Source of the DNA: Blastocladiella emersonii ATCC 22665
Lineage: Eukaryota; Fungi; Blastocladiomycota
Assembly: GCA_025594325.1 (NCBI GenBank)
Contig: JANHCV010000002.1
Span: forward strand, 1,054,001-1,118,000
Length of the DNA: 64,000 nucleotides
Direction: 5' to 3'
Part shown: positions 1 to 64,000 of the stretch, in pieces
Numbering within the stretch: position 1 is the stretch's first letter
Layout: each line of letters starts with the position of its first letter
Notes under the pieces: generated by a model
What the model was told of the DNA's origin: nothing
Seen by the model: the letters and a program-made list of their open reading frames with translations, nothing else
The model's database searches: none
Program-made: the position numbers and the translations under genes

Positions 1-1314
1 CCGCCAGCGTCCACATGCTCCTCACGATGCGCGCGAGAGGGCGTCTGTGAGCGCGACCAACCACGATCCGAGACCTGGCTGGAAGGGGAAACTCGGTTGT
101 TCGTGTTGGCCGACGGCCGTGTGAGCGACTGTGGTAGGGCAAGGTCCAACACCGAGTCACAACCAATTTGAGCTTGATCTCGCGAAAGCGACCGTGGGCG
201 AGTTGGAGAGCGGGAGCGGGAGCGGGAGCGGGGCCGATTGTGATCGGACCGATCCAGGGTGCAAGCAGGACGGTGCGCGTGAACATGCGGCTGTGGCCGA
301 GACTGTGTGGCCAGTGCGTCGGGGCCCACGGGTAGAAGAACGTCTTGCTGTTGCTTGAGGAACTGACGCGCCCACTTTGGAAGAAAGCGGTGAGGAATGT
401 CAAAGCGTCCGCTGGTCAGTTTCTTTGAAACAAGGCTACGGTGCGTTTTACTCGAGTGAGTGAGGCTTTTCAAGCGATGGCAGTAGTGATCAAGCGGTAC
501 TAGCAAGACCGGTCCCAAGCCCTCTCAACACGGAGCGTGCAGCGCTCCAATGTGCGCTTCCCCGTGAAAATCAGGTCGTAAGCTGTCTTGGAGTCGCTCA
601 CTCTGCAGTAATCGACATGGAAGGACCGCGAGCTTCATTGACAAACGTCTCAGCAAATGGACGCATCGTCGAACGATAATACTGAAAGAATGTGCGCCAT
701 TGAGATGTCAGTTCCGCAACCTCGAAGAACTCGTAGATTGGTCCAATTTCGCGCAGCCCTCGGCCAAGCACGTTAAAAAGTTCGCAAGGGAATTCGCTTG
801 AAGTCGTCGCCGTGATACAAAGCAACGCGACGCCAGGGACATCGTCTGAGCGCGGGGTCATCAAATGAACATTAGCGCACGGCATGCTGTAGAATACGAC
901 AAGCTTCGGTTGCCCAGCGATTGCACCCTTCACCCTCGCGAAACACTCCATGGCGATGCAAATGTCAGCCTAGGATTCACCGAAGGCACCGTCAGCGCGC
1001 ATTCATGGATCCTGCGATCAAGAAGGCTCGAGGTACTGATGGCTTACGTAGTTGACAAAGACGCAGCGCACTCCGCAGTCGGCCGTGTGCACAACGATGC
1101 GCCCCGAGCCCACATGCGGACCGAGAAACCTCATGATTTCCTCGTCGCTCGTGGAGCGCGAGAACCCACGAAAGCTGAAGGCGCGTGCAGGTGGAAGGTT
1201 CTCGATCGTGAGGACGCCGTCGTCGGCATCAGGGGCGTCGTCGCCAGCGTTTGGCCCAGGACTCGGTTTCGGTTCAGCCAACGAGATCGAAAGCGTCTTA
1301 TTCATTGGTTGCAT
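1..1314 (-). CDS. Mei2-like RRM1-RRM2 + RS-tail protein, array copy A (3' end runs off the window)
   Basis: Spliced model: exon MQPMN..LTIENLPPARAFSFRGF..RCVFVNY, intron gtaagc..cctag, exon ADICIAMECF..KLVVFYSMP..GVALLCIT, then SRSFHVDYC..ERAWDRSC, then KKLTSGRFDIPHRFLPKW..RPRSRSRSRSP, open to position 1. Same motifs and similar exon layout as copies B-E. Confidence 0.7.
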
Positions 1315-1526
1315 AGAGTGTGGTTTCATGAGCGCGAGTAAATAGTGTTTCGCGTGGAGTGGAGGTGCTTGAGTCGAGTCCAGGAGCATGTCTCAAACCG
1401 TGAACTCTGATCGACTCACGGGCGAGCGCGAGTTGTATCGGCGCGCTACGACGCGTCTCGGATCAGACGGACAGCAGCTAAGCGAGATCGAAACAACAAC
1501 GCTGATATATCTAATGAACCTCTGGC

Positions 1527-3354
1527 TCACGAGACGTGTCCAGTCCCGGCGAGCCTCCGTTGCAGGGCCAGCAACCTTGAAGGAAGCTCCTGCAATAGAG
1601 CAGGTGCTTGATTTGGATAGGACGGGCCCCGCGCGAGATGTACGAGCTCGTTCGGCAAGGCTGGTCGATGTGCAGTAGCGAGAGGCAGAGCCACCTTGGT
1701 TGAGTCGGCGGAATGCGCCGCTGGCCACGGCGCGTGCTGCTGAAGTCCTGGCCATGCGAGCGGGTAGCCGTTTGGATCAGCGTGCGAGTGCGGCTGGCTC
1801 GAGTTGCTAGAAGGAAGCAAGGAAGGTAGAAAGGGCTGAGCAGCAGCAGGGTCGGCGTGAGACGGTGTCAATGCAGGGCACAGGGACGTCGAGCGAGAGT
1901 CCTGGAGCTCGGGCGGTGCCGCGTTTGGCGCGGGAGTGCGCGCGGAAGCCGGCTCCGTCTTCGCGTCGTCGGAGGAGACCCGACGATGGCGCAAACGAGA
2001 GCGGGAACGGGTCCGCGAACGCGACGAGCGGCGATCTCGTGTCCGACGAGATGAAGAGCGCTCGCGCCGCTTCGGCGAGCGCGACCGTTGCCGCTTCGAG
2101 GACCGAGCGCGCGAGTCATTCCGCCGCGTCGAGGACCGAGTGCGCGAGTCGTTCCGCCGCGATCGTCCGCGTCTACTCGAGCGAGAGGGGGAGCGGGAGC
2201 GGGAGCGAGAGCGTCGCTTGCGAGAATCGCGTTCGCGGGTTCGTGATCGAGAGCGCGAACGCAAGCTTGTGCGCTTGCGCGTGCGGTCGTCATAGTTGAG
2301 CAGTAGATCGCGCAAGTCTCGTTTGGGTGCGACTGGCTGTTGAGGGGATGTAGGGACAAACAGCGGCACGGGTTTTACTCGCCTGCTCGGTTCGGGCAAC
2401 GGCTGTTTCTCGGAATACATCTTGACCCATCGCGGGAGAAGTTTTGCGGGGATGTCGAACCGCCCGCTCGTGATCTTCTTTGTGACGTATCTAAACATCA
2501 AGATGAGATGAGGAGAGGAGGCCGGTTAGTGTGAGCGGCGAGGAAACGCGGACGCGGGGGGTACGTGCAAGTACGACTTGTCCCACGCTTCTTCAGCCTC
2601 GAGCTCGCAGCCCGCGACGGAGCAAGTTCGAGCACGGATAAGGCCAAGAGCAGCGATCGAGCTTTGGATATCGCAGAATTCGGCGTAGAAGGCGCGCGAA
2701 GCACGCTGAGACCTATTGAGCGTGTCAGTACGCGCGATGGAAGCTGGCGCCAGCAAGGATGGGGTATGTACTCATGAGTAGAAGGTTCGGAGAGTTCCTG
2801 CAGCAAGAAAAGTTTGCCGTATCGGCTCAACGCCTGGTCGAGCTCGCGCTTGAGGTCGGCCGGGTATTGCGGAGTGGCTCTGACCGTGATGAGAAGCGAA
2901 GCAACACCGGGAGTGTTCCGTGAGCGCGGCGTCAGGGAGGACACCTTTTCGTTCGGCAGGATATAGTAGACAAGCGGGCGAACACGCCCAAACGACTCGT
3001 CCTTGATTTTCGCAAAGCTTTCCATGCATTCGCGAATGTCCCACTAGCAAAAATGCGAGACAGAGTTAGAGCTCACGACGTGCTACTCACTCTGCGCCGC
3101 GCGATACGCACGAAATGCACAAAGATGCGGTGCTCGGTCGAGTAACCGTTCAAGAAGACCACGCGGCCGTTACCGATGAGCGGGCTCAGAAGGTGGCGCA
3201 CCTCCGACTCCTTCAGGGAGCGCGGAAACCCGTGAACGCAGTAGGAGCGGGCGGGCGGGAGGTTCTCAATCGTGAGGACCTCGTCATCGCTCGCCATTGA
3301 GTTTGGCCCTCGCGCCGCCATCGGGCTCGCTGGTTGTTCATTCATTCGTTGCAT
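1527..3354 (-). CDS. Mei2-like RRM1-RRM2 + RS-tail protein, array copy B
   Basis: Four exons joined by gtgcgt..gctag, gtacat..aatag and gtactt..tttag: NLPPARSYCVHGFP..RIFVHF|WDIREC..PLVYYILP..AFYAEFCDI..EEAWDKS|YVTKKITSGRFDIP..LPRW, then a long RSRSRS tract. Confidence 0.75.
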
Positions 3355-3943
3355 AGAGTCTGTTACATGGAGCTCAGGGCCTCGGCAGATGGTGTGCAGG
3401 TTGCGAGGGGCGCGGGGTCGGCGGCTGACGGAACGATCGCCTGTCTCACCGAAACGTGATCGCGCCACGTGAGGGATGCGAGACGCGTTCTCGCGCGTGT
3501 CGGCGCCTTCCGCCCCGCTGACCAGTCCATCAGTTGTGTGTAGTGTGCGTCGCGAGCACCATCGTCAGGCACGGCTTGGAGGTGAGCGGGGTGGGGATGG
3601 CGGCGCAACGTGGCCCTGCATACGAACGAGCGTTCGGCAGCCGTCACGGTGTGGCGCAACGCGGCCTGGCCGGCGCACACTCGCGCTCCCGCCCACCGAC
3701 TGCTGATGTGCATCGGGGCTCGGTCGATGTGGAGCTTGTTCACCTTAGTTCGTACGACTGCAATGCGTAGGACTTGCCGCGCGGATCGACGTGGTTCACC
3801 GCGGCCAGGGGCCGACCTCATCGTACAAGCCTGAGTTGAGTGCGAATAAGTCAAGAACGAGCGTATATCTTTACATATCGCAAACTGCGGCAACTTCGTG
3901 GCTGCCATTCACACCGAGAGAGTCGCATGCGAAGTCTGACCTG

Positions 3944-5992
3944 CTACTGCTGCTGCGACCACTGGCCAAGCAGCATGCGCGGAGCGAGTGCTGCAAGCAA
4001 CTGGTTTGCATTGAGTCCCACAGTCGGCGTCGCGGAGCTCGGCAACATCAACGACTGCGGCGCGGTGCTCGGCAGCAGCAGGGACTGCGAGGCGGAGCTT
4101 GGCAACAGCAGCGACTGCGATGCGGAACTCGGCAGCAGCAACGGCGCTCCACCGGACTGCATCAAGCCTGAGGCAGCGAGTTGCAGAAGCTGGGTTTGGG
4201 AAAGGCCGAGAGGCATCGTCAACGCGCCCTGCGGCAGGATCAGAGACTGGGACTGAGCCGCCGCGTTCGGCATGGAGCCCTGGGCGAGCGCAAGCTGAAG
4301 GGTCGGCGAAAGAAGCGCGCCAGCAAGCGAGTTCTGCATCCCAGCAAGCTGCTGCAGGCTCTGCAGCTGCACGAGCTGCGTCATGTTGGGAAGCACAAAG
4401 TTGGGTACGAGAGCCGTCGCGGCGCTGACGACGGGTATGGGATTCGAGGACGGCGAGCGAGAGCGTGCGCGACTCGACTTGTTCGAGCGGGTCTGGTGCG
4501 ACCGTTCGCGCGAATGAGAGCGAGAGCGTGAGCGCCGATCGGACTTTCGAGACCGGTGCGATCGCGACTCGCGCTTGGGCGAGCCGTCCTCGCGATGAGT
4601 TGAGCGCTTCGACTCGCGCAAACGCGAAGGATGACGTGGGCGATCCCGATCACTGTCGTGGCTCCGACGCGAGCGAGAAGGCGAAGCGTTGCGCGAGCGA
4701 GAAGAAGAAGCGTTGCGCGAGCGAGAAGGAGAAGCGTTGCGCGAGCGAGAAGGAGAAGCGTTGTGCGAGCGAGAAGGCGAACCCCTGCGTATGCGAGAAG
4801 GCGACGACTTGCGTGAGCGAGAAGGTGACGACTTGCGCGACCGGGACTGAGGGAGCGACCGCGCGGGCGATCGCGACGCGGAGCGAGATCTCGAGCGATG
4901 AGCGCGTTCCCGAGTGCGCGACGGTAGCGAAGCCGGTGGGCGCATCTCGCCGTTCGGTTCCAGCGGCGCATTACTGCGAGCAGGACCGCGTTCGTGCGAG
5001 CTCGGGGGATCGCGCCCCGAAATAGCCGATCGGCGAGCCGACGTTCTGGCCGGCATAAACGTACGCGCCCAGGTTGGCATGTCGCCAATAGCAAGGTTGA
5101 AGCAGCCGCGCGCAAGTTTTTTCGAGATCTCGCTAGACGAGCGAGCAGGGCAAAGGTCAGCAGCGACGCGACGGGGGAGAAACAAGGTCGAACGTACAGG
5201 CACGACGCATCCCACGCGAGCTCCATGGTCACGACGCAATCGGTCAGGCCGATGCCCGAGCGGCAAGCGTTTTGGCAATCGGTGATGCTGTAAAACTCGC
5301 ACAAGTACTGACGCGAGCTACAAATCGACCAACGAGCACGTCAGCACCGAGGCCCTGTAAGCATCGACCAGCAGAAGATGGACGAGATGCAAGCGTACTC
5401 TTCCGTCGTCGCACCCGGGATCACCTCGAACCGAAAGAGCGGACCAAAGCTAGCCAGCTCCGGCTCAAGCGTGCGCCCGAGGTCGGCAGGACAGACCGTG
5501 GACGACCGGATCGTCACAAGAACCGAGGCGACGCCGATCGTACCCGGCTCGCACGGAGTCAAAGCGTGGCACCTCCGGCTGGGCATAGCGTAGTACGGCT
5601 CAAGAATCATGTCGCGGCCAACGCGCCGCCCTCGCAGCTGCTCGAAAGCCTTCATGCTGTCGCGGAGATCGTGCTACCGTTGGGCACGTGTGAGATGCAG
5701 CGGGCGCGGCAGTATCAACTCTCAATCGTACGAAGTAGGCGAAGGCCCAGTTTCCTCCTGGGCCCAGGATAGCTTTGATCTCGTAGCAGTTCTTGACGAG
5801 GGGCCACAGCAAACCCATGACGTCCCGCCTCGCCAGCTTGGACGAAAAGCCGCAGACGCGCAGTGTCCGCGAGGGCGGCATGTTCTTCATAGTCAGGATC
5901 TCATCGTCGTCGAGGGCGCCGTTGCGCGCGGGCGTGGCGGGAGGCGCGCGAGGGGGCGACTGCTGCCCTCGCGTGGAACTGGATGCTGACAT
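3944..5992 (-). CDS. Mei2-like RRM1-RRM2 + RS-tail protein, array copy C
   Basis: Exons: NMPPSRTLRVCGF..WAFAYF|HDLRDSMKAF..YYAMP..GVASVLVT..FGPLFRFEV|SRQYLCEFYSITDCQNA..MELAWDASC|EISKKLARGCFNL..MPTW, then RS repeats and a Q/L-rich tail. Canonical splice sites keep the frame. Confidence 0.75.
4035..4143. repeat. About 3.6 x 30-nt coding tandem repeat in the copy C tail
   Basis: Units of the form gagctcggcaacatcaacgactgcggcgcg; encode LLLPSSASQS-like 10-mers on the minus strand. Confidence 0.8.
4670..4837. repeat. 7 x 24-nt coding tandem repeat in the copy C RS domain
   Basis: Unit cgagcgagaaggagaagcgttgcg with variants; encodes SPSRSRNA-like 8-mers on the minus strand. Confidence 0.9.
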
Positions 5993-6214
5993 GGTTGCCG
6001 TTGAATCAATTGCATAAAGTTTCCATCACCAAATCCATCGTCCGCTCGCGGGATACGATGGAGTGTGAGGAGCGGGAGACGAAACGGGCCCGCTGCCGGC
6101 AGCGCAGCGGTGGCTCGCCTCGCGGCTCCAAGTCGCGCCGCTCAAGCTTGCCCACCGATGAGGCCAATCCAATGACCTTTATTCAAAGTATACGCCAGCC
6201 GTTCTCGGCTCGCC

Positions 6215-8197
6215 TCACTGCGCCGCCGGGTTGGGCGCCGAGTCCGGCTGCGGGGCGCGGCGAGCGTTGCTGCGCGGGTCGACGGCGCGCCGCTGCGGCG
6301 GCTGGACCTCGATCTGCGCCGCAGCAGCCAGCTGGCCCGCCTGCGCCGGTGCTGGCGGCAGGGGCTGGCCGGCCGCGGGGAAGAGCTGCGCGAGGTTGGC
6401 CTGCGGCCACCCGAACGGGGCCGCGGGCGGGTTGCTCCACTGGAACAGGTTGGCGAGAAGCGACGCGGACGCCATGGCGTCGGGAAGCGCGGCCTGGCCG
6501 AACTGCGGAGTCTGGAACTGCGCCGCCGCTGCTGCGGCCATCATGGCCGTCGTGAGGCTGGCGAGCTGCTGCTGCTGCTGTAATTGTTGATGTTGCTGCG
6601 CGAGCTGGGTCACGTCGGGCGCTACCTTGGCCGGCGACACCGCGGTCGTGGCGGCGGTTGCGGTACCCTTGGACTTTGGAGGCGAAAGCACGCGGGAAGG
6701 AGCGCTGTCCGCCGAAGCGCGGACCTTGTCCTTGCCCTCCTTTGACCGAGGTTGCGACGGCGAGCTAGGCCCAGCGCGGGACCGAGTCGGGGACCGCGAG
6801 CGTTCGCGCGTGGATTTCCGATCCCGTTCGCGATCCCGGTCACTGGCCCTCGACGAGCGCAGGTTTTCGCGAGTTCGGGACCGGGAGCGGGTACGCGAGC
6901 GGCGCTGCCGGGCATCCCAGTCGTGACTGCGGCTACGCGTGCGATCCCGGCCGTGGCCGTGCGATCGGTGAGGCGACCGCGACCGCGACCGCGACCGCGA
7001 GCGAGAGCGGCCTCGCTTGCGGCGGGAAAGTGGCGAGCGAGAACGAGAGCGTGAACGAGAGCGGGCTCGCCGCCGAGGTGGCGATTTGGAGCGCAGCCGT
7101 TGCGAGCGGCTCGAGCCGCCGGAAGCGCGGGTACGGCTGCTGTCGCGGGAGCCCGAGGCCGAGGCGTAGCCGTTCGACGGTGTCGATCTGGAGCGGATGA
7201 TTTCCTTGATGCTGGTCTTGGCGGCGAGAAAGGGGAGTGCCCATTTCGGCAGGAAGCTCCGAGAAATCTCAAAGTGGCCGCGGGAGACCTTGCGAGCGGT
7301 CGCTCTACACACGCGCGAGAAATCGGTCAGCGGCACCAAGGGACGGGGAGCGAGCGTTGAGACCACGCACACGCAGTTCAAGTCCCACGCCAGCTCCATG
7401 GACACGACGCAGCCAGGAAGGCGCACCACGGAGCGGTACGCCGTTTCGCGGGCGCCAATCTCGCAGAACTCGACCATGTACTTGCGCGTGCTACACTCGT
7501 GCGAGTTGAGCGTTCGATCAAGAGAAGCAGGGACAAACGATCGCCGCCACGCGTACCCGTCGCTTGTGGGCTCGCCGACTGCTTCGAACCGGTAGATCGC
7601 GCCAGACTTCTGCAGCGCCAGCTTGAGCGCGTCCGCAGGGTCCACAGTCGGATCCGACAGCGGCGGCACCGTGACGAGGACGGAAGCGACACCCTGCACG
7701 TTCACACCACACGGGGTCGGTTCGAGGGCCAGGCCGGCGGGCATGGTGTAGAAGGCGAGCAGCTCGTGGCCGTCCACGGTCTGGCCCTGGAACCGCGGGT
7801 AGGCCTCGATGCAGTCGCGAATGTCGCGCTAAACGTAGCGCGACGATAGTGTGAGCTACGTCAGGCGCGGGCGCGTGTGATGCACGCAATCGTCAGCAGC
7901 GTACGTAGTGCGAGAAGATGCAGTAGTCGTCACCGCCGGGGGAGATAAAGATGCGCCCGCGGCCGGCCAGCGGGGCGAGCAGGCGGTTGACGCGCTGCGT
8001 GCTCAACTTGCGCGGGATCCCGCGGATGCACAACGATCGCGACGGCGGCATCGTCTCGAGCCGCAGCGGCGGGTCGGGAGGGGCGACGTCTACTTGGACA
8101 GGGCGACTCGTGAGAATGTGCTGGTACGGTGCAACAGACGAGTCGCGCGGGACGCACTGGGAGCCGGGTCGTCCGGCGGCGATGCGGCCGTCATCAT
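6215..8197 (-). CDS. Mei2-like RRM1-RRM2 + RS-tail protein, array copy D
   Basis: Start ccaccATG at 8197, intron 8090-8157, TMPPSRSLCIRGIP..YCIFSHY|RDIRDCIEA..LLAFYTMP..GVASVLVT..|TRKYMVEFCEI..MELAWDLNC|ATARKVSRGHFEI..LPKW, then RS tract and Q/A/P-rich tail. Confidence 0.75.
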
Positions 8198-8500
8198 GGT
8201 GGGAATGTGATCGGGTTGGGCTCACGGGAGAGATGCGTGGAGTGCGACACCCTCGAGAAGTTGCATGGAGTGTGTCTGCCAGTGCCCGGGAGGCGTGTCC
8301 AGGTTGGGGACGAGAAGGGGGAGCGCCGGCCGCCGCTCGGCTGGCGATGCAGCGACCGGCCGGCTCACCTGACCCTGAAACGCGACGCGCTTCGGAGCGC
8401 CCCTGCCCAAAGCGCAACGCTGGCCTGAACCCGCTCGCCTAAAGAACCGACTATCAGCCATGGAGGAAAAGAACTGAGCGTGTTGGCAAAGGTTTTACTC

Positions 8501-10349
8501 TCATTGCGGACGGCGATTCAGCCCGATGTAGTGCTGCTGCAGCGCAAAGAGCTCCGCCGCCGTCGACTGCGAAGCTTGCATGGAAGCCCCCAGAAACGGC
8601 ATCGCCAGTGAGCCAGGATGAGTTGCCCCGCCAAGCTGCTGCGCAGGCGGAGCGCCGTGCTGAGCGTACGGCAAGTTGAACGGCATCGGTGGCAGCGCAC
8701 CGTCCGGCTGCGTCAGACCCGGAACGAAGCCCGCGAGCGCCATGCCCGCTGGGATTCCTCCGTACCCAGTCATCGGGCCAAAGGAAGCGTATGCGAGCGC
8801 GTGCATGCCGGCGGAGAGCGCGCACATCGCGCGCTGCGGTTGATGCTGATGTCCAAAGAAACCGAGTCCGTTGAGAAGCGCAGGGTGAGTGTAATTAGGA
8901 AGCGAAGACGGCGAGAGCAGGTGCGCGTGAGCATGGCCTGGCTCGTGAGATCGGTCGTGTCGCGATCGAGATGAAGGCCGTGTACGAGAGCGAGAGCGAG
9001 AGCGTGATCTCGGTCTCGACGACCAGGAACGAGACGAGGAACGCGAGCACGTTTGGTGCCGGGTGCGAGGACGAGCAGACAGCGAGCGTCGGCGGGCCGA
9101 GCTGCGGCCTCGACGAGATGAAGGGCCAGGCGATCGATGTTGATCGAGCGAGCGGGAAAGAGACCGCGAACGCGTGCGCGAGCGGTACCGAGAAGGATCA
9201 CGATTGCGACCTCGGCCGAGGTGGAAGTCGTGAACAGGGTCAGGCCCGCGGGAGCTCGGCCGAGTGCGCGGCGACGGCCGTCGCGGCGAGCGCGACCGAC
9301 TTAGGGTGCGCGTTGATGACGACGGTCTCGACTCGCGCTGCTTCTTGAACTGAGCCTCGCGCTTCACCCAGTTGGGCGCCCTTACTTGGAACCCGGGGCG
9401 CTCGGTTTCTGAGCTGGCGTAGGACGATGCCCATCGCGGGAGGTGGCCCCTGTAGATGCGGAAGTGACTCCGAGCGACCTTGTCGGAGATTTCCCTACGA
9501 CTTGCGCGAGCGGTCAGTCTCGTTGTTGAAGGAGCAAAGCGGAAGCAACGTACACGCAGCGCCGGTCCCACGCGCGTTGAATGGTCGCGCTCATGGTCTT
9601 GAACTGGCCTCGCGATATGATGACCGCGGTGCATTTTGACGTGTCGTAATACTCGCAAAGAAACTGGCGCGAGCCCGAGCTATCACTACACGCCCGTGCA
9701 GAGTACATTCGAGTGAGTGTGAGTGTGAGTCGCCTGGTCCGGTAGCAGCCCAGAGGAACGTTTTCTTTGCGTACCCAGCAGTCGCAGACCGCGTCACTTC
9801 TTCGAAGAGAAAGATGCTCCCGAACTGCTCGAGCTCGCGTTTCAGCGCGGACGCGACCACTTCATCGGTTTGGTCGCGAAAAGACTTGACGGTGGCGAGC
9901 AGCGAGGCGACGCCGATCGTCGTCTCCCTGCACGGCGTGAGCGAGGGGACCAAACGGTTGGGCATCGAGTCGAAGACAAGCAATCCCGAGCTGATCAATC
10001 CCGCGTGGCGGCCCAGCTCGCAGTGCTTGAGCCGCGCCATGGCTTCGACACTGTCGCGGAGATCCTTCTGTTGCGCACACCGAGTGAGAACCGTCCATGC
10101 AAGAGCGTTGAGGTCGAAGCTTGGGCGGGCGCGTCAGCGGAAGAATCGAAGCGCGATGGCCAGACGTGAGGTCCGTTTGAGCGTCATGAGCAAGGCTCGC
10201 CATGGCGTTTCGGAAAGTGTTGATGGCATAGCGTGAAGGCGACAGCGGCCGAACGTTTCGTGGCCCGGGCGAGCGGGGTAGCTCGACCGGGCTGGATAGC
10301 AAGTTTGAGTCCGGTGAGGCGACTGGTACGCCCGGTTTGGCAGCTTCAA
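8501..10349 (-). CDS. Mei2-like RRM + RS-tail protein, array copy E (first exon junction looks disrupted; possibly truncated or pseudogene)
   Basis: CRLHAMPSTLSETPWRALLMTLKRTSRL aligns with copy B RRM1, but an in-frame TGA lies at 10134-10136 with no suitable GT donor. Downstream KDLRDSV..GVASLLAT..|SRQFLCEYYD..QRAWDRRC|EISDKVARSHFRI..LPRW and the RS tract are intact. Confidence 0.6.
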
Positions 10350-12316
10350 GGGGCAGGTTGCTGATGCAGCGACGGACTTCGCCCTCTTCTAGTAAATCCA
10401 AGGTTCTACATGTTCAAGTCTAAGCCCTCGATATTAATGCAGCAAGTTGCTCAAGTTCATTTGCTTACGTTGTGGATGAATGCGGAGGTCGAGTGCGATC
10501 CGCTCGAGTCGCAGGAAAAGGCGAGCGAGCGGGTGGCGCCTGTCACCCACCCATCAGGTCATGTGCGCATGAGCGACGCGAACCCGCAACTGACTCCAAG
10601 CACGGCAACAGTCTCATGGGCACTGTCAGCTCATTCGGGTTGCTGCACAGCGATATGGCCCCGCGTGGGCGAGCGCGCCCTGTCTTCGACCGCCGTGGCC
10701 ACACGCATCGTTCGCGGCGGGAGAGGGCTCCGCCCACTTGCCGTCTCCTCGCAGAGTCTGACCCGAGTTCCCGCTGGGCAGTGTGACTCGGCAACTCGAG
10801 GCATCGTTCAAAGAAATTGTGGTCAAGATTCAGTAGTCAGAGCGGGTCCGGAACACGCCGAAGCGCGGAGCGGGATTACGTGCACTAACTCACCCCCAGC
10901 CGTAGCCCACGCAGATAAAGTGCTAAAATTTATTTTACGGCGCTAAAATAGCTCACTGTACATATGATATTATTATGCAAAGAATCAGCCCGATCGGTTA
11001 TTGTGTGCGATTCAAGAAGCTAAGCCCTAAGTGCGTTTTTCGTCCGAGCGGCCAAACCGAAAGTTTTTTTCAACTTTGCACGGTCGGACGAGATCTCGGT
11101 ACCCCCTCATCTCGACTCGGAGATTTTTGTATATTAGGGGTCCCTGAAGGTCCCTGATCACCATCATATGCTCAGAAAAAATATTCTAGACCATCTCCAA
11201 TTTAGACATCTAAGTCGCGTCACGTGACGGAGGCCCGCGGATGAAGGCCTCGGCCGGCCGCAACGCGTCGTTCATGAAGGCCGCCGTTGCAAACGTCAAG
11301 CCGGGATCAGAAAGACTCTCTCTTTTCTCTTGTTGGGCAAAGTTCCCTCGCGGGCGAGGTGTTCGAAGTACACTCTGCTGGCGTGCTTCAAACGGCCAAG
11401 CTTAGCGCTGTCCTCCCCTGTTTCCTCCCAGCGCGATCTGAGGCAGACTCACTCGTTCTCGTGGCGGTAGGAGCACAGACCACTTTCTGTCCCATCATTT
11501 GAACAAGGTGGGCGGCGACCAAGCGCCTTGCAAGCAGTCTACGCGGCAACGATCCTGTAACAGCACCGCTACATGTCGCCGTGCACTCGACCACGACCAT
11601 GGATGCTGCAGACAAGAGGCACTCAGCCGAGCGCTGCGACGCGAACCTGTCAGCAGCGTGGCCGATGAAGCTCGCAACGGTCGACGTGGTGACGTTGCGC
11701 GGCACGTTCCTCGATTGGCAAGCGCCCGAAGCGCAAACACCGGCGACCGATGCGACGCGCGTGCGTGGGTTCAGTTGCGCTGAGGAGCGGTCGGCGAAGC
11801 GAAATGACTCGCGAGCACGGCCACAAGCGCAAGAAGCAGTTCTTAACGTCGCGCGCGTGAAGCAGCTGTAGGACGTCTGTAGGATACGATCCGAAGGCCG
11901 ACGTGGATGGAACGGTGGTGGTCTGCAAGTATCGGACGAGGGTACCCGCTCAAGCTTCAAGGCAGGTCAAGAGTTCGAAGCAAGAGGAGTGCTCCCTCGA
12001 CCTGAAGCGGGCACTCAGATCGCTCCCATGGTAACCAAGGATGGAAGACGCATGAGCTGTGCCGAGCTCGGCGGCCGCGGCGAAGTTCGCAGGCCGACCC
12101 AGGACGACGGCACCCGCCGCGAACCATCACTCGCTGCTTCAGGGGCTGCGACGGCAGATGGCAATAACAAGAGCAAGAGTATTGTTGCACCAAGTTCCGT
12201 CAAGTTCTATCAGTTTTCATGGGGTATGTGGGAGCAGCGTTGCTCGCCGGCAGCCTCGAAGTCTGAGCCACCTCGCGCAGCCGGTCCTCGCTCCTCCTTC
12301 GCCGCCGACACCAACC

Positions 12317-12538
12317 ATGCCAACAGTCCTATCAAGTCCGTGCGCCAAGCTCGCGTGCAAGCTGAGCGGGTGCATCCACCGCATGGGTTCCGAGGAAGCG
12401 CCATCGTGCGCCAAGCTGCGTCGCCAGTTTCTCGCGTGCTGCGAGCGCGAGCGGGGCAAGGGCGCAAGCGGCGATCCCGAAGGATGCCCGCCGATCCGGC
12501 AGGCGCGGCGGGCCGAGGGCGCGGACAACAAGGGCTAA
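12317..12538 (+). CDS. CMC4: Twin CX9C mitochondrial intermembrane-space protein, CMC4/p8MTCP1 family (73 aa)
   Basis: caaccATG start; SPCAKLACKLSGCI..SCAKLRRQFLACC..GCP matches the C-x3-AC-x3-C..C-x9-CC..C pattern of CMC4. Confidence 0.75.
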   Translation: MPTVLSSPCAKLACKLSGCIHRMGSEEAPSCAKLRRQFLACCERERGKGASGDPEGCPPIRQARRAEGADNKG

Positions 12539-12615
12539 GGTTTCCACGTTCTTCTGTATATTGAATGTTTTTGTGTTGGGGATAGCTAGCTGGCTGGGAT
12601 ACGAGGTTGTGAGGT

Positions 12616-13468
12616 TCAGATGCGCTTGGCGACGGCGATGGCGGCCTTGCACCCGCCCTGGACGACGGCGCTGAGGACCGAGTAGGCGGGGGCGAGGGCC
12701 GAGTCGTGGGCGACGGCCGTGTCGAGGTGCTCGAGCTCGTCGTCGCGGAACTTGCGGATCGTCTAGACGGGGGGAAGCGAGGGGTGTGAGCGAGCTGGTC
12801 GCCACTGGAGTGCGAGTGCGAGAGTACCTCGACCAGAGCCACGAGCTCGTCGCGGCGCTCGAGGTTCTCGTTTCCGGGCTCCTCGAGAATCTGCAGCAGG
12901 TCGCGGATCTGGCTACGGGTCCGCAAGGCAGCAGGTCAGCCGTGCGCGACCTCCCGCCGACACGAGAAGAGAGCACATACTCGTTGTAATGGTTCCCAAT
13001 GACCGTCTCCACGGCCTCGGTGAGCGCCATCGCGGCCTCCTTGCCGAGCAGTGCGGACCCGGCGCCCGCGACGAAGCCAGCGGCCTCCCACAGCGGGTAG
13101 AGTGCGCTGGGGCGGGCGCGCCACGAGGGGACGAGCGAGTTGAAGGTGTCGAGGTGGTGGACCTCCTGCTGCCACATGTGCTCGATGAGCGGGCCGAGCT
13201 TCTGGTCGCGGCCGAGGACGGCGAGCTGGCCCTTGTAGATCCAGTTGGCGCCAATCTCGCCGGCCTGGTTCACGCGCAGCATCTCGTCGAGGAGCGCGTG
13301 CTGCTCGCGCGTGAGCTTCTTGACGGGCGCCGGCGCGGCGGCGGCCTCGTCGGCGGCGGGGGCCTCGGTGGACAGGAAGCGGGCCGCGGCGGCCGGGCGC
13401 GCCAGGACGGCGGCGCCGGCGGGCGCGCGGGCAGCGCGGGTGGCGCAGATGAGCGAGCGAGTGAACAT
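12616..13468 (-). CDS. COQ7: 5-demethoxyubiquinone hydroxylase (di-iron), 2 introns
   Basis: Mitochondrial-type presequence; RVNQAGEIGANWIYKGQ, EVHHL, EAVETVIGNHYN|DQIRDLL, KFRDDELEHLDTAV motifs. Confidence 0.95.
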
Positions 13469-13735
13469 GGTGACTGTGGTGGTTGTCGATGCGTAGCGTA
13501 TGCGAGGTTCGCAAGGGGAGAGAAGGGATCCGCGGCGATGGGCAGGCGATAGAGATCGCGCGAGGCCGAGCAACGCGACCGGCGCCGCACACGTGCCGCC
13601 TTGTTGTCTCTCGCCGGCCGCGGGACGGACGGACGCGTCGGGCTCCCTTCAGACTCAGCTTCAGACTCGGCTCCGGATCCCCCGGCGATACCCCCATGCA
13701 TGCACCGCGCTAACTCGGCGCAACCCATAACCACC

Positions 13736-15034
13736 ATGACACGCACACCCAGCAAGCCGACCGAGCGCTCGCCGCTGCTCGGCGACGCGGCCGCGGCTGC
13801 CGCTGCTTCGTCCTCGTCGTCGGCGCCCGCTGCCGCCGCGACCCCGGCCATGCGCCCGAGCCACTCCACGTCTTCATCGTCGCTGGCGTCGAGCGTACCG
13901 CCCGCACACCACCCGAGCACCGAGCTGCTCGGGCTCGCGGCCATGACGGCGTCGGCGCTCTTCTTTTCGGTGATGACGGCGCTCGTCAAGTACTCGGGCG
14001 CGCACTTCCCGGCGTTCGAGGTGGTGTTTGCGCGGTCGATCCTGCAGGCGTTGTTCGCCGTGGCCGCGTGCTTCCTGGTCGGCGTGTCGCCGCTCGGGCC
14101 CAAGGGACTACGGTTCAAGCTGTTCCTGCGCGGCGCCGCGGGGTCGTTTGGGCTCGGCGCTTACTTTTACGCCAGTACGTTTTTGAGGGGTGTGAAGTGC
14201 TCGTGGCGCCGGCTAACTCGCGCCCTCAATCCAGTCGTGCACATGGACCTCGGCGAGGCGACCGTCATCTTCTTCACGGGCCCGGCGTTCACCGCCGTGT
14301 TTGCCTACTTTTGGCTGCGCGAGCCGCTGAGCCGCCTCGACATGGTCTCGATCGCCGCGTGCCTGGCCGGCGTGATCCTGGTCGCTCGCCCCGCGTTCCT
14401 GTTCCCCGCCATCACCCCTGACCCCGTCGACGGCCCCGCGCTCTACTCGCTCCTCGCGACGCTCTCGCGCGGCAACCCGACCGACGCGGCGCGCGGGTGG
14501 GCGCGCGTGGTCGCGATCCTGGCGGCGCTGACGGGCGCGGTCATGTCGGCGTGCGCGTACGTGATGGTGCGCAAGATCGCGCACAGCTGCCACTACCTGG
14601 TGCACGTGGCGTACTTTGGCATGGTGTCGACGGTCGTCTCGGGCACGCTCATGTTCACTTACACGCGCGAGGGGTACCCGCGCGTCCCGTCATCCGCCGC
14701 CGAGTGGCTGTCGCTGCTGTCGGTCGGCGTCACGGCGTTTGTTGGGCAGATGCTCCTGAACCGCGGGCTGCAGCTCGCGCGCGCCGGGCCGGGCGTCATG
14801 ATGCGCAACCTCGACGTGGTGTTCGCGTTCCTGTTCGGCGTGTACCTGTTTGGCGAGGTGCCGCACTGGTCGAGTATCGTCGGCGCGGCGCTGATTGTCG
14901 GGACCACCATGGCTACGGGCGTCAGCAAGCTCGTCAACCACCGCCGCGTGCTGCCGGCGGGGCCCGTTGCGGCCGAGGACGCGGATGACGAGGCGGTGTC
15001 GGTCGTCGTGGCGCCGCCTTCTAGTCGGGCGTAA
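13736..15034 (+). CDS. EamA/DMT-family membrane transporter (SLC35G-like), 1 in-frame intron near 14176-14233
   Basis: About 10 TM segments with two EamA halves; FEVVFARS, LGEATVIFFTGPAFT, GQMLLNRGLQL..AGPG motifs. Confidence 0.85.
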   Translation: MTRTPSKPTERSPLLGDAAAAAAASSSSSAPAAAATPAMRPSHSTSSSSLASSVPPAHHPSTELLGLAAMTASALFFSVMTALVKYSGAHFPAFEVVFARSILQALFAVAACFLVGVSPLGPKGLRFKLFLRGAAGSFGLGAYFYASTFLRGVKCSWRRLTRALNPVVHMDLGEATVIFFTGPAFTAVFAYFWLREPLSRLDMVSIAACLAGVILVARPAFLFPAITPDPVDGPALYSLLATLSRGNPTDAARGWARVVAILAALTGAVMSACAYVMVRKIAHSCHYLVHVAYFGMVSTVVSGTLMFTYTREGYPRVPSSAAEWLSLLSVGVTAFVGQMLLNRGLQLARAGPGVMMRNLDVVFAFLFGVYLFGEVPHWSSIVGAALIVGTTMATGVSKLVNHRRVLPAGPVAAEDADDEAVSVVVAPPSSRA

Positions 15035-15080
15035 GATACCCCCACTCACTCGCACAATGTACCCTCCATTTGGACTTTTC

Positions 15081-16058
15081 TTACAGCGCAACCGATCGCG
15101 ACAAGTGTATTCTCTTTCTCTCCGCGGGCGGCGGTAGCGGTGGTGGTGGCCCGTGCTCAAAGTCGCCAATCAGCTGGTCGAGGCGGTCGAGGAGCCGCGT
15201 CCCGTCGCCCTCGCCCTCATCCGAGCTGGACGGTCGGCGTGGTGGCGTCGGCATAGAGCTTCGTCGCACCGCTGACGACGACGACGAGTTGCGGAGCAGC
15301 ACGCGCTGAGCGCGGAACCGGGCGACCTGGGCTGCGAGCAAGTCGCGCTCCCCTGCGAGCGCCGCGTACTCTTGGCGCAACGCGTCGCGCTCACCCGCGA
15401 CCGCGGCATTGTCGATGGCGAGCGACTCGGCCACGTCGCGCCACTTGTCCGCCGCGTCCGCGTCGACGAGGACACACTGCACGCCCTTCTCCGCCCCCGC
15501 CGCGCGCCGGCGCACCTCGGCCGCATCCACCTCCGCGAGGCGGCGCGATGACGCGAGCGCCGCGTCGTGCATCCTGCGAAACGCGGCCTCGGCCTCAAGC
15601 TGCCCCTGCGCGGCGCGCGCGAGCCGCGCGCGTGTCTCGGCGAGATCCGACTCGAGCGCCGCGACGCGGTCAGCGCGGTCGACGAGCGCAGCGCGCGCGG
15701 CTGCCAGATCGCCGCGCAACGTGTGCATCCGCGGGACGACCGCGTCACGCAGGTGCGCCGAGAAGGCGACGAGGTCGGCGACCGCGCGTGTCGCGCGGGC
15801 TGCGTGGGCCGCCGACTCGTGCCGCGCATCGGCGAGCGCCGCGCGCAGGTGTGCCGTGTCCGTGTCCCGCGCACGCAGTTCGCGGCGCGCGCGCGCGAGG
15901 GAGTCGCGCGCAATGTGTAGCTGCGCGCGGAGGTACACGGGGTCATCGAAGGCGGCGGGGTTCGGCGGCGGGTCCAGGTGCGACAGGCGCAGCGGGTCGT
16001 CGCCGTCGCTCTCGTCGCCGTCGAGGACGACGCGGGCGGTGGTGATGGGCGGGTTCAT
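15081..16058 (-). CDS. Hypothetical coiled-coil protein
   Basis: 325-aa ORF with host-like codon bias and long Ala/Leu/Arg/Glu heptad-like helices; no recognisable domain. Confidence 0.6.
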   Translation of the reverse strand: MNPPITTARVVLDGDESDGDDPLRLSHLDPPPNPAAFDDPVYLRAQLHIARDSLARARRELRARDTDTAHLRAALADARHESAAHAARATRAVADLVAFSAHLRDAVVPRMHTLRGDLAAARAALVDRADRVAALESDLAETRARLARAAQGQLEAEAAFRRMHDAALASSRRLAEVDAAEVRRRAAGAEKGVQCVLVDADAADKWRDVAESLAIDNAAVAGERDALRQEYAALAGERDLLAAQVARFRAQRVLLRNSSSSSAVRRSSMPTPPRRPSSSDEGEGDGTRLLDRLDQLIGDFEHGPPPPLPPPAERKRIHLSRSVAL

Positions 16059-16602
16059 GGCGGGGTGTAGAGACGAGCGATCTGGTGGTGAAGGAGCGAG
16101 TGGTGCGCGAGCGCGGCGGCGGCGCCCAGCTGCACGTTTAGGGAACGGCGTGCGTCGCGGGCGTGTGGCGCAACGGTGCCGACGCGTGAAAGCGAGTTGG
16201 TGGTCGAGACGTCGGTTACAGCGGCTCGCGCCTGAGCGACTTTAGTGATACATGGGCAGTATAGGGCTGTGGGGAGAGGAGAGGGAGCGCCGTCAATCGA
16301 GAGGCGAAATTGCGGGGGCAGCGTGGGCAGGGCGAGCCGGGCGGAAGGGCGCGCCGCGTGGGAGCGACCGACGCGTGCCGCTTCAGAGTTCCCACCGCGT
16401 CGCGCTCCCCCCTTCTCTCCCCTCCCTCTTCTCCCCCTCCACAGCACCCACTCACGATCTCTCTCTCCCCTCTCGCGTCCCTGCCTCCTCCCAACACCGT
16501 CAACCGTCAACCCGACTCGCACTTGCACCCTTGCACCCCTGCACCCTCGCTCGCACTCCTCCCCACACGCACGCCCCGAATCTACCACACACACGCACTC
16601 CC

Positions 16603-19601
16603 ATGGACGCTCCGCCGCAGAGCCCCGGCCGCACGCTCGCCGCCGCCGCCGCCTCGGCCGCGCCCGACGTGCAGGCCGCCCTCGCCGACTACGAGATCGG
16701 CCACGTCCTCGGCAAGGGCAAGTTCTCGCAGGTCTACCTCGCCACGTCTCGCTCCACAGGCCGCAAGGTACTACTACCCGCTGTGCTGCTGTGTGGGAAC
16801 CCGCCGTGCTCACACCCCGATCCCCGGTCCCGTAGTTCGCCTTCAAGGTGCTCTCCAAGCTCGACCACCGCCCGCGCGTCATGGCCAAGCTCAAGCGCGA
16901 GATCGACATCCTCAACGCCCTGCGCGGCGCCAAGGTCTTTGTCCCGTGCGACTCGGCCCTCGACGCGACCACCGCCGCCGCCGACGCGTCCGACGCGACC
17001 TACACGGAGAGCGAGGACGACGACGGCACCGGTTTCTCGACGTACGGGTCCCGCTCGACGCTCGCCGGCAGCGGCAGTGGCGGGTACCGCAGCAACCGGT
17101 CAGGGACCCGGCTCCCGGCCGCCGCCGCCAACGTCGACCGCCGCCATCGCCACCTGCACGGCGGCACCTCGTCCTCGTCGCAGACCACGCTCAGCGGCCA
17201 CCCGAACATTGTCGACATGTTCCAGACCTTTGAGACGCCCTCGGTCACCATCATGGTGCTTCAGGTACGCGTCGGATCACTCCGTGGCCTCTGGACCGCT
17301 CCCCCACCTCCCCCACCTCCACTAACCCCATTTTTTTCGATTTTCGCGAAAAATTTACAGCTGCTTTCGGGCGTGAACCTCCACGATTTCGTGTTCGAAT
17401 CAATCCGCCTATCCGAGTCGGTAGCGCGGGGCATGTTCCGGCAGCTCGCGTCGGCCGTGAGCTTCTGCCACGCGCGCGGCGTCGTCCACCGCGACCTCAA
17501 GATGGGCAACGTGATGCTGATCCTCGCCCAGCCGCCGCCTCCGCCCAACGACCTCGTGCTGCCCTCCTCGCCCATGTCCGACGTGACCCCGGCCCCGCTC
17601 GGCCCCGCCAGCCCGCGCCGCGGCAGCGAGCCCGCCGTCGTCCAGATGAGCCCCGCCCGCATCGCCTCGGGCCGCTCGCCCGCGACCCCGCGCCACTGGC
17701 CGCGCCGCCTCGAGCTCACCCGCAGCTACCGCCTCAAGTTCCGGTCCGCCATCGTCGCCGACCCGCTCGGCGAGGACCGCTACCCGGTCCCGCGCGACCC
17801 GTGCACCGGCCGACCCTGGATGCAGCAGGAGATCGACGAGTGCGGCGGCTGGCTCGTCAAGCTCGTCGACTTCGGCCTCGGCAGCGCCTTTGACCCGCAA
17901 GAGTACCGCCACACGGCCGTCGGGTCGCCCGGCTACTTCTCGCCCGAGGTCGCTCAGGGCGTGTCGTACGTCGGGCCCGAGGTCGATGTCTGGTCCCTCG
18001 GCGTCGTGCTCTTCGAGATGACCACGGGCATGCACCCGTTCTCGGCCAAGGACCTGCCCACCCTCAAGGAGATCGTCATCCGCGGCCGCTTCGCCATCCC
18101 GCACCACGTCTCCCCGGACCTGCGCCGCACCTACACCCGTCTCATGAACGTCGACCCCGCCCGGCGGCGCAACCTGCACGTCCTCGACGTCGACCGCTGG
18201 ACCAACGACGGGTACGCGACGTCGCCCGCCTACGCCGACCCGCCCGAGGAGGACCTCGCCGGCGACGTGGACGCGGCCCAGATCGACGAGATCGCCGCCT
18301 CGATCCCCATCGAGGACGAGTCCTTTGGCCCCACCACCGCCGCCCGCCGCCGCCGGTCCGCCTCGGCCCACGCCCTCGTCGCCGCCTTTGCCGACGCCGC
18401 CAACTACGGCCGCCCGCGCGCCAACACGGCCCGCACTGCGGCGTCCGCGCCCGACGGCACCGCCGTGTGGAGCGACGGCGACGATCCGGCCGCCGACCTC
18501 CGCGGCCGCCACGCGACCACCGAGGAGGACGAGGCCGCGGCGGCCGAGATGGCCTACGCGCGCGACCTCGCGCGTCGGCTCCGCCGGTTCAACGCGTCCG
18601 TCCCCGCCCACCTCGGCGGCGCTCCGCCCCGCGGGTACCACGGCGTCCCGCCATCACCGCGCCGCGCGCCCGCTGCCCTCGCGTCGGCTCCCGCATCGAC
18701 CACCGCACACTCGCCACCCGCCGTCTTGCGCCCCGCCCACACGCGGTCGCGCAGCAAGCATCGCCCGACAGCGCTCCAGGTCGTCGCCGAGCCCGCGGCG
18801 CCCGCGCTGTCGACGTCGCCCACCTCGCCGACTGGGCCGCAGGCTCGGACGACGCCGCCGCCGTCGATTTCGGCCGGATCGGCGCACCCGCCACCGTTCC
18901 CGCCAGCGACGCCGCGCCGCGGGTCCGCGCCCGCCGTACACTCGGTCGAGCCCGTCGCGACCGCGCCGGGGACCGGCCACCAGCACCACGCGTCCGCGGC
19001 GGCCGTCGCCGCGCGCGTGTTCGCCCAGGTCCCGCCGCCGCCCGACACGCCGCCGACGCACCTCCGCGGCGCGTCCGTGGCGACTGCGACTGGCGCGACG
19101 CTGGCCGGGTCCACGGCACCGCCGCCGCCGCCCGTCGCTGCACCCGCGCCGCTGCGCATGCGCAACACGAAGAAGTCGTCGCGCCTCGACTGCACCTCGG
19201 GTGCCGTTGCCGCGGCGACGGCCGGCACGAGCAAGTGGGGCGGGTGGTGGCCGTGGGGCAGCAACACGCAGCACCACCAGGATGCGGCCGCGCAGCAGCA
19301 GAACCGTCGGCCTTCCGCCGAGAGTACCGCCAGCACGTCGAGCGGCGGGAGCACCGCGGTCGGCGACGTGTCGACGGTGTCGCTCGACGACCACCACTCG
19401 GGCAAGCGGACCGGGTCCGTGTCGACGGCGAGCACCGCTGCCGCGACCGCGCTCACGTCGTCCGTGTCCGCGTCCACGGCCGCGGCGCCCATCCCGCCCG
19501 TCCCGCGCAAGACGCGCTGGTACAACCGCCTGTTCTCGGTGTCAGGACCAAGCGCCAGCAGCAGCAGTGGGGCCAAGTCCGCGGGCCGCGCTGCGCGGTA
19601 G
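16603..19601 (+). CDS. Ser/Thr protein kinase, CAMK group (Kin1/MARK-like), 2 introns, two large in-domain insertions
   Basis: YEIGHVLGKGKFSQV, AFKVL, HRDLKMGN, LVDFG, GSPGYFSPE, DVWSLGVVL motifs; long P/A/S-rich C-terminus. Confidence 0.9.
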
Positions 19602-20007
19602 CCCGTACGCCGCTGCGCCGCGCTGCGTCGATCCCTCGCTCAACTCGTTCATCTACACCCGTTCCCGTTTCGTTCGTTCATCATGCTGTATTCCCTCCTC
19701 CCCGTCCATGGCACTTGCTCTTCCTCGCTCACCATCATCCCACTTTTTTGTTCGTGCCCCCCGTCTGGACCCGCCCTCTCACGTCACTCGATTCAGCAGC
19801 AGTACATTCAGTCTTCGACGGTCACGCACTTGATCAGCGGCATCGAGAAGGAGAAGCCGGGACGTTGGTCACGACGGCTGCAGTGCCACCGGAAGCACGA
19901 GGTGAAACGCGCGGCTCACAACATGTGATCGATCGACGCGTTTGCGTGGCGCACCTGGCCGAGCTGCCGCTCCCAGCGCATCCCCTCTCCCCAAGCGAAC
20001 CGCCCCC

Positions 20008-21262
20008 ATGGAATCCTCTCCCGACATGCAGCAAATGGACCTCCCCGACGAACTATGGCTGAGCATCGTCGAGCGCTTACCGCAAGCCAACTTTTGCCGC
20101 GACCTCGCTGCGCTGGGCAGGGCGAGCCGCCAGCTTGCCGGGCTCGTCCGTCCCATCCTCTACCGGACCTTGACCATTGAGCTGGACACCGGCCCGCGCA
20201 CCGGACACGTTGACAGCCGAGTTGACTTGAGCAAGTGGCCCGGCTGGCTCCCGCTTGTCCGCGAACTTGTGCTGCAGGGAAGAGATTACGGCACGCCCGC
20301 TGGCGCCGCGGTCTCAACCCCGCCACTTGCCGCCGCCACACAAATAGACTCGGCGGATCTTGCCCCGCCGATTTCGATCGATTACACTGTCATTGTCGCT
20401 GAGCTTGCCGAAATCAATCCGATCACGTCGTTTTGCGTGCGAGGAGTCACGCTCGAGTACGGCTTGTTGATCCAAACGCTTTCGAGCTTCGCACAGACCC
20501 TTACTCGCCTCGACCTGCACTTACCAAGCTTCACGGGAGAAATTGACCTCGAGCAGCTCGTGTTCCCTTCACTGACTCGACTTTCAATCTCTGCGTTTCA
20601 TGCGATTCAAGCTCTCCCGCAGGCGCCCAACTGCCGTACTCTCCTGCTTGTTCTACCCACTTTCCCCCAAAAACTCATCCACCAGATCCGGGCGATGCAG
20701 AGCTTGGCATCGTTGACCGCCCTTGGTAGCGATGCAAAGTCAAGAAGCTACCTCCCGTCTATGCTGCTCGCCCCCGGCTCCATCGCGACGTCGCTCGTCC
20801 ACTGGAACTCGGTCTGGCTGTCGGTCGATGACCTCGAAAAGTTGCCCCCCTTTACCGCATCTCCAAACCTTCGCAAACAGCCGGGGGCCGAACGTCATGT
20901 CTTCACAGTCGACAACACACAATGGCAAGCTTGTTGAGGCGTGCAAGTCGCGTCATTGGCCGGATTTCAAGCGGTTTAGGTGGATAAGACGGCGGTACAG
21001 CGTCACCTTCGCCCACAGTCGGCGGTTGACGTAGCAGGCTGCTATCCCGCTGCGGGGCCGTAGAACTCGCAGCGAGCGTGAGAGACTCGAGATCCACCGC
21101 CGCCAAGTTCGAGTCAGTCGGTTCATTAAGCTCCATGGTGATGCGGTGATTGAACGTTTCGAGCATCTGGGAGCGGGGGCATTGCATCCGATGAACCGTC
21201 ACTTTCGCGGACACGGCATGGACACGGACCGAGCCACCAATCACGAGTTCCGCACCGTTTGA
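20008..21262 (+). pseudogene. F-box/LRR-like gene with apparent frameshift and premature stop
   Basis: F-box motif DLPDELWLSIVERLP..LGRASRQLAGLVRPILY and LxxL repeats. The frame appears to switch at the C6 run 20845-20850, and a TAG at 21032-21034 interrupts the continuing frame. Confidence 0.55.
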
Positions 21263-21721
21263 CGCTGGCCACGCACGCCGCTCTACACATCGCCCTTTTC
21301 GCTGACACAGCAGTCAAGGTGCACCGTCCTGAGCGGCAAACACCTCTTTGGTCCGCGTGTAGATGCGAGAGAAACGAGAGGAGGGGCGGCGGCGAGCGAT
21401 GATGGCAGGAGGGACGCATTGCAGAGTGGCGGCAGAGTGGCGCAACGCGTCGTGTCTCAGCTCAAGCGTTGATCCATGACGCGTCGGGCGGCCCGCTGCG
21501 GCTCATGGCACACTGCCTGCTAACCGAGTTGTTCAGGACGAACCGAAAGCTGCCTGTCAAGTTGGTCGCGATCGGGAGCTCAGAGGCTGGCAAGCCGGTT
21601 ACAAGGTAGCTTGATAATTCCTGAGAAGGCCCGATGCTTGGCTGCGAGGAAACTGTGATCATGTACAAACGAGATACATTTGATTTTCTTTCTGGACCTA
21701 TCCGAGGCGCACAAACTCCGT

Positions 21722-24356
21722 CTACTCGGGGATGTCGAGCGTCTCGCGGTACTGGGCGATCGTGTCGCCCTCGAACTTGCGAAGACGGCCGTCGGCGCAC
21801 ACCCAGATCTCGTTGCAGCACATGTCGATGAAGCGCTGGTCGTGCGACACGATGAGCACACCGCCCTTGAAGTTGCGGACGGCCTCGGCGAGCGAGTCGA
21901 CCGACATGTAATCGAGATGGTTGCTAAAGGGTGGTGGAGTCGGGCGAGTGTGAGTGACCGCCGCTGCGGGTATCGCGAGTGGTCGAGGTGAACGTACGTG
22001 GGCTCATCGAGAATGAGGACGGCTACGCGAACACGGGACGAGTGTTAGTCAGTATCGCGCGACGACGACATCGATCACACCCATGAAGTAACGTACCTGC
22101 CCGCTGCAGCGCGAGGGAAGCGAACACGACGCGCGACTTCTGACCACCGGAGAGCGTGCCCATGGCCTGGAGACCGACACGGCCCGAGATACCGAAGCAG
22201 CCGAGCTGGCGGCGGTACTCCTCGTCGGGGTAGCCGGGGAAGTGCTTGCCGAGGAACTGGACGGGGGTGAGGGACAGGTCCTCGAGAGTATCGACGTGGT
22301 GCTGGGCAAAGTAGGCGAAGCGGAGGCGGCCGTTGCGGAACACACGGCCCGACGTGGGCTCGAGCGCGCCCGTGAGCAGGTTGAGCGCCGTGGTCTTTCC
22401 TATAGCGCGGCGAGAGCGAGGGGATCGCGTCAGCGACGGTCGTGAAGCACGACGACAACGGGAGAAACGGACCTGCGCCGTTGGGACCGACGAGGGCGAC
22501 ACGCGACGTCATCTGGATGTCGAGACTGACGTCCGTGAAGATCTTGGGCTTGTCGGGCGAGTAGCCAAACGAGACCGAGTCGAGCTGCAGGATGGGCGGC
22601 GAGAGCTTCTCGGGGTCGGGGAACTGGAACGTGACCTGGATATCCTCGGTGGGGACCTCGAGCTCGGGCAGCTTCTCGAGGATCTTCATGCGGGCCTGGG
22701 CCTGGGACGCGCGCTTGGCGTTGTAGCGCCAGCGGTCGACGAACGCCTGGAGGTGCTGGCGGTGCTGCATCTGGGCGTCGTACTCGCGCTGGGCCTGCTT
22801 GCGGCGCTCGTCGCTGGTGCGCTCAAAGTCGGAGAAGTTGCCGCGGTACACGTCGATGCGCTCGTTGTGCTGGTGCATGATGTCGGTGGCGACCACGTCG
22901 AGGAACTCGCGATCGTGCGACACGACCACGAGCGTCGAGGGCCAGTTGCTGAGGTACTTGGACAGCCACACGACGGCAGGGATATCGAGATGGTTGCTAC
23001 GCGTGGGAGTGAAGGAGGAGGTGAGCGAGTGGGCGAGTGGTGGCGTGAGGGAGGGTCGTACGTAGGCTCATCGAGAAGAAGGAGATCGGGACTAGATGAC
23101 ACGAACGACAAGTCAGCAATCAGCTCGTAATCGCACACAAAAGGAACGTACCGAGTGAAGAGCGAGCGGGCGAGGGCGACACGCATACGCCAACCACCCG
23201 AGAACGAGTTGAAGGGCTGCTTCTGCATCTCGCGCGAGAAACCGAGACCCGAGAGAATGGTGCCGGCGCGGGCCTCGGCGGTGCTGGCCTCAATGTCGTC
23301 GAGCTTCTGGTAGACCTGCTTGAGCTTGGCCTCGATGGACGCCGAGGTCTCGCCGGGCGGGAGCGGGGTGCCGTCGGCGGCGGCGCTGAGCAGGCCGTTG
23401 AGCTCGTTCTCCTGGCGGAGGAGGTAGGCGCGGTAGATGTCGGCCTTGACGACGCACTCGAGGCACGGGGTGTCGTCGGTCTGGAGGTCCTGCTCGACGT
23501 AGCCGATCGACACGTGCTTGAACTTTTCCATCCCAGGAATGTCGCGGTTCGCGATTCCGCGTAGAGTAGTTGATTTCCCGACCCCGTTGACTCCGACTAG
23601 GCCGTAGCGGCGGCCGTAGACGAGCGAGAGGTTGGCGCCGGTGAGGATGCGGAGGCCGGGGACCGAAATGTCAAAGTTACTGAGGTGGATGTCGTTGGAC
23701 TTGCCGCGCGCCGCCAGAATGTCCTTGATCTGCGCGTCCGAAATGGGCTGCGGGCCCTTGGGGCGGTCAATGGTCTTGAACGAGACCTCGATGTCCGTGT
23801 CGCGCTTGGCCATCTTGGCCTTGAGCTTGAGCTCGGCCTTTTCGAGCTTGGCCGCGTCGACGCGCGACGTCACCTTGCGGTTGCCGGCGTGCGTGATGTC
23901 GGCGTTGACGCCGGGCATAAAGGACTGGGTGGTGGCCTCGAGCGCGTTCATGTGGACGGGCCCGCCGGCGAGTCGGCGCGGACCGCCCGGGCCGCGGGTG
24001 ACGCCGCCGAACGTAATGGCCTCGTCGTCCTCCTCATCGTCGTTGGCAGCAGCAGCGCGCACGCCGAGGTAGGGGACGAGGGCGTCGCACAGGGCGCGGA
24101 TCTTGGCGGCGGGCGGCGGCTTGACGGCCGTGCCGTGGGCGGCGGCGGTGAGCGTCGGGGCATCGAGGAGGACCGGCGAGAAAAAGGCCGAGAGCGACTC
24201 GGCGGGCGACTCGCCAAAGTCGCCGGGACGCGCATCTTGGACGGTGCCGGCGATCCAGTCGACGACCGACTCGGGCAGCGGCGACTCGAACGCGGCGTGC
24301 ACCGCGGCGGTGACGGGATCGATTGCCGTAGCTTCGGCGAGAATAGTCGATGTCAT
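21722..24356 (-). CDS. GCN20: ABCF-family ATPase, GCN20/ABCF3, multi-exon
   Basis: Two ABC cassettes: GVNGVGKSTTL, FSGGWRMRVALA, LLLLDEPT, GPNGAGKTT, LSGGQKSRV, GGVLIVSHD; no TM domains. Confidence 0.93.
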
Positions 24357-24520
24357 GGCGATAAGCGACTGCTGGGTACGACAGTGATTGCCGCGCTCGC
24401 CCGTCTCGGGACGCCAGCTTCGGCCGCTGCCGCGGCGGCGGGCGGAGAGCTCGTTGATTCGGGTCACGTCGCATCAGCTGACCCGTAGACGACGCGTCGC
24501 GCGCCGCGATCACGACGCCG
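24185..24520 (-). repeat. Direct repeat copy 1: functional GCN20 5' coding end and promoter
   Basis: 24185-24322 matches 26937-27074 at 129 of 138 nt (hand count); weaker similarity continues into the promoter (ggtcacgtcgcatcagctgacccgtag vs ggtcacgccgcgtcacctgaactgtag). Confidence 0.9.
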
Positions 24521-24893
24521 ATCACCGCCACCGTGTCCCGCCACCGCACCAAAAAACACCACACACACACCGCAAAATGTACCACCGAGAAACGCGCCCC
24601 AATGTATACACTTTAGTGAAATACACCACCGCAAAACGAGGACTCACCACTGCACTCGGGTTCAGCTCCGCGCTCTTGGCAAGCGTAGGATAGCACGCCA
24701 GTGCAAGCGAGAATATTTTTCAGTGCAGGTAAAGATGACGGGAACAGTTCATTTTCTGAGGCTTGGGCCAAACACACACCCAGCCCAGGAACGAGTTCAA
24801 ATGACGGATTCACTGACGGGGTGAGAAATGAGTGGCTGACTGACTGAACACCGCAGACCGCCCTGGCACAGGGGAACGAGCTGGCGGCCGGCC

Positions 24894-24899
24894 TATAAG
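24894..24899 (+). promoter_or_regulatory. TATA-like box of the endonuclease gene
   Basis: TATAAG about 90 nt upstream of caacATG at 24988, followed by a pyrimidine-rich leader. Confidence 0.5.
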
Positions 24900-24987
24900 G
24901 TCCCCGCCTCGCCGCGGCCCACATCCTGCTCTTCAATAACGAAGCAACTCTTTCCTCCTACGCCTCCATCTGCTCAACGTCATCAAC

Positions 24988-26920
24988 ATGGCCAAGGGCG
25001 CAAAACGCGTCCTAGGCGACAAAAAGTACCCCGTGTACAAAAAGTACATTGGGAACCGCCCCAAGCTGGTCGCGTGCCTGGCTGAGCTCGGTCGCAACTA
25101 CGACCCGCGCGACCCCAAGAAGAAGGAGCCAGCGGCTGGTCGCCACGACGACTGGCTCTACCACAACCAGGAGGACGACACGCTGCGCGTCGGCACCAAG
25201 AACCGGCACCAATCAACGACCAACAACCCGAACCTGTTCAAAGTCCTCCTCAACGAGCAGGTCTGCTCCTGCTGCCTCGTCAAGTCGTGCCAGCGCGAGG
25301 GCGAGACCTCAGCTGTCGCCGTTGCCGCCCGTGCTCAAGCTCGCGAGACGGCCCCGCCGATCACCCACACGCTCGACTCGGCGCGCGAGGCCAACCTCAA
25401 GATTATCATCTCGACGACGGGCCTCAAGTACGACAACACCAAGGACGACCAGTACTTTATCTGGCGGCGCCCTCTCAATCCTCTGACTGGCGAGCCGATT
25501 CGCAACGTTTCTGTGGCAAACTTCGAGGGCAAGTACCGCGACCACGAGTACAAGGACTTTTTGTGCCGCTTCCGCAATAAGGGCAATTGCGTCGGCCGCG
25601 AATCTTTTGATCTTTGTTGCCCAAAGACCGGTGTTCTTCGCGACAACTGCTTACTCGTTTGCTGTCTTGGCGAGTGCGGCACTCGCGGCCATCGCTGGCG
25701 CAAGTGCAGCGAGTGCAAGGCCACCGGCGGCCACTTGGCCTTCCCCGAGACCTTTGCCACGGACAAGTCGATGCAGCAGGCCGCCGAATTTGTCGCTCTC
25801 GAGGCCGGCTTGGACTTTGTTTCGGGTCGGTTTGCTTCCGTGTACACTCCGAGTGGATTCAAGTCCGTTTCCAAGGCCTGTATTGAAGCGTCCCGCGTCT
25901 TCAACCTCGACGAATCCGAGATCCAAGTTTACTTTTGGTCGTACATCTCGGACGAAGGCGTGTACGTGCCCTCGACCCTCTACTTTCCGACTGTTTACGA
26001 GATTCCGAATGCCATGAAGGCGCTTGGGGCCAGGTTCTTTGTCGGCGATCGCCTTGTCCGTTGTGTTTGTGGCGCGCGCAGTGCTTTTCACCCCGAGCAC
26101 ATTTGCCAGCCCCACGGAGTCGCTCAGCGTGCGTGTTCGCGCTGCGGCGTGGGCAAGCGCGTTTGCGAGCACAAACGGTCAATCAACTACTGCAGCAAAT
26201 GCCCAGGGCAGTACTACTGCAAGGTTCACCGCCGCCTCCTACAGCTCCAATCCGGCTTGTGGTGGTGGTCAGCTCAAGTGCGAGCGCAGGGCTTTCAAAC
26301 GGTTCTGCAAACCGTGCGGCGGTTCGCATGTCTGCAGCGTCAAGTCGTGCGATTTTGCTCTCTCAGACCGCACCCCCTCGCCAAGTATAGCGGCAAGTGT
26401 GCCCATTGCTTCGCTCAACCATCCTGACTTGTTCGCCAAGATTTCCAACGCCAACCACGGCAAAAAGGAGCGCATCATCATGCAGCACCTCAAGCCCATC
26501 TTTGACAATGTCCTTCACTCTTTCACGACGTCTCGCGACAAGCAGCTCAAGGGCTGTGCTTTTCGCCCCGACTCAATTTTGATTGGCGAGTTCTTTGCAG
26601 TTCAGTGCGAAATCGACGAGCTGCAGCACAACCAGGCGCTTGGGAATCCTGGCAAGCACACGCCCAAGCTTGAGCAGGCGCGTCTTGAGGCCATCCAAGC
26701 TTGTCTTCACAAGCCGCTCATCGTCATCCGCATCAACCTGGACTGGTACGACGACGCTACTGGGACGCGCCACGAGGGCATGTTCACGTCGACCAACGAG
26801 CCCAACGGGTTCATCTTCAACGCCCGCATCAAGGTGCTCAAGGACACGCTGAATGAGGCCCTCAACAGCAAGCCGACCAAGCGTCTTCAAGTCATCAACC
26901 TGTACTACAACGAGGTCTAA
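24988..26920 (+). pseudogene. Cys-rich zinc-finger + PD-(D/E)xK (Vsr/DUF559-like) endonuclease of giant-virus type, with three apparent 1-nt frameshifts
   Basis: CEHKRSINYCSKC and CKPCGGSHVC repeats, KYSGKCAHCF, and C-terminal RPD..VQCEIDELQH..KPLIVIRINLDWY..LYY. The pieces alternate between two frames over 26235-26420. Confidence 0.7.
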
Positions 26921-26936
26921 GTTCGTTGAGAGTACT

Positions 26937-27290
26937 AGGCCGAGAGCGACTCGGCGGGCAACTCGCCAAAGTCGCCGAGACGCGCATCTTGGACGGTGCC
27001 AGCGATCCAGTCGACAACCGACTCAGGCAGCGGCGACTCGAACGCGGGGTGCACCGCAGCGGCGACGGGGTCGACAGGGATGCTCGCTGTCATGGTGTGG
27101 CTACGTTGCAGGGCAGTGCTTCGCGACGCCAATCGGGTATGGGTTCGAGGAGGCCGCGCGAGATGAGGGGCGGCAGCGAGCAAGCGCTCAGCGTTGACAG
27201 CGGTCACGCCGCGTCACCTGAACTGTAGCGGCGCGTCTTCTCGACGCGTCTCGCGAGTCGCGACGCGACCCGATCACGGCTCCATCAGAA
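26937..27290 (-). pseudogene. Direct repeat copy 2: truncated GCN20 5' end and old promoter
   Basis: Encodes MTASIPVDPVAAAVHPAFESPLPESVVDWIAGTVQDARLGDFGELPAESLSA, then TAG formed at the junction with the element. Confidence 0.88.
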
Positions 27291-27868
27291 CAGCCGATAT
27301 CTCTTTGCGTCTAGTTCGCAGCTGCGCCGGACGCTTTCTGTCAACGCCAAATGTCGAGTTGGTGCTCCCCGCTCCTCGCTTCCAGGACCCTCGCCACGCC
27401 ACATCGCCACTGTGCGTTCACGACCCTTGCGGCTCAACATCGCCGAAACGGCTCCGGCTGCGCGACCCTTTGCGCCGAGCTTGCGAAAGCCGGCCATCAT
27501 CGCCTTGCACGACGGCCGTGAGGGACTGACGAGCGCGCGAGCTCACGCCCGGTGCTGCAGCTGTGAAACGACTCCGCCCCGCCCTCGCGTATCAGGTCGC
27601 TCGCTCAACTTAGTCGCCGACCACAGTTAGCCCGGCGCCACGCTCTCGTTTCGGCCACGGTTTGCACTCGTCGCGAGTGGGACGTGAAGCCCGGTAACAT
27701 GCCGCGAGCCGTGCGCAGCAACAGCAGCAGCAGGAAATATGGGGCCGTGGTCGCGCGGGTCCCACGCTGAGCCACGACGGAGCGCAAGCATGATCGGCCC
27801 TGCTGACCTCGCTCCTCTCCCACAACAGAGTTGCGCTTGCGCTTTCGTTTCCGGCTGCCTGCCTGCCG

Positions 27869-27874
27869 TATAAA
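27869..27874 (+). promoter_or_regulatory. TATA box
   Basis: TATAAA about 65 nt upstream of the ATG at 27938. Confidence 0.5.
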
Positions 27875-27937
27875 GCTCTCGCCCGCGCCTTGGCCTCGGC
27901 CGTCTCCCATCCTCCCGACCGTGAGCGCGAGCGCTAT

Positions 27938-29725
27938 ATGATCATGTCGCCCATCGCGACCGGACCGCTCCTCGACCACCACCATCCCGCCTGCGTCCCC
28001 CGCGGCGCACCCCATGCATCAACTCCCTGCATTGCACCGGCACCGCTCTCCCAAACTGCTGGCGGCGGCGACCTGACCGACGCCGACCTCGACGCCGTGC
28101 TGATCGACCTCGCCGCGCCCGAGCGCTGTTCTGCGCCTGCCGATACCGCCGACGACTGGTTGTGGCTCCTCTCAGCCGACGCTGCTCGCCAGTCGCCCGC
28201 CATACCACCAACCGTCGCGCCCGCGCTTGACGACGCTCTCGACTCGGCCGTGTGGGTCCTCGACGACGACTGCCCCACTGACAGTAACCGGCTCGCCTCG
28301 ATCGCCATGCCCATCGACTCCATGACTGCACCCGGTTCACCGCGCGCCGAGACGCTGCTCGAGGCCGAGCACCTGCTCGCCTCGCCCACGACCACCGCAC
28401 CGCCCAGCGCCGCCGCACCGCCGCTCGCCACCTCGTCGGCAGTCCCGAAACACCCGCCCGTGCTGCGTCAGCAGTCGTCGGTCGCCTCGGGCATGTCGCG
28501 GCGCAGCGACACGGCGGCGGGTTCGTCCGCGTGGGCGATGCCCGAGGGCGCGCATCTCGCCTCGCCCGCAAAACCCTCGTTCCCCGCCTCCTCCCTACCC
28601 GCGTCGTCCATGACGTCGCGCGCCGCGACCTCGGTGGCGGTGCAGATCGTCGCCAACATTGCGGTCGCCGTCGCGATCGTGCTCGTCAACAAGCACGTCC
28701 TGAAGACGTTCCCGTCGCCGCTGCTCCTCACGCTCGCGCACCAGCTGACGTGCGCCGCCGTGACGCGCCCCGCGGTGTTGGGCGCTCTGGGCGTGCCGCT
28801 CGCGCCTACGCGGATCCCCGCGCGCGATGCCGCCATCGCTGGCGTCACCAACGTCGCCGGCCTCGTGCTCATGAACGCGTCGCTGCGCGTCAACCCCGTC
28901 GGCGTGCACCAGCTCGCCAAGCTGTCGGGCGTCCCCGCTATCGCCGCGCTGCAGTGGACGCTGTTCGGCGCACCGCCACCGGGACCGCGGTCGCGCGCCG
29001 CCCTCGGCGTCCTGCTCGTCGGTGTTGCCCTCGCCACCTTCCAGGACTTTGGCGGCGGCAGCAGTGACGATTCGCGGTCGGGAGGCCCGCTGGGACTCGC
29101 GCTCGCAGCAGCCGCTGTCGTGTCAACAGCGCTCGCCCAGGTCACGCTGCAGCACCTGCCGTCGTTCCGCGGCGTGTCAGGCATGCAGACTGTGGCCGCC
29201 ATGAGCCCGTGGTCGTCGGCCGCATTGCTCGCCGCCGCCGCGCTACAATACGGTCCCGGCCCGCTGCTGCACTGGCTCGTCGGCACCGTGTCCGACGCGG
29301 CGCCCGAGCTCGCGACCTCCGCCGACCCGGCGATCCCGTGGGTCCCGCTCCTTGCGTCGTGCGCGCTCGCCGTCGGCGCAAACGCGGTCGGCAACGGGCT
29401 CATCAAGTCGACCTCGGCCATCACCTACAACGTCGTCGGCCACCTCAAGACGCTCATCATCCTCGCCGCCGGCGCGTGGATGTTCGACGGGCCGCCTACC
29501 GCCGGCGGTGGGAGCGGCGGCGCGGTGCGCGCGGTCGGGATCGCCGCGTCGATTGCCGGTATGGCCGCCTACACGTACTTCCAGAGCACGGCGGCGCCCG
29601 CCCCGCCAGCATCCGGCGACGGAGGCGACAAGAAGCCGCGCCAGCGACGCGTCGTCGTCGCGCCACCCATGGGGCCGGCGGGGCGGCGAGGGTCGGGCGG
29701 CGGCAAGTACCGCGGCACGATTTGA
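27938..29725 (+). CDS. Triose-phosphate/nucleotide-sugar transporter family (SLC35E3/UXT-like) with long acidic N-terminal extension
   Basis: NIAVAVAIVLVNKHVL, MNASLRVNPVGVHQLAKL, TSAITYNVVGHLKT motifs; about 10 TM segments from 28630. Confidence 0.85.
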   Translation: MIMSPIATGPLLDHHHPACVPRGAPHASTPCIAPAPLSQTAGGGDLTDADLDAVLIDLAAPERCSAPADTADDWLWLLSADAARQSPAIPPTVAPALDDALDSAVWVLDDDCPTDSNRLASIAMPIDSMTAPGSPRAETLLEAEHLLASPTTTAPPSAAAPPLATSSAVPKHPPVLRQQSSVASGMSRRSDTAAGSSAWAMPEGAHLASPAKPSFPASSLPASSMTSRAATSVAVQIVANIAVAVAIVLVNKHVLKTFPSPLLLTLAHQLTCAAVTRPAVLGALGVPLAPTRIPARDAAIAGVTNVAGLVLMNASLRVNPVGVHQLAKLSGVPAIAALQWTLFGAPPPGPRSRAALGVLLVGVALATFQDFGGGSSDDSRSGGPLGLALAAAAVVSTALAQVTLQHLPSFRGVSGMQTVAAMSPWSSAALLAAAALQYGPGPLLHWLVGTVSDAAPELATSADPAIPWVPLLASCALAVGANAVGNGLIKSTSAITYNVVGHLKTLIILAAGAWMFDGPPTAGGGSGGAVRAVGIAASIAGMAAYTYFQSTAAPAPPASGDGGDKKPRQRRVVVAPPMGPAGRRGSGGGKYRGTI

Positions 29726-29929
29726 CGCGCAAGAATACATGTGTGTGTACATTTGACATCACCGATCGTGTGGCGAGCGGAGGTACGGGGTGGCGCAGCC
29801 CGATGAGCCGCGACATCTGAGGCGCCGCGAGTGCTAGAAGCGCGCGAGACACGGCTCCGATCGCTCTCGCTCTCCGACCCCTCAGCGCGTGAATTAGACC
29901 CCTAGCACTTGCAAATTATCATCTACACC

Positions 29930-30829
29930 ATGAATCAGCACCACACGCGCGGATACGACGTGGTCCTGTTTGGTTGGGTCGACGGCTCGCGCGAGCACAT
30001 CTCCAAGTACAAGTCGCTGTACGCGCCCGAGGGCGACGGCCCCGGCTGCTCGTCGTTTCACATTGAGCTCGCCACCACGACCGACGTCTTCTACAGCGCC
30101 ACCGCGACCGCGACGGCCGCTCGGCGCGCGGCCCTGCGCCAGTTCCTGGCCGACCGCGGGCACCTCGACACCTGCGCCGACCTGCCCGCGCGCCCGCTCG
30201 TCTTCCACATGTTCTCGAACGGCGGCGTCACGTCGCTCGCGGCGCTCGTCGTGTATCTGAAGATGACGACGGGCGAGGAGCTGCGCGGCGTGCACGCGAT
30301 GCTGTTCGACTCAGCGCCGACGCCGTCGGGCCATCTCGCCATGTGGGCGGGCACCGAGGTCGCGACCATGCCCATGAAGCTCAGCCCTGCCGCGCAGTAC
30401 GCGGCGCGGTGGGCGCTGTACGTCCCGCTGTGGCTGCACGCGAACCTGGTCGCGCGCCCGCTCGGACACCGACACCTGTTCAATCGCAGCCGCGATATGA
30501 TTCTCAACACGCCCGTGTTCCAGCGCGCGCCGAAACTGTTCCTGTACAGCGGCGGCGACACGTTGATTGCCGCCGAACACGTCGAGTGCATGATCGAGCG
30601 GCTGCGCGAGCAGGTCCAGGGCGCCAAGGGCAAGGAGATGGTATTCACGGCGTTCGCGCCGGGGGAGACCGCGGTTCGCGCCGAGGCCTTGGCAACGCAG
30701 CCGCCGAGTGGGACGTTTGGGCGCCTCGAGACCGTCAAGTTCCCCGCCGACTCGCCGCACGTCCTCCACTTTCGCCGGTACCCTGAGCAGTACCGCGCCG
30801 CGACGCAACGGTTCCTGGCCAAGCTGTAG
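29930..30829 (+). CDS. TMEM53/DUF829 alpha/beta-hydrolase-fold protein
   Basis: VVLFGW..HISKY, FHMFSNGG, FDSAP, LFLYSGGDTLI, SPHVLH motifs. Confidence 0.88.
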   Translation: MNQHHTRGYDVVLFGWVDGSREHISKYKSLYAPEGDGPGCSSFHIELATTTDVFYSATATATAARRAALRQFLADRGHLDTCADLPARPLVFHMFSNGGVTSLAALVVYLKMTTGEELRGVHAMLFDSAPTPSGHLAMWAGTEVATMPMKLSPAAQYAARWALYVPLWLHANLVARPLGHRHLFNRSRDMILNTPVFQRAPKLFLYSGGDTLIAAEHVECMIERLREQVQGAKGKEMVFTAFAPGETAVRAEALATQPPSGTFGRLETVKFPADSPHVLHFRRYPEQYRAATQRFLAKL

Positions 30830-30856
30830 TTTACGATCAATAGACTATCCAAACGT

Positions 30857-31519
30857 TTATCCCCAAACAACAACCGGATTCGTCGCCGCGGCCCGCGCGG
30901 ACGTGTCCGAAGCTGCCTTGGCGTTCCCGTCACCCTTCATGATCTGCAGCACGACGCCCAGAGCCAGGACCGCGACGAGATCGACGCCCTGGGCCACCTC
31001 GACCGCCAGCGGGTCCGTTTTGAGCGCGCCGTCACGCACGAACCGCGCAACCATGGGTGCCGAGGGCGACGCCCTGTCGCCGAGGAACACGTAGGCGCTC
31101 GTCGCCGTGGGAAGGACGCGCAGCTGGACTCCGCGCGGCGTCGTCACGTCCAGGATCCCGTTCTTGGCCTTGATGGTCATGACCACGGCGGGCGCCACGG
31201 CGCCGTCGCCGCCGTTGGACACCTCATACTCGTTGTTCTTCTTTGCCACGATGCTCGCGACCGCCGTGCCCGCGGCCGTCAGCAGAACATGCGTGTTCGA
31301 GAGCGGCGCTGTCTCGGTCGTGTACCGGACGGCTTCGGACGACGAAGCGTCGGATATGGTTAGGCTCGGGCCGGCGCCGAGCGCGGCTTTGATGGTCAGA
31401 TGCGTCGTGGACTTGGTCCAGTAGTCCACGTCATCGATTATTACAAGCGGAGGGCTCTGAGGCGCGAGGGCCACGGTCTTGAAGGTCGGCGCCTTGGTGG
31501 ACGACGGCGAGTTGCCCAT
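30857..31519 (-). CDS. LURP-one/Tubby-C-like protein, predicted N-myristoylated
   Basis: MGNSPS start; beta-rich body ending in VEVAQGVDLVAVLALGVVL helix typical of LURP/scramblase-like folds. Confidence 0.55.
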   Translation of the reverse strand: MGNSPSSTKAPTFKTVALAPQSPPLVIIDDVDYWTKSTTHLTIKAALGAGPSLTISDASSSEAVRYTTETAPLSNTHVLLTAAGTAVASIVAKKNNEYEVSNGGDGAVAPAVVMTIKAKNGILDVTTPRGVQLRVLPTATSAYVFLGDRASPSAPMVARFVRDGALKTDPLAVEVAQGVDLVAVLALGVVLQIMKGDGNAKAASDTSARAAATNPVVVWG

Positions 31520-31856
31520 GGTCGGCCGGAGTTTGTTGCGCGCAGTTGACTGACAATAGTTGCTCTCAGAGGATCGCGTCGTTGTAGCTCCGCGTCGCAA
31601 GCGCGATGACCGCGGGCCATCGACGACGAGAACGCAGAGATTTCAGCCACAAGTGGCTGTGGCTGTGGCGCTGTGGCGGCGCCCTGGCTTTAAAGCACCG
31701 ATCACGCTGACTCATGGCCGTGGTCGGACCACGGCCATCGCGGGCGGCCGACGCTGACCATGGCCACCATGAACGGCCGAGTGGCCTTGGCCATTCAGGC
31801 GATCAATTAGAAGTCTCCGGCCAGCGGAGAACAATGTATGCGGCTCCTCTTGAACT

Positions 31857-32991
31857 CTAAATCTCGAGTTTTACAGGCATCGGGTCTCCGCCCGCGGCCG
31901 CCGCGGGAAACTCGGCCTCGTCCTCGTTCCCGACCACGACCGACTTGACCAGCAGCGCGTCCGATGGCGGGACCGCTTCGGGCTCGCGCTTGCCCTTGGC
32001 CTCGCCGTTGCCGTTCCCCGCGGCCGTGCCAAGCCGCGTCTTGCGCTGCTCGAGCTCGGCCTCGTACGCCTCGCGCTGCGCCTGCGTGTCGGCGCGGACG
32101 CGCGGGTCGAGGACGGCCCACTGGCGGTGCACGGCGTGGAGCAGTGTCGAGAAGCCTGTTACGGAGGAACGTGGTTAGCGGGCGATCGGTGGTGCAGGTT
32201 CGAATGTCCGACGTACCATCAAGAATGTTCGCGTCGATAACCTGGCCCTTGCGCTCGGCGTACTTGGCAGAGATGGTGCGCGCGATCAGCGACGCGGACA
32301 GCGGGTCCTCGCCAGGCTCGAGCGGCAGGAGCAGGCCGTCCAGCCGCAGCGCCGAGATGACCGACTCTTGGCTCACGCAGTTGGGCGCGTCGCGCTTGTT
32401 GACGAAACTAGAATTTTCGGAAGATCAGAACCGCGCGCGAAGTCTCCTCATCGGCTGGCGAACGTACATCAGGAGCGGCTTGCCGTAAACCATGCGCGTG
32501 CGGTAGATCCTGTGCAGCTGCTCGGCGGCCTCGGCGAACCGGTCCGGCTGCGAGCCGTCGACCACGTAGCAGATAGCGTGGGCCTACGCGAACATCGGCG
32601 GTCAATGATCAGAAATCCGGCGGCACGCGTGCTCGACCGCGGACCTCGGCTATGTAGTTTGTCCAGATGCCGCGGATCCGCTCGTGCCCGCCCACGTCAA
32701 ACAGGCGAAGCACCGCGACCGCGTCGCCGGGGAGCAGCACGTTGGCGGTCACGAAGCCCCACGTCGGCTTGGTCTCCTTGGGCGGCTCTACGCGAGGACG
32801 ACTGTCAGTCGTTGAAACTCTCGTGGTGCCATATCAATGCGAGTCGTACGGCGACGAAGACGATCGAGCAGCGTCGACTTGCCGCTTTCGTCGAGGCCGA
32901 ACAGCGGAATGGTCACCGTCTTCATCTCCGGGTGCACCTGGCCCGCCGCGCCGGACACGCTGCAGCAAGCGACGAATGATTTGAGTCCCAT
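31857..32991 (-). CDS. ARL13: Ciliary small GTPase ARL13, multi-exon
   Basis: N-terminal CC (MGLKSFVACC), GLDESGKST, FDVGGHERIRGIW (Gly in place of catalytic Gln), GKPLLM|FVNKRD, and a coiled coil after the G domain. Confidence 0.8.
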
Positions 32992-33102
32992 GATGTCGTT
33001 ACATTCAGTTTCATGGACTTGCGCTGAGAGAAGACGCGATGCTGAAAGCCAGAACGGGTGCAATCGCGCTTCGCGCGATCAACGTGGCTTGGACGTGTCG
33101 CG

Positions 33103-33148
33103 GTTATCATGTGACCAGACGCGTGACCGCTGCGAGACATGCGAGACA
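33103..33148. repeat. Promoter module copy 1 (X-box-like palindrome + GCGAGACA pair)
   Basis: GTTATCATGTGACC-N13-CTGCGAGACA-t-GCGAGACA, about 110 nt upstream of the ARL13 start. Confidence 0.7.
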
Positions 33149-33535
33149 TGTGTGGCACGCGTTTCTCGCTCAAGGATCGATTGCTGAAGCTCCAAAACTA
33201 CCATCCTGCATACAATGACGCGTAAAGAAATGGCTTCGGATTGAACCGCAAGCATTTCCGCAAGGCGCCGCGGGTGCACAAGTCCCTGTCTGTCAGCGGT
33301 GTGATGGGGCCCGTGACAGTCGCTCCCATCAAGGCTGAAGCGCATACATAAATGCACGAGTGCATGTTTCAAGAACAAATGTCGTTTGGTCCGAACGTGA
33401 CTTAGGGCCAGGCAAACGGACCGTAGAAGGCGGCTTCGCGGGAGCGTCCACGCACTCGCCCTCCCTCCCTCCAACTAAATCTCGCCTCCGCCCTCGACTC
33501 CTTGTCTAGTTTACAGCACACACAGCACCTCAAAC

Positions 33536-33904
33536 ATGGACCCCGTTCCCAACGCCAACGACCAGGTCGCAGTGCAAGCCGTCGCTGGGATGGGAGCCGA
33601 AGTTGCTAGCAGCATCACGGCACGCTCAGTCAAGCTCTTCAAGTCGGGCTTTATACTTCTTTTGCTAAGCATCGTCCCCGAAACGACTCGTTTGGTTCAC
33701 AACGTAATCGTTGGCGGCAACGTAATCAATCACTACTCGCTGATACTGCTCTTCCGTCTACCGTTTGCGTACTGGTTGGTTGCGCTTTACGTTGACTTTG
33801 CGAACATGTCGAGTCCCCAGGTGCATTTGTTTGCGGAAGCTACGCCGTACTTTGCCGCATTTGTCTTGCTGTGCGATGGAGCAAACTTGCGCCTGCCAGG
33901 TTAG
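33536..33904 (+). CDS. Orphan small hydrophobic protein (122 aa)
   Basis: caaacATGG start; three hydrophobic segments; lower GC than neighbours; no family recognised. Confidence 0.4.
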   Translation: MDPVPNANDQVAVQAVAGMGAEVASSITARSVKLFKSGFILLLLSIVPETTRLVHNVIVGGNVINHYSLILLFRLPFAYWLVALYVDFANMSSPQVHLFAEATPYFAAFVLLCDGANLRLPG

Positions 33905-33997
33905 CAGTTGGTCAGCGCTTGTGGGGAGCAGTGGAAGGCAATATCGATGGGCAAGGGTGCCAATGGGAAGGAAGCACGGAAGGTGGAGACGCGTTCA

Positions 33998-34045
33998 GTT
34001 ATCATGTGACCGTGGCAAGCCTCCTGCGAGACACCACGCGAGACA
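33998..34045. repeat. Promoter module copy 2
   Basis: GTTATCATGTGACC-N12-CTGCGAGACA-ccac-GCGAGACA; the 14-mer is identical to copy 1. Confidence 0.7.
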
Positions 34046-34147
34046 CAACTCGTTCCGCCCCTCACCGCGCCACCGAGCAAGAAACCGAGCTTCGTTGAAC
34101 AAAACACCGATGCTATTCATGCCAAAACTATATCACATCACGCAAAT

Positions 34148-37100
34148 CTAGTGCTCGGCCGCGAACGCCGCGTACACGGCGTCCTCGACGACGCGGCGCG
34201 GCGCACGGAGCCCCGTCCACCGCTCAAACTGCACGAGCCCCTGCTCGACGAGCACCTCGGCGCCCGTGACGACGGGCACCGTCGGGTTGACGGCGTGGAC
34301 CGCGCGGACGACGGGCGTGGGCGCGCCGTACACGAGCTCGACGACGACGCGCGCCGACTTGGTGAACGCCGCAGTCGCGAGCGTCTGGGCGCCGGCCTCC
34401 TGTGCGTCGCGCGGGAGCGTCGACACCACGATTTCGGCGGCCGTCACCTGGAGCGCACCGTCGAGCGGCTCAGCGACCAGCTCGACGCCGCGCGCGTGCT
34501 CGGCAAAGTCGGCGACCAGGCGCGCCGCGCGGTCGGCGGACCGGTTGGCCACGACGATACGCGCGGGGCGGTGCCCGGTCGGGAGCGACAGGAGCGCGTA
34601 CACGGCGGCGCGCGCGGTCCCGCCGGCGCCGAGGACGAGGGCCGTCGCGGTGGCGCCAATGGACGCAGAGTGCAGGCGCTTGACGAGCCCGGCGCGGATC
34701 CCGTCCACGTCCGTGTTGTCGCCAACGATCTTGCCGTCGGCGGCGCGGCGCCACAGCGTGTTGATGGCGCCGACCGCGCGAGCAGCGGGCGCCACGTCGT
34801 CGACGAGCGTGTGGACGACCTCCTTGAGCGGGATCGTGACGGACGCGCCGCCGAACGCCAGGTCGTCGCGCACCAGCGCGCGGAGCGCGGGCGTGACCTC
34901 GGCGGCCGGGTGCAGCGCGTACGTGTACGGGAGGCCGAGCGTGGTGAAGCCCGTGTTGTGCATGAGCGGCGACTTGGACTTGTCAATGGGTGCGCCGAAC
35001 AGGTAGAACTTGGAGGGCGCGAGGACGCCGCACGCGGCGAGCGCGGCGTGGATGCTGGCGAGCGACATCTGGCCGGGCGCCGCGGCCGCGAGGTGCGCGT
35101 GGGTGACGGGCGTCAGCGTGTCGTTGAAGACGCGCGACGGCTGGCCGGCGGCGCCCATGTTGATGGCGATGAGCGGGACGCGGTCGCCGAGGAGGTCGCG
35201 CGCGAGCGTCTCGCGGAACGCCGTGAGCGCCGCGTTGTCGCCGGCGCGGTGCGCGCGCCCGACGAGCTTGACGATGTCGCCGTACGCCGCCGCGCGGTAC
35301 AGCTGCGCGCCCCAGTGGACGTGGTCGGACCACGGGAACGCGCCCTTGGCGTCGTGGTACGACGTCAGGGTCAGCACGCCGCGCGCGGCCGCCTGGTCCT
35401 GGAGCCGCTTGAGGACGGGCATCGGCAGCGTCGTCTCGACGTCCACGATCTCGGCGCCCCACCGGATCGCCGCCTCGAGCAGCGCCACGGCGCCGTCCAC
35501 GTCCGCGTCGGGCCACGCGCCCGCCTGCGACACGGTGCGCACCGTGAACACGACGGGGAGCCCCGGCACGAGCGTGCGCAGCGTCGCGAACGCGGCCGCC
35601 ACGGCCTCGACGGTGCACGGCTGCAGGAGGTCGGCGCGCAGCTCGACGGCGTCGGCGCCCTCGGTCGCGCGCTGGACGACGTGGCGGTGCACGGTCGTGA
35701 TCGTGGGCAGCGTCAGGGACACGAACGAGGTGACGGGCGACGCGGTCGCCGCGGCCTTGCGCTCGGCGGCTGTCACGGCGCGCAGGATCGCGGCGCGGCG
35801 CGACTCGGCGGGGACCTCGAGCGCGCGGACGACGGCGGCGAGCTGGGCCTCGACGGTCTTCCAGTCGTAGGCGCCGTTCTCGTCGCGCGCATAGAACTCG
35901 ACGTCGGCGCACGCCGCGTACCACGGCTCGCGGCGCTTCCAGACGGCCTCGGACGTCTCGCCGAGCGACGGGCGCGAGCTGGCGGCGAGCTCGCGGAACA
36001 CGAGGTCCATGCGGCGGCGGATGTGGACGATCGGGAGCCCGAGGGTGCGCGACGCAAGGAGCTCGCGGGTCGCCGCGTCCTCGACGATACCGCCGCCGCA
36101 CGCGATGACAGCACCCGTCGGGTGGGCGGCGGCGAGGTCGCGCAGCACGGCCGCCTCCTCGCGGCGGAAGGCGGTCCAGCCGTCGGCTGACGACGCGACG
36201 AAATCGGCAATCGACTGCCCGTTGCGGCGCCGGACAAACTCCTCGTCCACGTCGACGAAGGTGCGGCCCAGGTCGCGGGCGAGGGCACGGCCGAGCGTCG
36301 TCTTGCCCGCGCCCCGCATCCCGATGAGGACGACCGACTTGGCGGCCGCGGCAGCCGCGTTGGTGGCGGCGGCCGGCTTGGCCGCGGGCGCGTGCGGTAC
36401 GACGTCGTAGCCCGATACCGACACGCCGAGCACGGTGCCGAGCGTGTCCCACCACGCGGGCCACGTCTTTTCGACGCACTTGCGCTCCTCAATACGCGCG
36501 CCGAGGACGGTGCCGAGTACGCTGAACGACATGGCGACGCGGTGGTCGTCGTAGCAGTGGACGGACGGGATCGGCGCGTTGGCGAGGCGCTGGGCGATCT
36601 CGGCGAGCGGCTGGCCGTAGATGATGAGCCCGTCGTCGTGCTCCTCGGTGCGCACGCCGTACTTGGCGAGCTCGTCCATCATGGCGCGGATGCGGTTACA
36701 CTCCTTGACGCGCTGGTTGGCGATCCCGTCGATGCGCGTGGCGGAGGTGCCCTGGGCGTTAGGCGCGGCGGCGACGGCGGCGAGGACCGACGCCGTCAGG
36801 AACGCGTCGGTCAGCGACTCCATGTCGACGGTGCCGAGCGCGCGGAGCTGACCGGGCGCGGGACCGACGACCGTGGTCGCGTCCGCCGTCTGCGTCACGG
36901 TGCACCCCATGGGCGCGAGGATCGCGGGCGCAAAGTTGGCGTCGCCCTGCAGCGAGGCCGAGCCCATGTGCGGCACGGTCACGGCGCGGCCCGTGATGGC
37001 GGCGACGGCGAGCGGGTACGTGGCCGACGACGCGTCGGGCTCGACCACGTACTCGCCGGGCGCGGCGTACACGCCCTGCGGGATGAGGAAGGTGGTGGGC

Positions 37101-39085
37101 GACTGGCGCTGCACGTGGATGCCGAACGACTTCATCATGGCTAAGTATTGAGATGGCGAGGGTGTCAGCACCGCGTCGAATGCGAATAAGCACCACAGAA
37201 GCAGCGTACCGATGGTCATCTCAATGTACGGCTGCGAAATGATCTTGCCGCCCGTGAGCTCGAGCGTGACGGGGTTCTTGGCGTAGGGCGCGCACAGGAG
37301 GATAGCCGACACGTACTGCGACGACACGCTGGCGGCGAGCTTGACGTGCCCGCCGGGGAACCCGGGCTGGAGGGTGACGGGGAGGCATCCGGTCGCCGAG
37401 CACTCAATCTGGACGCCGTTGGCGGCGAGCGCGTCGACGAGCGGGCGGATCGGCCGCTGCTGCATGCGCGCGTTGCCCGTGAGCGTGGTCGGCCCGCCGA
37501 CGGCGAGCGACGCGGCGCACGTCAGGAACCGCGCGGCGGTGCCGGCGTTGCCGAGGTAGATGGGATCACCGGCAACGGCGCGCATGGCGCCGCCGTGCCC
37601 GTTGACGACGAGCACGTCGCCGTCCCACGAGTAGGTGCACGCGCCGAGCCGCTGCAGCGCCGTCAGCATGACCTGGGTGTCGTCCGAGTGCAGCAGGTTG
37701 CGCACGGTGGTGGTGCCGTGCGCGAGCGCCGCGAGGAGCAGCGCGCGGTTGCTGATGGATTTGGAGCCGGGGACCTTGACGACGACGGGCGCGGCGGAGG
37801 ACGGCGCCGTGGCGGCAGCAGCAGCGGGAGCAGCGTGGACGTGGACGCCGGGCGACACGACGAGGCTGATGACGTCGTCCGCGACGACCGAGGCGCGCGG
37901 CTCGACGGTGGCGCCGATCTTGGACAGGAGGACGAGGCGCTTGTTGGCGCCCGAGTTCTTCTTGTCAACCTTCATGTAGTCGAGCAGGCGGTCGACGGCG
38001 ACGTGGCCGGGGGTGCCGCCGAGGTACTTTTTCACAAGCGGGTCGTGGATCGAGGTCGGGAGGCCGTAGGCGGCGATGCAGCGGACGAGGCGGCCGAGGT
38101 CGGCCTGCGACAGGTGGCCGAGGAGGCGGGCCATCTCGGCCTCGTACACCATGCCGATCGAGACGCACTCGCCGTGGAGTATGCGCGGGGTCAGGGCGGC
38201 CTCAAAGGCGTGGCCGACCGTGTGGCCAAAGTTGAGCAGGCCGCGCAGGCCGCCCTCCTTCTCGTCGGCGGACACGACCTGGGCCTTGACGCGGGCCGAG
38301 CCGAAGATGACCTGCAGGACGAGCGGGTCGGAGACCGCGGCAGCCATGGCGCGAAGCACGCGCTCGGGGTCGGCCTCGAGGAGGGCGAAATCGGACTCGG
38401 ACGCGAACGCGGCGGTCTTGACGACCTCGGCCATCCCGTTGCGGATCTCGCGCTCGGGCAGCGTGGCGAGGTAGGCGGGGTCGATGTAGACGCGCAGGGG
38501 CTGGTGGAAGGCGCCGATCAGGTTCTTGCCGGCGGGCACGTCGACGGCGGTCTTGCCGCCAATCGAGCTGTCGACCATGGCGAGCAGCGTGGTCGGGACC
38601 TGCACGACGCTGCACCCGCGCATGTAGGTTGCGGCGACGTAGCCGATCATGTCGCCGACGACGCCGCCGCCGAACGCCACCACGACCGTGTCGCGCGTGC
38701 AACCGTGGCGCAGCATCCAGTCCTCGACGACCGCCTTGGTCGTGCGCGTCTTGGCCGCCTCGCCCGGCGGCAGCACAAAGGTGAGCAGCCAGTCGTGTGC
38801 CGCCGCCGCCGGGTTCGCGGCCGCGAGCGGCGTGCCTGCAGCGGCGGCCTCGGCCCACGCGGCGGCCAGCGCGGCCGTCAGCGCGTCGAGGTGCAGCGCG
38901 GCGACGTTGTTGTCGGTCACGACGACGAGCTTGGACGCGGTGCGGCCAACGAGCGCGCACAGGTCGCGCGCGAGGTGCGCCGTCAGGTGGAAGCCCGCGT
39001 GGATGACGTTCGGGCGGCCGAGGATCGGCAGCGTCTCGACGGCCGCGGCCGCGGCCGCGGGTTGTTGTTGTGCTGGAGCCGTCAT
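34148..39085 (-). CDS. ARO1: Pentafunctional AROM protein, 1 in-frame intron near 37143-37210
   Basis: DHQ synthase (GGGVVGD, SIGGKTA, LLNFGHT), EPSPS (PGSKSISNR, GNAGTAARF, DDHRVAMSF), shikimate kinase (GMRGAGKTT), type I DHQase and shikimate DH (SKSPLMHN, GDNTD, LGAGGTARA) in canonical order. Confidence 0.98.
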   Translation of the reverse strand: MTAPAQQQPAAAAAAVETLPILGRPNVIHAGFHLTAHLARDLCALVGRTASKLVVVTDNNVAALHLDALTAALAAAWAEAAAAGTPLAAANPAAAAHDWLLTFVLPPGEAAKTRTTKAVVEDWMLRHGCTRDTVVVAFGGGVVGDMIGYVAATYMRGCSVVQVPTTLLAMVDSSIGGKTAVDVPAGKNLIGAFHQPLRVYIDPAYLATLPEREIRNGMAEVVKTAAFASESDFALLEADPERVLRAMAAAVSDPLVLQVIFGSARVKAQVVSADEKEGGLRGLLNFGHTVGHAFEAALTPRILHGECVSIGMVYEAEMARLLGHLSQADLGRLVRCIAAYGLPTSIHDPLVKKYLGGTPGHVAVDRLLDYMKVDKKNSGANKRLVLLSKIGATVEPRASVVADDVISLVVSPGVHVHAAPAAAAATAPSSAAPVVVKVPGSKSISNRALLLAALAHGTTTVRNLLHSDDTQVMLTALQRLGACTYSWDGDVLVVNGHGGAMRAVAGDPIYLGNAGTAARFLTCAASLAVGGPTTLTGNARMQQRPIRPLVDALAANGVQIECSATGCLPVTLQPGFPGGHVKLAASVSSQYVSAILLCAPYAKNPVTLELTGGKIISQPYIEMTIGTLLLWCLFAFDAVLTPSPSQYLAMMKSFGIHVQRQSPTTFLIPQGVYAAPGEYVVEPDASSATYPLAVAAITGRAVTVPHMGSASLQGDANFAPAILAPMGCTVTQTADATTVVGPAPGQLRALGTVDMESLTDAFLTASVLAAVAAAPNAQGTSATRIDGIANQRVKECNRIRAMMDELAKYGVRTEEHDDGLIIYGQPLAEIAQRLANAPIPSVHCYDDHRVAMSFSVLGTVLGARIEERKCVEKTWPAWWDTLGTVLGVSVSGYDVVPHAPAAKPAAATNAAAAAAKSVVLIGMRGAGKTTLGRALARDLGRTFVDVDEEFVRRRNGQSIADFVASSADGWTAFRREEAAVLRDLAAAHPTGAVIACGGGIVEDAATRELLASRTLGLPIVHIRRRMDLVFRELAASSRPSLGETSEAVWKRREPWYAACADVEFYARDENGAYDWKTVEAQLAAVVRALEVPAESRRAAILRAVTAAERKAAATASPVTSFVSLTLPTITTVHRHVVQRATEGADAVELRADLLQPCTVEAVAAAFATLRTLVPGLPVVFTVRTVSQAGAWPDADVDGAVALLEAAIRWGAEIVDVETTLPMPVLKRLQDQAAARGVLTLTSYHDAKGAFPWSDHVHWGAQLYRAAAYGDIVKLVGRAHRAGDNAALTAFRETLARDLLGDRVPLIAINMGAAGQPSRVFNDTLTPVTHAHLAAAAPGQMSLASIHAALAACGVLAPSKFYLFGAPIDKSKSPLMHNTGFTTLGLPYTYALHPAAEVTPALRALVRDDLAFGGASVTIPLKEVVHTLVDDVAPAARAVGAINTLWRRAADGKIVGDNTDVDGIRAGLVKRLHSASIGATATALVLGAGGTARAAVYALLSLPTGHRPARIVVANRSADRAARLVADFAEHARGVELVAEPLDGALQVTAAEIVVSTLPRDAQEAGAQTLATAAFTKSARVVVELVYGAPTPVVRAVHAVNPTVPVVTGAEVLVEQGLVQFERWTGLRAPRRVVEDAVYAAFAAEH

Positions 39086-39437
39086 GGTGGTGGTAGCTAC
39101 GGGTTCGGATCCGAGGTTCGGCCCGTTGTCAGCACAAGGGCCGAGGTCGGGTCGGTCGGGCGAGCGGAGCCAAGGCCGGCGCCGTGATACTCACAGGTTG
39201 ATACGTTGCAGATGCTAGGTCCACGCGCAGAGAGGGAGCGAGAGCCGTGGGGAAGAGGGGCTCGGTGCTGCCTTTTGTACCAGCGGGCGCTCGGACGCGA
39301 TGAGTTGTGCCTCACGTGCGGATTTCTCGTCGATAAGCTCGGCTTCAAACGCGGCGAGTGGCGAAAAATCGGCACGCGAGCAATTTATGCTTCTAAATCT
39401 GGCTCCGCGCCACCGCCCCGCGCCCAGCCGCCCTCAG

Positions 39438-40673
39438 CTACCACTGGTGCACGACGACGTTGTCGAGCATCTGCGTGTTGATGAGCGGGTTCTGGAGCTC
39501 GGCAATGGTCGAGCAGCACGCGGCGGCGGGGTCGCCGGACGCAGTGAGCGACTTGAGCCAGTACTCGTTGCCAGGGAACGCGTTCCCGTCCCACGCGTAC
39601 GTGGCGACGAGGACGTGGTCCGGGTCGACGGGCGCCGCGGGCGGGTTGCGCGTGAACCGCACGACGACGTCAGCGACGCGGTCGCCGTCGCGGACGCGGC
39701 AGTCGGCAGGGCGGTCGATCCACGTCAGCTCGAGCACGGCGACGAGCTCGCTGGCGGCGGGGAACTCGGCGACGGCCAGCAGCAGCTCGTCGACGTACAC
39801 GGCCGTCTGCTCGCGCGGCAGCACCGCCCACACGCCGAGCCCGAGCCCGACGACGCGGATGTGCGCGGGGGTCCCCGCCGCGCCCGCGCGTGCACACGCC
39901 TCGCCCAAGAGCACGTCGAAGGTCGCGCGCATCCGTTTCCGGTACGAAGTCAGCGACAGGTAGCGGCCGTCGCGGCACGCGGCGAGCTCGTGCGGCGCGC
40001 CCTTGGTGTCGTAAAACGCGCGCCACTCGGGCTCGTGGACCGCGGGCGGCGCGTCGCGGTCGCGGCCGAGCAGGTACCGGTGCTCGACGAGGCCGGGCAC
40101 CTCGAACCGCGGGCCGACGAGGGCGACGTAGATCCCGTACGGCGCAAACGTGCCGGGCTTCCCCGGCCGGCCGCAGTTGTCGCGGTCGCCCGCGTTGATG
40201 AACCGCGTCGGCACCGAGACCCCGAGCAGCGCGCTGAGCGCCATCTCGTCGTAGCTGAGGTACTCGGCGAGCGGGATCCGCGGGTCCTCGTCATCCCGCC
40301 CAACCCGCCGCCACGCGTCGTGCACGCCGCCGAGCTCCTCGCCCGTGCGCAGCACCGTAAAGTCGCTTGCCGTGTAGAAGGCGAGCGGCCGGCACGCGAT
40401 GCACCGCTTGGCGAGCGCCTCCCAGTCCATGTCGCGGTACAGCTCGCGCTCGCGCCGCGTGCCCGACGCGTGCTTGCGTGCCAGGAACGCCTCGAAGACG
40501 GGGACGGCGGCTGCGGGCACGATGATCCGCGTGCCCCGCGCGTGCGCCTCGATCTCGCGCTCGGCCTCGGGCGACCCGCGCGCGAGCTCCGCGATCCGGT
40601 TCGCTTTCGTCGGCAGCGACTTGATGCGCGCCTGGAAGTCGGCCGAGTTGGCGGCCAGCGTTTTGAAGTCCAT
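39438..40673 (-). CDS. DUF4804 / MavL-like macrodomain protein (putative ADP-ribosyl hydrolase), intronless
   Basis: YLSYDEMALSALLGVS..FINAGDRDNCG, VALVGPRFE, GLGLGVW, YAWDGNAFPGNEYW..SGDPAAACCSTIAELQNP motifs. Confidence 0.8.
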   Translation of the reverse strand: MDFKTLAANSADFQARIKSLPTKANRIAELARGSPEAEREIEAHARGTRIIVPAAAVPVFEAFLARKHASGTRRERELYRDMDWEALAKRCIACRPLAFYTASDFTVLRTGEELGGVHDAWRRVGRDDEDPRIPLAEYLSYDEMALSALLGVSVPTRFINAGDRDNCGRPGKPGTFAPYGIYVALVGPRFEVPGLVEHRYLLGRDRDAPPAVHEPEWRAFYDTKGAPHELAACRDGRYLSLTSYRKRMRATFDVLLGEACARAGAAGTPAHIRVVGLGLGVWAVLPREQTAVYVDELLLAVAEFPAASELVAVLELTWIDRPADCRVRDGDRVADVVVRFTRNPPAAPVDPDHVLVATYAWDGNAFPGNEYWLKSLTASGDPAAACCSTIAELQNPLINTQMLDNVVVHQW

Positions 40674-40805
40674 TGCGCCAGATGTGTGTGCTGAGGAGAG
40701 GGGAGCGGCGACGCGTCGCACCACGGCCGCGCGACTTGGTCGCTGGGAACGCCACAGCGCGCCCGCTCTCCAACCCGCCACCATCACCCATCGCAACGTA
40801 ATCCC

Positions 40806-41226
40806 ATGTCTGACCGCGCCCAGTTGCCACCACCTGCAACGGCCGCCGGGGACGCCGGCGCGCCCGCCCCGGAGCTCGCTGTCTACGTCGACACCCTGCT
40901 CAAGCAGCTGGTGCATCGGCGCTTCTTCTTGACGGGATTCCGAGACGGGGTCGCTGAGCCTGCGGATGAGTGTAGCAAGCCAAGTTTGACGACATGTCGA
41001 TGCAGATCCTGACCAAGAGTACGCTCTCCGCTCGTCTGCCCGGCACGAGCACGGACCCGCCCTGACGCCGCCCGCTCCATGTGTAGTCGACACGATGGGC
41101 TCGCGGCTCGACGACCTCGAAAAATCGATTGCCGAGCTCATGGAGCACGCGGCCGCGGCCGACGGCGCGTCCGCGGGGGCCAACGGGGAGGCTGACGGCG
41201 GCGAGAGCGCCGCGCCACCATCGTGA
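40806..41226 (+). CDS. HSBP1: Heat shock factor binding protein 1, 2 introns
   Basis: Spliced: ELAVYVDTLLKQL|QAKFDDMSMQILTK|IDTMGSRLDDLEKSIAELM, the HSBP1 coiled-coil signature. Confidence 0.9.
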
Positions 41227-41435
41227 ACCGACCTGATACACCCATGTTTTGCACGTCGCGTCATGTCACGTCAAGTTAGCTCTGTATTCGTCACGCGGCA
41301 AGGCCCGGGTGGCAGAGGACAGGGGATCGAGGGCAGGGTGGGTACATCTAGTGCATGGGGGTGTGCGCGTGCGCGCGTGCGTGCGAGGTGGACATTGAGG
41401 TTGAGGGATAGGAAGTGTACATGGTGAGAGCCAGC

Positions 41436-42765
41436 TCAAGCAGCGTAGTGCTCCTGCTGGAACGAGTTGATCTCCTGAATCGTGAACTCTACACGAGACA
41501 CGGCATGTCAGGCTCGCGGTCGCGAGGGCGAAACGGCGCAGCAACGTACCCTGCCACTGCTCGAGCGTGAGCTCGGCGTCGGTGAAGGACCAGTCAAACT
41601 GCTTGTCCGACACGGGCTCGTCCGTCTCGTCGTGGTACATGGCGAGGTACGGGTGCGCGAGGGCCTGTTCCGCGGTCACGCGCTCGCGCGAGTCGAAGAC
41701 AAGCATCTTGGACAGCAGGTCAAGCGCTACCCGAGGAGCCGAGTGAGTGAGCGGTCGCGCAAGATGACCAGTGAGAAGGGGAAGCGTACCGAGCGGATCA
41801 ACACCGGGGAAGGCCTCGGCAAACGGCTTGGGGTCGCGGGGTGGGAGCGACTTGACGAACTTGAGCGTGTTCTCGCTGCAGATGGTGGCGACCATGGACT
41901 CGGGCGGGCTGCCGAGCAGCTCGGTGATGATGGAGAACTGGTTGACGTGGTCCTTGCCCGGGAACAGCGGCTTGCCCGTGAGCAGCTCGGCGAAGATGCA
42001 CCCGACCGACCACAGGTCCACGGCGTTGTCGTATTTCTGCCACGTCAGCATGATCTCGGGCGCGCGGTAGTAGCGCGTCGAGACGTAGCCCGTCATCTGC
42101 GGGTCGTTGGTGCGGGCGAGACCGAAATCGCAGATCTTGAGGTCGCAGTTCTCGTTGACCAGGATGTTGCTCGGCTTGAGGTCGCGGTGGATCACGCCCG
42201 CCGAGTGGATGTACTTGAGCCCGCGCAGGATCTGGTACAAAAAGTACTGGATGAACTGCGTGTCGAGCGGGCGCGACAGCAGCAGCCGGTGCAGGTCGGT
42301 GCCGAGCAGGTCCGTGACAAAGTAGATGTCCTCGGACGGCGACAGGAAGATGTCAATGAGGCAGATGACCTACACGGGACGACGCGCGTGTGAGTGCGCG
42401 CCCATCGCTGACGCGGCGTGAGCGAGGGACGAAACGCACGTTGTCGTGCTTCATGTGCCGCAGCAGCTTGAGCTCGCGGCACGTCCGCTTGGCGAGCACC
42501 ACGTTGCTGAACGGCTTGAGGATCTTCTTGATGGCCACGGGCTGCTCCGTGAGCTTGTCAACGGCCGAGCTAGTCATCGTGCACGCGTGGCTTCGAGTCA
42601 GCCTCGAGCAAATCCCGCACACGAGGCGAAAAGGACGGACCAGACGAGACCAAAGGCACCCATGCCGATGGGCTGCAGGTCCGTGTAGCGGTCCGTGACC
42701 TCGAAGATGTTGCCGTAGATGTTGAGCTTCTGGAAGCCCTCGACGGGCGCGGCGTCGGTCGTCAT
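41436..42765 (-). CDS. HOG1: Stress-activated MAP kinase Hog1/p38, multi-exon
   Basis: [54 protein letters not shown] (TGY loop). Confidence 0.97.
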
Positions 42766-43075
42766 GGTGGGTCGATTACGTTGCAGCGAGTGGAGGTGCG
42801 TTGCGAGAGCAAGGGGAGCGCGAGCGCCGCCAAGAGAGGAGGTGGTCGGTCAGCGTCAGGGAGCGGACGGTGGCGTCCGCGAAAACGTGATGCCCCGCTT
42901 GATGAACAAGCTGGGGCCCCGTCGCGATCTCTTCATCGTCAGCAGGTGATGTAATCGAGGCGGCGAGGCGCGACGCGTCGCTCAACCCGGCGGACGCGCT
43001 CGCGCCTCTCCTCTCCGCCGGCCGACGCTCTCCATCGAGAAGCAACGTATCAACTCCCTGCAACCCCCCTCCACC

Positions 43076-45303
43076 ATGGCGGCCGACGCGTCCTCGGCGT
43101 CGTTCGTCAAGCACATCCTGGTGGTGGCCTTCCACCACACGCTCGGCCCTTGCGTCGAGTGGGCCTACCCGCCGCTTCCGCCCGTCCCTGGCGCGACTAC
43201 CCCCGCGAACGAGGCCGATGCGACCAAGCAGCAGATTGAGCTCCCCGCACAGTGGGCCGCGCTGATCCCGTTTTGCGCGCTGCCCGATGGCGCGCACGCG
43301 GCCGACGGCGCACCCAGCGCTTTCCACCTGCCGCCCGTGCCCGAGTGGGACTTTGCTAAGCGCACCGTGTTTGGTGCGTACTCTGCTCTCACGCACTCGC
43401 CCACACCCCACTCACACCCCGCGCGCGCGTAGCCACGGCCTACTACCGGCAGATCAACGCGAGCGAGCTCAAGGTCAAGACGCCCGACATCACGCGGCCC
43501 ATGGTGCAGAAGGCCGTGGTGGTTCTGACGACCGAGCCCGTGTACGGCGGGCTCAAGGACTCGCTCGAGGCGGTCACGGCCGAGTTCTTTGCCCAGCGCG
43601 ACTTCACGCAGCGCGACCTGCTCGTCACCTACTTTGCGAGCGTGCAGTCCATGTACACGGCCAACATCCCCGCGTGCATGTTCGACACGAGCCTGCACCT
43701 CGGCCAGTTCATTGACCGGTTCCGCGCCAAGGCCCTGGTCCTGTACAAGCTGGTGCTGCTGCAGAAGCGCGTCATGTTCTTCTCGACCAACGTCGCCGAC
43801 CTGATCCACGCCCAGTACGCGCTAATGTTCCTGTTCCCGTCGCTCGTCTTCCACCTGCACCACACGGGGAGCCCGGATCTCGCTCCCGACTCGGCCGCCG
43901 CGCCCCTCGTCGACGCGCGCATCCAGTTCGACCTCGACTCGCCGTCGCGCTTCACCGACGCCGCCGGCACCGCGCTGTCGCGGCGCGCCCTGTTCCAGCG
44001 CGCCGGGTTCCCGGTCCCCGTGTTCCCTGCGGGCTCGCTGGTCCAGCCGTACCTGCCGCTGCAGCAGCTCGACGCGGCGGCCGCCGCCACGGGCGCCGTC
44101 CTGTTCGGGTCAACCAACGCGGTGCTGCGCGACCACCGCGCGCTGCGCCTCGACGCCGTGGTGCTGTGCGACGGCAACTCGCCAGCCGACCCGGACCCGC
44201 GCATCGAGATCCTCAACCCGGACCTCGCCCCGCTCCTCGCCCTCACCCCGCCCGACAAGAAGTGGGTCAACGACCTCGCTGCCGCCGTGGCCGACCGCAC
44301 CAAGACGGTCGGTGGGGATAACGCGCCCGAGATCAACGAGCTCGTGCGGTCGCAGTTCGAGGAGTACACGCTCTTGCTGCTCGCCACGGTCCAGTTTGCC
44401 GCCGGCGCGATCGCGGCGGGCGAGTCGGCGGCGGCGCTCCCCGCTGCTGCCAAGGACTCGGCGGCGGCGGCCGCTACGCCCGCGTCGCCGGCCAAGGCCG
44501 TGGGCGAGCAGGGCAGCGCGCAGGACCTCGCGCTCCCGGCGCCGCCCAGCGGCGGGAACAGCGACGAGAACCTTTCTGCCGGCGGCGGTGGCGGGAACGG
44601 CGGCGCCAACGACCCGAACGACCCCAACTCGCCCGCAGCGAAGCGCAACCTGCTCGCCGAGTACAACACGGCGTGGGTGCGCGCGTGGCTCGGCACGTCC
44701 GGGTACACGACCTGGTCGACGCGCGCGGCGGCGGACCTGCACGAGACGGTGGACCCGGGCCACCCGTGCCACGGGCACACGCTCGCGGCGCACCTCAACG
44801 ACAAGCTGCACACCAAGATCGCGGAGCTCAACCTCGACGCCAAGAAGCAGGCGGTGCAGGCGCACCTCGCAACCGCCGTCACGTCCGGGTCCAAACTGCT
44901 CGGCCAGTACGCGGCGCGCGTCAAGGAGGAGGCGGCCAAGCGCCAGCAGCAGTCCGCGCCCGCCGTCGCGGCGACCCGCGAGGAGATTGCTCAGAAGACG
45001 TCGGCCGCCGCGTCCAAGGCCAAGGCCGTCGGCGTCTCTATCTGGGGCGCCGCGTCCGCGTACATTGCCACCAAGCGCGCCGAGTATAACGCTACGGGCG
45101 CGGGTGCGGGTGCCGCGGGCGGTGTTCACGCCGACGAGCCCAAGAAGGTGGCGAGCGCGTCGCCCGTTTCCGCGCACGGCCAGACCGCGGCCGGCGGGCA
45201 GCTCGGGTCGGCCGACTCGATGGACTCGAGCGACGGGCTCGTGGGCGGTGGGCCGGGCGCCGGCGGCAAGCACAACGCGCTCAGCGCGGGTGATGACGAG
45301 TAG
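43076..45303 (+). CDS. AVL9: Late secretory pathway DENN-like protein Avl9, 1 intron
   Basis: VVAFHHTLGPCVE, FCALPDGAH, spliced YRQINASELK..ITRPMVQKAVVV, LYKLVLLQKRVMF, QPYLPLQQ motifs. Confidence 0.9.
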
Positions 45304-46150
45304 CAGATGGAAGGTGGAGGTCGATGGACAGCCTTGCAATATATAATCGGACTTGCTGGTGGCGCAGGCGGCCAGTCCCTGACGGCCCGATCAGGTCGCA
45401 AGTTTCGAGATGCGGCCGTTTCGAGACCCCCGCCTCGCCTCGCCCACACCGCCGCGGCCGGCAGGGAGGGGCGGCGCCGTCGCTCTCCTCTCCCCCGCTG
45501 CCCTCGACCTCCTGGGCTGCTACGGATAGATAGAAGGCTCCAACTACGAGCAAACGAAGCACTTTGACCGCGACGCACGCACGCCGCCGAGAGAGACGAG
45601 TCAGGGCGACGCCACCGCTCCATCTTCTCCTCGCCCGCGACCTCCTCGTCGTCAACGGACCCTCGCCTGATCTGCAACGAGCGACCCAGCCGCCGCGACG
45701 TCTCGATTCTCGGCCGGGCTTGTCGTGCAGGGCCCCGGAGCGCCGCCACGCCGTAATTTCCGCCCCTGCCATCACCGAACCACCGCCGTCTCGCTGCCCC
45801 GCGCGAGCCTCCCCCGCCCCACGGCCGAGCCTACGCCGAGCCACCGAACCTGCCTGCTGAGCCCCGCTGCGGTCGGTCCCCTGCCACGTACGATCACTCT
45901 TGTTGTTGAGGCGCCCGCGGCGGCGGCCATTGAGCTGCTGCGGTCCGTGGCCCGTGGCCAACACCATGGCCGCCGCCGCCGCGCTGTGATAGCGCGTGTG
46001 TCCGAAGGCGCTTCCAGTGCGCTCGTCGTTAGCGAAGGTTATGCTGACGCTTGCGCTCCCCGCTCTCCATCTCGCTCGCTCCTGGTATCCCTGCGCGAAC
46101 GCACGCTGGCCGTGTCGTTCTGCTCTGCTCTTGACTGTCCACCGGCCACC

Positions 46151-48515
46151 ATGGACTCGCCATCGTCCTACGCTACTCTTTCGACCGCTGCCGCTGCGGC
46201 TGCTGGCTCATCCCGCGCGGCACGCTCTCACTCGGACCCACCACCGCCGCACGCCGCCGCCCACGCGACGACTGTACCCGCGACCACCACGGCCACGTCG
46301 GCTCCGCGTACCGTCCCTCGCCCGCTGCGGTTCCCTGCCCGCCATACCTCCATGATGGCGCTCTCGACGGGCCCGCTGTCCGCCGGATTGCAGCAGCAGT
46401 TCAGTCCGCACGCGTCGTCCTCGCCGCTCTCGCCCACGCACCGGCGCCAGGCTAAGAGCGATCTCTCGCCGCTCCTCCCGCACTCGCTCCCGCGCCCGCT
46501 CCCGCCGTCGCACCTGCCGCTGTCGATCCGCACCCATCCGCCACGGTCTTCATCGGCGCCTTCCTCCGCCCCGACGTCTGCCTCACCGCTCTCCCCGATG
46601 GCCCAGTACTCGGAGTCGGCCGCCGTCCGCGCCCCGCCGCGCACACTGTGGGTGCAGCTGTCGGACCCGGACTCGGGCGAGCCGTGGTACGCGAACCCGG
46701 ACACGGGCGAGTGTGTATGGACGCTTCCCGAGGGCGAGCACGCGTACGCTGACTTAACTGTCCTGTCCGTCAGTCGAAGCACGCTGCTAACGCGTTATCG
46801 AATCCCCTAGCCTTGACACGGGCAGCGCGTCCGAGATGTGGTGGCAGCTGTACGACGACGTGCAGCGCGCCGCCTACTACTACAACACGGCCACGGGTGC
46901 CACCCAGTGGACCCGCCCGACCTCCGGCGCCGCCTTCATCGTCAACCTGTCCAACATCCAGCGCCACGCCATCGGCAAACGCGTCTCGCTCGCCTACCAG
47001 CCCATCCGTATCGCCGAGGCCGGCTCGCTCGCTGCGTTTGCCGCTACGGCCACCTCGACGCTCGCCCGCATGGAGGCGCCGCCGGGTCTCGCCACAACTG
47101 CGAACGCGAATGCGATTGCGAGCGCGGCGGAACCCGTCGTCGCGTCGCCAACACGCTCCACGCACGACCACGAGCACGAGGCCGAGGGGGAAGAAGCAGT
47201 TCCACAAGAGCCCATCGAGCCGTCGCCGCGGTCGTCGCTCGTGCCGCAGTACCCGTCGCTGCCCGCGGCCGAGCTGATCCGGGCGCACGACCCGGCGGTG
47301 GTGATCACGGGGCAGTACAAGATCGACGGGTTCGCCAAGACGTACTTCCGCGAGCACAAGCGCGGTCTGTTTCGGCGGCGGGTCCCCGTCGAGAAGCTGC
47401 TGGTGTGGAGCAAGGACCCGCTGCGGCACCCGCTCATGCCGCAGACGTCCAAGCCGCGGCACCGCGACGCGCTCAAGTGCTTCAAGGCCATCATGCGCAT
47501 CATGGGCGACCGGCCCAGCCCGGCCTCGCGCTCGCGCACCTCCGACACCCAGTGGGTCATCGAGCGCGCGCTCGCCCACGGCGCCGAGATGCGCGACGAG
47601 GTGTACGTGCAGGTGTGCAAGCAGCTGACGGGGAACCCGGGGCCCGACAGCGTCCGGCGCGGGTGGGAGCTGCTCGCGTGCCTCGCGCCGTGCTTCCCGC
47701 CGTCGCGCAAGTTCGAGGCGTACCTGCGCGAGTTTGTCGCCGGCGCGGCCGCGCTCGTCGACGTGGACTCCGAGCACGACGCGGTGCCCGTGATCGCGCG
47801 CCACGTCCTGCGCCGGCTCGACCGCACGTGCACCAGCGGCCCGCGCGGCACCCCGCCGTCGCTCCCCGAGATCGAGCTCATGATCGACGCGCCCTTCTCG
47901 CCGTCCGTGTTCGGCGACACGCTCGACGAGATCATGCGCCGCCAGCGGCTCGAGTACCCGGCGCTCGAGTACCCGCGCACCCTCGTGTTCCTGTGCCAGG
48001 CGGTGCTCGAGCTCGGCGGCGACGCCGCCGAGGGCATCTTCCGCGTCCCCGGCGACGCCGACGCCGTCACGGAGCTCCGCCTCCGCATCGACCGCAACCG
48101 GTACGACGCCACGGGGATCACGGACCCGAGCGTGCCCGCGGGGCTCCTCAAGTACTGGCTGCGCGAGCTCGCGGACCCGCTGGTCCCGATGGACACGTAC
48201 GACGCGTGTCTCGCGGTCGGCAAGGCGGGCGACGTCGCGGGCGCGGTCGCGATCCTCGACGCCCTGCCCGACGCGAACCGCCGCGTCGCGCGGTACCTCC
48301 TCGCGTTCCTCCAGGGCATGGCCAAGCACGCGGCCGTCACCAAGATGAGCGCGGCCAACCTCGCCATGGTGTACGCGCCCAGCTTCCTGCGGTGCCCGTT
48401 CGAGGACCCCGCGGTGATTCTCGAGAACACCAAGTACGAGCAGCAGTTCTTGCGGTACCTCCTCGCGGACGAGGTCGTGTACGGGATCGACGTGCGCGAG
48501 GTGCCGTGGAGCTGA
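46151..48515 (+). CDS. WW-WW-MyTH4-RhoGAP protein (ARHGAP39/Vilse-like), 1 intron near 46746-46810
   Basis: WW motifs LWVQLSDPDSGEPWYAN..GECVW and WWQLYDD..YYYN..TQW; MyTH4 (RDEVYVQVCKQLTGNP..GWELL); RhoGAP (EGIFRVPG, KYWLREL, KMSAANLAMVYAP). Confidence 0.9.
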
Positions 48516-50503
48516 GTGAGAGCGGACCATAGTGTAGGGGTCCGGGATTTTGGGCTTTGTAGCAATAGACGCCACTATATGGGAAATTTTATGAAGATCG
48601 AATGGTCGCGGCGTCGAGGGCGAGGGCGGTGGTGGTCGGTGGTCGGCGTGCGGCGTGTGGCCTTAGCGACGCGTCGGTCAAGCCGGCCGAGGTGGCCCGG
48701 GACCCATCCCCGCTCCTCAACCGCGCCCATGTAACTCCACCACTCCCATGAATTACACTCGTATCTTCATGCAATCAACTGCCCGCGACCCCGCCGAGGC
48801 CCTGACGCCCGGGGCACCGCCGCAACGTCGTGCAGCCCGACATGATCAGTTTCGCGATCACAGCTCTTCCCACGCCAGCTGGGTCGCTCGTAACGGTCGC
48901 GACACTCGCGCGCGGCATGGGCGAGGTGCAGCAACGTCATGCGCATGCGATCTCGATGTGTAAGAAGGCGCAGGAGGGCGGGGTCGAGGTCGGCGATGGG
49001 CGTGAGCCGACCACGCAGCCCGCGCGCATCCCTCACCGTGACCGCTATCGGCATTCGCCGCTTCGGCGGTCTCGACCGAGCCGCAGAAGAGTCCGGTGTG
49101 CAGGGAGGCGAAGACGGGCGGTCTGTGCAACGAAGTCGGTCGCCTCGCGACCCGGCCACGCATCCCCGCGCGTCACTGCCCTCGCCGCTGCTCGCGCTCA
49201 CCGCGTTGCCCGTCTCGACTGACCAGAACCCTCGAATCTTGTCTTTCTTGAGTGTAGTGCCGGGTGCGACAAGTCGGACAGCGCACCGGCTCGCGCTCAA
49301 GGCCGTGCGGGGTGCGTCGAGCGACGTGTCGGCTCCCGCGGGAGACCGCGCTCACTGCTCGCCGCTCGCGCTCTGTGTAGCAAAGTTTTTTTGCGGGTGG
49401 TGGGGACGGCGGTCAAGAGCGGCTGCGCCACGGGGGCGGTCGGCTCTCCTGACGTGGGCTCCCACGCGCCGGCGCGCGCACGCGTTGCGCGGGCAGCGTG
49501 GAGTCGGTGGCGGCGCCACATCACGCGGTATGACCGACGCGCTCCACTTGCCGCCCTCGCCGCACGTACTGACCCGATCCGCCTGCTCCCATGCATCTTC
49601 CTCGTCGAAACTTGCTGAAACTATGCTGGGTCGGCGTTGCTGAGGGCCTCGTCGCGCACTTTCCTCGCATCACCGCCTCATTCGTACCTCGTGCCGGATT
49701 CGTCCCCCTCCTACTTACCTCATACCTCGTACCGCATCGCCACTACCGCTATACACGGCCGCTCCTGATCCTTTATTCTTGCGGAGACTATCCCCTTGAT
49801 CGCCGCACGGTGGTTCTCGGACCCCCCCCCCCGCTCGCTCCCCCGCTCATACACTCGCGCTCGTGCACGCTTCCCCGCCACCAGCCTGCCGCTCGACGAG
49901 GAAGCTTTGGAGGCGGTCTCTGACCGGAACCGTTGTGAGAGAGCGACTTGTTCACCAGCGACCACGCTTTTGCGCTCAGCTCGAACGGTGGCAGTGCAAT
50001 CGACTACTTGCGCGAGCCTGCCGTTCGGGCCTCTTGCTCGCTCGTCGAAGGCGTCGGAACTGCGCATGAAGCGCCTCTGCGATGAAGGTTAACCCGCTGA
50101 AAGAAGCGCTGTCGTGACGGTGAGCGGGCACCAGCGATCTCGACTCGCTGATCTCGCTCGCGGTAAGGTGGCCGATCACCGCGCGCCGTTGCAACAGCGA
50201 CGCGTCGCGTGGCGATGCCATGGTGCGAGACATCACGCTTCCGGCTCAGCCTCCTGCATCACCCGCTTTCGTTTCGACCGAGCTGTGAAAGCGAGGGTCA
50301 GCTTAGATCAGAGGGATTGCTCTCCCACGGCTCGAACTGAGTCCGTGGCGACCTGGACACAGCGAAGTATCAGCTGCAACGACTGCTAGCCGCTCAATGG
50401 ACTCGATTACTGCAGACAATACGGTACTTGATTGATGATGAAATATACAAGAACAACCTTGGCCGAGGCCACACGCCTCCGTTTCTCTCGGTTCAAGCCC
50501 GCC

Positions 50504-52495
50504 TTACACGGGCGAGTCGAACGATGGCGGGCGGCGGGCGCCGACCATACCAATGGCGGACCCGCCGCGGCCGCCAGACGGGCGCGCGGCGCGGGCGACG
50601 TCGGCCGTGGTCTTGGGTTTGACGCCGTGGCCGCACGGTGGGAGGTGCGGGTGGACGCGGCGGTGGGCGGGGTCGTGGAACTGGCCGACGGCTGCGTGGT
50701 GATGAAGCCCATGGCCGTGACCGTGCCCGTGATGCGTGTGGTGATGATGCAGGAGCTGCGTGACGCCGGTACCGCACCGCGGGTGCTGGCCACCAGCGGC
50801 GACGGGCGGGCTGTGGTGCATGGCCGTGTAGCTTTCGATGAGCTGCTGCGGCGTGAGGAACTCGGAGCCGACCTCGGACGGGTCGACGGGCAGGTCGATC
50901 CACGACGCCAGGTCCCCGCCCTCCTCCTCGTCGTCGTCGTCGTACTCGCTCTGGCTGTCGCGCGCCGCCGTGCTGCTGCCGCCCGCGGTCCCGTCATCAG
51001 TCCCGCGATCACTCGCGCTGGTCACGGACCCGTACTGCTGGTAGTGGTACAGGCCGAGCCCCGAGGTGTCGTTGAACCCGCGCGCCACGGGCGACGCGCG
51101 GCCCGAGGCCGGCGCCGATCCCGACTCGGACAGCGCCGACCCCGCGGCGGCGTACCCGGGCGGCGCGTTGCGGGCGGGCTGCATCGACATCTCGGCGGCC
51201 GACGCGACGAGGTCCTCCATGTCGATGGCGTCGACGGGGAACGCGGTGCGCAGGGCGCCGCCGGGCGCGCGGCGCACGGGCAGCGGCGACATGGCGGCGG
51301 GCCCGAGGAACGTGTCGTTGAAGACGACGGGGCTCGCGCTGCCCTCGGACTCGTCGCGGTTCCCGGCCGCGGCGGCCGCGGGCGACGGCGAGGGGACGGG
51401 CGACGAGAGGACGGGCGGGATCCAGAAGTCCGAGTACCCGGCGGGCTCGGGCGCGGTGCCGGGGACCGAGACGGGCGAGCCGGTGACCGGGGCGCGGAGC
51501 GCGTCGAACTGGGCCATGGACCACGCGGGCGCCGGGACCGGGTACTGGTTCTGCTGCTGGTACTGCTGGGCGAACCCCTCGACAGCCGCATTCGACGCCG
51601 AGTAGCCAGACGGCGCGCCCCAGAGCGGGTCGGGCCCGATCCAGCCGACGGCCGACATGAGGGCCTCGAGGAGCGACGGTGCGTCGGCAAAGTAGGCGGC
51701 GAGGCGCGGGCCCCACATGGCGTCGGGGACGGCGGACCGCGGCGCGAGCAGGAGCGCGTCGAAGGCGTCGCGCACGGGGCCCGGGTCGAGCGCGGACCGC
51801 AGCGCCTCGAACAGCGTCGGGTCGTACTCGCGCAGACGCTCGACGTGGTCGGGCCGCGGGTCCGGGAGCGACGTCAGGATGCCCGACGACGACGCCTCGA
51901 TGGCGGGCACCTCGACCGTCGCGGTACGGCGGCGCGACCGCGCGGGGGAGCCGAACACGGGCGACCCGAACGCGGGCGACGCGCGCTGCTGCTGGAGCTG
52001 CTCGGGAGTGCCTGCGCGCGACGAGACCGACGACGGCAGGATCTGCTCGGCCGTCAGCTCGCGCTGGCCACCGGCGCCGCCGCCCACGGCCGGCGACCCG
52101 AACGGCGGCGCGTCAATGACAATCGACGGGACCGTCGGGATGCTGTACGCCTCGTGTCCGGGCGCGCGGCCGCCCGCGTCGTCGTCGTGCGGCGCGAGGC
52201 GGTACGGCTCGGGGTACGTGGTGATGCGCGGCGGCGGGTTGGCCTTGGGCGCGACCAGCGTCTCCTCGCCGCGCTTGGGCGCGAGCATGGGCGACGGCAG
52301 CGGCTCGGCGGCAGCGGCCGCGGCGAGGGGCGCGAGCTCGTCGCCCTCCTCGTGCTCGTGGTCGTCGGCGGGGTCGCACTCCTCGGGGATGGGCAGCAGC
52401 GGCGACGGGGCCGGGTGCTGGAACGCCGACTCGGGCACGTCCGTCACGTACGACGCGCCGTAGGCCGAGGTCGGGCTCGACGTCGGCGATGCCAT
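50504..52495 (-). CDS. Hypothetical low-complexity protein rich in Ser-Pro sites
   Basis: Long intronless ORF with host codon bias and gccATGG start; no folded domain recognised. Confidence 0.65.
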   Translation of the reverse strand: MASPTSSPTSAYGASYVTDVPESAFQHPAPSPLLPIPEECDPADDHEHEEGDELAPLAAAAAAEPLPSPMLAPKRGEETLVAPKANPPPRITTYPEPYRLAPHDDDAGGRAPGHEAYSIPTVPSIVIDAPPFGSPAVGGGAGGQRELTAEQILPSSVSSRAGTPEQLQQQRASPAFGSPVFGSPARSRRRTATVEVPAIEASSSGILTSLPDPRPDHVERLREYDPTLFEALRSALDPGPVRDAFDALLLAPRSAVPDAMWGPRLAAYFADAPSLLEALMSAVGWIGPDPLWGAPSGYSASNAAVEGFAQQYQQQNQYPVPAPAWSMAQFDALRAPVTGSPVSVPGTAPEPAGYSDFWIPPVLSSPVPSPSPAAAAAGNRDESEGSASPVVFNDTFLGPAAMSPLPVRRAPGGALRTAFPVDAIDMEDLVASAAEMSMQPARNAPPGYAAAGSALSESGSAPASGRASPVARGFNDTSGLGLYHYQQYGSVTSASDRGTDDGTAGGSSTAARDSQSEYDDDDEEEGGDLASWIDLPVDPSEVGSEFLTPQQLIESYTAMHHSPPVAAGGQHPRCGTGVTQLLHHHHTHHGHGHGHGLHHHAAVGQFHDPAHRRVHPHLPPCGHGVKPKTTADVARAARPSGGRGGSAIGMVGARRPPSFDSPV

Positions 52496-52929
52496 GGCGG
52501 TGGCGGTAGTGGTGTTTTCGGGTGGGGAGATGGGGCTGCTACGGTTGCGGCGGCGACGGCGACGCGTCGTCAGTGATGGGGTTCGTGATGATGGGCGCGT
52601 CGCGCGGGCGATGCAGTGAGTGGCGGTGCATACGTGTGAAGCGGCCGTGCGTGTTCGAGCGAAATTCCCAGCGCGCAGCCGGGGAGAGCGAGGGCGGAAG
52701 CAGCCGAGCCAAAGGGAAGGCGAGGCGAGGCGAGGTGGGGGACACACCCGCGGCATGGGAGTGCGTCGCGTCGCGCAACGCGTCCGCTCGGCGGGCTTCG
52801 CTCGCGCCGATCGCCGCACGTGCGCGCCGAAACCACTGGAACCCGTCTGGCCGCCGTGATAAGCGCAACACGACCCGATACATTATTATTAGTGGTCGAC
52901 CTAGCCTAGCCTCGGGGACGCGCGCACCA

Positions 52930-55900
52930 CTAGTTCTCACCATCGCCGCCGCCGCCGGCACCAGCACCGCTCGGTTCGCCACCGCTGACGAGGGCCGTAC
53001 CGCGACCGTGACCACGACCCCGCCCGCGCGGGTTCTTGTTCTTGGACCCGAGCGGGCGGCCGCGCTTCTTGGGCGGCGGCGGGGGCAGGGACTCGTCGAC
53101 GGGCTCCTTGGGCTTGGGTGGACGCCCACGCTTCTTCGGCGGCGGCGGCGGGAGCGACTCGTCGACGGGCTCCTTGGGCTTGGGCGGGCGACCGCGCTTC
53201 TTGGGCGGGGCGGGCGGCTCGGCCGGCGCTGCCGACTCGACCGGCGCAGACTCGACCGGCGCCGACTCGTCGACGGGTACCTTGGGCTTGGGCGGGCGGC
53301 CGCGTCGCTTCTGCGGCGGCGGGGCGGGACCGTCCTCGGTCGCTTCGGATGGTGCACCGGCCGTCGCGTCATCGGGGCTCGCCGGTTCGGCCTCGGCCTC
53401 GGCGGCCGCCGTCGCCGCAGCAGCCGCGGCTCGCGACGCGCGCGTCATGGCGGCCTTGGTCGTGCCCTTAGCCGCACGCCCGCGTCCACGTCCACGCCCG
53501 CGCGTCGTCGCCGGCGCAGCAGCAGCAGCCGCGTCTTCTTCTGGCGCCGCATCGAGATCCATGGCGTCGCCGTCGCCCGTGACGACGTCTGCGCGCTTGG
53601 TGCCCGCCGCCGCAGCCTTGTTCGCCGCGCGGGACCCGCGGGGCCGACCGCCACGCCCACGACCTCGACCACGGCCTCGCCCACGACCCCGCGTAACCGG
53701 CGGGCTGCTCGACCCAGGCTCGTCGGCGCCCGCCGCGTCAAACTCGTCGTCGGACCCGCCGGTGCGCGCCATCTTAGCCTCGCGCTGCTCGAGGTCCGAG
53801 TTCTCGTCCATGGCGTCGTCGGACGCGCGGGCCGCGGGCGCCGCGCGCTTGCGGCGGGCGGGGCGGCGGGGCTCGTCCTCATCGTCGGCGGCGGGCATCT
53901 CGAGGAGCGACAGCGTCTCGATCGCCGGGAGCGTCACCTCGACGGCGTGCGGCGGCGCCTTGCGCCCGCTCCACGCGAGCCGGTCGCCGCACCGCGGGCA
54001 CGCCGTCTGCCGCGCCAGCGCGTCGAAGAGTGTTGAGGTGGCTGGGGACTCGAGCGGGGTCGTGGCGCCGCTCCCGCCCGCGGGTGCGGGCAGTGCGACT
54101 GCCTTGGTGGTGCCGCACCCGACGCACGAGCGGACCTGGCTCGTCGGGATCAGGTCGAGGGTCAGGCAGCAACGGTCTGCGCACGTCGCAGAAGTCAGTC
54201 AGTGCGTTCGTAACGGTCGCACAAACGGGAAGAGCACGTACCCCAGGTATGCCCGCGGTCGCACCGCCCGACAATCTCGCCGCGGTCCGAGACGGCGACG
54301 CGGACGGGCACGCGGCACGCCGGGCACGTCTCGACTGCGTCCTCGTCGTCCATGTCGCCGGATGCAGCGACCGCCGCGGTGAGCGGGGTGATCGCCTCGG
54401 CGAGGGCCTGGACGCCGGGCATCACGTCGAGCCCGGGCTTAGCCTGCGCGGCCTCGGCGAGCGCGACGAGGGCGCGGGCGCACCGGACCGACGCGGCGTC
54501 GCCGGCCGTGACGCCCGTGTGGGTGACGCCGAGCACGTTGCACGCGGTAGCCTCGAGGTGGGCGCGCATGCCGATACTCGGGTTGACGGCGGCGGGCCCG
54601 TCGATGGACCGCAGCGCGAGGAAGGTCCACTGGCGCGCGACGAGGCGCGTCACATCGTCGGGGTTCTGGGTCGCCCAGAAGTCGAGGTGCGCGAGCACGC
54701 GGTCGCGCCACGCCGTGGTCGAGGTGCCGCCCGTGGCGGCCGACTGCGCGGCCTCGGCGTGGACCAGGGCGACCACGTCCCACAGGAGCGCGCGCGGGCC
54801 GAGCGGGGTCAGCGCGGGCTGCGGGACCAGGTGCGCGGCGAGCCGCTCGATGGCCGCGTCCTCGGCGTCCTGGTCGCCCACGGGCGTCGTCTGCAGCACG
54901 TCAATGTACGACGCGTGCACCTTGTCGGTGCGGTAGAAGAGCTCGTTGATCGGGAAGATGCTACGTTGCGAGGAGGTCAGTGTCCCGCCGGTGATGCAGC
55001 GAGAGATGGGCGGCGTACGTGTAGAGCACGGCGGTGAAGAAGCCGTTCGGGCTGCGGCACGCGCCGTAGAAGCGCGTCTGCTTGCGGGTGAGCGAGGGCA
55101 CACTGTTCCCGTCTTCCTCGTCGTCCTCGTCCTCGTCGTTCTCGCCCGCCGCTGCGTCGTCATCGTCATCCCCTTCATCTCGCTTGACGCCACGCTCGCG
55201 TTTCGCAGCGGCGACGTGCACGTTGTGGCGAGCGAGGAACTCGCGGACGGTCGAGCGAGCCTCGACGCGGTCGACGTGGCCCATGAGCGTGACGACGGCG
55301 ACCTGGCCGTCGACCGTGAACACACGGACGGCCTGGCCGTCGGCGGTCGGGACGAGGGCGGTGATGGCGGCGGGCATGTGCGGGAGGTGGACCTCGCGGA
55401 CCTCGTTGCGGACCACGTCCCAGACGCCGAGCATGGCGCCCTTGGCGAGGACGAGGACTGCGTCGTTGACCCAGTGGAGCGCGGTACACACGCGCGGGTC
55501 CGTCTGGTACGGCTCGCCGAGCGGCGACGCGTCGAGGCCAGGTGCGACGGCGATCACGCCGACGTTGCCCGTCGACAGCGCGTAGGCGAGGTGCGTCCCC
55601 GCGGGCGACCACGCGAGCCGCGTCACCCACCCGGGACACCGGCCGGGCGCGGGGGCGCCGCCACCGTCGGGCAGCGCGGCGGGGACCAGGTGCCAGATGG
55701 CCAGCAGGTCCGTGTCGGCGTGGCCGTACGCGTCGCGCCGGTAGTGCCACAGCGACACGTGGCCGGCCTGCGTGCCGAGCGCGAGCAGCGGGCCGGGCGC
55801 GTCGGGCGGGGCCACGGTGCTCCACGCCACGGAGACCACGGTCACGTCGCGCGGCGAGACGGTGGCCGTCGGTCCTACGGCATCGGTCGGGCTGGCCGCG

Positions 55901-56448
55901 GCCGCGGCGGCGGCAGCAGCGACGCGGTCGTTGACGAGGTGGCGGGTCAGGACGGGCCCGAGGTCGGCGACGCGGGTCCAGGCGGGCAGCGGCTCGTAGA
56001 CGGCAGCGGCGCCGCAGTGGTCGACGGTGACCAGGGCGCACCCGCCGTCGCGCGCGATGCCGCGGGGCGACCACGCGGCGGTGCGCCAGGTGCGGAACAG
56101 CGAGTCGCCGGCGAGGACCACGTCGTCGGTAGCGGCGCGCGGCAGCAGGGCGCGCTTGTTGGACGGGGCGCCGTCGTCGCTGCCGACGGACGGGATCGAC
56201 GCGCTGGCGATGGGCGTGAGCGGGTGCGCGGGGCCCGGCTTGAAGGTCGGCGTCTGGTTGGGTGTTGTTGGTGCGGGTGATGGAGGGGGTGAGGAGGGAT
56301 CAGGGATCAGGGCGAGACAGCGAACACAGCGTACGAGGATGTGGATGGCCTTGGACGTGACGGCGGCCAGCTGGTTGTCGTCGGACCACAGCAGCGAGTC
56401 GACGAGCGTCGGCGTCGCCCGCAAGATGAATGTTTTCTCGAGAGCCAT
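52930..56448 (-). CDS. TFIIIC subunit delta/TFIIIC90 (GTF3C4/Tfc8/Sfc9-like): WD40 + zf-TFIIIC, extended by an AT-hook tail; about 3 introns
   Basis: N-terminal LLWSDDNQLA..AAWSPRG..ALVT WD40 pattern; spliced zinc finger CPAC..RCDRGHTW|DRCCLTL..RSCVGC..CPRCG continuing in frame into ORF 52930-53937. Confidence 0.75.
53040..53305. repeat. Four coding AT-hook repeats
   Basis: KRRGRPPKPK, KKRGRPPKPK twice and KKRGRPLGSK, separated by PVDES..PPPP spacers with near-identical DNA. Confidence 0.85.
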
Positions 56449-56511
56449 GGCACTGCACCAAGTCGGCGTCGGCTACTGGGGGTGCATGGCAGGGGGATGT
56501 GGGGAGCGGGG

Positions 56512-56522
56512 AGATTCGAACT
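56512..56522 (-). promoter_or_regulatory. B-box (TFIIIC-binding) motif upstream of the TFIIIC90 gene
   Basis: Minus strand AGTTCGAATCT matches RGTTCRANTCY, 64-74 nt upstream of the start codon at 56448. Confidence 0.55.
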
Positions 56523-56609
56523 CGGGTCGCGGTCCGCACGCGAAAGTGCATTCTTTGTTTGGGATGGCCGCTCGCTGGCTGTGAGGAAAAATCCGACCGG
56601 CCGCCGCGA

Positions 56610-56620
56610 GGCTCGAATCC
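56610..56620 (+). promoter_or_regulatory. Second, imperfect B-box motif
   Basis: GGCTCGAATCC, one mismatch to GGTTCGAATCC, inside a GCGAGG..CCTCGC inverted repeat. Confidence 0.35.
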
Positions 56621-56701
56621 CCGGCCTCGCAATTTTGTGTGTCACTTGTCGCATATGCATGGGCCCGTTTCCTCCTCCCAACGCGCATCCCCTGCCGCCG
56701 T

Positions 56702-58960
56702 ATGGACCGCATGGACGCCGACGCACTCCGGGACTCGCCCTCGGCTGCACCACCCGCTGCTTCGCCCTCGGCACTCGCAAGCACGCCCATTGCCATCGCA
56801 TCCAGCACGACGGCGAGCCCGTCCAAGCGGCCCCTGCCCGTCGAGCACTCGGCGGTTCCCGCATCGCCCGCGTCCGCCGCAAAGCGCTCGCGCAACCACT
56901 CGCCGCTGCCAACGGCATCCGCGACCGACCCGCGCGTGGGATCGTCGTCCATCGCGTTCCCCTCTTCAGCCTCGAGTTCGAGCCCGGCACCCCACCACGC
57001 CACCATGAGCGTCCCCGCATCCCCGACCGAGGCCATGTACGGCCCGACCGCGCCGCCGCCCGCCTCCGCAACCGCCACCGGCGTGGCCAACCTCGCGACG
57101 CTGTACGCGTCGGACGAGGACGAGTACGAGAGCGAGTACGAGGACGCGCCCGAGGAGGGGGAGTCGGCCGCGCAGATGGCGGTGCAGATCGACGCGTACC
57201 TGACGCACATTGAGCGCGTGTACGGCGACGAGCGGCTGGACGCGGACGAGGCGATGCTGCAGGCGACGCGGCTGCTGGGCAACCTCGACGCGTGCGCGTG
57301 GCAGATGCGCGAGTACCCGCCGGCGCTGGTCGTGCGGTGGGCAAAGTCGTGGCGCCGCATCGTCATGGACGCGGTCGAGCTCGCCGAGGCCGCCGATCCC
57401 GCCGACGACCTGCGCGCCATCACCGAGACCATCTTGCGCGCCACCAACTTTGTGCGCGCCGTGTGGGACGAGGGCTACTGCCTCGACGAGTTTGGCGCGC
57501 CCGCCGTCCCGATCCACGTCCAGATCCGCTACTGCTTCGCGAGCCTCGCCCTGCGCATCGCCACGGCCGCCGTCGAGTACATTGAGTCGCCGCGCCGCCA
57601 CTGGGACTGCCTCCCCGAGATCCGCACCGGCATCAACTGGATGCACGTCGCCATCATGCACTCGAACGTGCCCGCCGCCGCGCTCCTCGACTTTGTGACC
57701 ACCGCCGTGCGCGACGTGCACGACCTGTGCTTGTCCATCCGCCGCTGCATGTCCTCGTCCTCGGCCAAGACCGTCGACGGTGTGTGTTCCCGACCGTGCG
57801 ATCCCATCGTCATGACTGACTCACATTCGGGAATCGTGAATGTAGACCCGACGCTCGCCTTCCGCGTGCAGCTGTGCACGTCGGCGCTGACGTGGCTGCA
57901 CCACGTCTGGTACACGTCGCACGGCACGGCCGCGCGGCACGCGCAGTTCATGTCGGCGTGGTCGCTGCTGCTTCGCCGGATCGCGTACGACCAGCCGGCC
58001 GCGCTCGCCACGTCGCCGCTGCTCGCGCAGCTGCCGCCGACGCCCGTGCTCGCCATCTACGCCGCGCAGCGGTCCTCGCACGTCTCGTACCTGACCCACG
58101 ACATCTCGCACCGCCTCGAGTCGGCCCGCATGTACCGCCTCGCTGCCTCGTCGCTCGCGTCTGACCTGCGGTACGCCGAGTACTCAGACGAGTTCACCTT
58201 CGACGATGTGTACCCGTACGGGTTCATCACCACGGCCGACCCCGACCACACCATCGACTTCTACCTCCACAGCTCCGGCCGCGAGGCGTACGCCGTCATC
58301 GACGCGGCCACGCGCCACCCCGGGTCCGTCACCAACCGCACCCTGCGCACCGCGCACGAACTGTTCGCCAAGATCGACGCGCTGATCGCCGAGCGGCCGG
58401 TCCGGCCCAACCCGCAGCAGCAGCAGGAACCCCCGCTGTACAAGGGAAAACGCGTGATACGCCCGCGCCAGCCGACCCCGCCGCCGCCGCCGTCCGCGGG
58501 CGAGGGATCCGCGGGGGCAGCAGCAGGGGCCACCGCCGCGGCCGCGCCGGCCGCGCACCCCGTGGCACGTCGGTCCGGCGCGCCCATCACGCTCGACTAC
58601 CTCGACAGCTCCGACTCGGACGCCGACTGGACCATGGACTACGACGACGATCTCGACGACCTGAGCAGCGGGTACTCGGCCCCGATCACGGCCACGGGCG
58701 GCCGCGTCGCGACACCAGCAGCGGCCGCGACCGCGTCGGCGGTGCAAGCTGCAGACACGGACGACGAGGAGGACGAGGATGAGCTGATTGACGAGGCCGA
58801 GCTCGACGCCGAGATCTGCGACCTCATGGACGCGGACCCGGACGCGGACGTCGCGGCAGCCGTCGCGCACATGGCGCGGCTCGCGCGCGAGCAGGCCGTG
58901 GCCGAGGCGGCAGCGGCGGCGGCTGGGGATGCGGGAGGTGACGATGATGGCAAGGAGTGA
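56702..58960 (+). CDS. Hypothetical protein (helical core, acidic disordered ends), probable in-frame intron near 57780-57845
   Basis: 773-aa ORF with host codon bias; no family recognised. Confidence 0.7.
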   Translation: MDRMDADALRDSPSAAPPAASPSALASTPIAIASSTTASPSKRPLPVEHSAVPASPASAAKRSRNHSPLPTASATDPRVGSSSIAFPSSASSSSPAPHHATMSVPASPTEAMYGPTAPPPASATATGVANLATLYASDEDEYESEYEDAPEEGESAAQMAVQIDAYLTHIERVYGDERLDADEAMLQATRLLGNLDACAWQMREYPPALVVRWAKSWRRIVMDAVELAEAADPADDLRAITETILRATNFVRAVWDEGYCLDEFGAPAVPIHVQIRYCFASLALRIATAAVEYIESPRRHWDCLPEIRTGINWMHVAIMHSNVPAAALLDFVTTAVRDVHDLCLSIRRCMSSSSAKTVDGVCSRPCDPIVMTDSHSGIVNVDPTLAFRVQLCTSALTWLHHVWYTSHGTAARHAQFMSAWSLLLRRIAYDQPAALATSPLLAQLPPTPVLAIYAAQRSSHVSYLTHDISHRLESARMYRLAASSLASDLRYAEYSDEFTFDDVYPYGFITTADPDHTIDFYLHSSGREAYAVIDAATRHPGSVTNRTLRTAHELFAKIDALIAERPVRPNPQQQQEPPLYKGKRVIRPRQPTPPPPPSAGEGSAGAAAGATAAAAPAAHPVARRSGAPITLDYLDSSDSDADWTMDYDDDLDDLSSGYSAPITATGGRVATPAAAATASAVQAADTDDEEDEDELIDEAELDAEICDLMDADPDADVAAAVAHMARLAREQAVAEAAAAAAGDAGGDDDGKE

Positions 58961-59067
58961 TGTGATGGACGCAGCAGTGTGAATCAACAACGACCACGAA
59001 GAGGGAAGATACGGTGCTAATGGCTATATTCACTGACAGCGAGCGATCCTGCGCACACGCGCGGCGC

Positions 59068-60546
59068 TCAGTAGAAGACGCGGACGAGAATGTTCTCCTC
59101 GAGCGCCGAGATCCCCTGGTGGATGGTCTGCAGCTCGTCGACGAGGCGGCCCTTGTCGAGGGTGACGTCGGCCATGAGGTAGGCGATATCGCCGTTGCCC
59201 TCAGACGACTGGCGTTCGATGTTGAAGTCGGACAGCAGCAGGTTGATCTTCTTGAGGACACCGGGCACGTTGCGGTGGATGTTGGTGACGCGGATCGTGA
59301 GCGGGTTGCTGAGGGGCTTGAGGGCGAGCGCGGGCAGGTTGACGGACCCCTGCGAGTTGCCCTCGGCGACGTAGCTGACGACGGCGCGCGACACCTCGAG
59401 CCCGATGGCGCGCTGCGCCTCCTCGGTCGACCCGCCAATGTGCGGCGACAGCAGCGTGTTCGGGCAGCCCAGCAGCGGCGACTCGAACCCGGCGCCGTTC
59501 TTGGCGGGCTCGACCGGGTACACGTCCACGGCGGCGCCGGCCAGGTGCCCGGACCGCAGCGCGGCCGCGAGTGCCGGGATGTCGACGACGGTGCCGCGCG
59601 ACGCGTTGATGAGGTACGCGCCCTTCTTCATGAGGGCGAGCTCGCGCGCCGTGATCAGGTTCATGGTGTCCGGGGTCTCGGGGACGTGCAGGGTCACGAA
59701 GTCGGCGCACCCGAGCAGCTCCTCGAGCGAGCGCAGCTGGCGGGCACTCCCCAGAGGCATGATCTGCTGGATGTCGTGGTAGACGACGCGCAGACCCATG
59801 GCCTCGGCGAGGACCGAGAGCTGCGAGCCAATGTGGCCGTAGCCGACGATGCCGAGCGTCTTGCCGCGCACCTCGTAGCACCCGGCCGACACCTTGTTCC
59901 AGACGCCCTGGTGCATCTCGTTGTTGCGGTCGCCGAGCTGGCGGGCGAGCGCGACCATGTTGGCGATGGTCATCTCGGCCACGGACCGCGAGTTGGCGTA
60001 GGGCGAGTTGAAGACGGCGACGCCGCGGCGCGACGCCTCGGCGAGGTTGACCTGGTTGGTCCCGATGCAGAAGCACCCAATGGCCAGCAGCCGGCGCGCC
60101 GCCGCCAGCACCCGCGCCGTCACCTGCGTCTTGGACCGGATGCCCAGAACTTGCACCCCGCCGATCCGCTGCACCAGCTCGTCCTCGGACAGCGCGCTCT
60201 TGGCCGTCTCGACCTGGTAACCCGCCGCCTCGAGCGTCGCCACCGCGACCGGCGAAACGGACTCGAGCAGCAGCACCTTGATTTTGTTCTGGTCGAGCGC
60301 GTGCCACGTCCGCGCGGCTGCGGCGGGCGCGTTGCGCGACGGCTGCGCCGGCGACAGCACGGACATCATGCTCGGGGTCCCGGACCGCGCCGAGGCGTCG
60401 TCGTCGGTCGCGACACCCGACCCGCGCCGCGACAGCATGTGCGCCGTCACCTCGGCGGGCGTCGCGCCCGGGTTGGGCCCGGCCGCGGCGGCGGCGGCGG
60501 GGGCAGTCGTGTTGACGGTAGGGGCAGTGGTGGTCTCGTTGGTCAT
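59068..60546 (-). CDS. SER3: D-3-phosphoglycerate dehydrogenase with C-terminal ACT domain (alternative in-frame ATG at 60666)
   Basis: GIRSKTQVT, GCFCIGTNQV, NSPYANSRSVAE, GIVGYGHIGSQ, LINASRG, PHIGGSTEEAQ, HRNVPGVL motifs. Confidence 0.96.
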   Translation of the reverse strand: MTNETTTAPTVNTTAPAAAAAAGPNPGATPAEVTAHMLSRRGSGVATDDDASARSGTPSMMSVLSPAQPSRNAPAAAARTWHALDQNKIKVLLLESVSPVAVATLEAAGYQVETAKSALSEDELVQRIGGVQVLGIRSKTQVTARVLAAARRLLAIGCFCIGTNQVNLAEASRRGVAVFNSPYANSRSVAEMTIANMVALARQLGDRNNEMHQGVWNKVSAGCYEVRGKTLGIVGYGHIGSQLSVLAEAMGLRVVYHDIQQIMPLGSARQLRSLEELLGCADFVTLHVPETPDTMNLITARELALMKKGAYLINASRGTVVDIPALAAALRSGHLAGAAVDVYPVEPAKNGAGFESPLLGCPNTLLSPHIGGSTEEAQRAIGLEVSRAVVSYVAEGNSQGSVNLPALALKPLSNPLTIRVTNIHRNVPGVLKKINLLLSDFNIERQSSEGNGDIAYLMADVTLDKGRLVDELQTIHQGISALEENILVRVFY

Positions 60547-61694
60547 TGCAATAACTGTGTTGGATGCGAGGCCGGGGGAGGGGGAGGAGCGACGGGGTGC
60601 GGACGACCAAGAGCTTAAGTAGTCGGCGAAGCAGTTGCCACGCTGGCCGTCGCGGATCGGGTCCATCGCGCTGGCGGGTGGCTGGGGCCGGTGATGCGTG
60701 GTAATTTGGGCCGGTGAGTCGGCGCGATGCGGCGCGACGCGTCGGCGCGGGCCGATTTTCAAACGCGATAGGGACGCGCCGCGTGACGGGTCCTCGCTCT
60801 GCGCCACTCGGCCGCGGGAGGCGCGCGGGCGGGGTCGGCGGGGCGCGCCGATCCACGGAGGCGGTCGTGGTCGGGGTGGCTCAGCAGCAGCAGTTCGTCA
60901 CCAGAGACACAGCGGCGGAGAGCTGGATGGTTCCGAGAGGCGGGCTCGGCCGCGATCGTGGTGACCTTCGCAGGGACCATCGGCCCACGCACGCCGACCG
61001 CAGCGTGCTGTGTCCCTACGTGTCCGTCACAGTGCTCGTGATCAAGATCAAGGGATGTAGGTCGGCCATGGTCGTAGCTCCAGTCCCTCGAGATGGCGGC
61101 AGAGTGGAGATCATGATGGCGAGGCATCGAGCCTTCTCCGATCCTCCCTCTCCTCCAGGTCAGGTCGACCATGAGCGTGCAACCCTGCTCGAGGTCCAGC
61201 TTGAGGTTCAGGCAGCGAGAAGCCCTTCACGCGCAAGACACGGTTGACGCGCGAGACATCCAACGCACGTGATGCCCGGATCGCGCGCCGGATTTTCCTT
61301 GCGCGCGCCGCCCGCGGTTGTTTGGAGACAGGTGGCTCAGCCCGGGTCCTTGTGCGCCGCGGCCGTCCGTCGTCGTCGCCATGGCCGTCGTCCAGCGCGG
61401 CCACCATGGCCGTTGGGCCCGCCCTTTGGCAGGGCGGATTATTCACACTGGCCGGCCGCCGCCCACGTGTGAGGCGCTCTCGCCGCGTGAAAAAATAGCG
61501 CCCGGCGCGGTCGGGCACGTTGCGCGCTCCCTCGCCTCCTCCGCCGCTCGCTGACGCCCGCGCCCGCCGATCCGCGCGCGTGTCTCGCGCTCCTCTCTCC
61601 TCGCAACAGACGCGACCTGATTCCAATGACTGCTTGAATCAATCACCACCCACTCCCTGCAACGCATCAACTCCCCGCACACCGCACCGAAACC

Positions 61695-62079
61695 ATGGCG
61701 AGCATCAAGGCGCGCGTCGGGCACTACGAGGTGATCGAGACGCTCGGGACCGGGTCGTTTGGCAAGGTCAAGCTGGCGCAGCACGTCTACACGGGCCACC
61801 GCGTCGCCCTCAAGTTCATCAACAAGGCCAAGCTCGCGCGCGAGGACGGCATGGCCGCGCGTGTCGAGCGCGAGATCGAGTACCTGCGCTTCCTGCGCCA
61901 CCCGCACATCATCAAGCTCTACGAGGTGCTCGCCACCCCCACCGACCTCGTCATGGTCATGGAGTACGCCGGCGACGAGCTCTTCCACTACATTGCCGAG
62001 CGCGGCCGCATGGCCGAGGACGAGGCCCGCCGCTTCCTCCAGCAGCTCCTCTCCGCCGTCGAGTACTGCCACCGCCACC

Positions 62080-62111
<32 letters not shown>

Positions 62112-63740
62112 CTGCTCCTCGACGCCCGCCGCCACCTCAAGGTCGCCGACTTCGGCCTGTCCAACACGCTGCACGACGGCAACTTCCTCAACACCTCGTG
62201 CGGCAGCCCCAACTACGCCGCACCCGAGGTGATCGCCGGCAAGCTGTACGCCGGGCCCGAGGTCGACGTGTGGTCGTGCGGCGTGATCCTCTACGTCATG
62301 CTGGTCGGCCGCCTCCCCTTCGACGACGACTACATCCCGTCACTGTTCCAGAAGATCTCGGGCGGCGTCTTCTCGATCCCGCCCTTTGTCTCGCCCGACG
62401 CGCGGTCGCTGCTCCTCGCCATGCTCGTCGTCGACCCGCTCCGCCGCATCTCCATCCCCGAGATCCGGAGGCACCCCTTCTTCGTCCGCAACCTCCCCGC
62501 CTACCTCAACCCGCTCCCGCCCATCCCGACCTCGGCTGCCGCCGCGGGCATGCCCGGACTGCTCCCTGCGACGACAGTAGCCGCTGCGACTGCGAACGGC
62601 AGCACTGCCAACGGCGACCAGTACCTCGACGACGACGCGGCCGCCATCGAGGAGGAGCCCCTCGACGAGGAGGTGGTCGACGAGCTCGCCGCCAAGCTCG
62701 GCATCCCGCGCGACGTGGTCATTGCGCGCCTCGTCGCCAACGAGGACGAGGACGACGACGACCCGATGGACACGTCCGCGCCGGGCGAGCCACCACACCA
62801 CCCGCGGCACGTGCGCCGCGGCGACCCGCTCGAGGAGACGGACCCGATCCGCGTCGCGTACGCGCTGTGCGTCGACAACCGGTTCCTGTGGAGCGGCCGA
62901 CGCAGCGAAAACGCCCTGCGGGAAACGGCGTGGACCGCCGCGAGTTCCCCGCCGCCCGCGACCGGTGCCGCGACTGCCGGACCACCACCAGGAGCGGTAG
63001 CCGATACCCCGCCGGTTGTCAGCAACGTGCACGTCCTGCAACGCGGCTCACCGTCGCTCACCGGCGACCCTGTGCCCGCCCCGCAGCAACCGCCCGCGCC
63101 GCGACGCGTCGCGCGGTCCAAGTGGCACGTCGGGATCCGGTCGCGCAGCCCGCCGCTCGACGTGATGCTCGAGCTGTACAAGGCGCTGCACGCCGTCGGG
63201 CTCGCGTGGAAGCCGCTCGGCCCGTTCGCCCTGCGCGCCCGATACACGTTCCCCGTGCCCGAATCCGCGCCGCCCGGATCGCCCCAGGTCACGGTCAAGC
63301 TCGATATCCAGCTGTTCAAGGTCGACACGGCCTACTACCTCGTCGACTTCAAGCTGGTCCCCGCGCCCGCGACAACGGGGTCGGCGGGCGGATCGCCGCA
63401 CAGCAGCGCCGGCGGGATCGGGTCCGGGTCCGCGGCCTCGTCCTTCGTCCCGTCCACGCTCGGCACCACGTTCAACGGCGGCCGGTCGCTCGCGGGCAGT
63501 TTGGCCAACGGCGGAGGTACCGGGTCCAGCTTGCCGTACGGGTCGTCCCTCGGCAGTTCTATTGGTGGCGGCGGCGTCGCGTCGTCCCTCCCGGCGTCGT
63601 CGTCGGCGCGGCCCGTCGTCCGGCGCCGGTCGTCGGCCATGTTCCGCGCCCAGGCCGCCAACGACGACCGCGTCGTCAACGTGTTCGGGTTCCTCGAGGT
63701 CGCCGTCCGCGTCATCACCGAGCTCGCGTCGTCCGGGTGA
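61695..63740 (+). CDS. SNF1: AMPK/Snf1 catalytic subunit
   Basis: LGTGSFGKVK, HRDLKPENLL, FLNTSCGSPNYAAPEVI, and C-terminal SKWHVGIRS..KLDIQLF..YLVDFK..FLEVA regulatory domain. Confidence 0.96.
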
Positions 63741-63931
63741 GGCCAGAGGGCAGATAGGCTAGAAATACATTCGATATCATCACCACACGAACCTCTTGTT
63801 GAGCCGAGTGACTCGGCGCGCTCGTGGCGGAAGGCGGTCGATGAACAACGCCGCCGCTGTGATCGGCGTCCTCTCTCGCCAACGTCGCCACCCGCTGCTA
63901 CGCATCAACACCACCGTCAACACCCTGCAAC

Positions 63932-64000
63932 ATGTCGGGCCGCGCGATGCGCCGCCTCCTGCGCGAAAAGGAGGAGCAGAAGAAGAAGCTGGAGCAGGAG
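63932..64000 (+). CDS. Start of a gene, possibly RQC1/TCF25
   Basis: caacATG start; MSGRAMRRLLREKEEQ resembles the MSxRALRRL N-terminus of TCF25/Rqc1. Only 23 codons are visible. Confidence 0.45.
   Translation, partial: MSGRAMRRLLREKEEQKKKLEQE

Follow-up and report, generated by a model that had tools for sequence, protein, structure and literature searches.

A six-gene tandem array in Blastocladiella emersonii encoding a fast-diverging, probably SR-like protein family

A row of related genes lies at one end of the 64,000-nucleotide stretch of Blastocladiella emersonii ATCC 22665 DNA analysed here (the whole stretch is referred to as the window). Their products appear to combine RRM-type domains with RS tracts, which raises the question of what kind of proteins these are: relatives of the meiotic regulator Mei2 that gained an RS tail, as an earlier note proposed, diverged SR proteins of the ordinary type, or duplicates on their way to decay. 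The most probable answer is that six tandem genes encode an SR-like family which diverges fast and which no search found outside B. emersonii. The window shows 0 mismatches to assembly GCA_025594325.1. In GC-rich DNA long open reading frames form readily, and the list of open reading frames for the window includes many spurious ones.

Layout and gene structure

The array is on the minus strand and consists of six paralogs in the order E, D, C, B, A, Z (Table 1). At least five same-strand paralogs had been reported; five minus-strand copies do lie within window positions 1-10349, and the true total is six, as a further copy, Z, follows A outside the window start (L001 18723-20458). The coding sequence of A ends 228 nt past window position 1. 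No extra family copies were found in the window between 10.4 and 64 kb. The copies are as highly diverged as had been stated: any two of the six share just 27-44% identity in their N-terminal ~240 aa, the closest pairs being A-Z (44%), B-Z (42%) and B-A (36%), and every other pair 27-35%. That similarity is greatest among adjacent copies (A, Z and B) suggests growth of the array by local tandem duplication.

The predicted spliced models are open coding sequences of 1335-1845 nt. They contain 18 introns of 58-89 nt, 17 of which are GT-AG and one GC-AG (in A). Three intron positions, in phases 0, 2 and 2, are common to the copies except that E is without intron 1, which bears out the description of intron positions and phases as mostly shared. 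Exon 2 is slightly longer in C (275 nt) than in D, B, A and Z (272 nt each). In the domain part of every copy, GC3 (0.60-0.87) is higher than GC1, GC2 and intron GC, as fits real coding sequence; the excess is smallest in Z (GC3 0.60). The element ACTYYATGCAA occurs four times, where chance predicts 0.02: once each for D, C, B and A, either coinciding with the start or a short way upstream of it. In copy E, DNA contigs from three runs agree with the assembly across the region of the in-frame TGA, with no indel and no base difference, and the first in-frame ATG downstream of the TGA is at 10040.

Table 1. Features of the array in window coordinates (copy Z lies outside the window)
Feature	Position	Strand	Details
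Predicted starts	E 10040 or upstream; D 8197; C 5992; B 3354; A 1314	-	
Copy E	8501..10240	-	open frame 10133-9775, exons 9685-9554, 9494-8501
Copy E domains	RRM2 9938-9565; motif 9564-9419; RS 9367-8912; tail 8911-8504	-	
Copy E RRM1 relic (N-terminal half, degenerate)	about 10240-10137	-	
Copy E in-frame TGA	10136-10134	-	inside RRM1 relic, beta2-beta3 loop; frame table and sequence
Copy D (H9P43_002284)	6215..8197	-	exons 8197-8158, 8089-7905, 7828-7557, 7490-7371, 7304-6215
Copy D domains	RRM1 8066-7739; RRM2 7717-7382; motif 7381-7229; RS 7201-6731; A/Q/P tail 6730-6218	-	
Copy C	3944..5992	-	exons 5992-5732, 5673-5399, 5317-5198, 5132-3944
Copy C domains	RRM1 5896-5581; RRM2 5559-5209; motif 5208-5057; RS 4957-4421; L/Q/A/S tail 4420-3947	-	
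Copy B	1527..3354	-	exons 3354-3112, 3043-2772, 2712-2575, 2490-1527
Copy B domains	RRM1 3276-2954; RRM2 2932-2580; motif 2579-2415; RS 2312-1932; tail 1931-1530	-	
Copy B tail, terminal sequence	LLALQRRLAGTGHVS	-	
Copy A, truncated by window edge	1..1314	-	exons 1314-1048, 969-698, 632-501, 435 to beyond start
Copy A domains	RRM1 1212-880; RRM2 858-512; motif 511-360; weak RS 278-147	-	
Copy A intron 2, GC-AG	697-633	-	
ACTYYATGCAA element	D 8261..8271; C 6010-6020; B 3349-3359; A 1309-1319	-	motif count

Protein architecture and the RRM fold

The domain order is a short Pro/acidic leader, RRM1, a linker of ~15 aa with an invariant Thr-Pro, RRM2, a motif of ~29 aa, the RS domain and a low-complexity tail. 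RRM2 is very divergent; it has an RNP1-like S-R-x-[FY] and its C-terminal end is an invariant A-W-D. The post-RRM2 motif, which is basic and hydrophobic, family-specific and present in all six copies, has the consensus A-W-D ... [KR]K[LIV]x[SR]G[RH]Fx[IL] ... LP[KR]W[AV]. The RS tracts of E, D, C, B and Z are 127-179 aa long with 35-49 RS/SR dipeptides and uninterrupted RS/SR runs of 6-12 aa, and that of A is weak (44 aa, 10 dipeptides); in the best 50-aa window, 50-62% of residues are in RS/SR dipeptides in the former five and 32% in A. Thus, the earlier claim that each copy has two RRMs and an RS tract stands for the RS tracts of those five, but A has only a weak tract and the RRM1 of E is degenerate and contains the TGA. 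Tandem repeats occur in the RS tracts of C (period 24 x 7.2) and B (period 33 x 2.2), and in C they occur in the tail as well. All copies, A and Z as well as those noted earlier (B to E), have tails rich in A/Q/P/L and 120-171 aa in length; in four of them (A, B, Z and E) the C-terminus carries the motif L-x-[AS]-L-Q-x-x-[LY]. A Pfam search of the copy D protein and the six tails matched no domain, PF04059 included, in keeping with the reported lack of a Mei2 RRM3 in copies B to E.

That same Pfam search matched no RRM family, RRM_1 included, in the spliced copy D protein. The evidence for the fold comes from profiles and models. Compared with PDB sequences, the RRM1 profile (A2) has 56 matches, nearly all RRMs; the best is U2AF65 RRM2 (E 1.7e-3, over the whole domain), and CELF2 and a U1A-like RRM (9if7_LY) are also matched. 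In an AlphaFold2 model of copy D (alignment A6), RRM1 has pLDDT 82-96 and the order beta-alpha-beta-beta-alpha-beta. For RRM2, beta1-alpha1-beta2-beta3 is modelled at about 80-87, whereas beta4 and the post-RRM2 motif are of low confidence, in the case of beta4 because exon 3 has no aligned paralogs in the alignment used for the model. With Foldseek, tandem-RRM proteins in Swiss-Prot, PDB and AFDB clusters are matched at E-values of 1e-7 to 1e-8 and a probability of 1.00, the Swiss-Prot and PDB alignments taking in both domains; an ESM Atlas shape search returns RRM_1 proteins at TM 0.34-0.44, without E-values; VIA-align gives Z 10-11 and an rmsd of ~2 A over 74-79 residues against the U1A, SHARP and p14 RRMs; and by language-model features the nearest neighbours of each domain alone are RRM_1 clusters. 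The RRM2 profile (A8) has U2AF65 RRM2 as its best RRM match in PDB, from alpha1 to beta4, at a marginal E of 0.8. No significant match between the family's RRM1 and RRM2 was obtained with hhalign. Judged by these profiles and models, domain 1 is a true RRM fold with degenerate RNP motifs. Canonical RRMs have an aromatic residue at RNP2 position 2; in RRM1 of the family this position is C, S or R, and of the RNP residues only RNP1 position 5, a Phe, is invariant. With RNP motifs so degenerate, the domains may or may not bind RNA.

At the sequence level the family is an orphan. The only match of phmmer among 1.84 billion representatives was the query itself, word-indexed sequence searches returned the query or nothing, and JGI metagenomes gave no match. 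Every search found the family in the B. emersonii genome only, as the term lineage-specific had implied.

Descent and decay weighed

Could the RRM pair be derived from RRM1-RRM2 of Mei2/AML, with RRM3 lost and an RS tail gained, to give meiosis- or stage-specific RNA regulators? The peptides on which the proposal was based are present (PPSRSLCIRG, FSHY|RDIRDC and LLAFYTMP in D, FGPLFRF and LCEFYS in C), there is a pattern likeness at three places, before beta1 (PP-S/A-R), after beta3 ([FY]xD[IL]R) and after beta4 (Y-x-M-P), and the RRM1-RRM2 linker is short. However, U2AF65 RRM2 and the U1A-like RRM align equally well to these motifs: the 9if7_LY alignment covers them (PsRslcirGip against PKQTLYIRGLP, llvfysmP against IQAFYAHK), and U2AF65 RRM2 also has the pattern 'F.EY.DI'. 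The contention that the RRMs are closer to Mei2 than to SRSF RRMs finds no support in the best profile matches, which are U2AF65 RRM2, CELF2 and the U1A-like RRM, or in the 30 best Foldseek matches from Swiss-Prot, which include IGF2BP1, plant SR30/SR34, SRSF1, Mip6, TIA1, Sxl and HuD but no Mei2, AML or OML entry. Among 100 language-model neighbours, the PF04059-bearing (Mei2-type) cluster accounts for two, and plain RRM_1 clusters dominate. The RRM3 that defines Mei2 is absent, RNP2 position 2 is non-aromatic here but aromatic in the Mei2 string LFVRN quoted in the earlier note, and Pfam RRM_1, which does detect Mei2 RRM1/2, does not detect the domains of the family. Mei2-specific kinship of the RRMs is not supported; descent from Mei2 is unproven and seems unlikely. 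Derivation from a conventional SR protein with two RRMs (SRSF1, Srp2 or Npl3 type: RRM, pseudo-RRM, C-terminal RS), tandem-duplicated and diverged past sequence recognition, fits the domain order, in which RS is on the C-terminal side. Two-RRM SR proteins (SR30, SR34, SR34A, SR34B, SRSF1, rsp-3) account for 11 of these 30 Swiss-Prot matches, spanning residues 17-248 (SRSF1 rows 1-248 to 5-248) at identities of 15-19%, among the highest in the list, although such matches may be inflated where the alignment extends across the disordered tail; Npl3 RRM1-2 is matched as well. Pseudo-RRMs carry a SWQDLKD helix, and helix alpha1 of RRM2 opens with P-x-[DE]-L-[KDG]-R, which may be reminiscent of it, but the heptapeptide itself is missing and the RRM2 profile matches no pseudo-RRM. 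The family profiles do not retrieve SRSF1, SRSF2 or SRSF3 RRMs from PDB, only Npl3 and Tra2-beta at E >1, and this origin seems rather doubtful.

A different view is that the array is mostly non-functional, comprising unexpressed or decaying duplicates whose long open reading frames persist because GC-rich DNA has few stops. Of the six copies the public annotation includes D alone, with its RS domain spliced out, and its gene table lacks the other five; no RNA runs are listed; the copies are very divergent; and the GC3 excess in Z is small. With its in-frame stop in E and weak RS tract in A, part of the array may indeed be decaying. Yet all 18 introns retain GT/GC-AG, with conserved positions, phases and exon sizes, despite 27-44% protein identity; structural core residues and the 29-aa motif are kept in all copies; GC3 exceeds GC1, GC2 and intron GC; and the start-proximal element is conserved at four copies. 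The text of the genome annotation (PMC9730499) does not mention RNA-seq or transcriptome data, so that orphan genes would easily be missed. A mostly non-functional array is, on balance, very improbable.

Proposed function and comparison with known systems

For the fast-diverging SR-like family favoured here, known SR and SR-like proteins suggest a most likely mode of action. If the genes are expressed, the RRM pair would bind pre-mRNA or mRNA, in splicing or in mRNPs, and the RS domain would be phosphorylated, leading to nuclear import, targeting to speckles and association with other RS proteins. Assembly of condensates may be favoured by the low-complexity tail, and divergence of the paralogs could yield differing RNA or partner specificities. 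The array would have expanded by local tandem duplication, with internal tandem repeats continuing to alter the RS tracts. Copy E has lost a working RRM1 and, if expressed, would give a protein of RRM2, motif and RS from the downstream ATG.

Mei2/AML/TEL/OML proteins are similar in having two N-terminal RRMs, a short linker and some residue patterns near beta1, after beta3 and after beta4, but RRM3 (PF04059), the most conserved domain of Mei2, is absent here and an RS domain is present instead. U2AF65 (U2AF2) RRM2 is the best profile match of RRM1 (E 1.7e-3) and the best RRM match of RRM2 (E 0.8), and shares the 'F.EY.DI' pattern of beta3-alpha2; these marginal scores indicate the RRM superfamily, not orthology, and U2AF65 is a single-copy conserved gene whose product has an N-terminal RS and three RRM-type domains including a UHM. 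The DBHS proteins (SFPQ, NONO, PSPC1) are the top Foldseek PDB matches (~235-250 columns) and also have RRM1-RRM2, a conserved extension (NOPS in DBHS) and low-complexity regions. However, these matches reach TM-scores of just ~0.25, the family's own ~29-aa motif after RRM2 is modelled at low confidence, no coiled coil was detected in the family, and DBHS proteins lack an RS domain.

In the definition attributed to Manley and Krainer (2010), an SR protein has one or two N-terminal RRMs and, downstream of them, an RS domain that is at least 50 aa long, exceeds 40% in RS content and contains consecutive RS/SR repeats. In this family, N-terminal RRMs are indicated by profile, AlphaFold, Foldseek and VIA-align, and an RS domain of that kind is present in E, D, C, B and Z, but not in A. 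Like SR and SR-like proteins (SRSF1/ASF-SF2, SR30/SR34, S. pombe Srp2, yeast Npl3), its members carry RRM-fold domains on the N-terminal side and an RS domain on the C-terminal side, and two-RRM SR proteins are among their best whole-length structure matches. The family differs in having no detectable sequence kinship with them (Pfam RRM_1 is unmatched and the profiles do not single out SR RRMs), and in its degenerate RNP motifs, its own motif between RRM2 and RS and its long A/Q/P/L tail past RS. Canonical SR proteins are highly conserved, whereas these tandem paralogs have diverged to 27-44% identity within a single genome.

An array of tandem origin and its gene models

The array, which arose in tandem, consists of paralogs E, D, C, B, A and Z, every one of them on the minus strand, whose predicted products generally have two RRM domains followed by an RS region. 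The earlier note had described five or more copies, and these are present, but the array is actually larger: there are six, as copy Z follows copy A outside the window (coordinates are collected in the table). Upstream of E the array gives way to a COQ7 gene, and downstream of Z to a long gene of coiled-coil-like type; local HMMs built from the array copies detected no additional copy between 10.4 and 64 kb of the window. Spliced models were derived from the six-frame table and the conserved GT...AG sites. The introns are 58-89 nt long, with donors that are mostly GTACG, and occupy three shared positions, to which copy D adds a further 5' intron; exon 2 has 275 nt in C and 272 nt in D, B, A and Z. 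In copy A, intron 2 (633-697, minus strand) appears to be of the GC-AG type (GCGCAC...TGAAG), at a position and phase where the remaining copies have a GT-AG intron. In all copies, GC3 of the domain-coding part (0.60-0.87) exceeds GC1, GC2 and intron GC (0.50-0.61). Protein identity between copies is 27-44% over about 240 residues, the closest copies being the neighbours A, Z and B.

Features of the array (window coordinates, or coordinates in L001, the locus JANHCV010000002.1:1,050,215-1,072,197, where L001 x = 18198 - window coordinate; model elements are in residues)
Feature	Copy	Position	Strand	Remark
Exons	D	8197-8158, 8089-7905, 7828-7557, 7490-7371, 7304-6215	minus	spliced model
Exons	C	5992-5732, 5673-5399, 5317-5198, 5132-3944	minus	spliced model
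Exons	B	3354-3112, 3043-2772, 2712-2575, 2490-1527	minus	spliced model
Exons	A	1314-1048, 969-698, 632-501, 435 to 228 nt past the window start	minus	
Open frame, then exons	E	10133-9775, then 9685-9554, 9494-8501	minus	
Sixth copy	Z	L001 18723-20458		after A, outside the window
Shared intron position 1		RRM1, between beta3 and alpha2		phase 0
Shared intron position 2		RRM2, between beta2 and beta3		phase 2
Shared intron position 3		directly after the A-W-D closing RRM2		phase 2
ACTYYATGCAA	D	8261-8271	minus	
ACTYYATGCAA	C	6010-6020	minus	
ACTYYATGCAA	B	3349-3359	minus	
ACTYYATGCAA	A	1309-1319	minus	
Young tandem repeat	C	4668-4840		RS domain; period 24 x 7.2
Young tandem repeat	B	2090-2161		RS domain; period 33 x 2.2
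Young tandem repeat	C	4027-4143		tail; period 30 x 3.9
C-terminal motif	B	1530-1590		
C-terminal motif	E	8504-8570		
C-terminal motif	A	L001 18360-18426		
C-terminal motif	Z	L001 20400-20458		
RRM1 model elements		E19-23, H31-42, E46-51, E55-61, H65-75, E86-90		AlphaFold, alignment A6
RRM2 model elements		E107-116, H126-135, E140-146, E155-164 (~80-87 pLDDT), then H166-175		AlphaFold, alignment A6

In a word-indexed search, the long ORF of copy D retrieved one protein, the one deposited for that copy, and its locus in the assembly (L001, GCA_025594325.1) contains the reverse complement of window 1-10500, with 0 mismatches in 10,500 bases. The assembly was made from PacBio HiFi reads, polished with Illumina reads and annotated by funannotate, and the text of the genome paper makes no mention of RNA-seq or transcriptome data (PMC9730499). 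Over 15 kb of the locus gene table (L001 5583-20767; window ~12615 to -2569) copy D is the sole copy called, and five of the six array genes are missing from the annotation. The deposited protein of copy D (H9P43_002284, 'hypothetical protein', here P0001) has 466 aa, as against 568 aa from the uninterrupted frame; its model carries a short out-of-frame filler exon, and the predictor treated most of the RS-coding sequence as intron, so that little of the RS domain is left in the protein. Introns 2 and 3 of copy D (within 7305-7556, minus strand), of 66 nt each, are in frame and free of stop codons, which explains why the open reading frame reads through them and why the first search gave 81% identity; retention of either one would add 22 residues and leave the frame intact. 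As the array shows, the B. emersonii gene set (10,031 predicted genes) misses whole families.

The sequence ACTYYATGCAA has exactly four matches in the whole 64-kb window, compared with 0.02 expected, and each of them marks the 5' end of an array copy; inspection by eye places it at Z as well (L001 ~18735) and not at E. In A, B and Z, the first in-frame ATG is the one within the element (MQ[RP]M...), whereas in C and D this ATG lies out of frame or upstream and gives short uORFs of 40 and 14 codons. The element could belong to the core promoter, mark the start site or open a conserved uORF.

Identity of the two domains

Pfam recognized no RRM family in the raw ORF pieces, in spliced P0001 or in either domain at E-values up to 10, phmmer found no match for P0001 among PDB sequences, and AlphaFold gave a poor model from the single sequence (mean pLDDT 47.5). 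The unannotated paralogs entered the alignments as exon translations on the P0001 backbone. With three or more exon types as input, MAFFT stacks non-homologous exon fragments (A1, A3, A4, A5), and the correct alignments are those of the backbone with exons 1 and 2 (A2, A6, A7) or with exons 2 and 3 (A8). The RRM1 profile, A2, has 56 PDB sequence matches, nearly all of them RRMs and over the full domain, the best being U2AF65 RRM2 (E 1.7e-3), CELF2 (E 2.3e-3) and 9if7_LY, an 'RRM domain-containing protein' (E 9e-3). With A6, which is without paralogs for exon 3 and the motif after RRM2, the mean pLDDT of the AlphaFold model is 65.6, and that of RRM1 is 82-96. The Foldseek matches listed are all tandem-RRM proteins, at probability 1.00 (E-values of 7e-8 and up in Swiss-Prot, 4e-7 and up in the PDB, 1.7e-8 and up in AFDB clusters), and the alignments to IGF2BP1, TIA1, Sxl, HuD and IMP3 cover both domains. 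The ESM Atlas shape search retrieved RRM_1 proteins (TM 0.34-0.44), VIA-align placed RRM1 on U1A, SHARP and p14 with Z 10-11 and rmsd ~2 A over 74-79 residues, and the nearest neighbours by language-model features are RRM_1 clusters, whether the region is taken whole or split into its two domains. The first domain is an RRM and the second very probably another; by sequence the latter is marginal (profile A8 against U2AF65 RRM2, E 0.8, correctly aligned from alpha1 to beta4), and hhalign of RRM1 with RRM2 gave no significant match. The RNP motifs are degenerate: position 2 of RNP2 in RRM1 is C, S or R, RNP1 of RRM1 retains Phe at position 5 only, and RRM2 has an RNP1-like S/T-R-x-[FY]. A UHM reading of RRM1 was rejected, there being no R-x-F motif between alpha2 and beta4.

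In the earlier note, the first two RRMs had been taken for those of Mei2, joined to an RS tail and lacking the third. That architecture is borne out by the RRM fold, the RS composition and the tails, in which no Pfam domain was found, so that there is no third RRM; the kinship to Mei2 is unsupported, as structure and profile matches point to other RRMs. The best 30 Swiss-Prot Foldseek matches include no Mei2, AML or OML protein, and 11 of these 30 are two-RRM SR proteins, with identities (15-19%) among the highest there. The motifs on which the kinship had been based are not specific to Mei2, because U2AF65 RRM2 and the U1A-like 9if7_LY align at them: in 9if7_LY, PKQTLYIRGLP lies opposite PsRslcirGip and IQAFYAHK opposite llvfysmP, and YAFCEYVDI of U2AF65 RRM2 compares with ciFvnykDi (RRM1) and lvefcdi (RRM2) of the family. 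RRM3 is the defining domain of Mei2, and because it is absent, the family is not classifiable as Mei2-like. Classical SR RRMs carry F-x-D-x-R-D-A after beta3. Literature searches turned up no family that combines Mei2 RRMs with an RS domain and no account of the array family in Blastocladiella.

RS domains, tails and copy E

Behind the invariant A-W-D, a ~29-aa motif is common to all six copies (...[KR]K[LIV]x[SR]G[RH]Fx[IL]...LP[KR]W[AV]); it has no Pfam match and is modelled by AlphaFold with low confidence. In SRSF1, the SRPK docking motif is located between RRM2 and RS, and it may be speculated, by analogy, that the conserved basic motif occupies its place. The RS region that follows has 127-179 aa and 35-49 RS/SR dipeptides in E, D, C, B and Z, with 50-62% of the residues of the best 50-aa segment in such dipeptides; that of copy A has 44 aa (32%). 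The tails (120-171 aa) are rich in A, Q, P, L or S. A C-terminal L-[LIF]-[AS]-L-Q-[RQ]-[RKH]-[LY] (e.g. RLLALQRRL) without a Pfam match is common to A, B, Z and E; some 100 aa of low complexity lie between it and the RS domain. Both RS domains and tails are enlarged by local repeat expansion.

Short-read DNA contigs from the source sample contain 'joints' between the RS-coding repeats of C, D and E (4534-4715, 4537-6973 and 6997-9260), and depth rises to ~2700 at 6821-7020, over (GCGACC)n. Most simply, these are assembly-graph links via shared simple RS-coding repeats, although they could reflect exchange between RS tracts.

Copy E is without intron 1 and has an in-frame TGA (10136-10134) in the frame of its KDLRDS helix. 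Upstream of the TGA, the sequence (RLHAMPSTLSETPWRALLMTLKRTSRLAI) has a faint likeness to the N-terminal half of RRM1, and the PP-x-R signature is absent. The three DNA runs made from the source sample yield contigs that span 6977-10420 without gaps, and across a 6-kb stretch they show a single base difference, A>G at 9194, confined to one run; the stop is no assembly slip, because these contigs agree with the assembly there. Rescue by an intron was considered and rejected, since none of the GT...AG candidates close to the stop, which are 24 and 46 nt long, brings the frame back. On the 3' side of the stop, copy E retains RRM2, the motif, an RS region of 152 aa and the tail. Judging from the sequence, copy E more likely encodes an RRM1-less protein starting at ATG 10040 than represents a recent pseudogene, the former being favoured because of its long divergence.

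Relatives and proposed role

Residues 15-262, searched by phmmer against 1.84 billion representatives, retrieved P0001 alone. Word-indexed profile searches returned P0001 or no match (at lengths of 136-434 aa for A6 and 165-525 aa for A7), and a single-protein scan of the JGI metagenomes gave zero relatives. The array is best regarded as an SR-like family that is lineage-specific and diverges fast.

By analogy with SR and SR-like proteins, the RRM pair would bind RNA, and the RS domain would be phosphorylated, would direct the protein to the nucleus and to speckles and would make contacts with other RS proteins; the tails may be prone to forming condensates, and the divergence of the paralogs may have given them differing specificities. 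Should such proteins indeed control splicing or the storage of mRNA in the course of the zoospore-to-sporangium cycle, they would rank as candidate regulators in a model organism, B. emersonii. It is conceivable, but improbable, that the array genes belong to a large, fast-diversifying, Blastocladiella-only RNA-recognition repertoire, in which each paralog is specific for its own RNA or partner and which might act not in housekeeping splicing but in stage-specific control (e.g. of mRNAs that the zoospore stores untranslated) or in a conflict with retroelements or RNA parasites.

As a natural series of divergent RRM-RS proteins, the array lends itself to the study of the evolution of both RNA-binding specificity and RS domains. 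SR proteins are usually very few in fungi, and the canonical ones count among the RNA-binding proteins with the strongest conservation. Thus, a tandemly amplified, fast-diverging SR-like family is unexpected in an early-diverging fungus.

Follow-up and report, generated by a model that had tools for sequence, protein, structure and literature searches.

How did a giant-virus-type nuclease gene come to lie within the start of a nuclear protein-coding gene, and how has that gene remained whole? The question is raised by the GCN20 locus of Blastocladiella emersonii ATCC 22665, which is contained in a window of 64,000 nucleotides of nuclear DNA of this water mould-like fungus. Over a total of 3.1 kb, the locus consists of the 5' end of the live GCN20 gene (copy A), a 2.4 kb insert with a single gene in antisense orientation, and a second, truncated GCN20 5' end (copy B). 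The original prediction had described a relic promoter with 52 codons, an antisense nuclease and a second promoter and N-terminus fused to GCN20, and this anatomy can be read in the sequence (Table 1).

Table 1. Features of the GCN20 locus, in coordinates of the window
Feature	Position	Strand	Remarks
Live ABCF3/GCN20-type gene H9P43_002289	21722-24356	minus	762 aa, introns, ATG at 24356; annotated
Coding part of copy A (live-gene codons 1-57)	24185-24356	minus	high-identity core 24185-24322
Copy A 5' UTR spacer	24357-24430	minus	74 nt
Copy A promoter block	24431-24528	minus	homologous to 27169-27280
Unique DNA, insert left part	24529-24987		GC 0.55-0.59 vs 0.65-0.73 in flanks
Giant-virus-type nuclease gene H9P43_002290	24988-26920	plus	antisense to GCN20; stop codon 26918-26920
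Endonuclease-like C-terminal domain	26420-26917	plus	166 aa, intact ORF
Insert right end	26921-26936		16 nt from nuclease stop codon to junction; read from sequence
Copy B relic	26934-27093	minus	ATG 27093, 52 codons, then TAG (26936-26934)
Copy B 5' UTR spacer	27094-27168	minus	75 nt
Copy B promoter block	27169-27280	minus	homologous to 24431-24528
Neighbour gene	starts 27944		transcribed divergently from copy B, which faces it

Organization of the locus

The live gene product contains two ABC_tran domains and an ABC_tran_Xtn domain; a weak PWI_ABCF3 match is found in the Allomyces javanicus ortholog. The N-terminus of the live protein reads MTSTILAEATAIDPV...AESLSA(57)-F58, and copy A, which still holds an uninterrupted sequence around codon 58, is joined seamlessly to the remainder of GCN20; judged from its position only, the copy A block would be the promoter now serving the gene. 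On the same strand copy B reads MTASIPVDPV...AESLSA, 52 codons, and then meets a TAG. Homology is sharply lost at 26936/26937, and reading of the relic confirmed the earlier claim that the stop codon is created at this junction.

The host genes around the insert (a kinase, ABC-F, DUF829, Arf and the AROM pentafunctional enzyme) are intact, and within the window there is no second nuclease copy, no other viral match and no other foreign DNA. A giant endogenous viral element, in which many viral genes, core genes among them, stand together, was ruled out, the neighbours being ordinary host genes only. Neither TIR nor LTR was detected at the insert ends, no tRNA was found, and the Pfam scan gave no transposase or RT domain, in keeping with the original prediction. 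A TIR DNA transposon and an LTR or non-LTR retroelement were rejected for lack of terminal repeats, transposase, integrase and RT; the flanking duplication, 345 bp long and diverged, is not a short target-site duplication.

The assembly derives from 185x PacBio HiFi data with 10.5 kb reads, polished with Illumina data using Pilon (PMC9730499). Since reads of this length can span the 3.1 kb structure, its mis-assembly is unlikely, as judged from read length. An artefact would consist of misjoined haplotypes or collapsed repeats, with the frameshifts of the nuclease gene being sequencing errors; the removal of duplicated contigs by hand by the assembly authors (PMC9730499) and the crowding of three frameshifts within 190 nt are compatible with it. 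Nevertheless, it is highly improbable given the HiFi reads (mean 10.5 kb, ~185x) and subsequent Pilon polishing (PMC9730499), the unique 2.4 kb insert that separates the copies, the intact adjoining host genes, and the indels and ~30% difference in non-coding DNA, which are unlike allelic collapse.

The nuclease gene and its viral family

The unique DNA at the left of the insert is presumed to be the promoter of the nuclease gene. The N-terminal 416 codons of the gene lie in frame 1 and are followed by Cys-rich modules (~26050-26418), in whose region three frameshifts (near 26236-26265, 26350-26370 and 26415-26420) separate the C-terminal domain from the remainder of the protein; the annotated model bypasses them by artificial introns. 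This decay is recent: no in-frame stop occurs across 582 codons, thus placing neutral decay at d below about 0.05, a neutral drift of less than about 5% (P = 0.044 at d = 0.05). The GC3 of the nuclease is 0.76-0.79, compared with 0.86-0.91 in host genes, and shows that the gene has been coding for a long time within a genome rich in GC. The N-terminal 350 aa have no relative in the searched collections.

The C-terminal domain, with the motifs RPD ... ExDExQH ... R ... IRxNxD, is by its sequence a member of a large giant-virus (NCLDV) endonuclease-like family, of which giant-virus contigs contain at least 549 members. Compared with 50 distant relatives it keeps all ten of 10 invariant columns (phmmer E 1e-10 to 1e-3), the best identity to viral relatives being only 41-42%. 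The kinship with NCLDV EsV-1-7 proteins extends to a C-x2-C-F...PD lead-in and to Cys-rich modules upstream of the homologous C-terminal domain. PF19114 (EsV_1_7_cys) is present in 8/10 relatives scanned; no piece of the B. emersonii nuclease matches it at E <= 10, and its Cys-rich modules are of another pattern. The relatives reside in viral contigs beside capsid or RNA polymerase genes, whereas here a lone gene with a GC3 of 0.76-0.79 is found in a fungal chromosome.

In the domain P50-D51 and E64-x-D66-E67-x2-H70 are invariant and no lysine occupies the canonical PD-(D/E)xK place, a putative catalytic pattern that presumably resembles Vsr/DUF559 variants. The AF2 model of the domain (pLDDT 87) is matched by predicted NCLDV proteins named 'Endonuclease', with E down to 4e-11 and TM about 0.76-0.77. 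The best matches to solved structures are weak (E 0.04-0.5, TM 0.27-0.39) and comprise Bax1, the R2 endonuclease domain, Hjc, BstEII and McrC, all of the PD-(D/E)xK class, to which the modelled fold is weakly assigned; some family members give sub-threshold Pfam hints only, to MTES_1575, CoiA_nuc, DUF559 and Hjc. Thus, of the virus-type PD-(D/E)xK nuclease originally predicted, the virus type is borne out by the giant-virus relatives, while the fold fits solved structures weakly.

Divergence between the two 5' ends

The coding cores of the two copies (24185-24322 and 26937-27074, spaced by 2752 nt) are identical at 129 of 138 positions, a difference of 6.5%; recomputation reproduced the previously claimed identity, and its fall-off further out is real. 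High identity forms one uninterrupted 138-nt tract adjoining the junction, and its limit coincides with that of protein conservation, the sequence from codon ~12 onward aligning with Allomyces too. The promoter blocks are recognizably homologous (local score 47 vs 22.1 +/- 2.8 for shuffles; identity per length 0.71 vs 0.57 +/- 0.03). The 5' UTR spacers, of near-equal length (74 vs 75 nt), align no better than shuffled sequence, and nothing aligns beyond the promoter blocks, 24529-24987 having no homology to the DNA upstream of copy B; the duplicated unit therefore measures about 345 bp, with the outer limit near the 27290 given by the original prediction. The non-coding parts match at only ~70-80%, with many indels, and differ in 17-30% or more of the aligned columns.

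The 45 codons shared by the two copies show 5 synonymous and 4 non-synonymous differences (dS 0.154, dN 0.041), giving a dN/dS of 0.27 that is based on 9 changes and is not significantly different from 1 (binomial estimate ~0.07). The synonymous divergence of the cores is low beside that of the non-coding DNA, a pattern that gene conversion between tandem copies could also give. Compared with Allomyces, derived amino-acid changes number 2-3 in the relic and 1 in copy A.

Uneven divergence of this kind would be expected of two 5' ends each under selection in separate lineages. Set against the old non-coding divergence, decay of less than 5% in the nuclease is too little for a gene that had been junk since the duplication; both features argue against junk DNA having simply been caught up when the region was duplicated locally, and the arrival of the nuclease gene and one 5' end from a diverged allele is the reading that they would favour.

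An unlikely but serious competitor is an event in situ, in which ~345 bp at the 5' end of GCN20 would have been duplicated through a break, or an error of replication, close to codon 58, with a viral gene being taken up at the junction; for a long time afterwards the nuclease would have had a selfish or domesticated function, while the non-coding DNA drifted and the 138-nt core was kept similar by gene conversion, the live copy acting as donor. Such an origin accounts for a direct tandem duplication with a non-homologous junction, for high identity limited to a single tract at the junction, like a conversion tract, and for a dS of only 0.154; the single-copy nuclease gene agrees with it, as does the larger number of derived residues in the relic, typical of a decaying local copy. 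However, it needs three extra assumptions, namely that 345 bp were duplicated at insertion, that the nuclease was long under selection and that conversion stayed within the core. Moreover, the coincidence of the identity limit with the limit of protein conservation is explained by selection without conversion, and neutral nuclease decay below 5% contrasts with a non-coding divergence of 17-30% or more.

Origin of the insert

Arrival from a diverged allele can be formulated as a homing-type event, by which the nuclease gene and a diverged GCN20 5' end may have entered the locus together; we put this forward tentatively, as a plausible origin that falls somewhat short of probable. A giant-virus-type endonuclease gene, accompanied by a diverged GCN20 promoter and first ~57 codons, would have entered nuclear GCN20 at codon 58, following a break near this codon probably made by the nuclease itself. 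Most likely, the break would have been repaired by homology, copying a diverged allele in which the nuclease gene already stood beside GCN20; break repair copying viral or foreign DNA into the chromosome is another possible route. The incoming, and in this case foreign, 5' end (24185-24528) would now drive and begin GCN20, and the resident promoter with the first 52 codons (26937-27280), the presumed native copy, would have been left upstream as a dead stub. After fixation, nuclease function would have been lost via the three frameshifts; homing endonuclease genes usually degenerate once they are fixed (the Goddard-Burt cycle).

The exact architecture supports such an event: the junction lies 16 nt past the nuclease stop codon, the join is seamless and the TAG is made by the junction. 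The single-copy state is what is expected of a site-specific homing gene. GCN20 was compared with its orthologs in the distant genera Allomyces (50% identity) and Catenaria; the loci of Allomyces javanicus and Catenaria have no such gene or duplication, which may be counted in favour of a homing-type event and by itself shows only that the insert is lineage-specific.

Other observations count against it. The nuclease is now broken, and the uninterrupted sequence around codon 58 in copy A leaves protection from recutting without explanation. The low dS (0.154) and a dN/dS based on few changes also weigh, by sequence comparison, on the negative side. At 71 giant-virus loci of the family no duplication of a neighbouring gene end was found, so that the target-gene duplications anticipated beside other nuclease copies are absent there. 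Classical homing needs a sexual cycle, and to our knowledge none has been described for B. emersonii. Taken as a whole, the nuclear homing-type interpretation of the original prediction is supported in part, by the anatomy, the virus-type kinship, the lack of transposon hallmarks and the uneven divergence combined with the low decay of the nuclease ORF, and we hold it at the same tentative level.

Two diverged 5' ends could also have been brought together by passive recombination, an origin that we regard as improbable. In a related lineage the nuclease gene would have come to lie upstream of GCN20; Campbell-type integration of a fragment or circle with the nuclease and the 5' end, through one crossover or an unequal exchange, would later have left the homologous segment in duplicate, with no role for the nuclease. 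Ends-in integration of a fragment containing a promoter and 5' coding sequence yields a truncated copy, an insert and a full copy, a product that matches the observed layout. However, only chance would then place the fragment end 16 nt past the nuclease stop codon, other foreign DNA was not found, and neither the near-intact nuclease ORF nor the nuclease as sole cargo is explained.

The most specific form of the homing-type reading is that the insert represents a free-standing homing endonuclease element, active at least in the past, of a fungal nuclear genome, derived from a giant-virus nuclease and targeting a gene transcribed by RNA polymerase II and coding for a protein; by bringing along a promoter and a 5' coding end to replace those of the host gene, it would have allowed that gene to survive insertion. 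In this full form it is doubtful, although the anatomy invites it.

Comparison with known elements

Mitochondrial mobile ORFs (mORFs) that carry a duplicate gene end are documented in Allomyces macrogynus atp6, as the original prediction had stated, and in Glomus sp. atp6, atp9, cox2 and nad3, Rhizopus atp9 and Mortierella cox2, and their mobility and the foreign origin of the carried end have been shown (PMC3630166). The B. emersonii locus resembles them in having an endonuclease gene inside a host gene, a diverged duplicate end that keeps the gene whole and a second, here presumably native, end reduced to an unexpressed relic, as well as in duplicates whose protein sequences resemble each other more closely than their DNA does. 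Several differences are evident: the locus is nuclear and not mitochondrial; the duplication covers the 5' end including the promoter, whereas in mORFs it covers the 3' end; the nuclease gene runs antisense and has an upstream region to itself, whereas mORFs are in phase with the host gene; and the enzyme would be of a giant-virus, PD-(D/E)xK-like type instead of LAGLIDADG or GIY-YIG. Mobility and a foreign end, established for mORFs, are here proposed.

In T-even phages, the free-standing homing endonuclease genes seg and mob (GIY-YIG and HNH) lie between genes and presumably spread when breaks are repaired and flanking markers are co-converted. As at the B. emersonii locus, where the promoter is a presumed one, the nuclease gene has a promoter to itself and is found next to or inside a conserved gene, but the phage genes carry no duplicated promoter and gene start. 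Nuclear homing endonuclease genes are known as inteins, in rDNA group I introns and as the domesticated HO gene. We know of no free-standing homing endonuclease gene inside an ordinary nuclear protein-coding gene, and a literature search likewise gave no report.

Single-gene insertions from giant viruses have been described in eukaryotic genomes, including zoosporic fungi (PMC13533422). Like these, the present locus has a giant-virus-type gene in a Blastocladiomycota nuclear genome; the earlier reports differ in concerning capsid genes and large viral regions and describe no insert bordered by a duplicated host gene start, and Blastocladiella is absent from the main text of that work.

Should the duplication have arisen in situ, the locus would be a tidy case of a viral gene long kept in a fungal chromosome. 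If the homing-type event is true, the 'bring your own gene end' strategy seen with mobile ORFs in mitochondria would work also in the nucleus, at the 5' end and with a promoter, providing a natural case of promoter replacement by a mobile element. The giant-virus nuclease family, very abundant (at least 549 viral loci) but uncharacterised, would acquire a concrete candidate activity and target, and early-diverging fungi would provide a link between giant viruses and selfish elements of the nucleus.

Duplicated 5' end of GCN20

The annotated gene H9P43_002289 codes for a 762-aa ABC-F ATPase, in which the ABC_tran_Xtn linker and two ABC_tran domains were recognised. Over its N-terminal 230 residues the protein can be aligned, at 50% identity, with the ortholog of Allomyces javanicus, itself showing a weak PWI_ABCF3 match. 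Judged from these domains and from the ortholog, a GCN20/ABCF3-type name is reasonable for the protein. The genes of the neighbourhood are ordinary host genes, coding for a protein kinase, the ABC-F ATPase itself, a 593-aa membrane protein, a DUF829 protein, Arf and the AROM enzyme. In the interval from the kinase gene to GCN20, where the public annotation places no gene, there is an open ORF of 331 aa; its F-box-like domain (PF12937, E = 5.7e-05) falls slightly short of the cut-off, and its GC3 (0.68) and local GC (0.57) are both lower than those of the adjoining genes. In the kinase gene, a 3' stretch has a GC content of 0.76-0.80, well over the window average.

Coordinates of the features discussed, in the window or in viral contigs
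Feature	Sequence	Position	Strand
Kinase gene, 3' part, high GC	window	18200-19400	
331-aa ORF, F-box-like	window	19942-20937	+
H9P43_002289 (GCN20)	window	21722-24356	-
Copy A, repeat arm	window	24185-24322	-
Copy A, ATG	window	24356	-
Copy A, promoter block	window	24431-24528	-
Copy A, short core	window	24455-24480	
Unique insert	window	24529-26936	
Nuclease gene	window	24988-26920	+
479-aa ORF	window	24988-26424	+
First open frame	window	24988-26427	+
Second open frame	window	26024-26920	+
Annotated introns of H9P43_002290	window	25594-25677; about 26032-26371	+
Region of the three frame changes	window	26236-26420	+
Nuclease domain	window	26420-26917	+
Nuclease stop codon	window	26918-26920	+
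Copy B, repeat arm	window	26937-27074	-
Copy B, ATG	window	27093	-
Copy B, promoter block	window	27169-27280	-
Copy B, short core	window	27195-27222	
Region with relative directly upstream of major capsid gene	L002	258-4098	
Region with relative directly upstream of major capsid gene	L006	8001-11349	
Region with relative directly downstream of RPB2	L005	4244-9455	
Helicase gene, intein difference	L004	719-2287	
Helicase gene, intein difference	L005	1-2343	
3' end of nuclease-family gene	L005	9358-9442	
Intergenic fragment	L005	10067-10150	
Full-length EsV-1-7/nuclease gene	L045	3585-5501	
Truncated tandem paralog	L045	5599-6126	

A BLASTN comparison of the region with the window returned a single repeat, which flanks the insert and is identical at 129 of 138 positions. 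The original prediction had described an old gene end cut off by the insert and a second one fused seamlessly to GCN20, and this anatomy was confirmed: copy B runs for 52 codons from its own ATG and then meets a TAG, of which the insert supplies the last two bases, and copy A passes directly into the remainder of GCN20; the break is equivalent to codon 58. Close to its N-terminus, copy A is longer than copy B by five codons. Upstream of both ATGs a homologous promoter block was recovered by local alignment (score 47, versus 22.1 +/- 2.8 in 200 shuffles); the spacers between block and ATG, of 74 and 75 nt, do not exceed shuffled sequence in similarity, and beyond the blocks the two copies do not align. 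These limits define a duplicated unit of about 345 bp and a unique insert of 2.4 kb, whose ends carry, as originally noted, no inverted or terminal repeats, and also no tRNA and no tandem arrays; the nuclease stop codon is followed by 16 nt before the junction. The two promoter blocks have in common a short core, GGTCACG-Y-CGC on the plus strand, with diverged surroundings, which may be a GCN20 regulatory site.

That the structure is an artefact is scarcely credible. The assembly derives from HiFi reads (mean 10.5 kb, about 185x) with Illumina polishing (PMC9730499), so that a structure of 3.1 kb is unlikely to have been joined wrongly. A reading of the relic as an alternative first exon, with the nuclease gene nested in an intron, was rejected, since no GT donor is present at the relic end and the equivalent point of copy A has no AG acceptor.

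A broken gene for a probable nuclease of giant-virus type

The inserted gene is open in two frames, and three frame changes are required to read it through. A Cys-rich module of the first frame, C-E-H-K...C-S-K-C-P-G...C-K-V, recurs in the second frame as C-E-R-R...C-K-P-C-G-G...C-S-V; afterwards the first frame resumes for K-Y-S-G-K-C-A-H-C-F-A-Q, and the second is found again from H-P-D-L-F. About the last join there is no doubt, since in relatives the same C-x2-C-F/Y...F-P-D lead-in stands right before the domain. The 479-aa ORF matches one database protein only, H9P43_002290 of B. emersonii ATCC 22665 (P0001, 504 aa), whose gene is located on contig JANHCV010000002.1 (GCA_025594325.1) at host locus L001, which overlaps the window (L001 coordinate + 14987 = window coordinate). 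The published model removes two segments as introns, which are unsupported and mask the three frameshifts; it is probably wrong, and the locus is a pseudogene, which unrepaired codes for a 479-aa product lacking the nuclease domain. Word-indexed searches for close relatives with this ORF and with the domain returned only its own annotated model, the N-terminal 350 residues matched no other protein in the database search with the ORF, and the AF2 model of these residues, built without alignment, is too low in confidence for use (pLDDT 34).

Exhaustive phmmer search of 1.84 billion representatives revealed 50 relatives of the domain (best E = 1.4e-10, 41-42% identity). Ten alignment columns are invariant (P50, D51, E64, D66, E67, H70, R88, R104, N106 and D108), and the window copy keeps all of them; in eight of ten full-length relatives, EsV-1-7 cysteine-rich repeats (PF19114) precede the domain. 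The readable genomic contexts of the relatives are giant-virus contigs, and a pattern scan of IMG/VR located at least 549 viral loci of the family, many named GVMAG; the viral contig scan used a 7-sequence family alignment. The nuclease pieces and the family profile gave nothing significant against Pfam, PHROGs and PDB sequences. The AF2 domain model on the family alignment (pLDDT 87, pTM 0.83) matches predicted structures named 'Endonuclease' from Pithovirus, cedratvirus, Marseillevirus and Faunusvirus (lowest E 4e-11, highest TM 0.77), together with one DUF559 protein, also a predicted structure. The best matches among solved structures are all PD-(D/E)xK nucleases (Bax1, the R2 endonuclease domain, Hjc, BstEII and McrC), at weak scores (E 0.04-0.5, TM 0.27-0.39). 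Thus, of the virus-type PD-(D/E)xK nuclease originally proposed, the giant-virus type is well supported by relatives in viral contigs, and the modelled fold is likely PD-(D/E)xK-like.

Divergence of the two ends and age of the insertion

The outward fall in identity from the junction, already apparent in the original prediction, holds: 9 of 138 positions differ in the coding core, versus 27 of 154 aligned columns in the non-coding part, plus 51 gap columns; in their first codons a 15-nt indel sets the copies apart. The coding differences comprise five synonymous and four non-synonymous changes over 45 codons (dS 0.154, dN 0.041, ratio 0.27). If copy B had been decaying ever since the region was duplicated locally, a single neutral rate would have applied to its coding and its non-coding sequence and, with the live copy adding at most about as much again in non-coding sequence, a ratio of 1.2-1.5 would be expected; the observed non-coding/coding ratio is about 3 or more before indels.

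The nuclease ORF has no in-frame stop over 582 codons, an outcome with a probability of 0.044 at d = 0.05 and 0.002 at d = 0.08 under simulated neutral substitution, indicating that any neutral drift of the gene was short-lived. Its GC3 (0.76-0.79) is far over its own GC1 and GC2 and near that of host genes (0.86-0.91), showing a long coding life in a GC-rich genome. Junk DNA caught in a fresh tandem duplication was rejected, as it fits neither the uneven divergence nor the low decay of the nuclease gene. Either the insertion is young and the 5' ends had already diverged when they were joined, or it is old, with the nuclease gene under selection for most of the time and the coding core homogenised by gene conversion. 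A duplication in situ with capture of the gene, followed by long selection and gene conversion, is considered rather improbable.

Family members in giant viruses

The original prediction anticipated similar duplications at other copies of the nuclease; no gene-end duplication was found at the 71 viral loci tested, where the sole repeat comes from a truncated paralog in tandem with the nuclease gene. Some relatives lie immediately ahead of the major capsid gene (L002, L006), others directly downstream of RNA polymerase subunit 2 (RPB2; L004/L005, L045). RPB2 adjoins in 2 of 58 clusters, and an MCP-like gene is no more than 2 kb away at 14 of the 58 dereplicated viral loci. Enrichment near core genes as a result of repeated events was rejected, since two of the family proteins, P0003 and P0022, prove to be syntenic orthologs, the MCPs beside them sharing 48% identity, and are not independent; the position beside core genes may reflect either conserved synteny or their targeting.

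One giant-virus lineage (L045; also L039, L047, L052, L054, L055, L057-L059) carries a full-length EsV-1-7/nuclease gene just after RNA polymerase subunit 2, followed by a truncated paralog, of 175 aa in L045, with the motif altered to IEIDEKYH and with a 125-nt promoter and 5' end 88% identical to that of the full-length gene. The otherwise near-identical contigs L004 and L005 differ by an intein (Hom_end_hint, LAGLIDADG) in a DEAD/ResIII helicase gene, so that a classical homing element beside a nuclease-family gene is polymorphic for presence or absence. In L005 an intergenic fragment of 84 nt, whose identity to the adjoining nuclease-family gene's 3' end is 77-91%, looks like the relic of another copy.

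Possible origin of the arrangement

In Allomyces javanicus and Catenaria, both distant genera, the GCN20 genes have no nuclease gene within 8 kb and no duplicated 5' end, indicating that the structure arose within the Blastocladiella lineage. The search for other Blastocladiella alleles of GCN20 returned only the gene itself and these two species, and the exact-protein look-up only the same assembly; upstream neighbours differ in Allomyces and Catenaria, so that synteny is uninformative on the native promoter.

The reading ranked first is a homing-type event: in a related lineage, one allele would have had the nuclease gene about 170 bp ahead of the GCN20 start codon. This allele would have served as the template for repairing a naive allele broken near codon 58, and the repair would have copied the 5' coding end, the promoter block and the nuclease gene, leaving the recipient's own promoter and 52 codons behind as a stub. 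We infer this as the best single fit to the anatomy, with a likelihood somewhat short of even; of the homing element with a replacement 5' end originally proposed, the relic, the antisense gene and the seamless copy A stand, and the proposal as a whole is partly supported. Passive integration of a fragment of a diverged allele by a single crossover is unlikely.

A right boundary 16 nt past the stop codon suits an element with defined ends, and a single-copy gene is in keeping with a site-specific nuclease. A homing cycle is expected to close with decay after fixation. Against homing count the low dS, the uninterrupted sequence of copy A around codon 58, which leaves immunity unexplained, and the viral relatives lacking gene-end duplications; to our knowledge no sexual cycle has been described in B. 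emersonii, which also weighs against it.

Mobile ORFs carrying a replacement C-terminus are found in mitochondria, first in Allomyces macrogynus, which belongs to the phylum of Blastocladiella, and then also in Glomus, Rhizopus and Mortierella; close relatives match the native relic, not the carried end (PMC3630166). The GCN20 case would be their mirror image, involving the 5' end. The duplicated GCN20 5' end around a nuclease gene is real and unusual.
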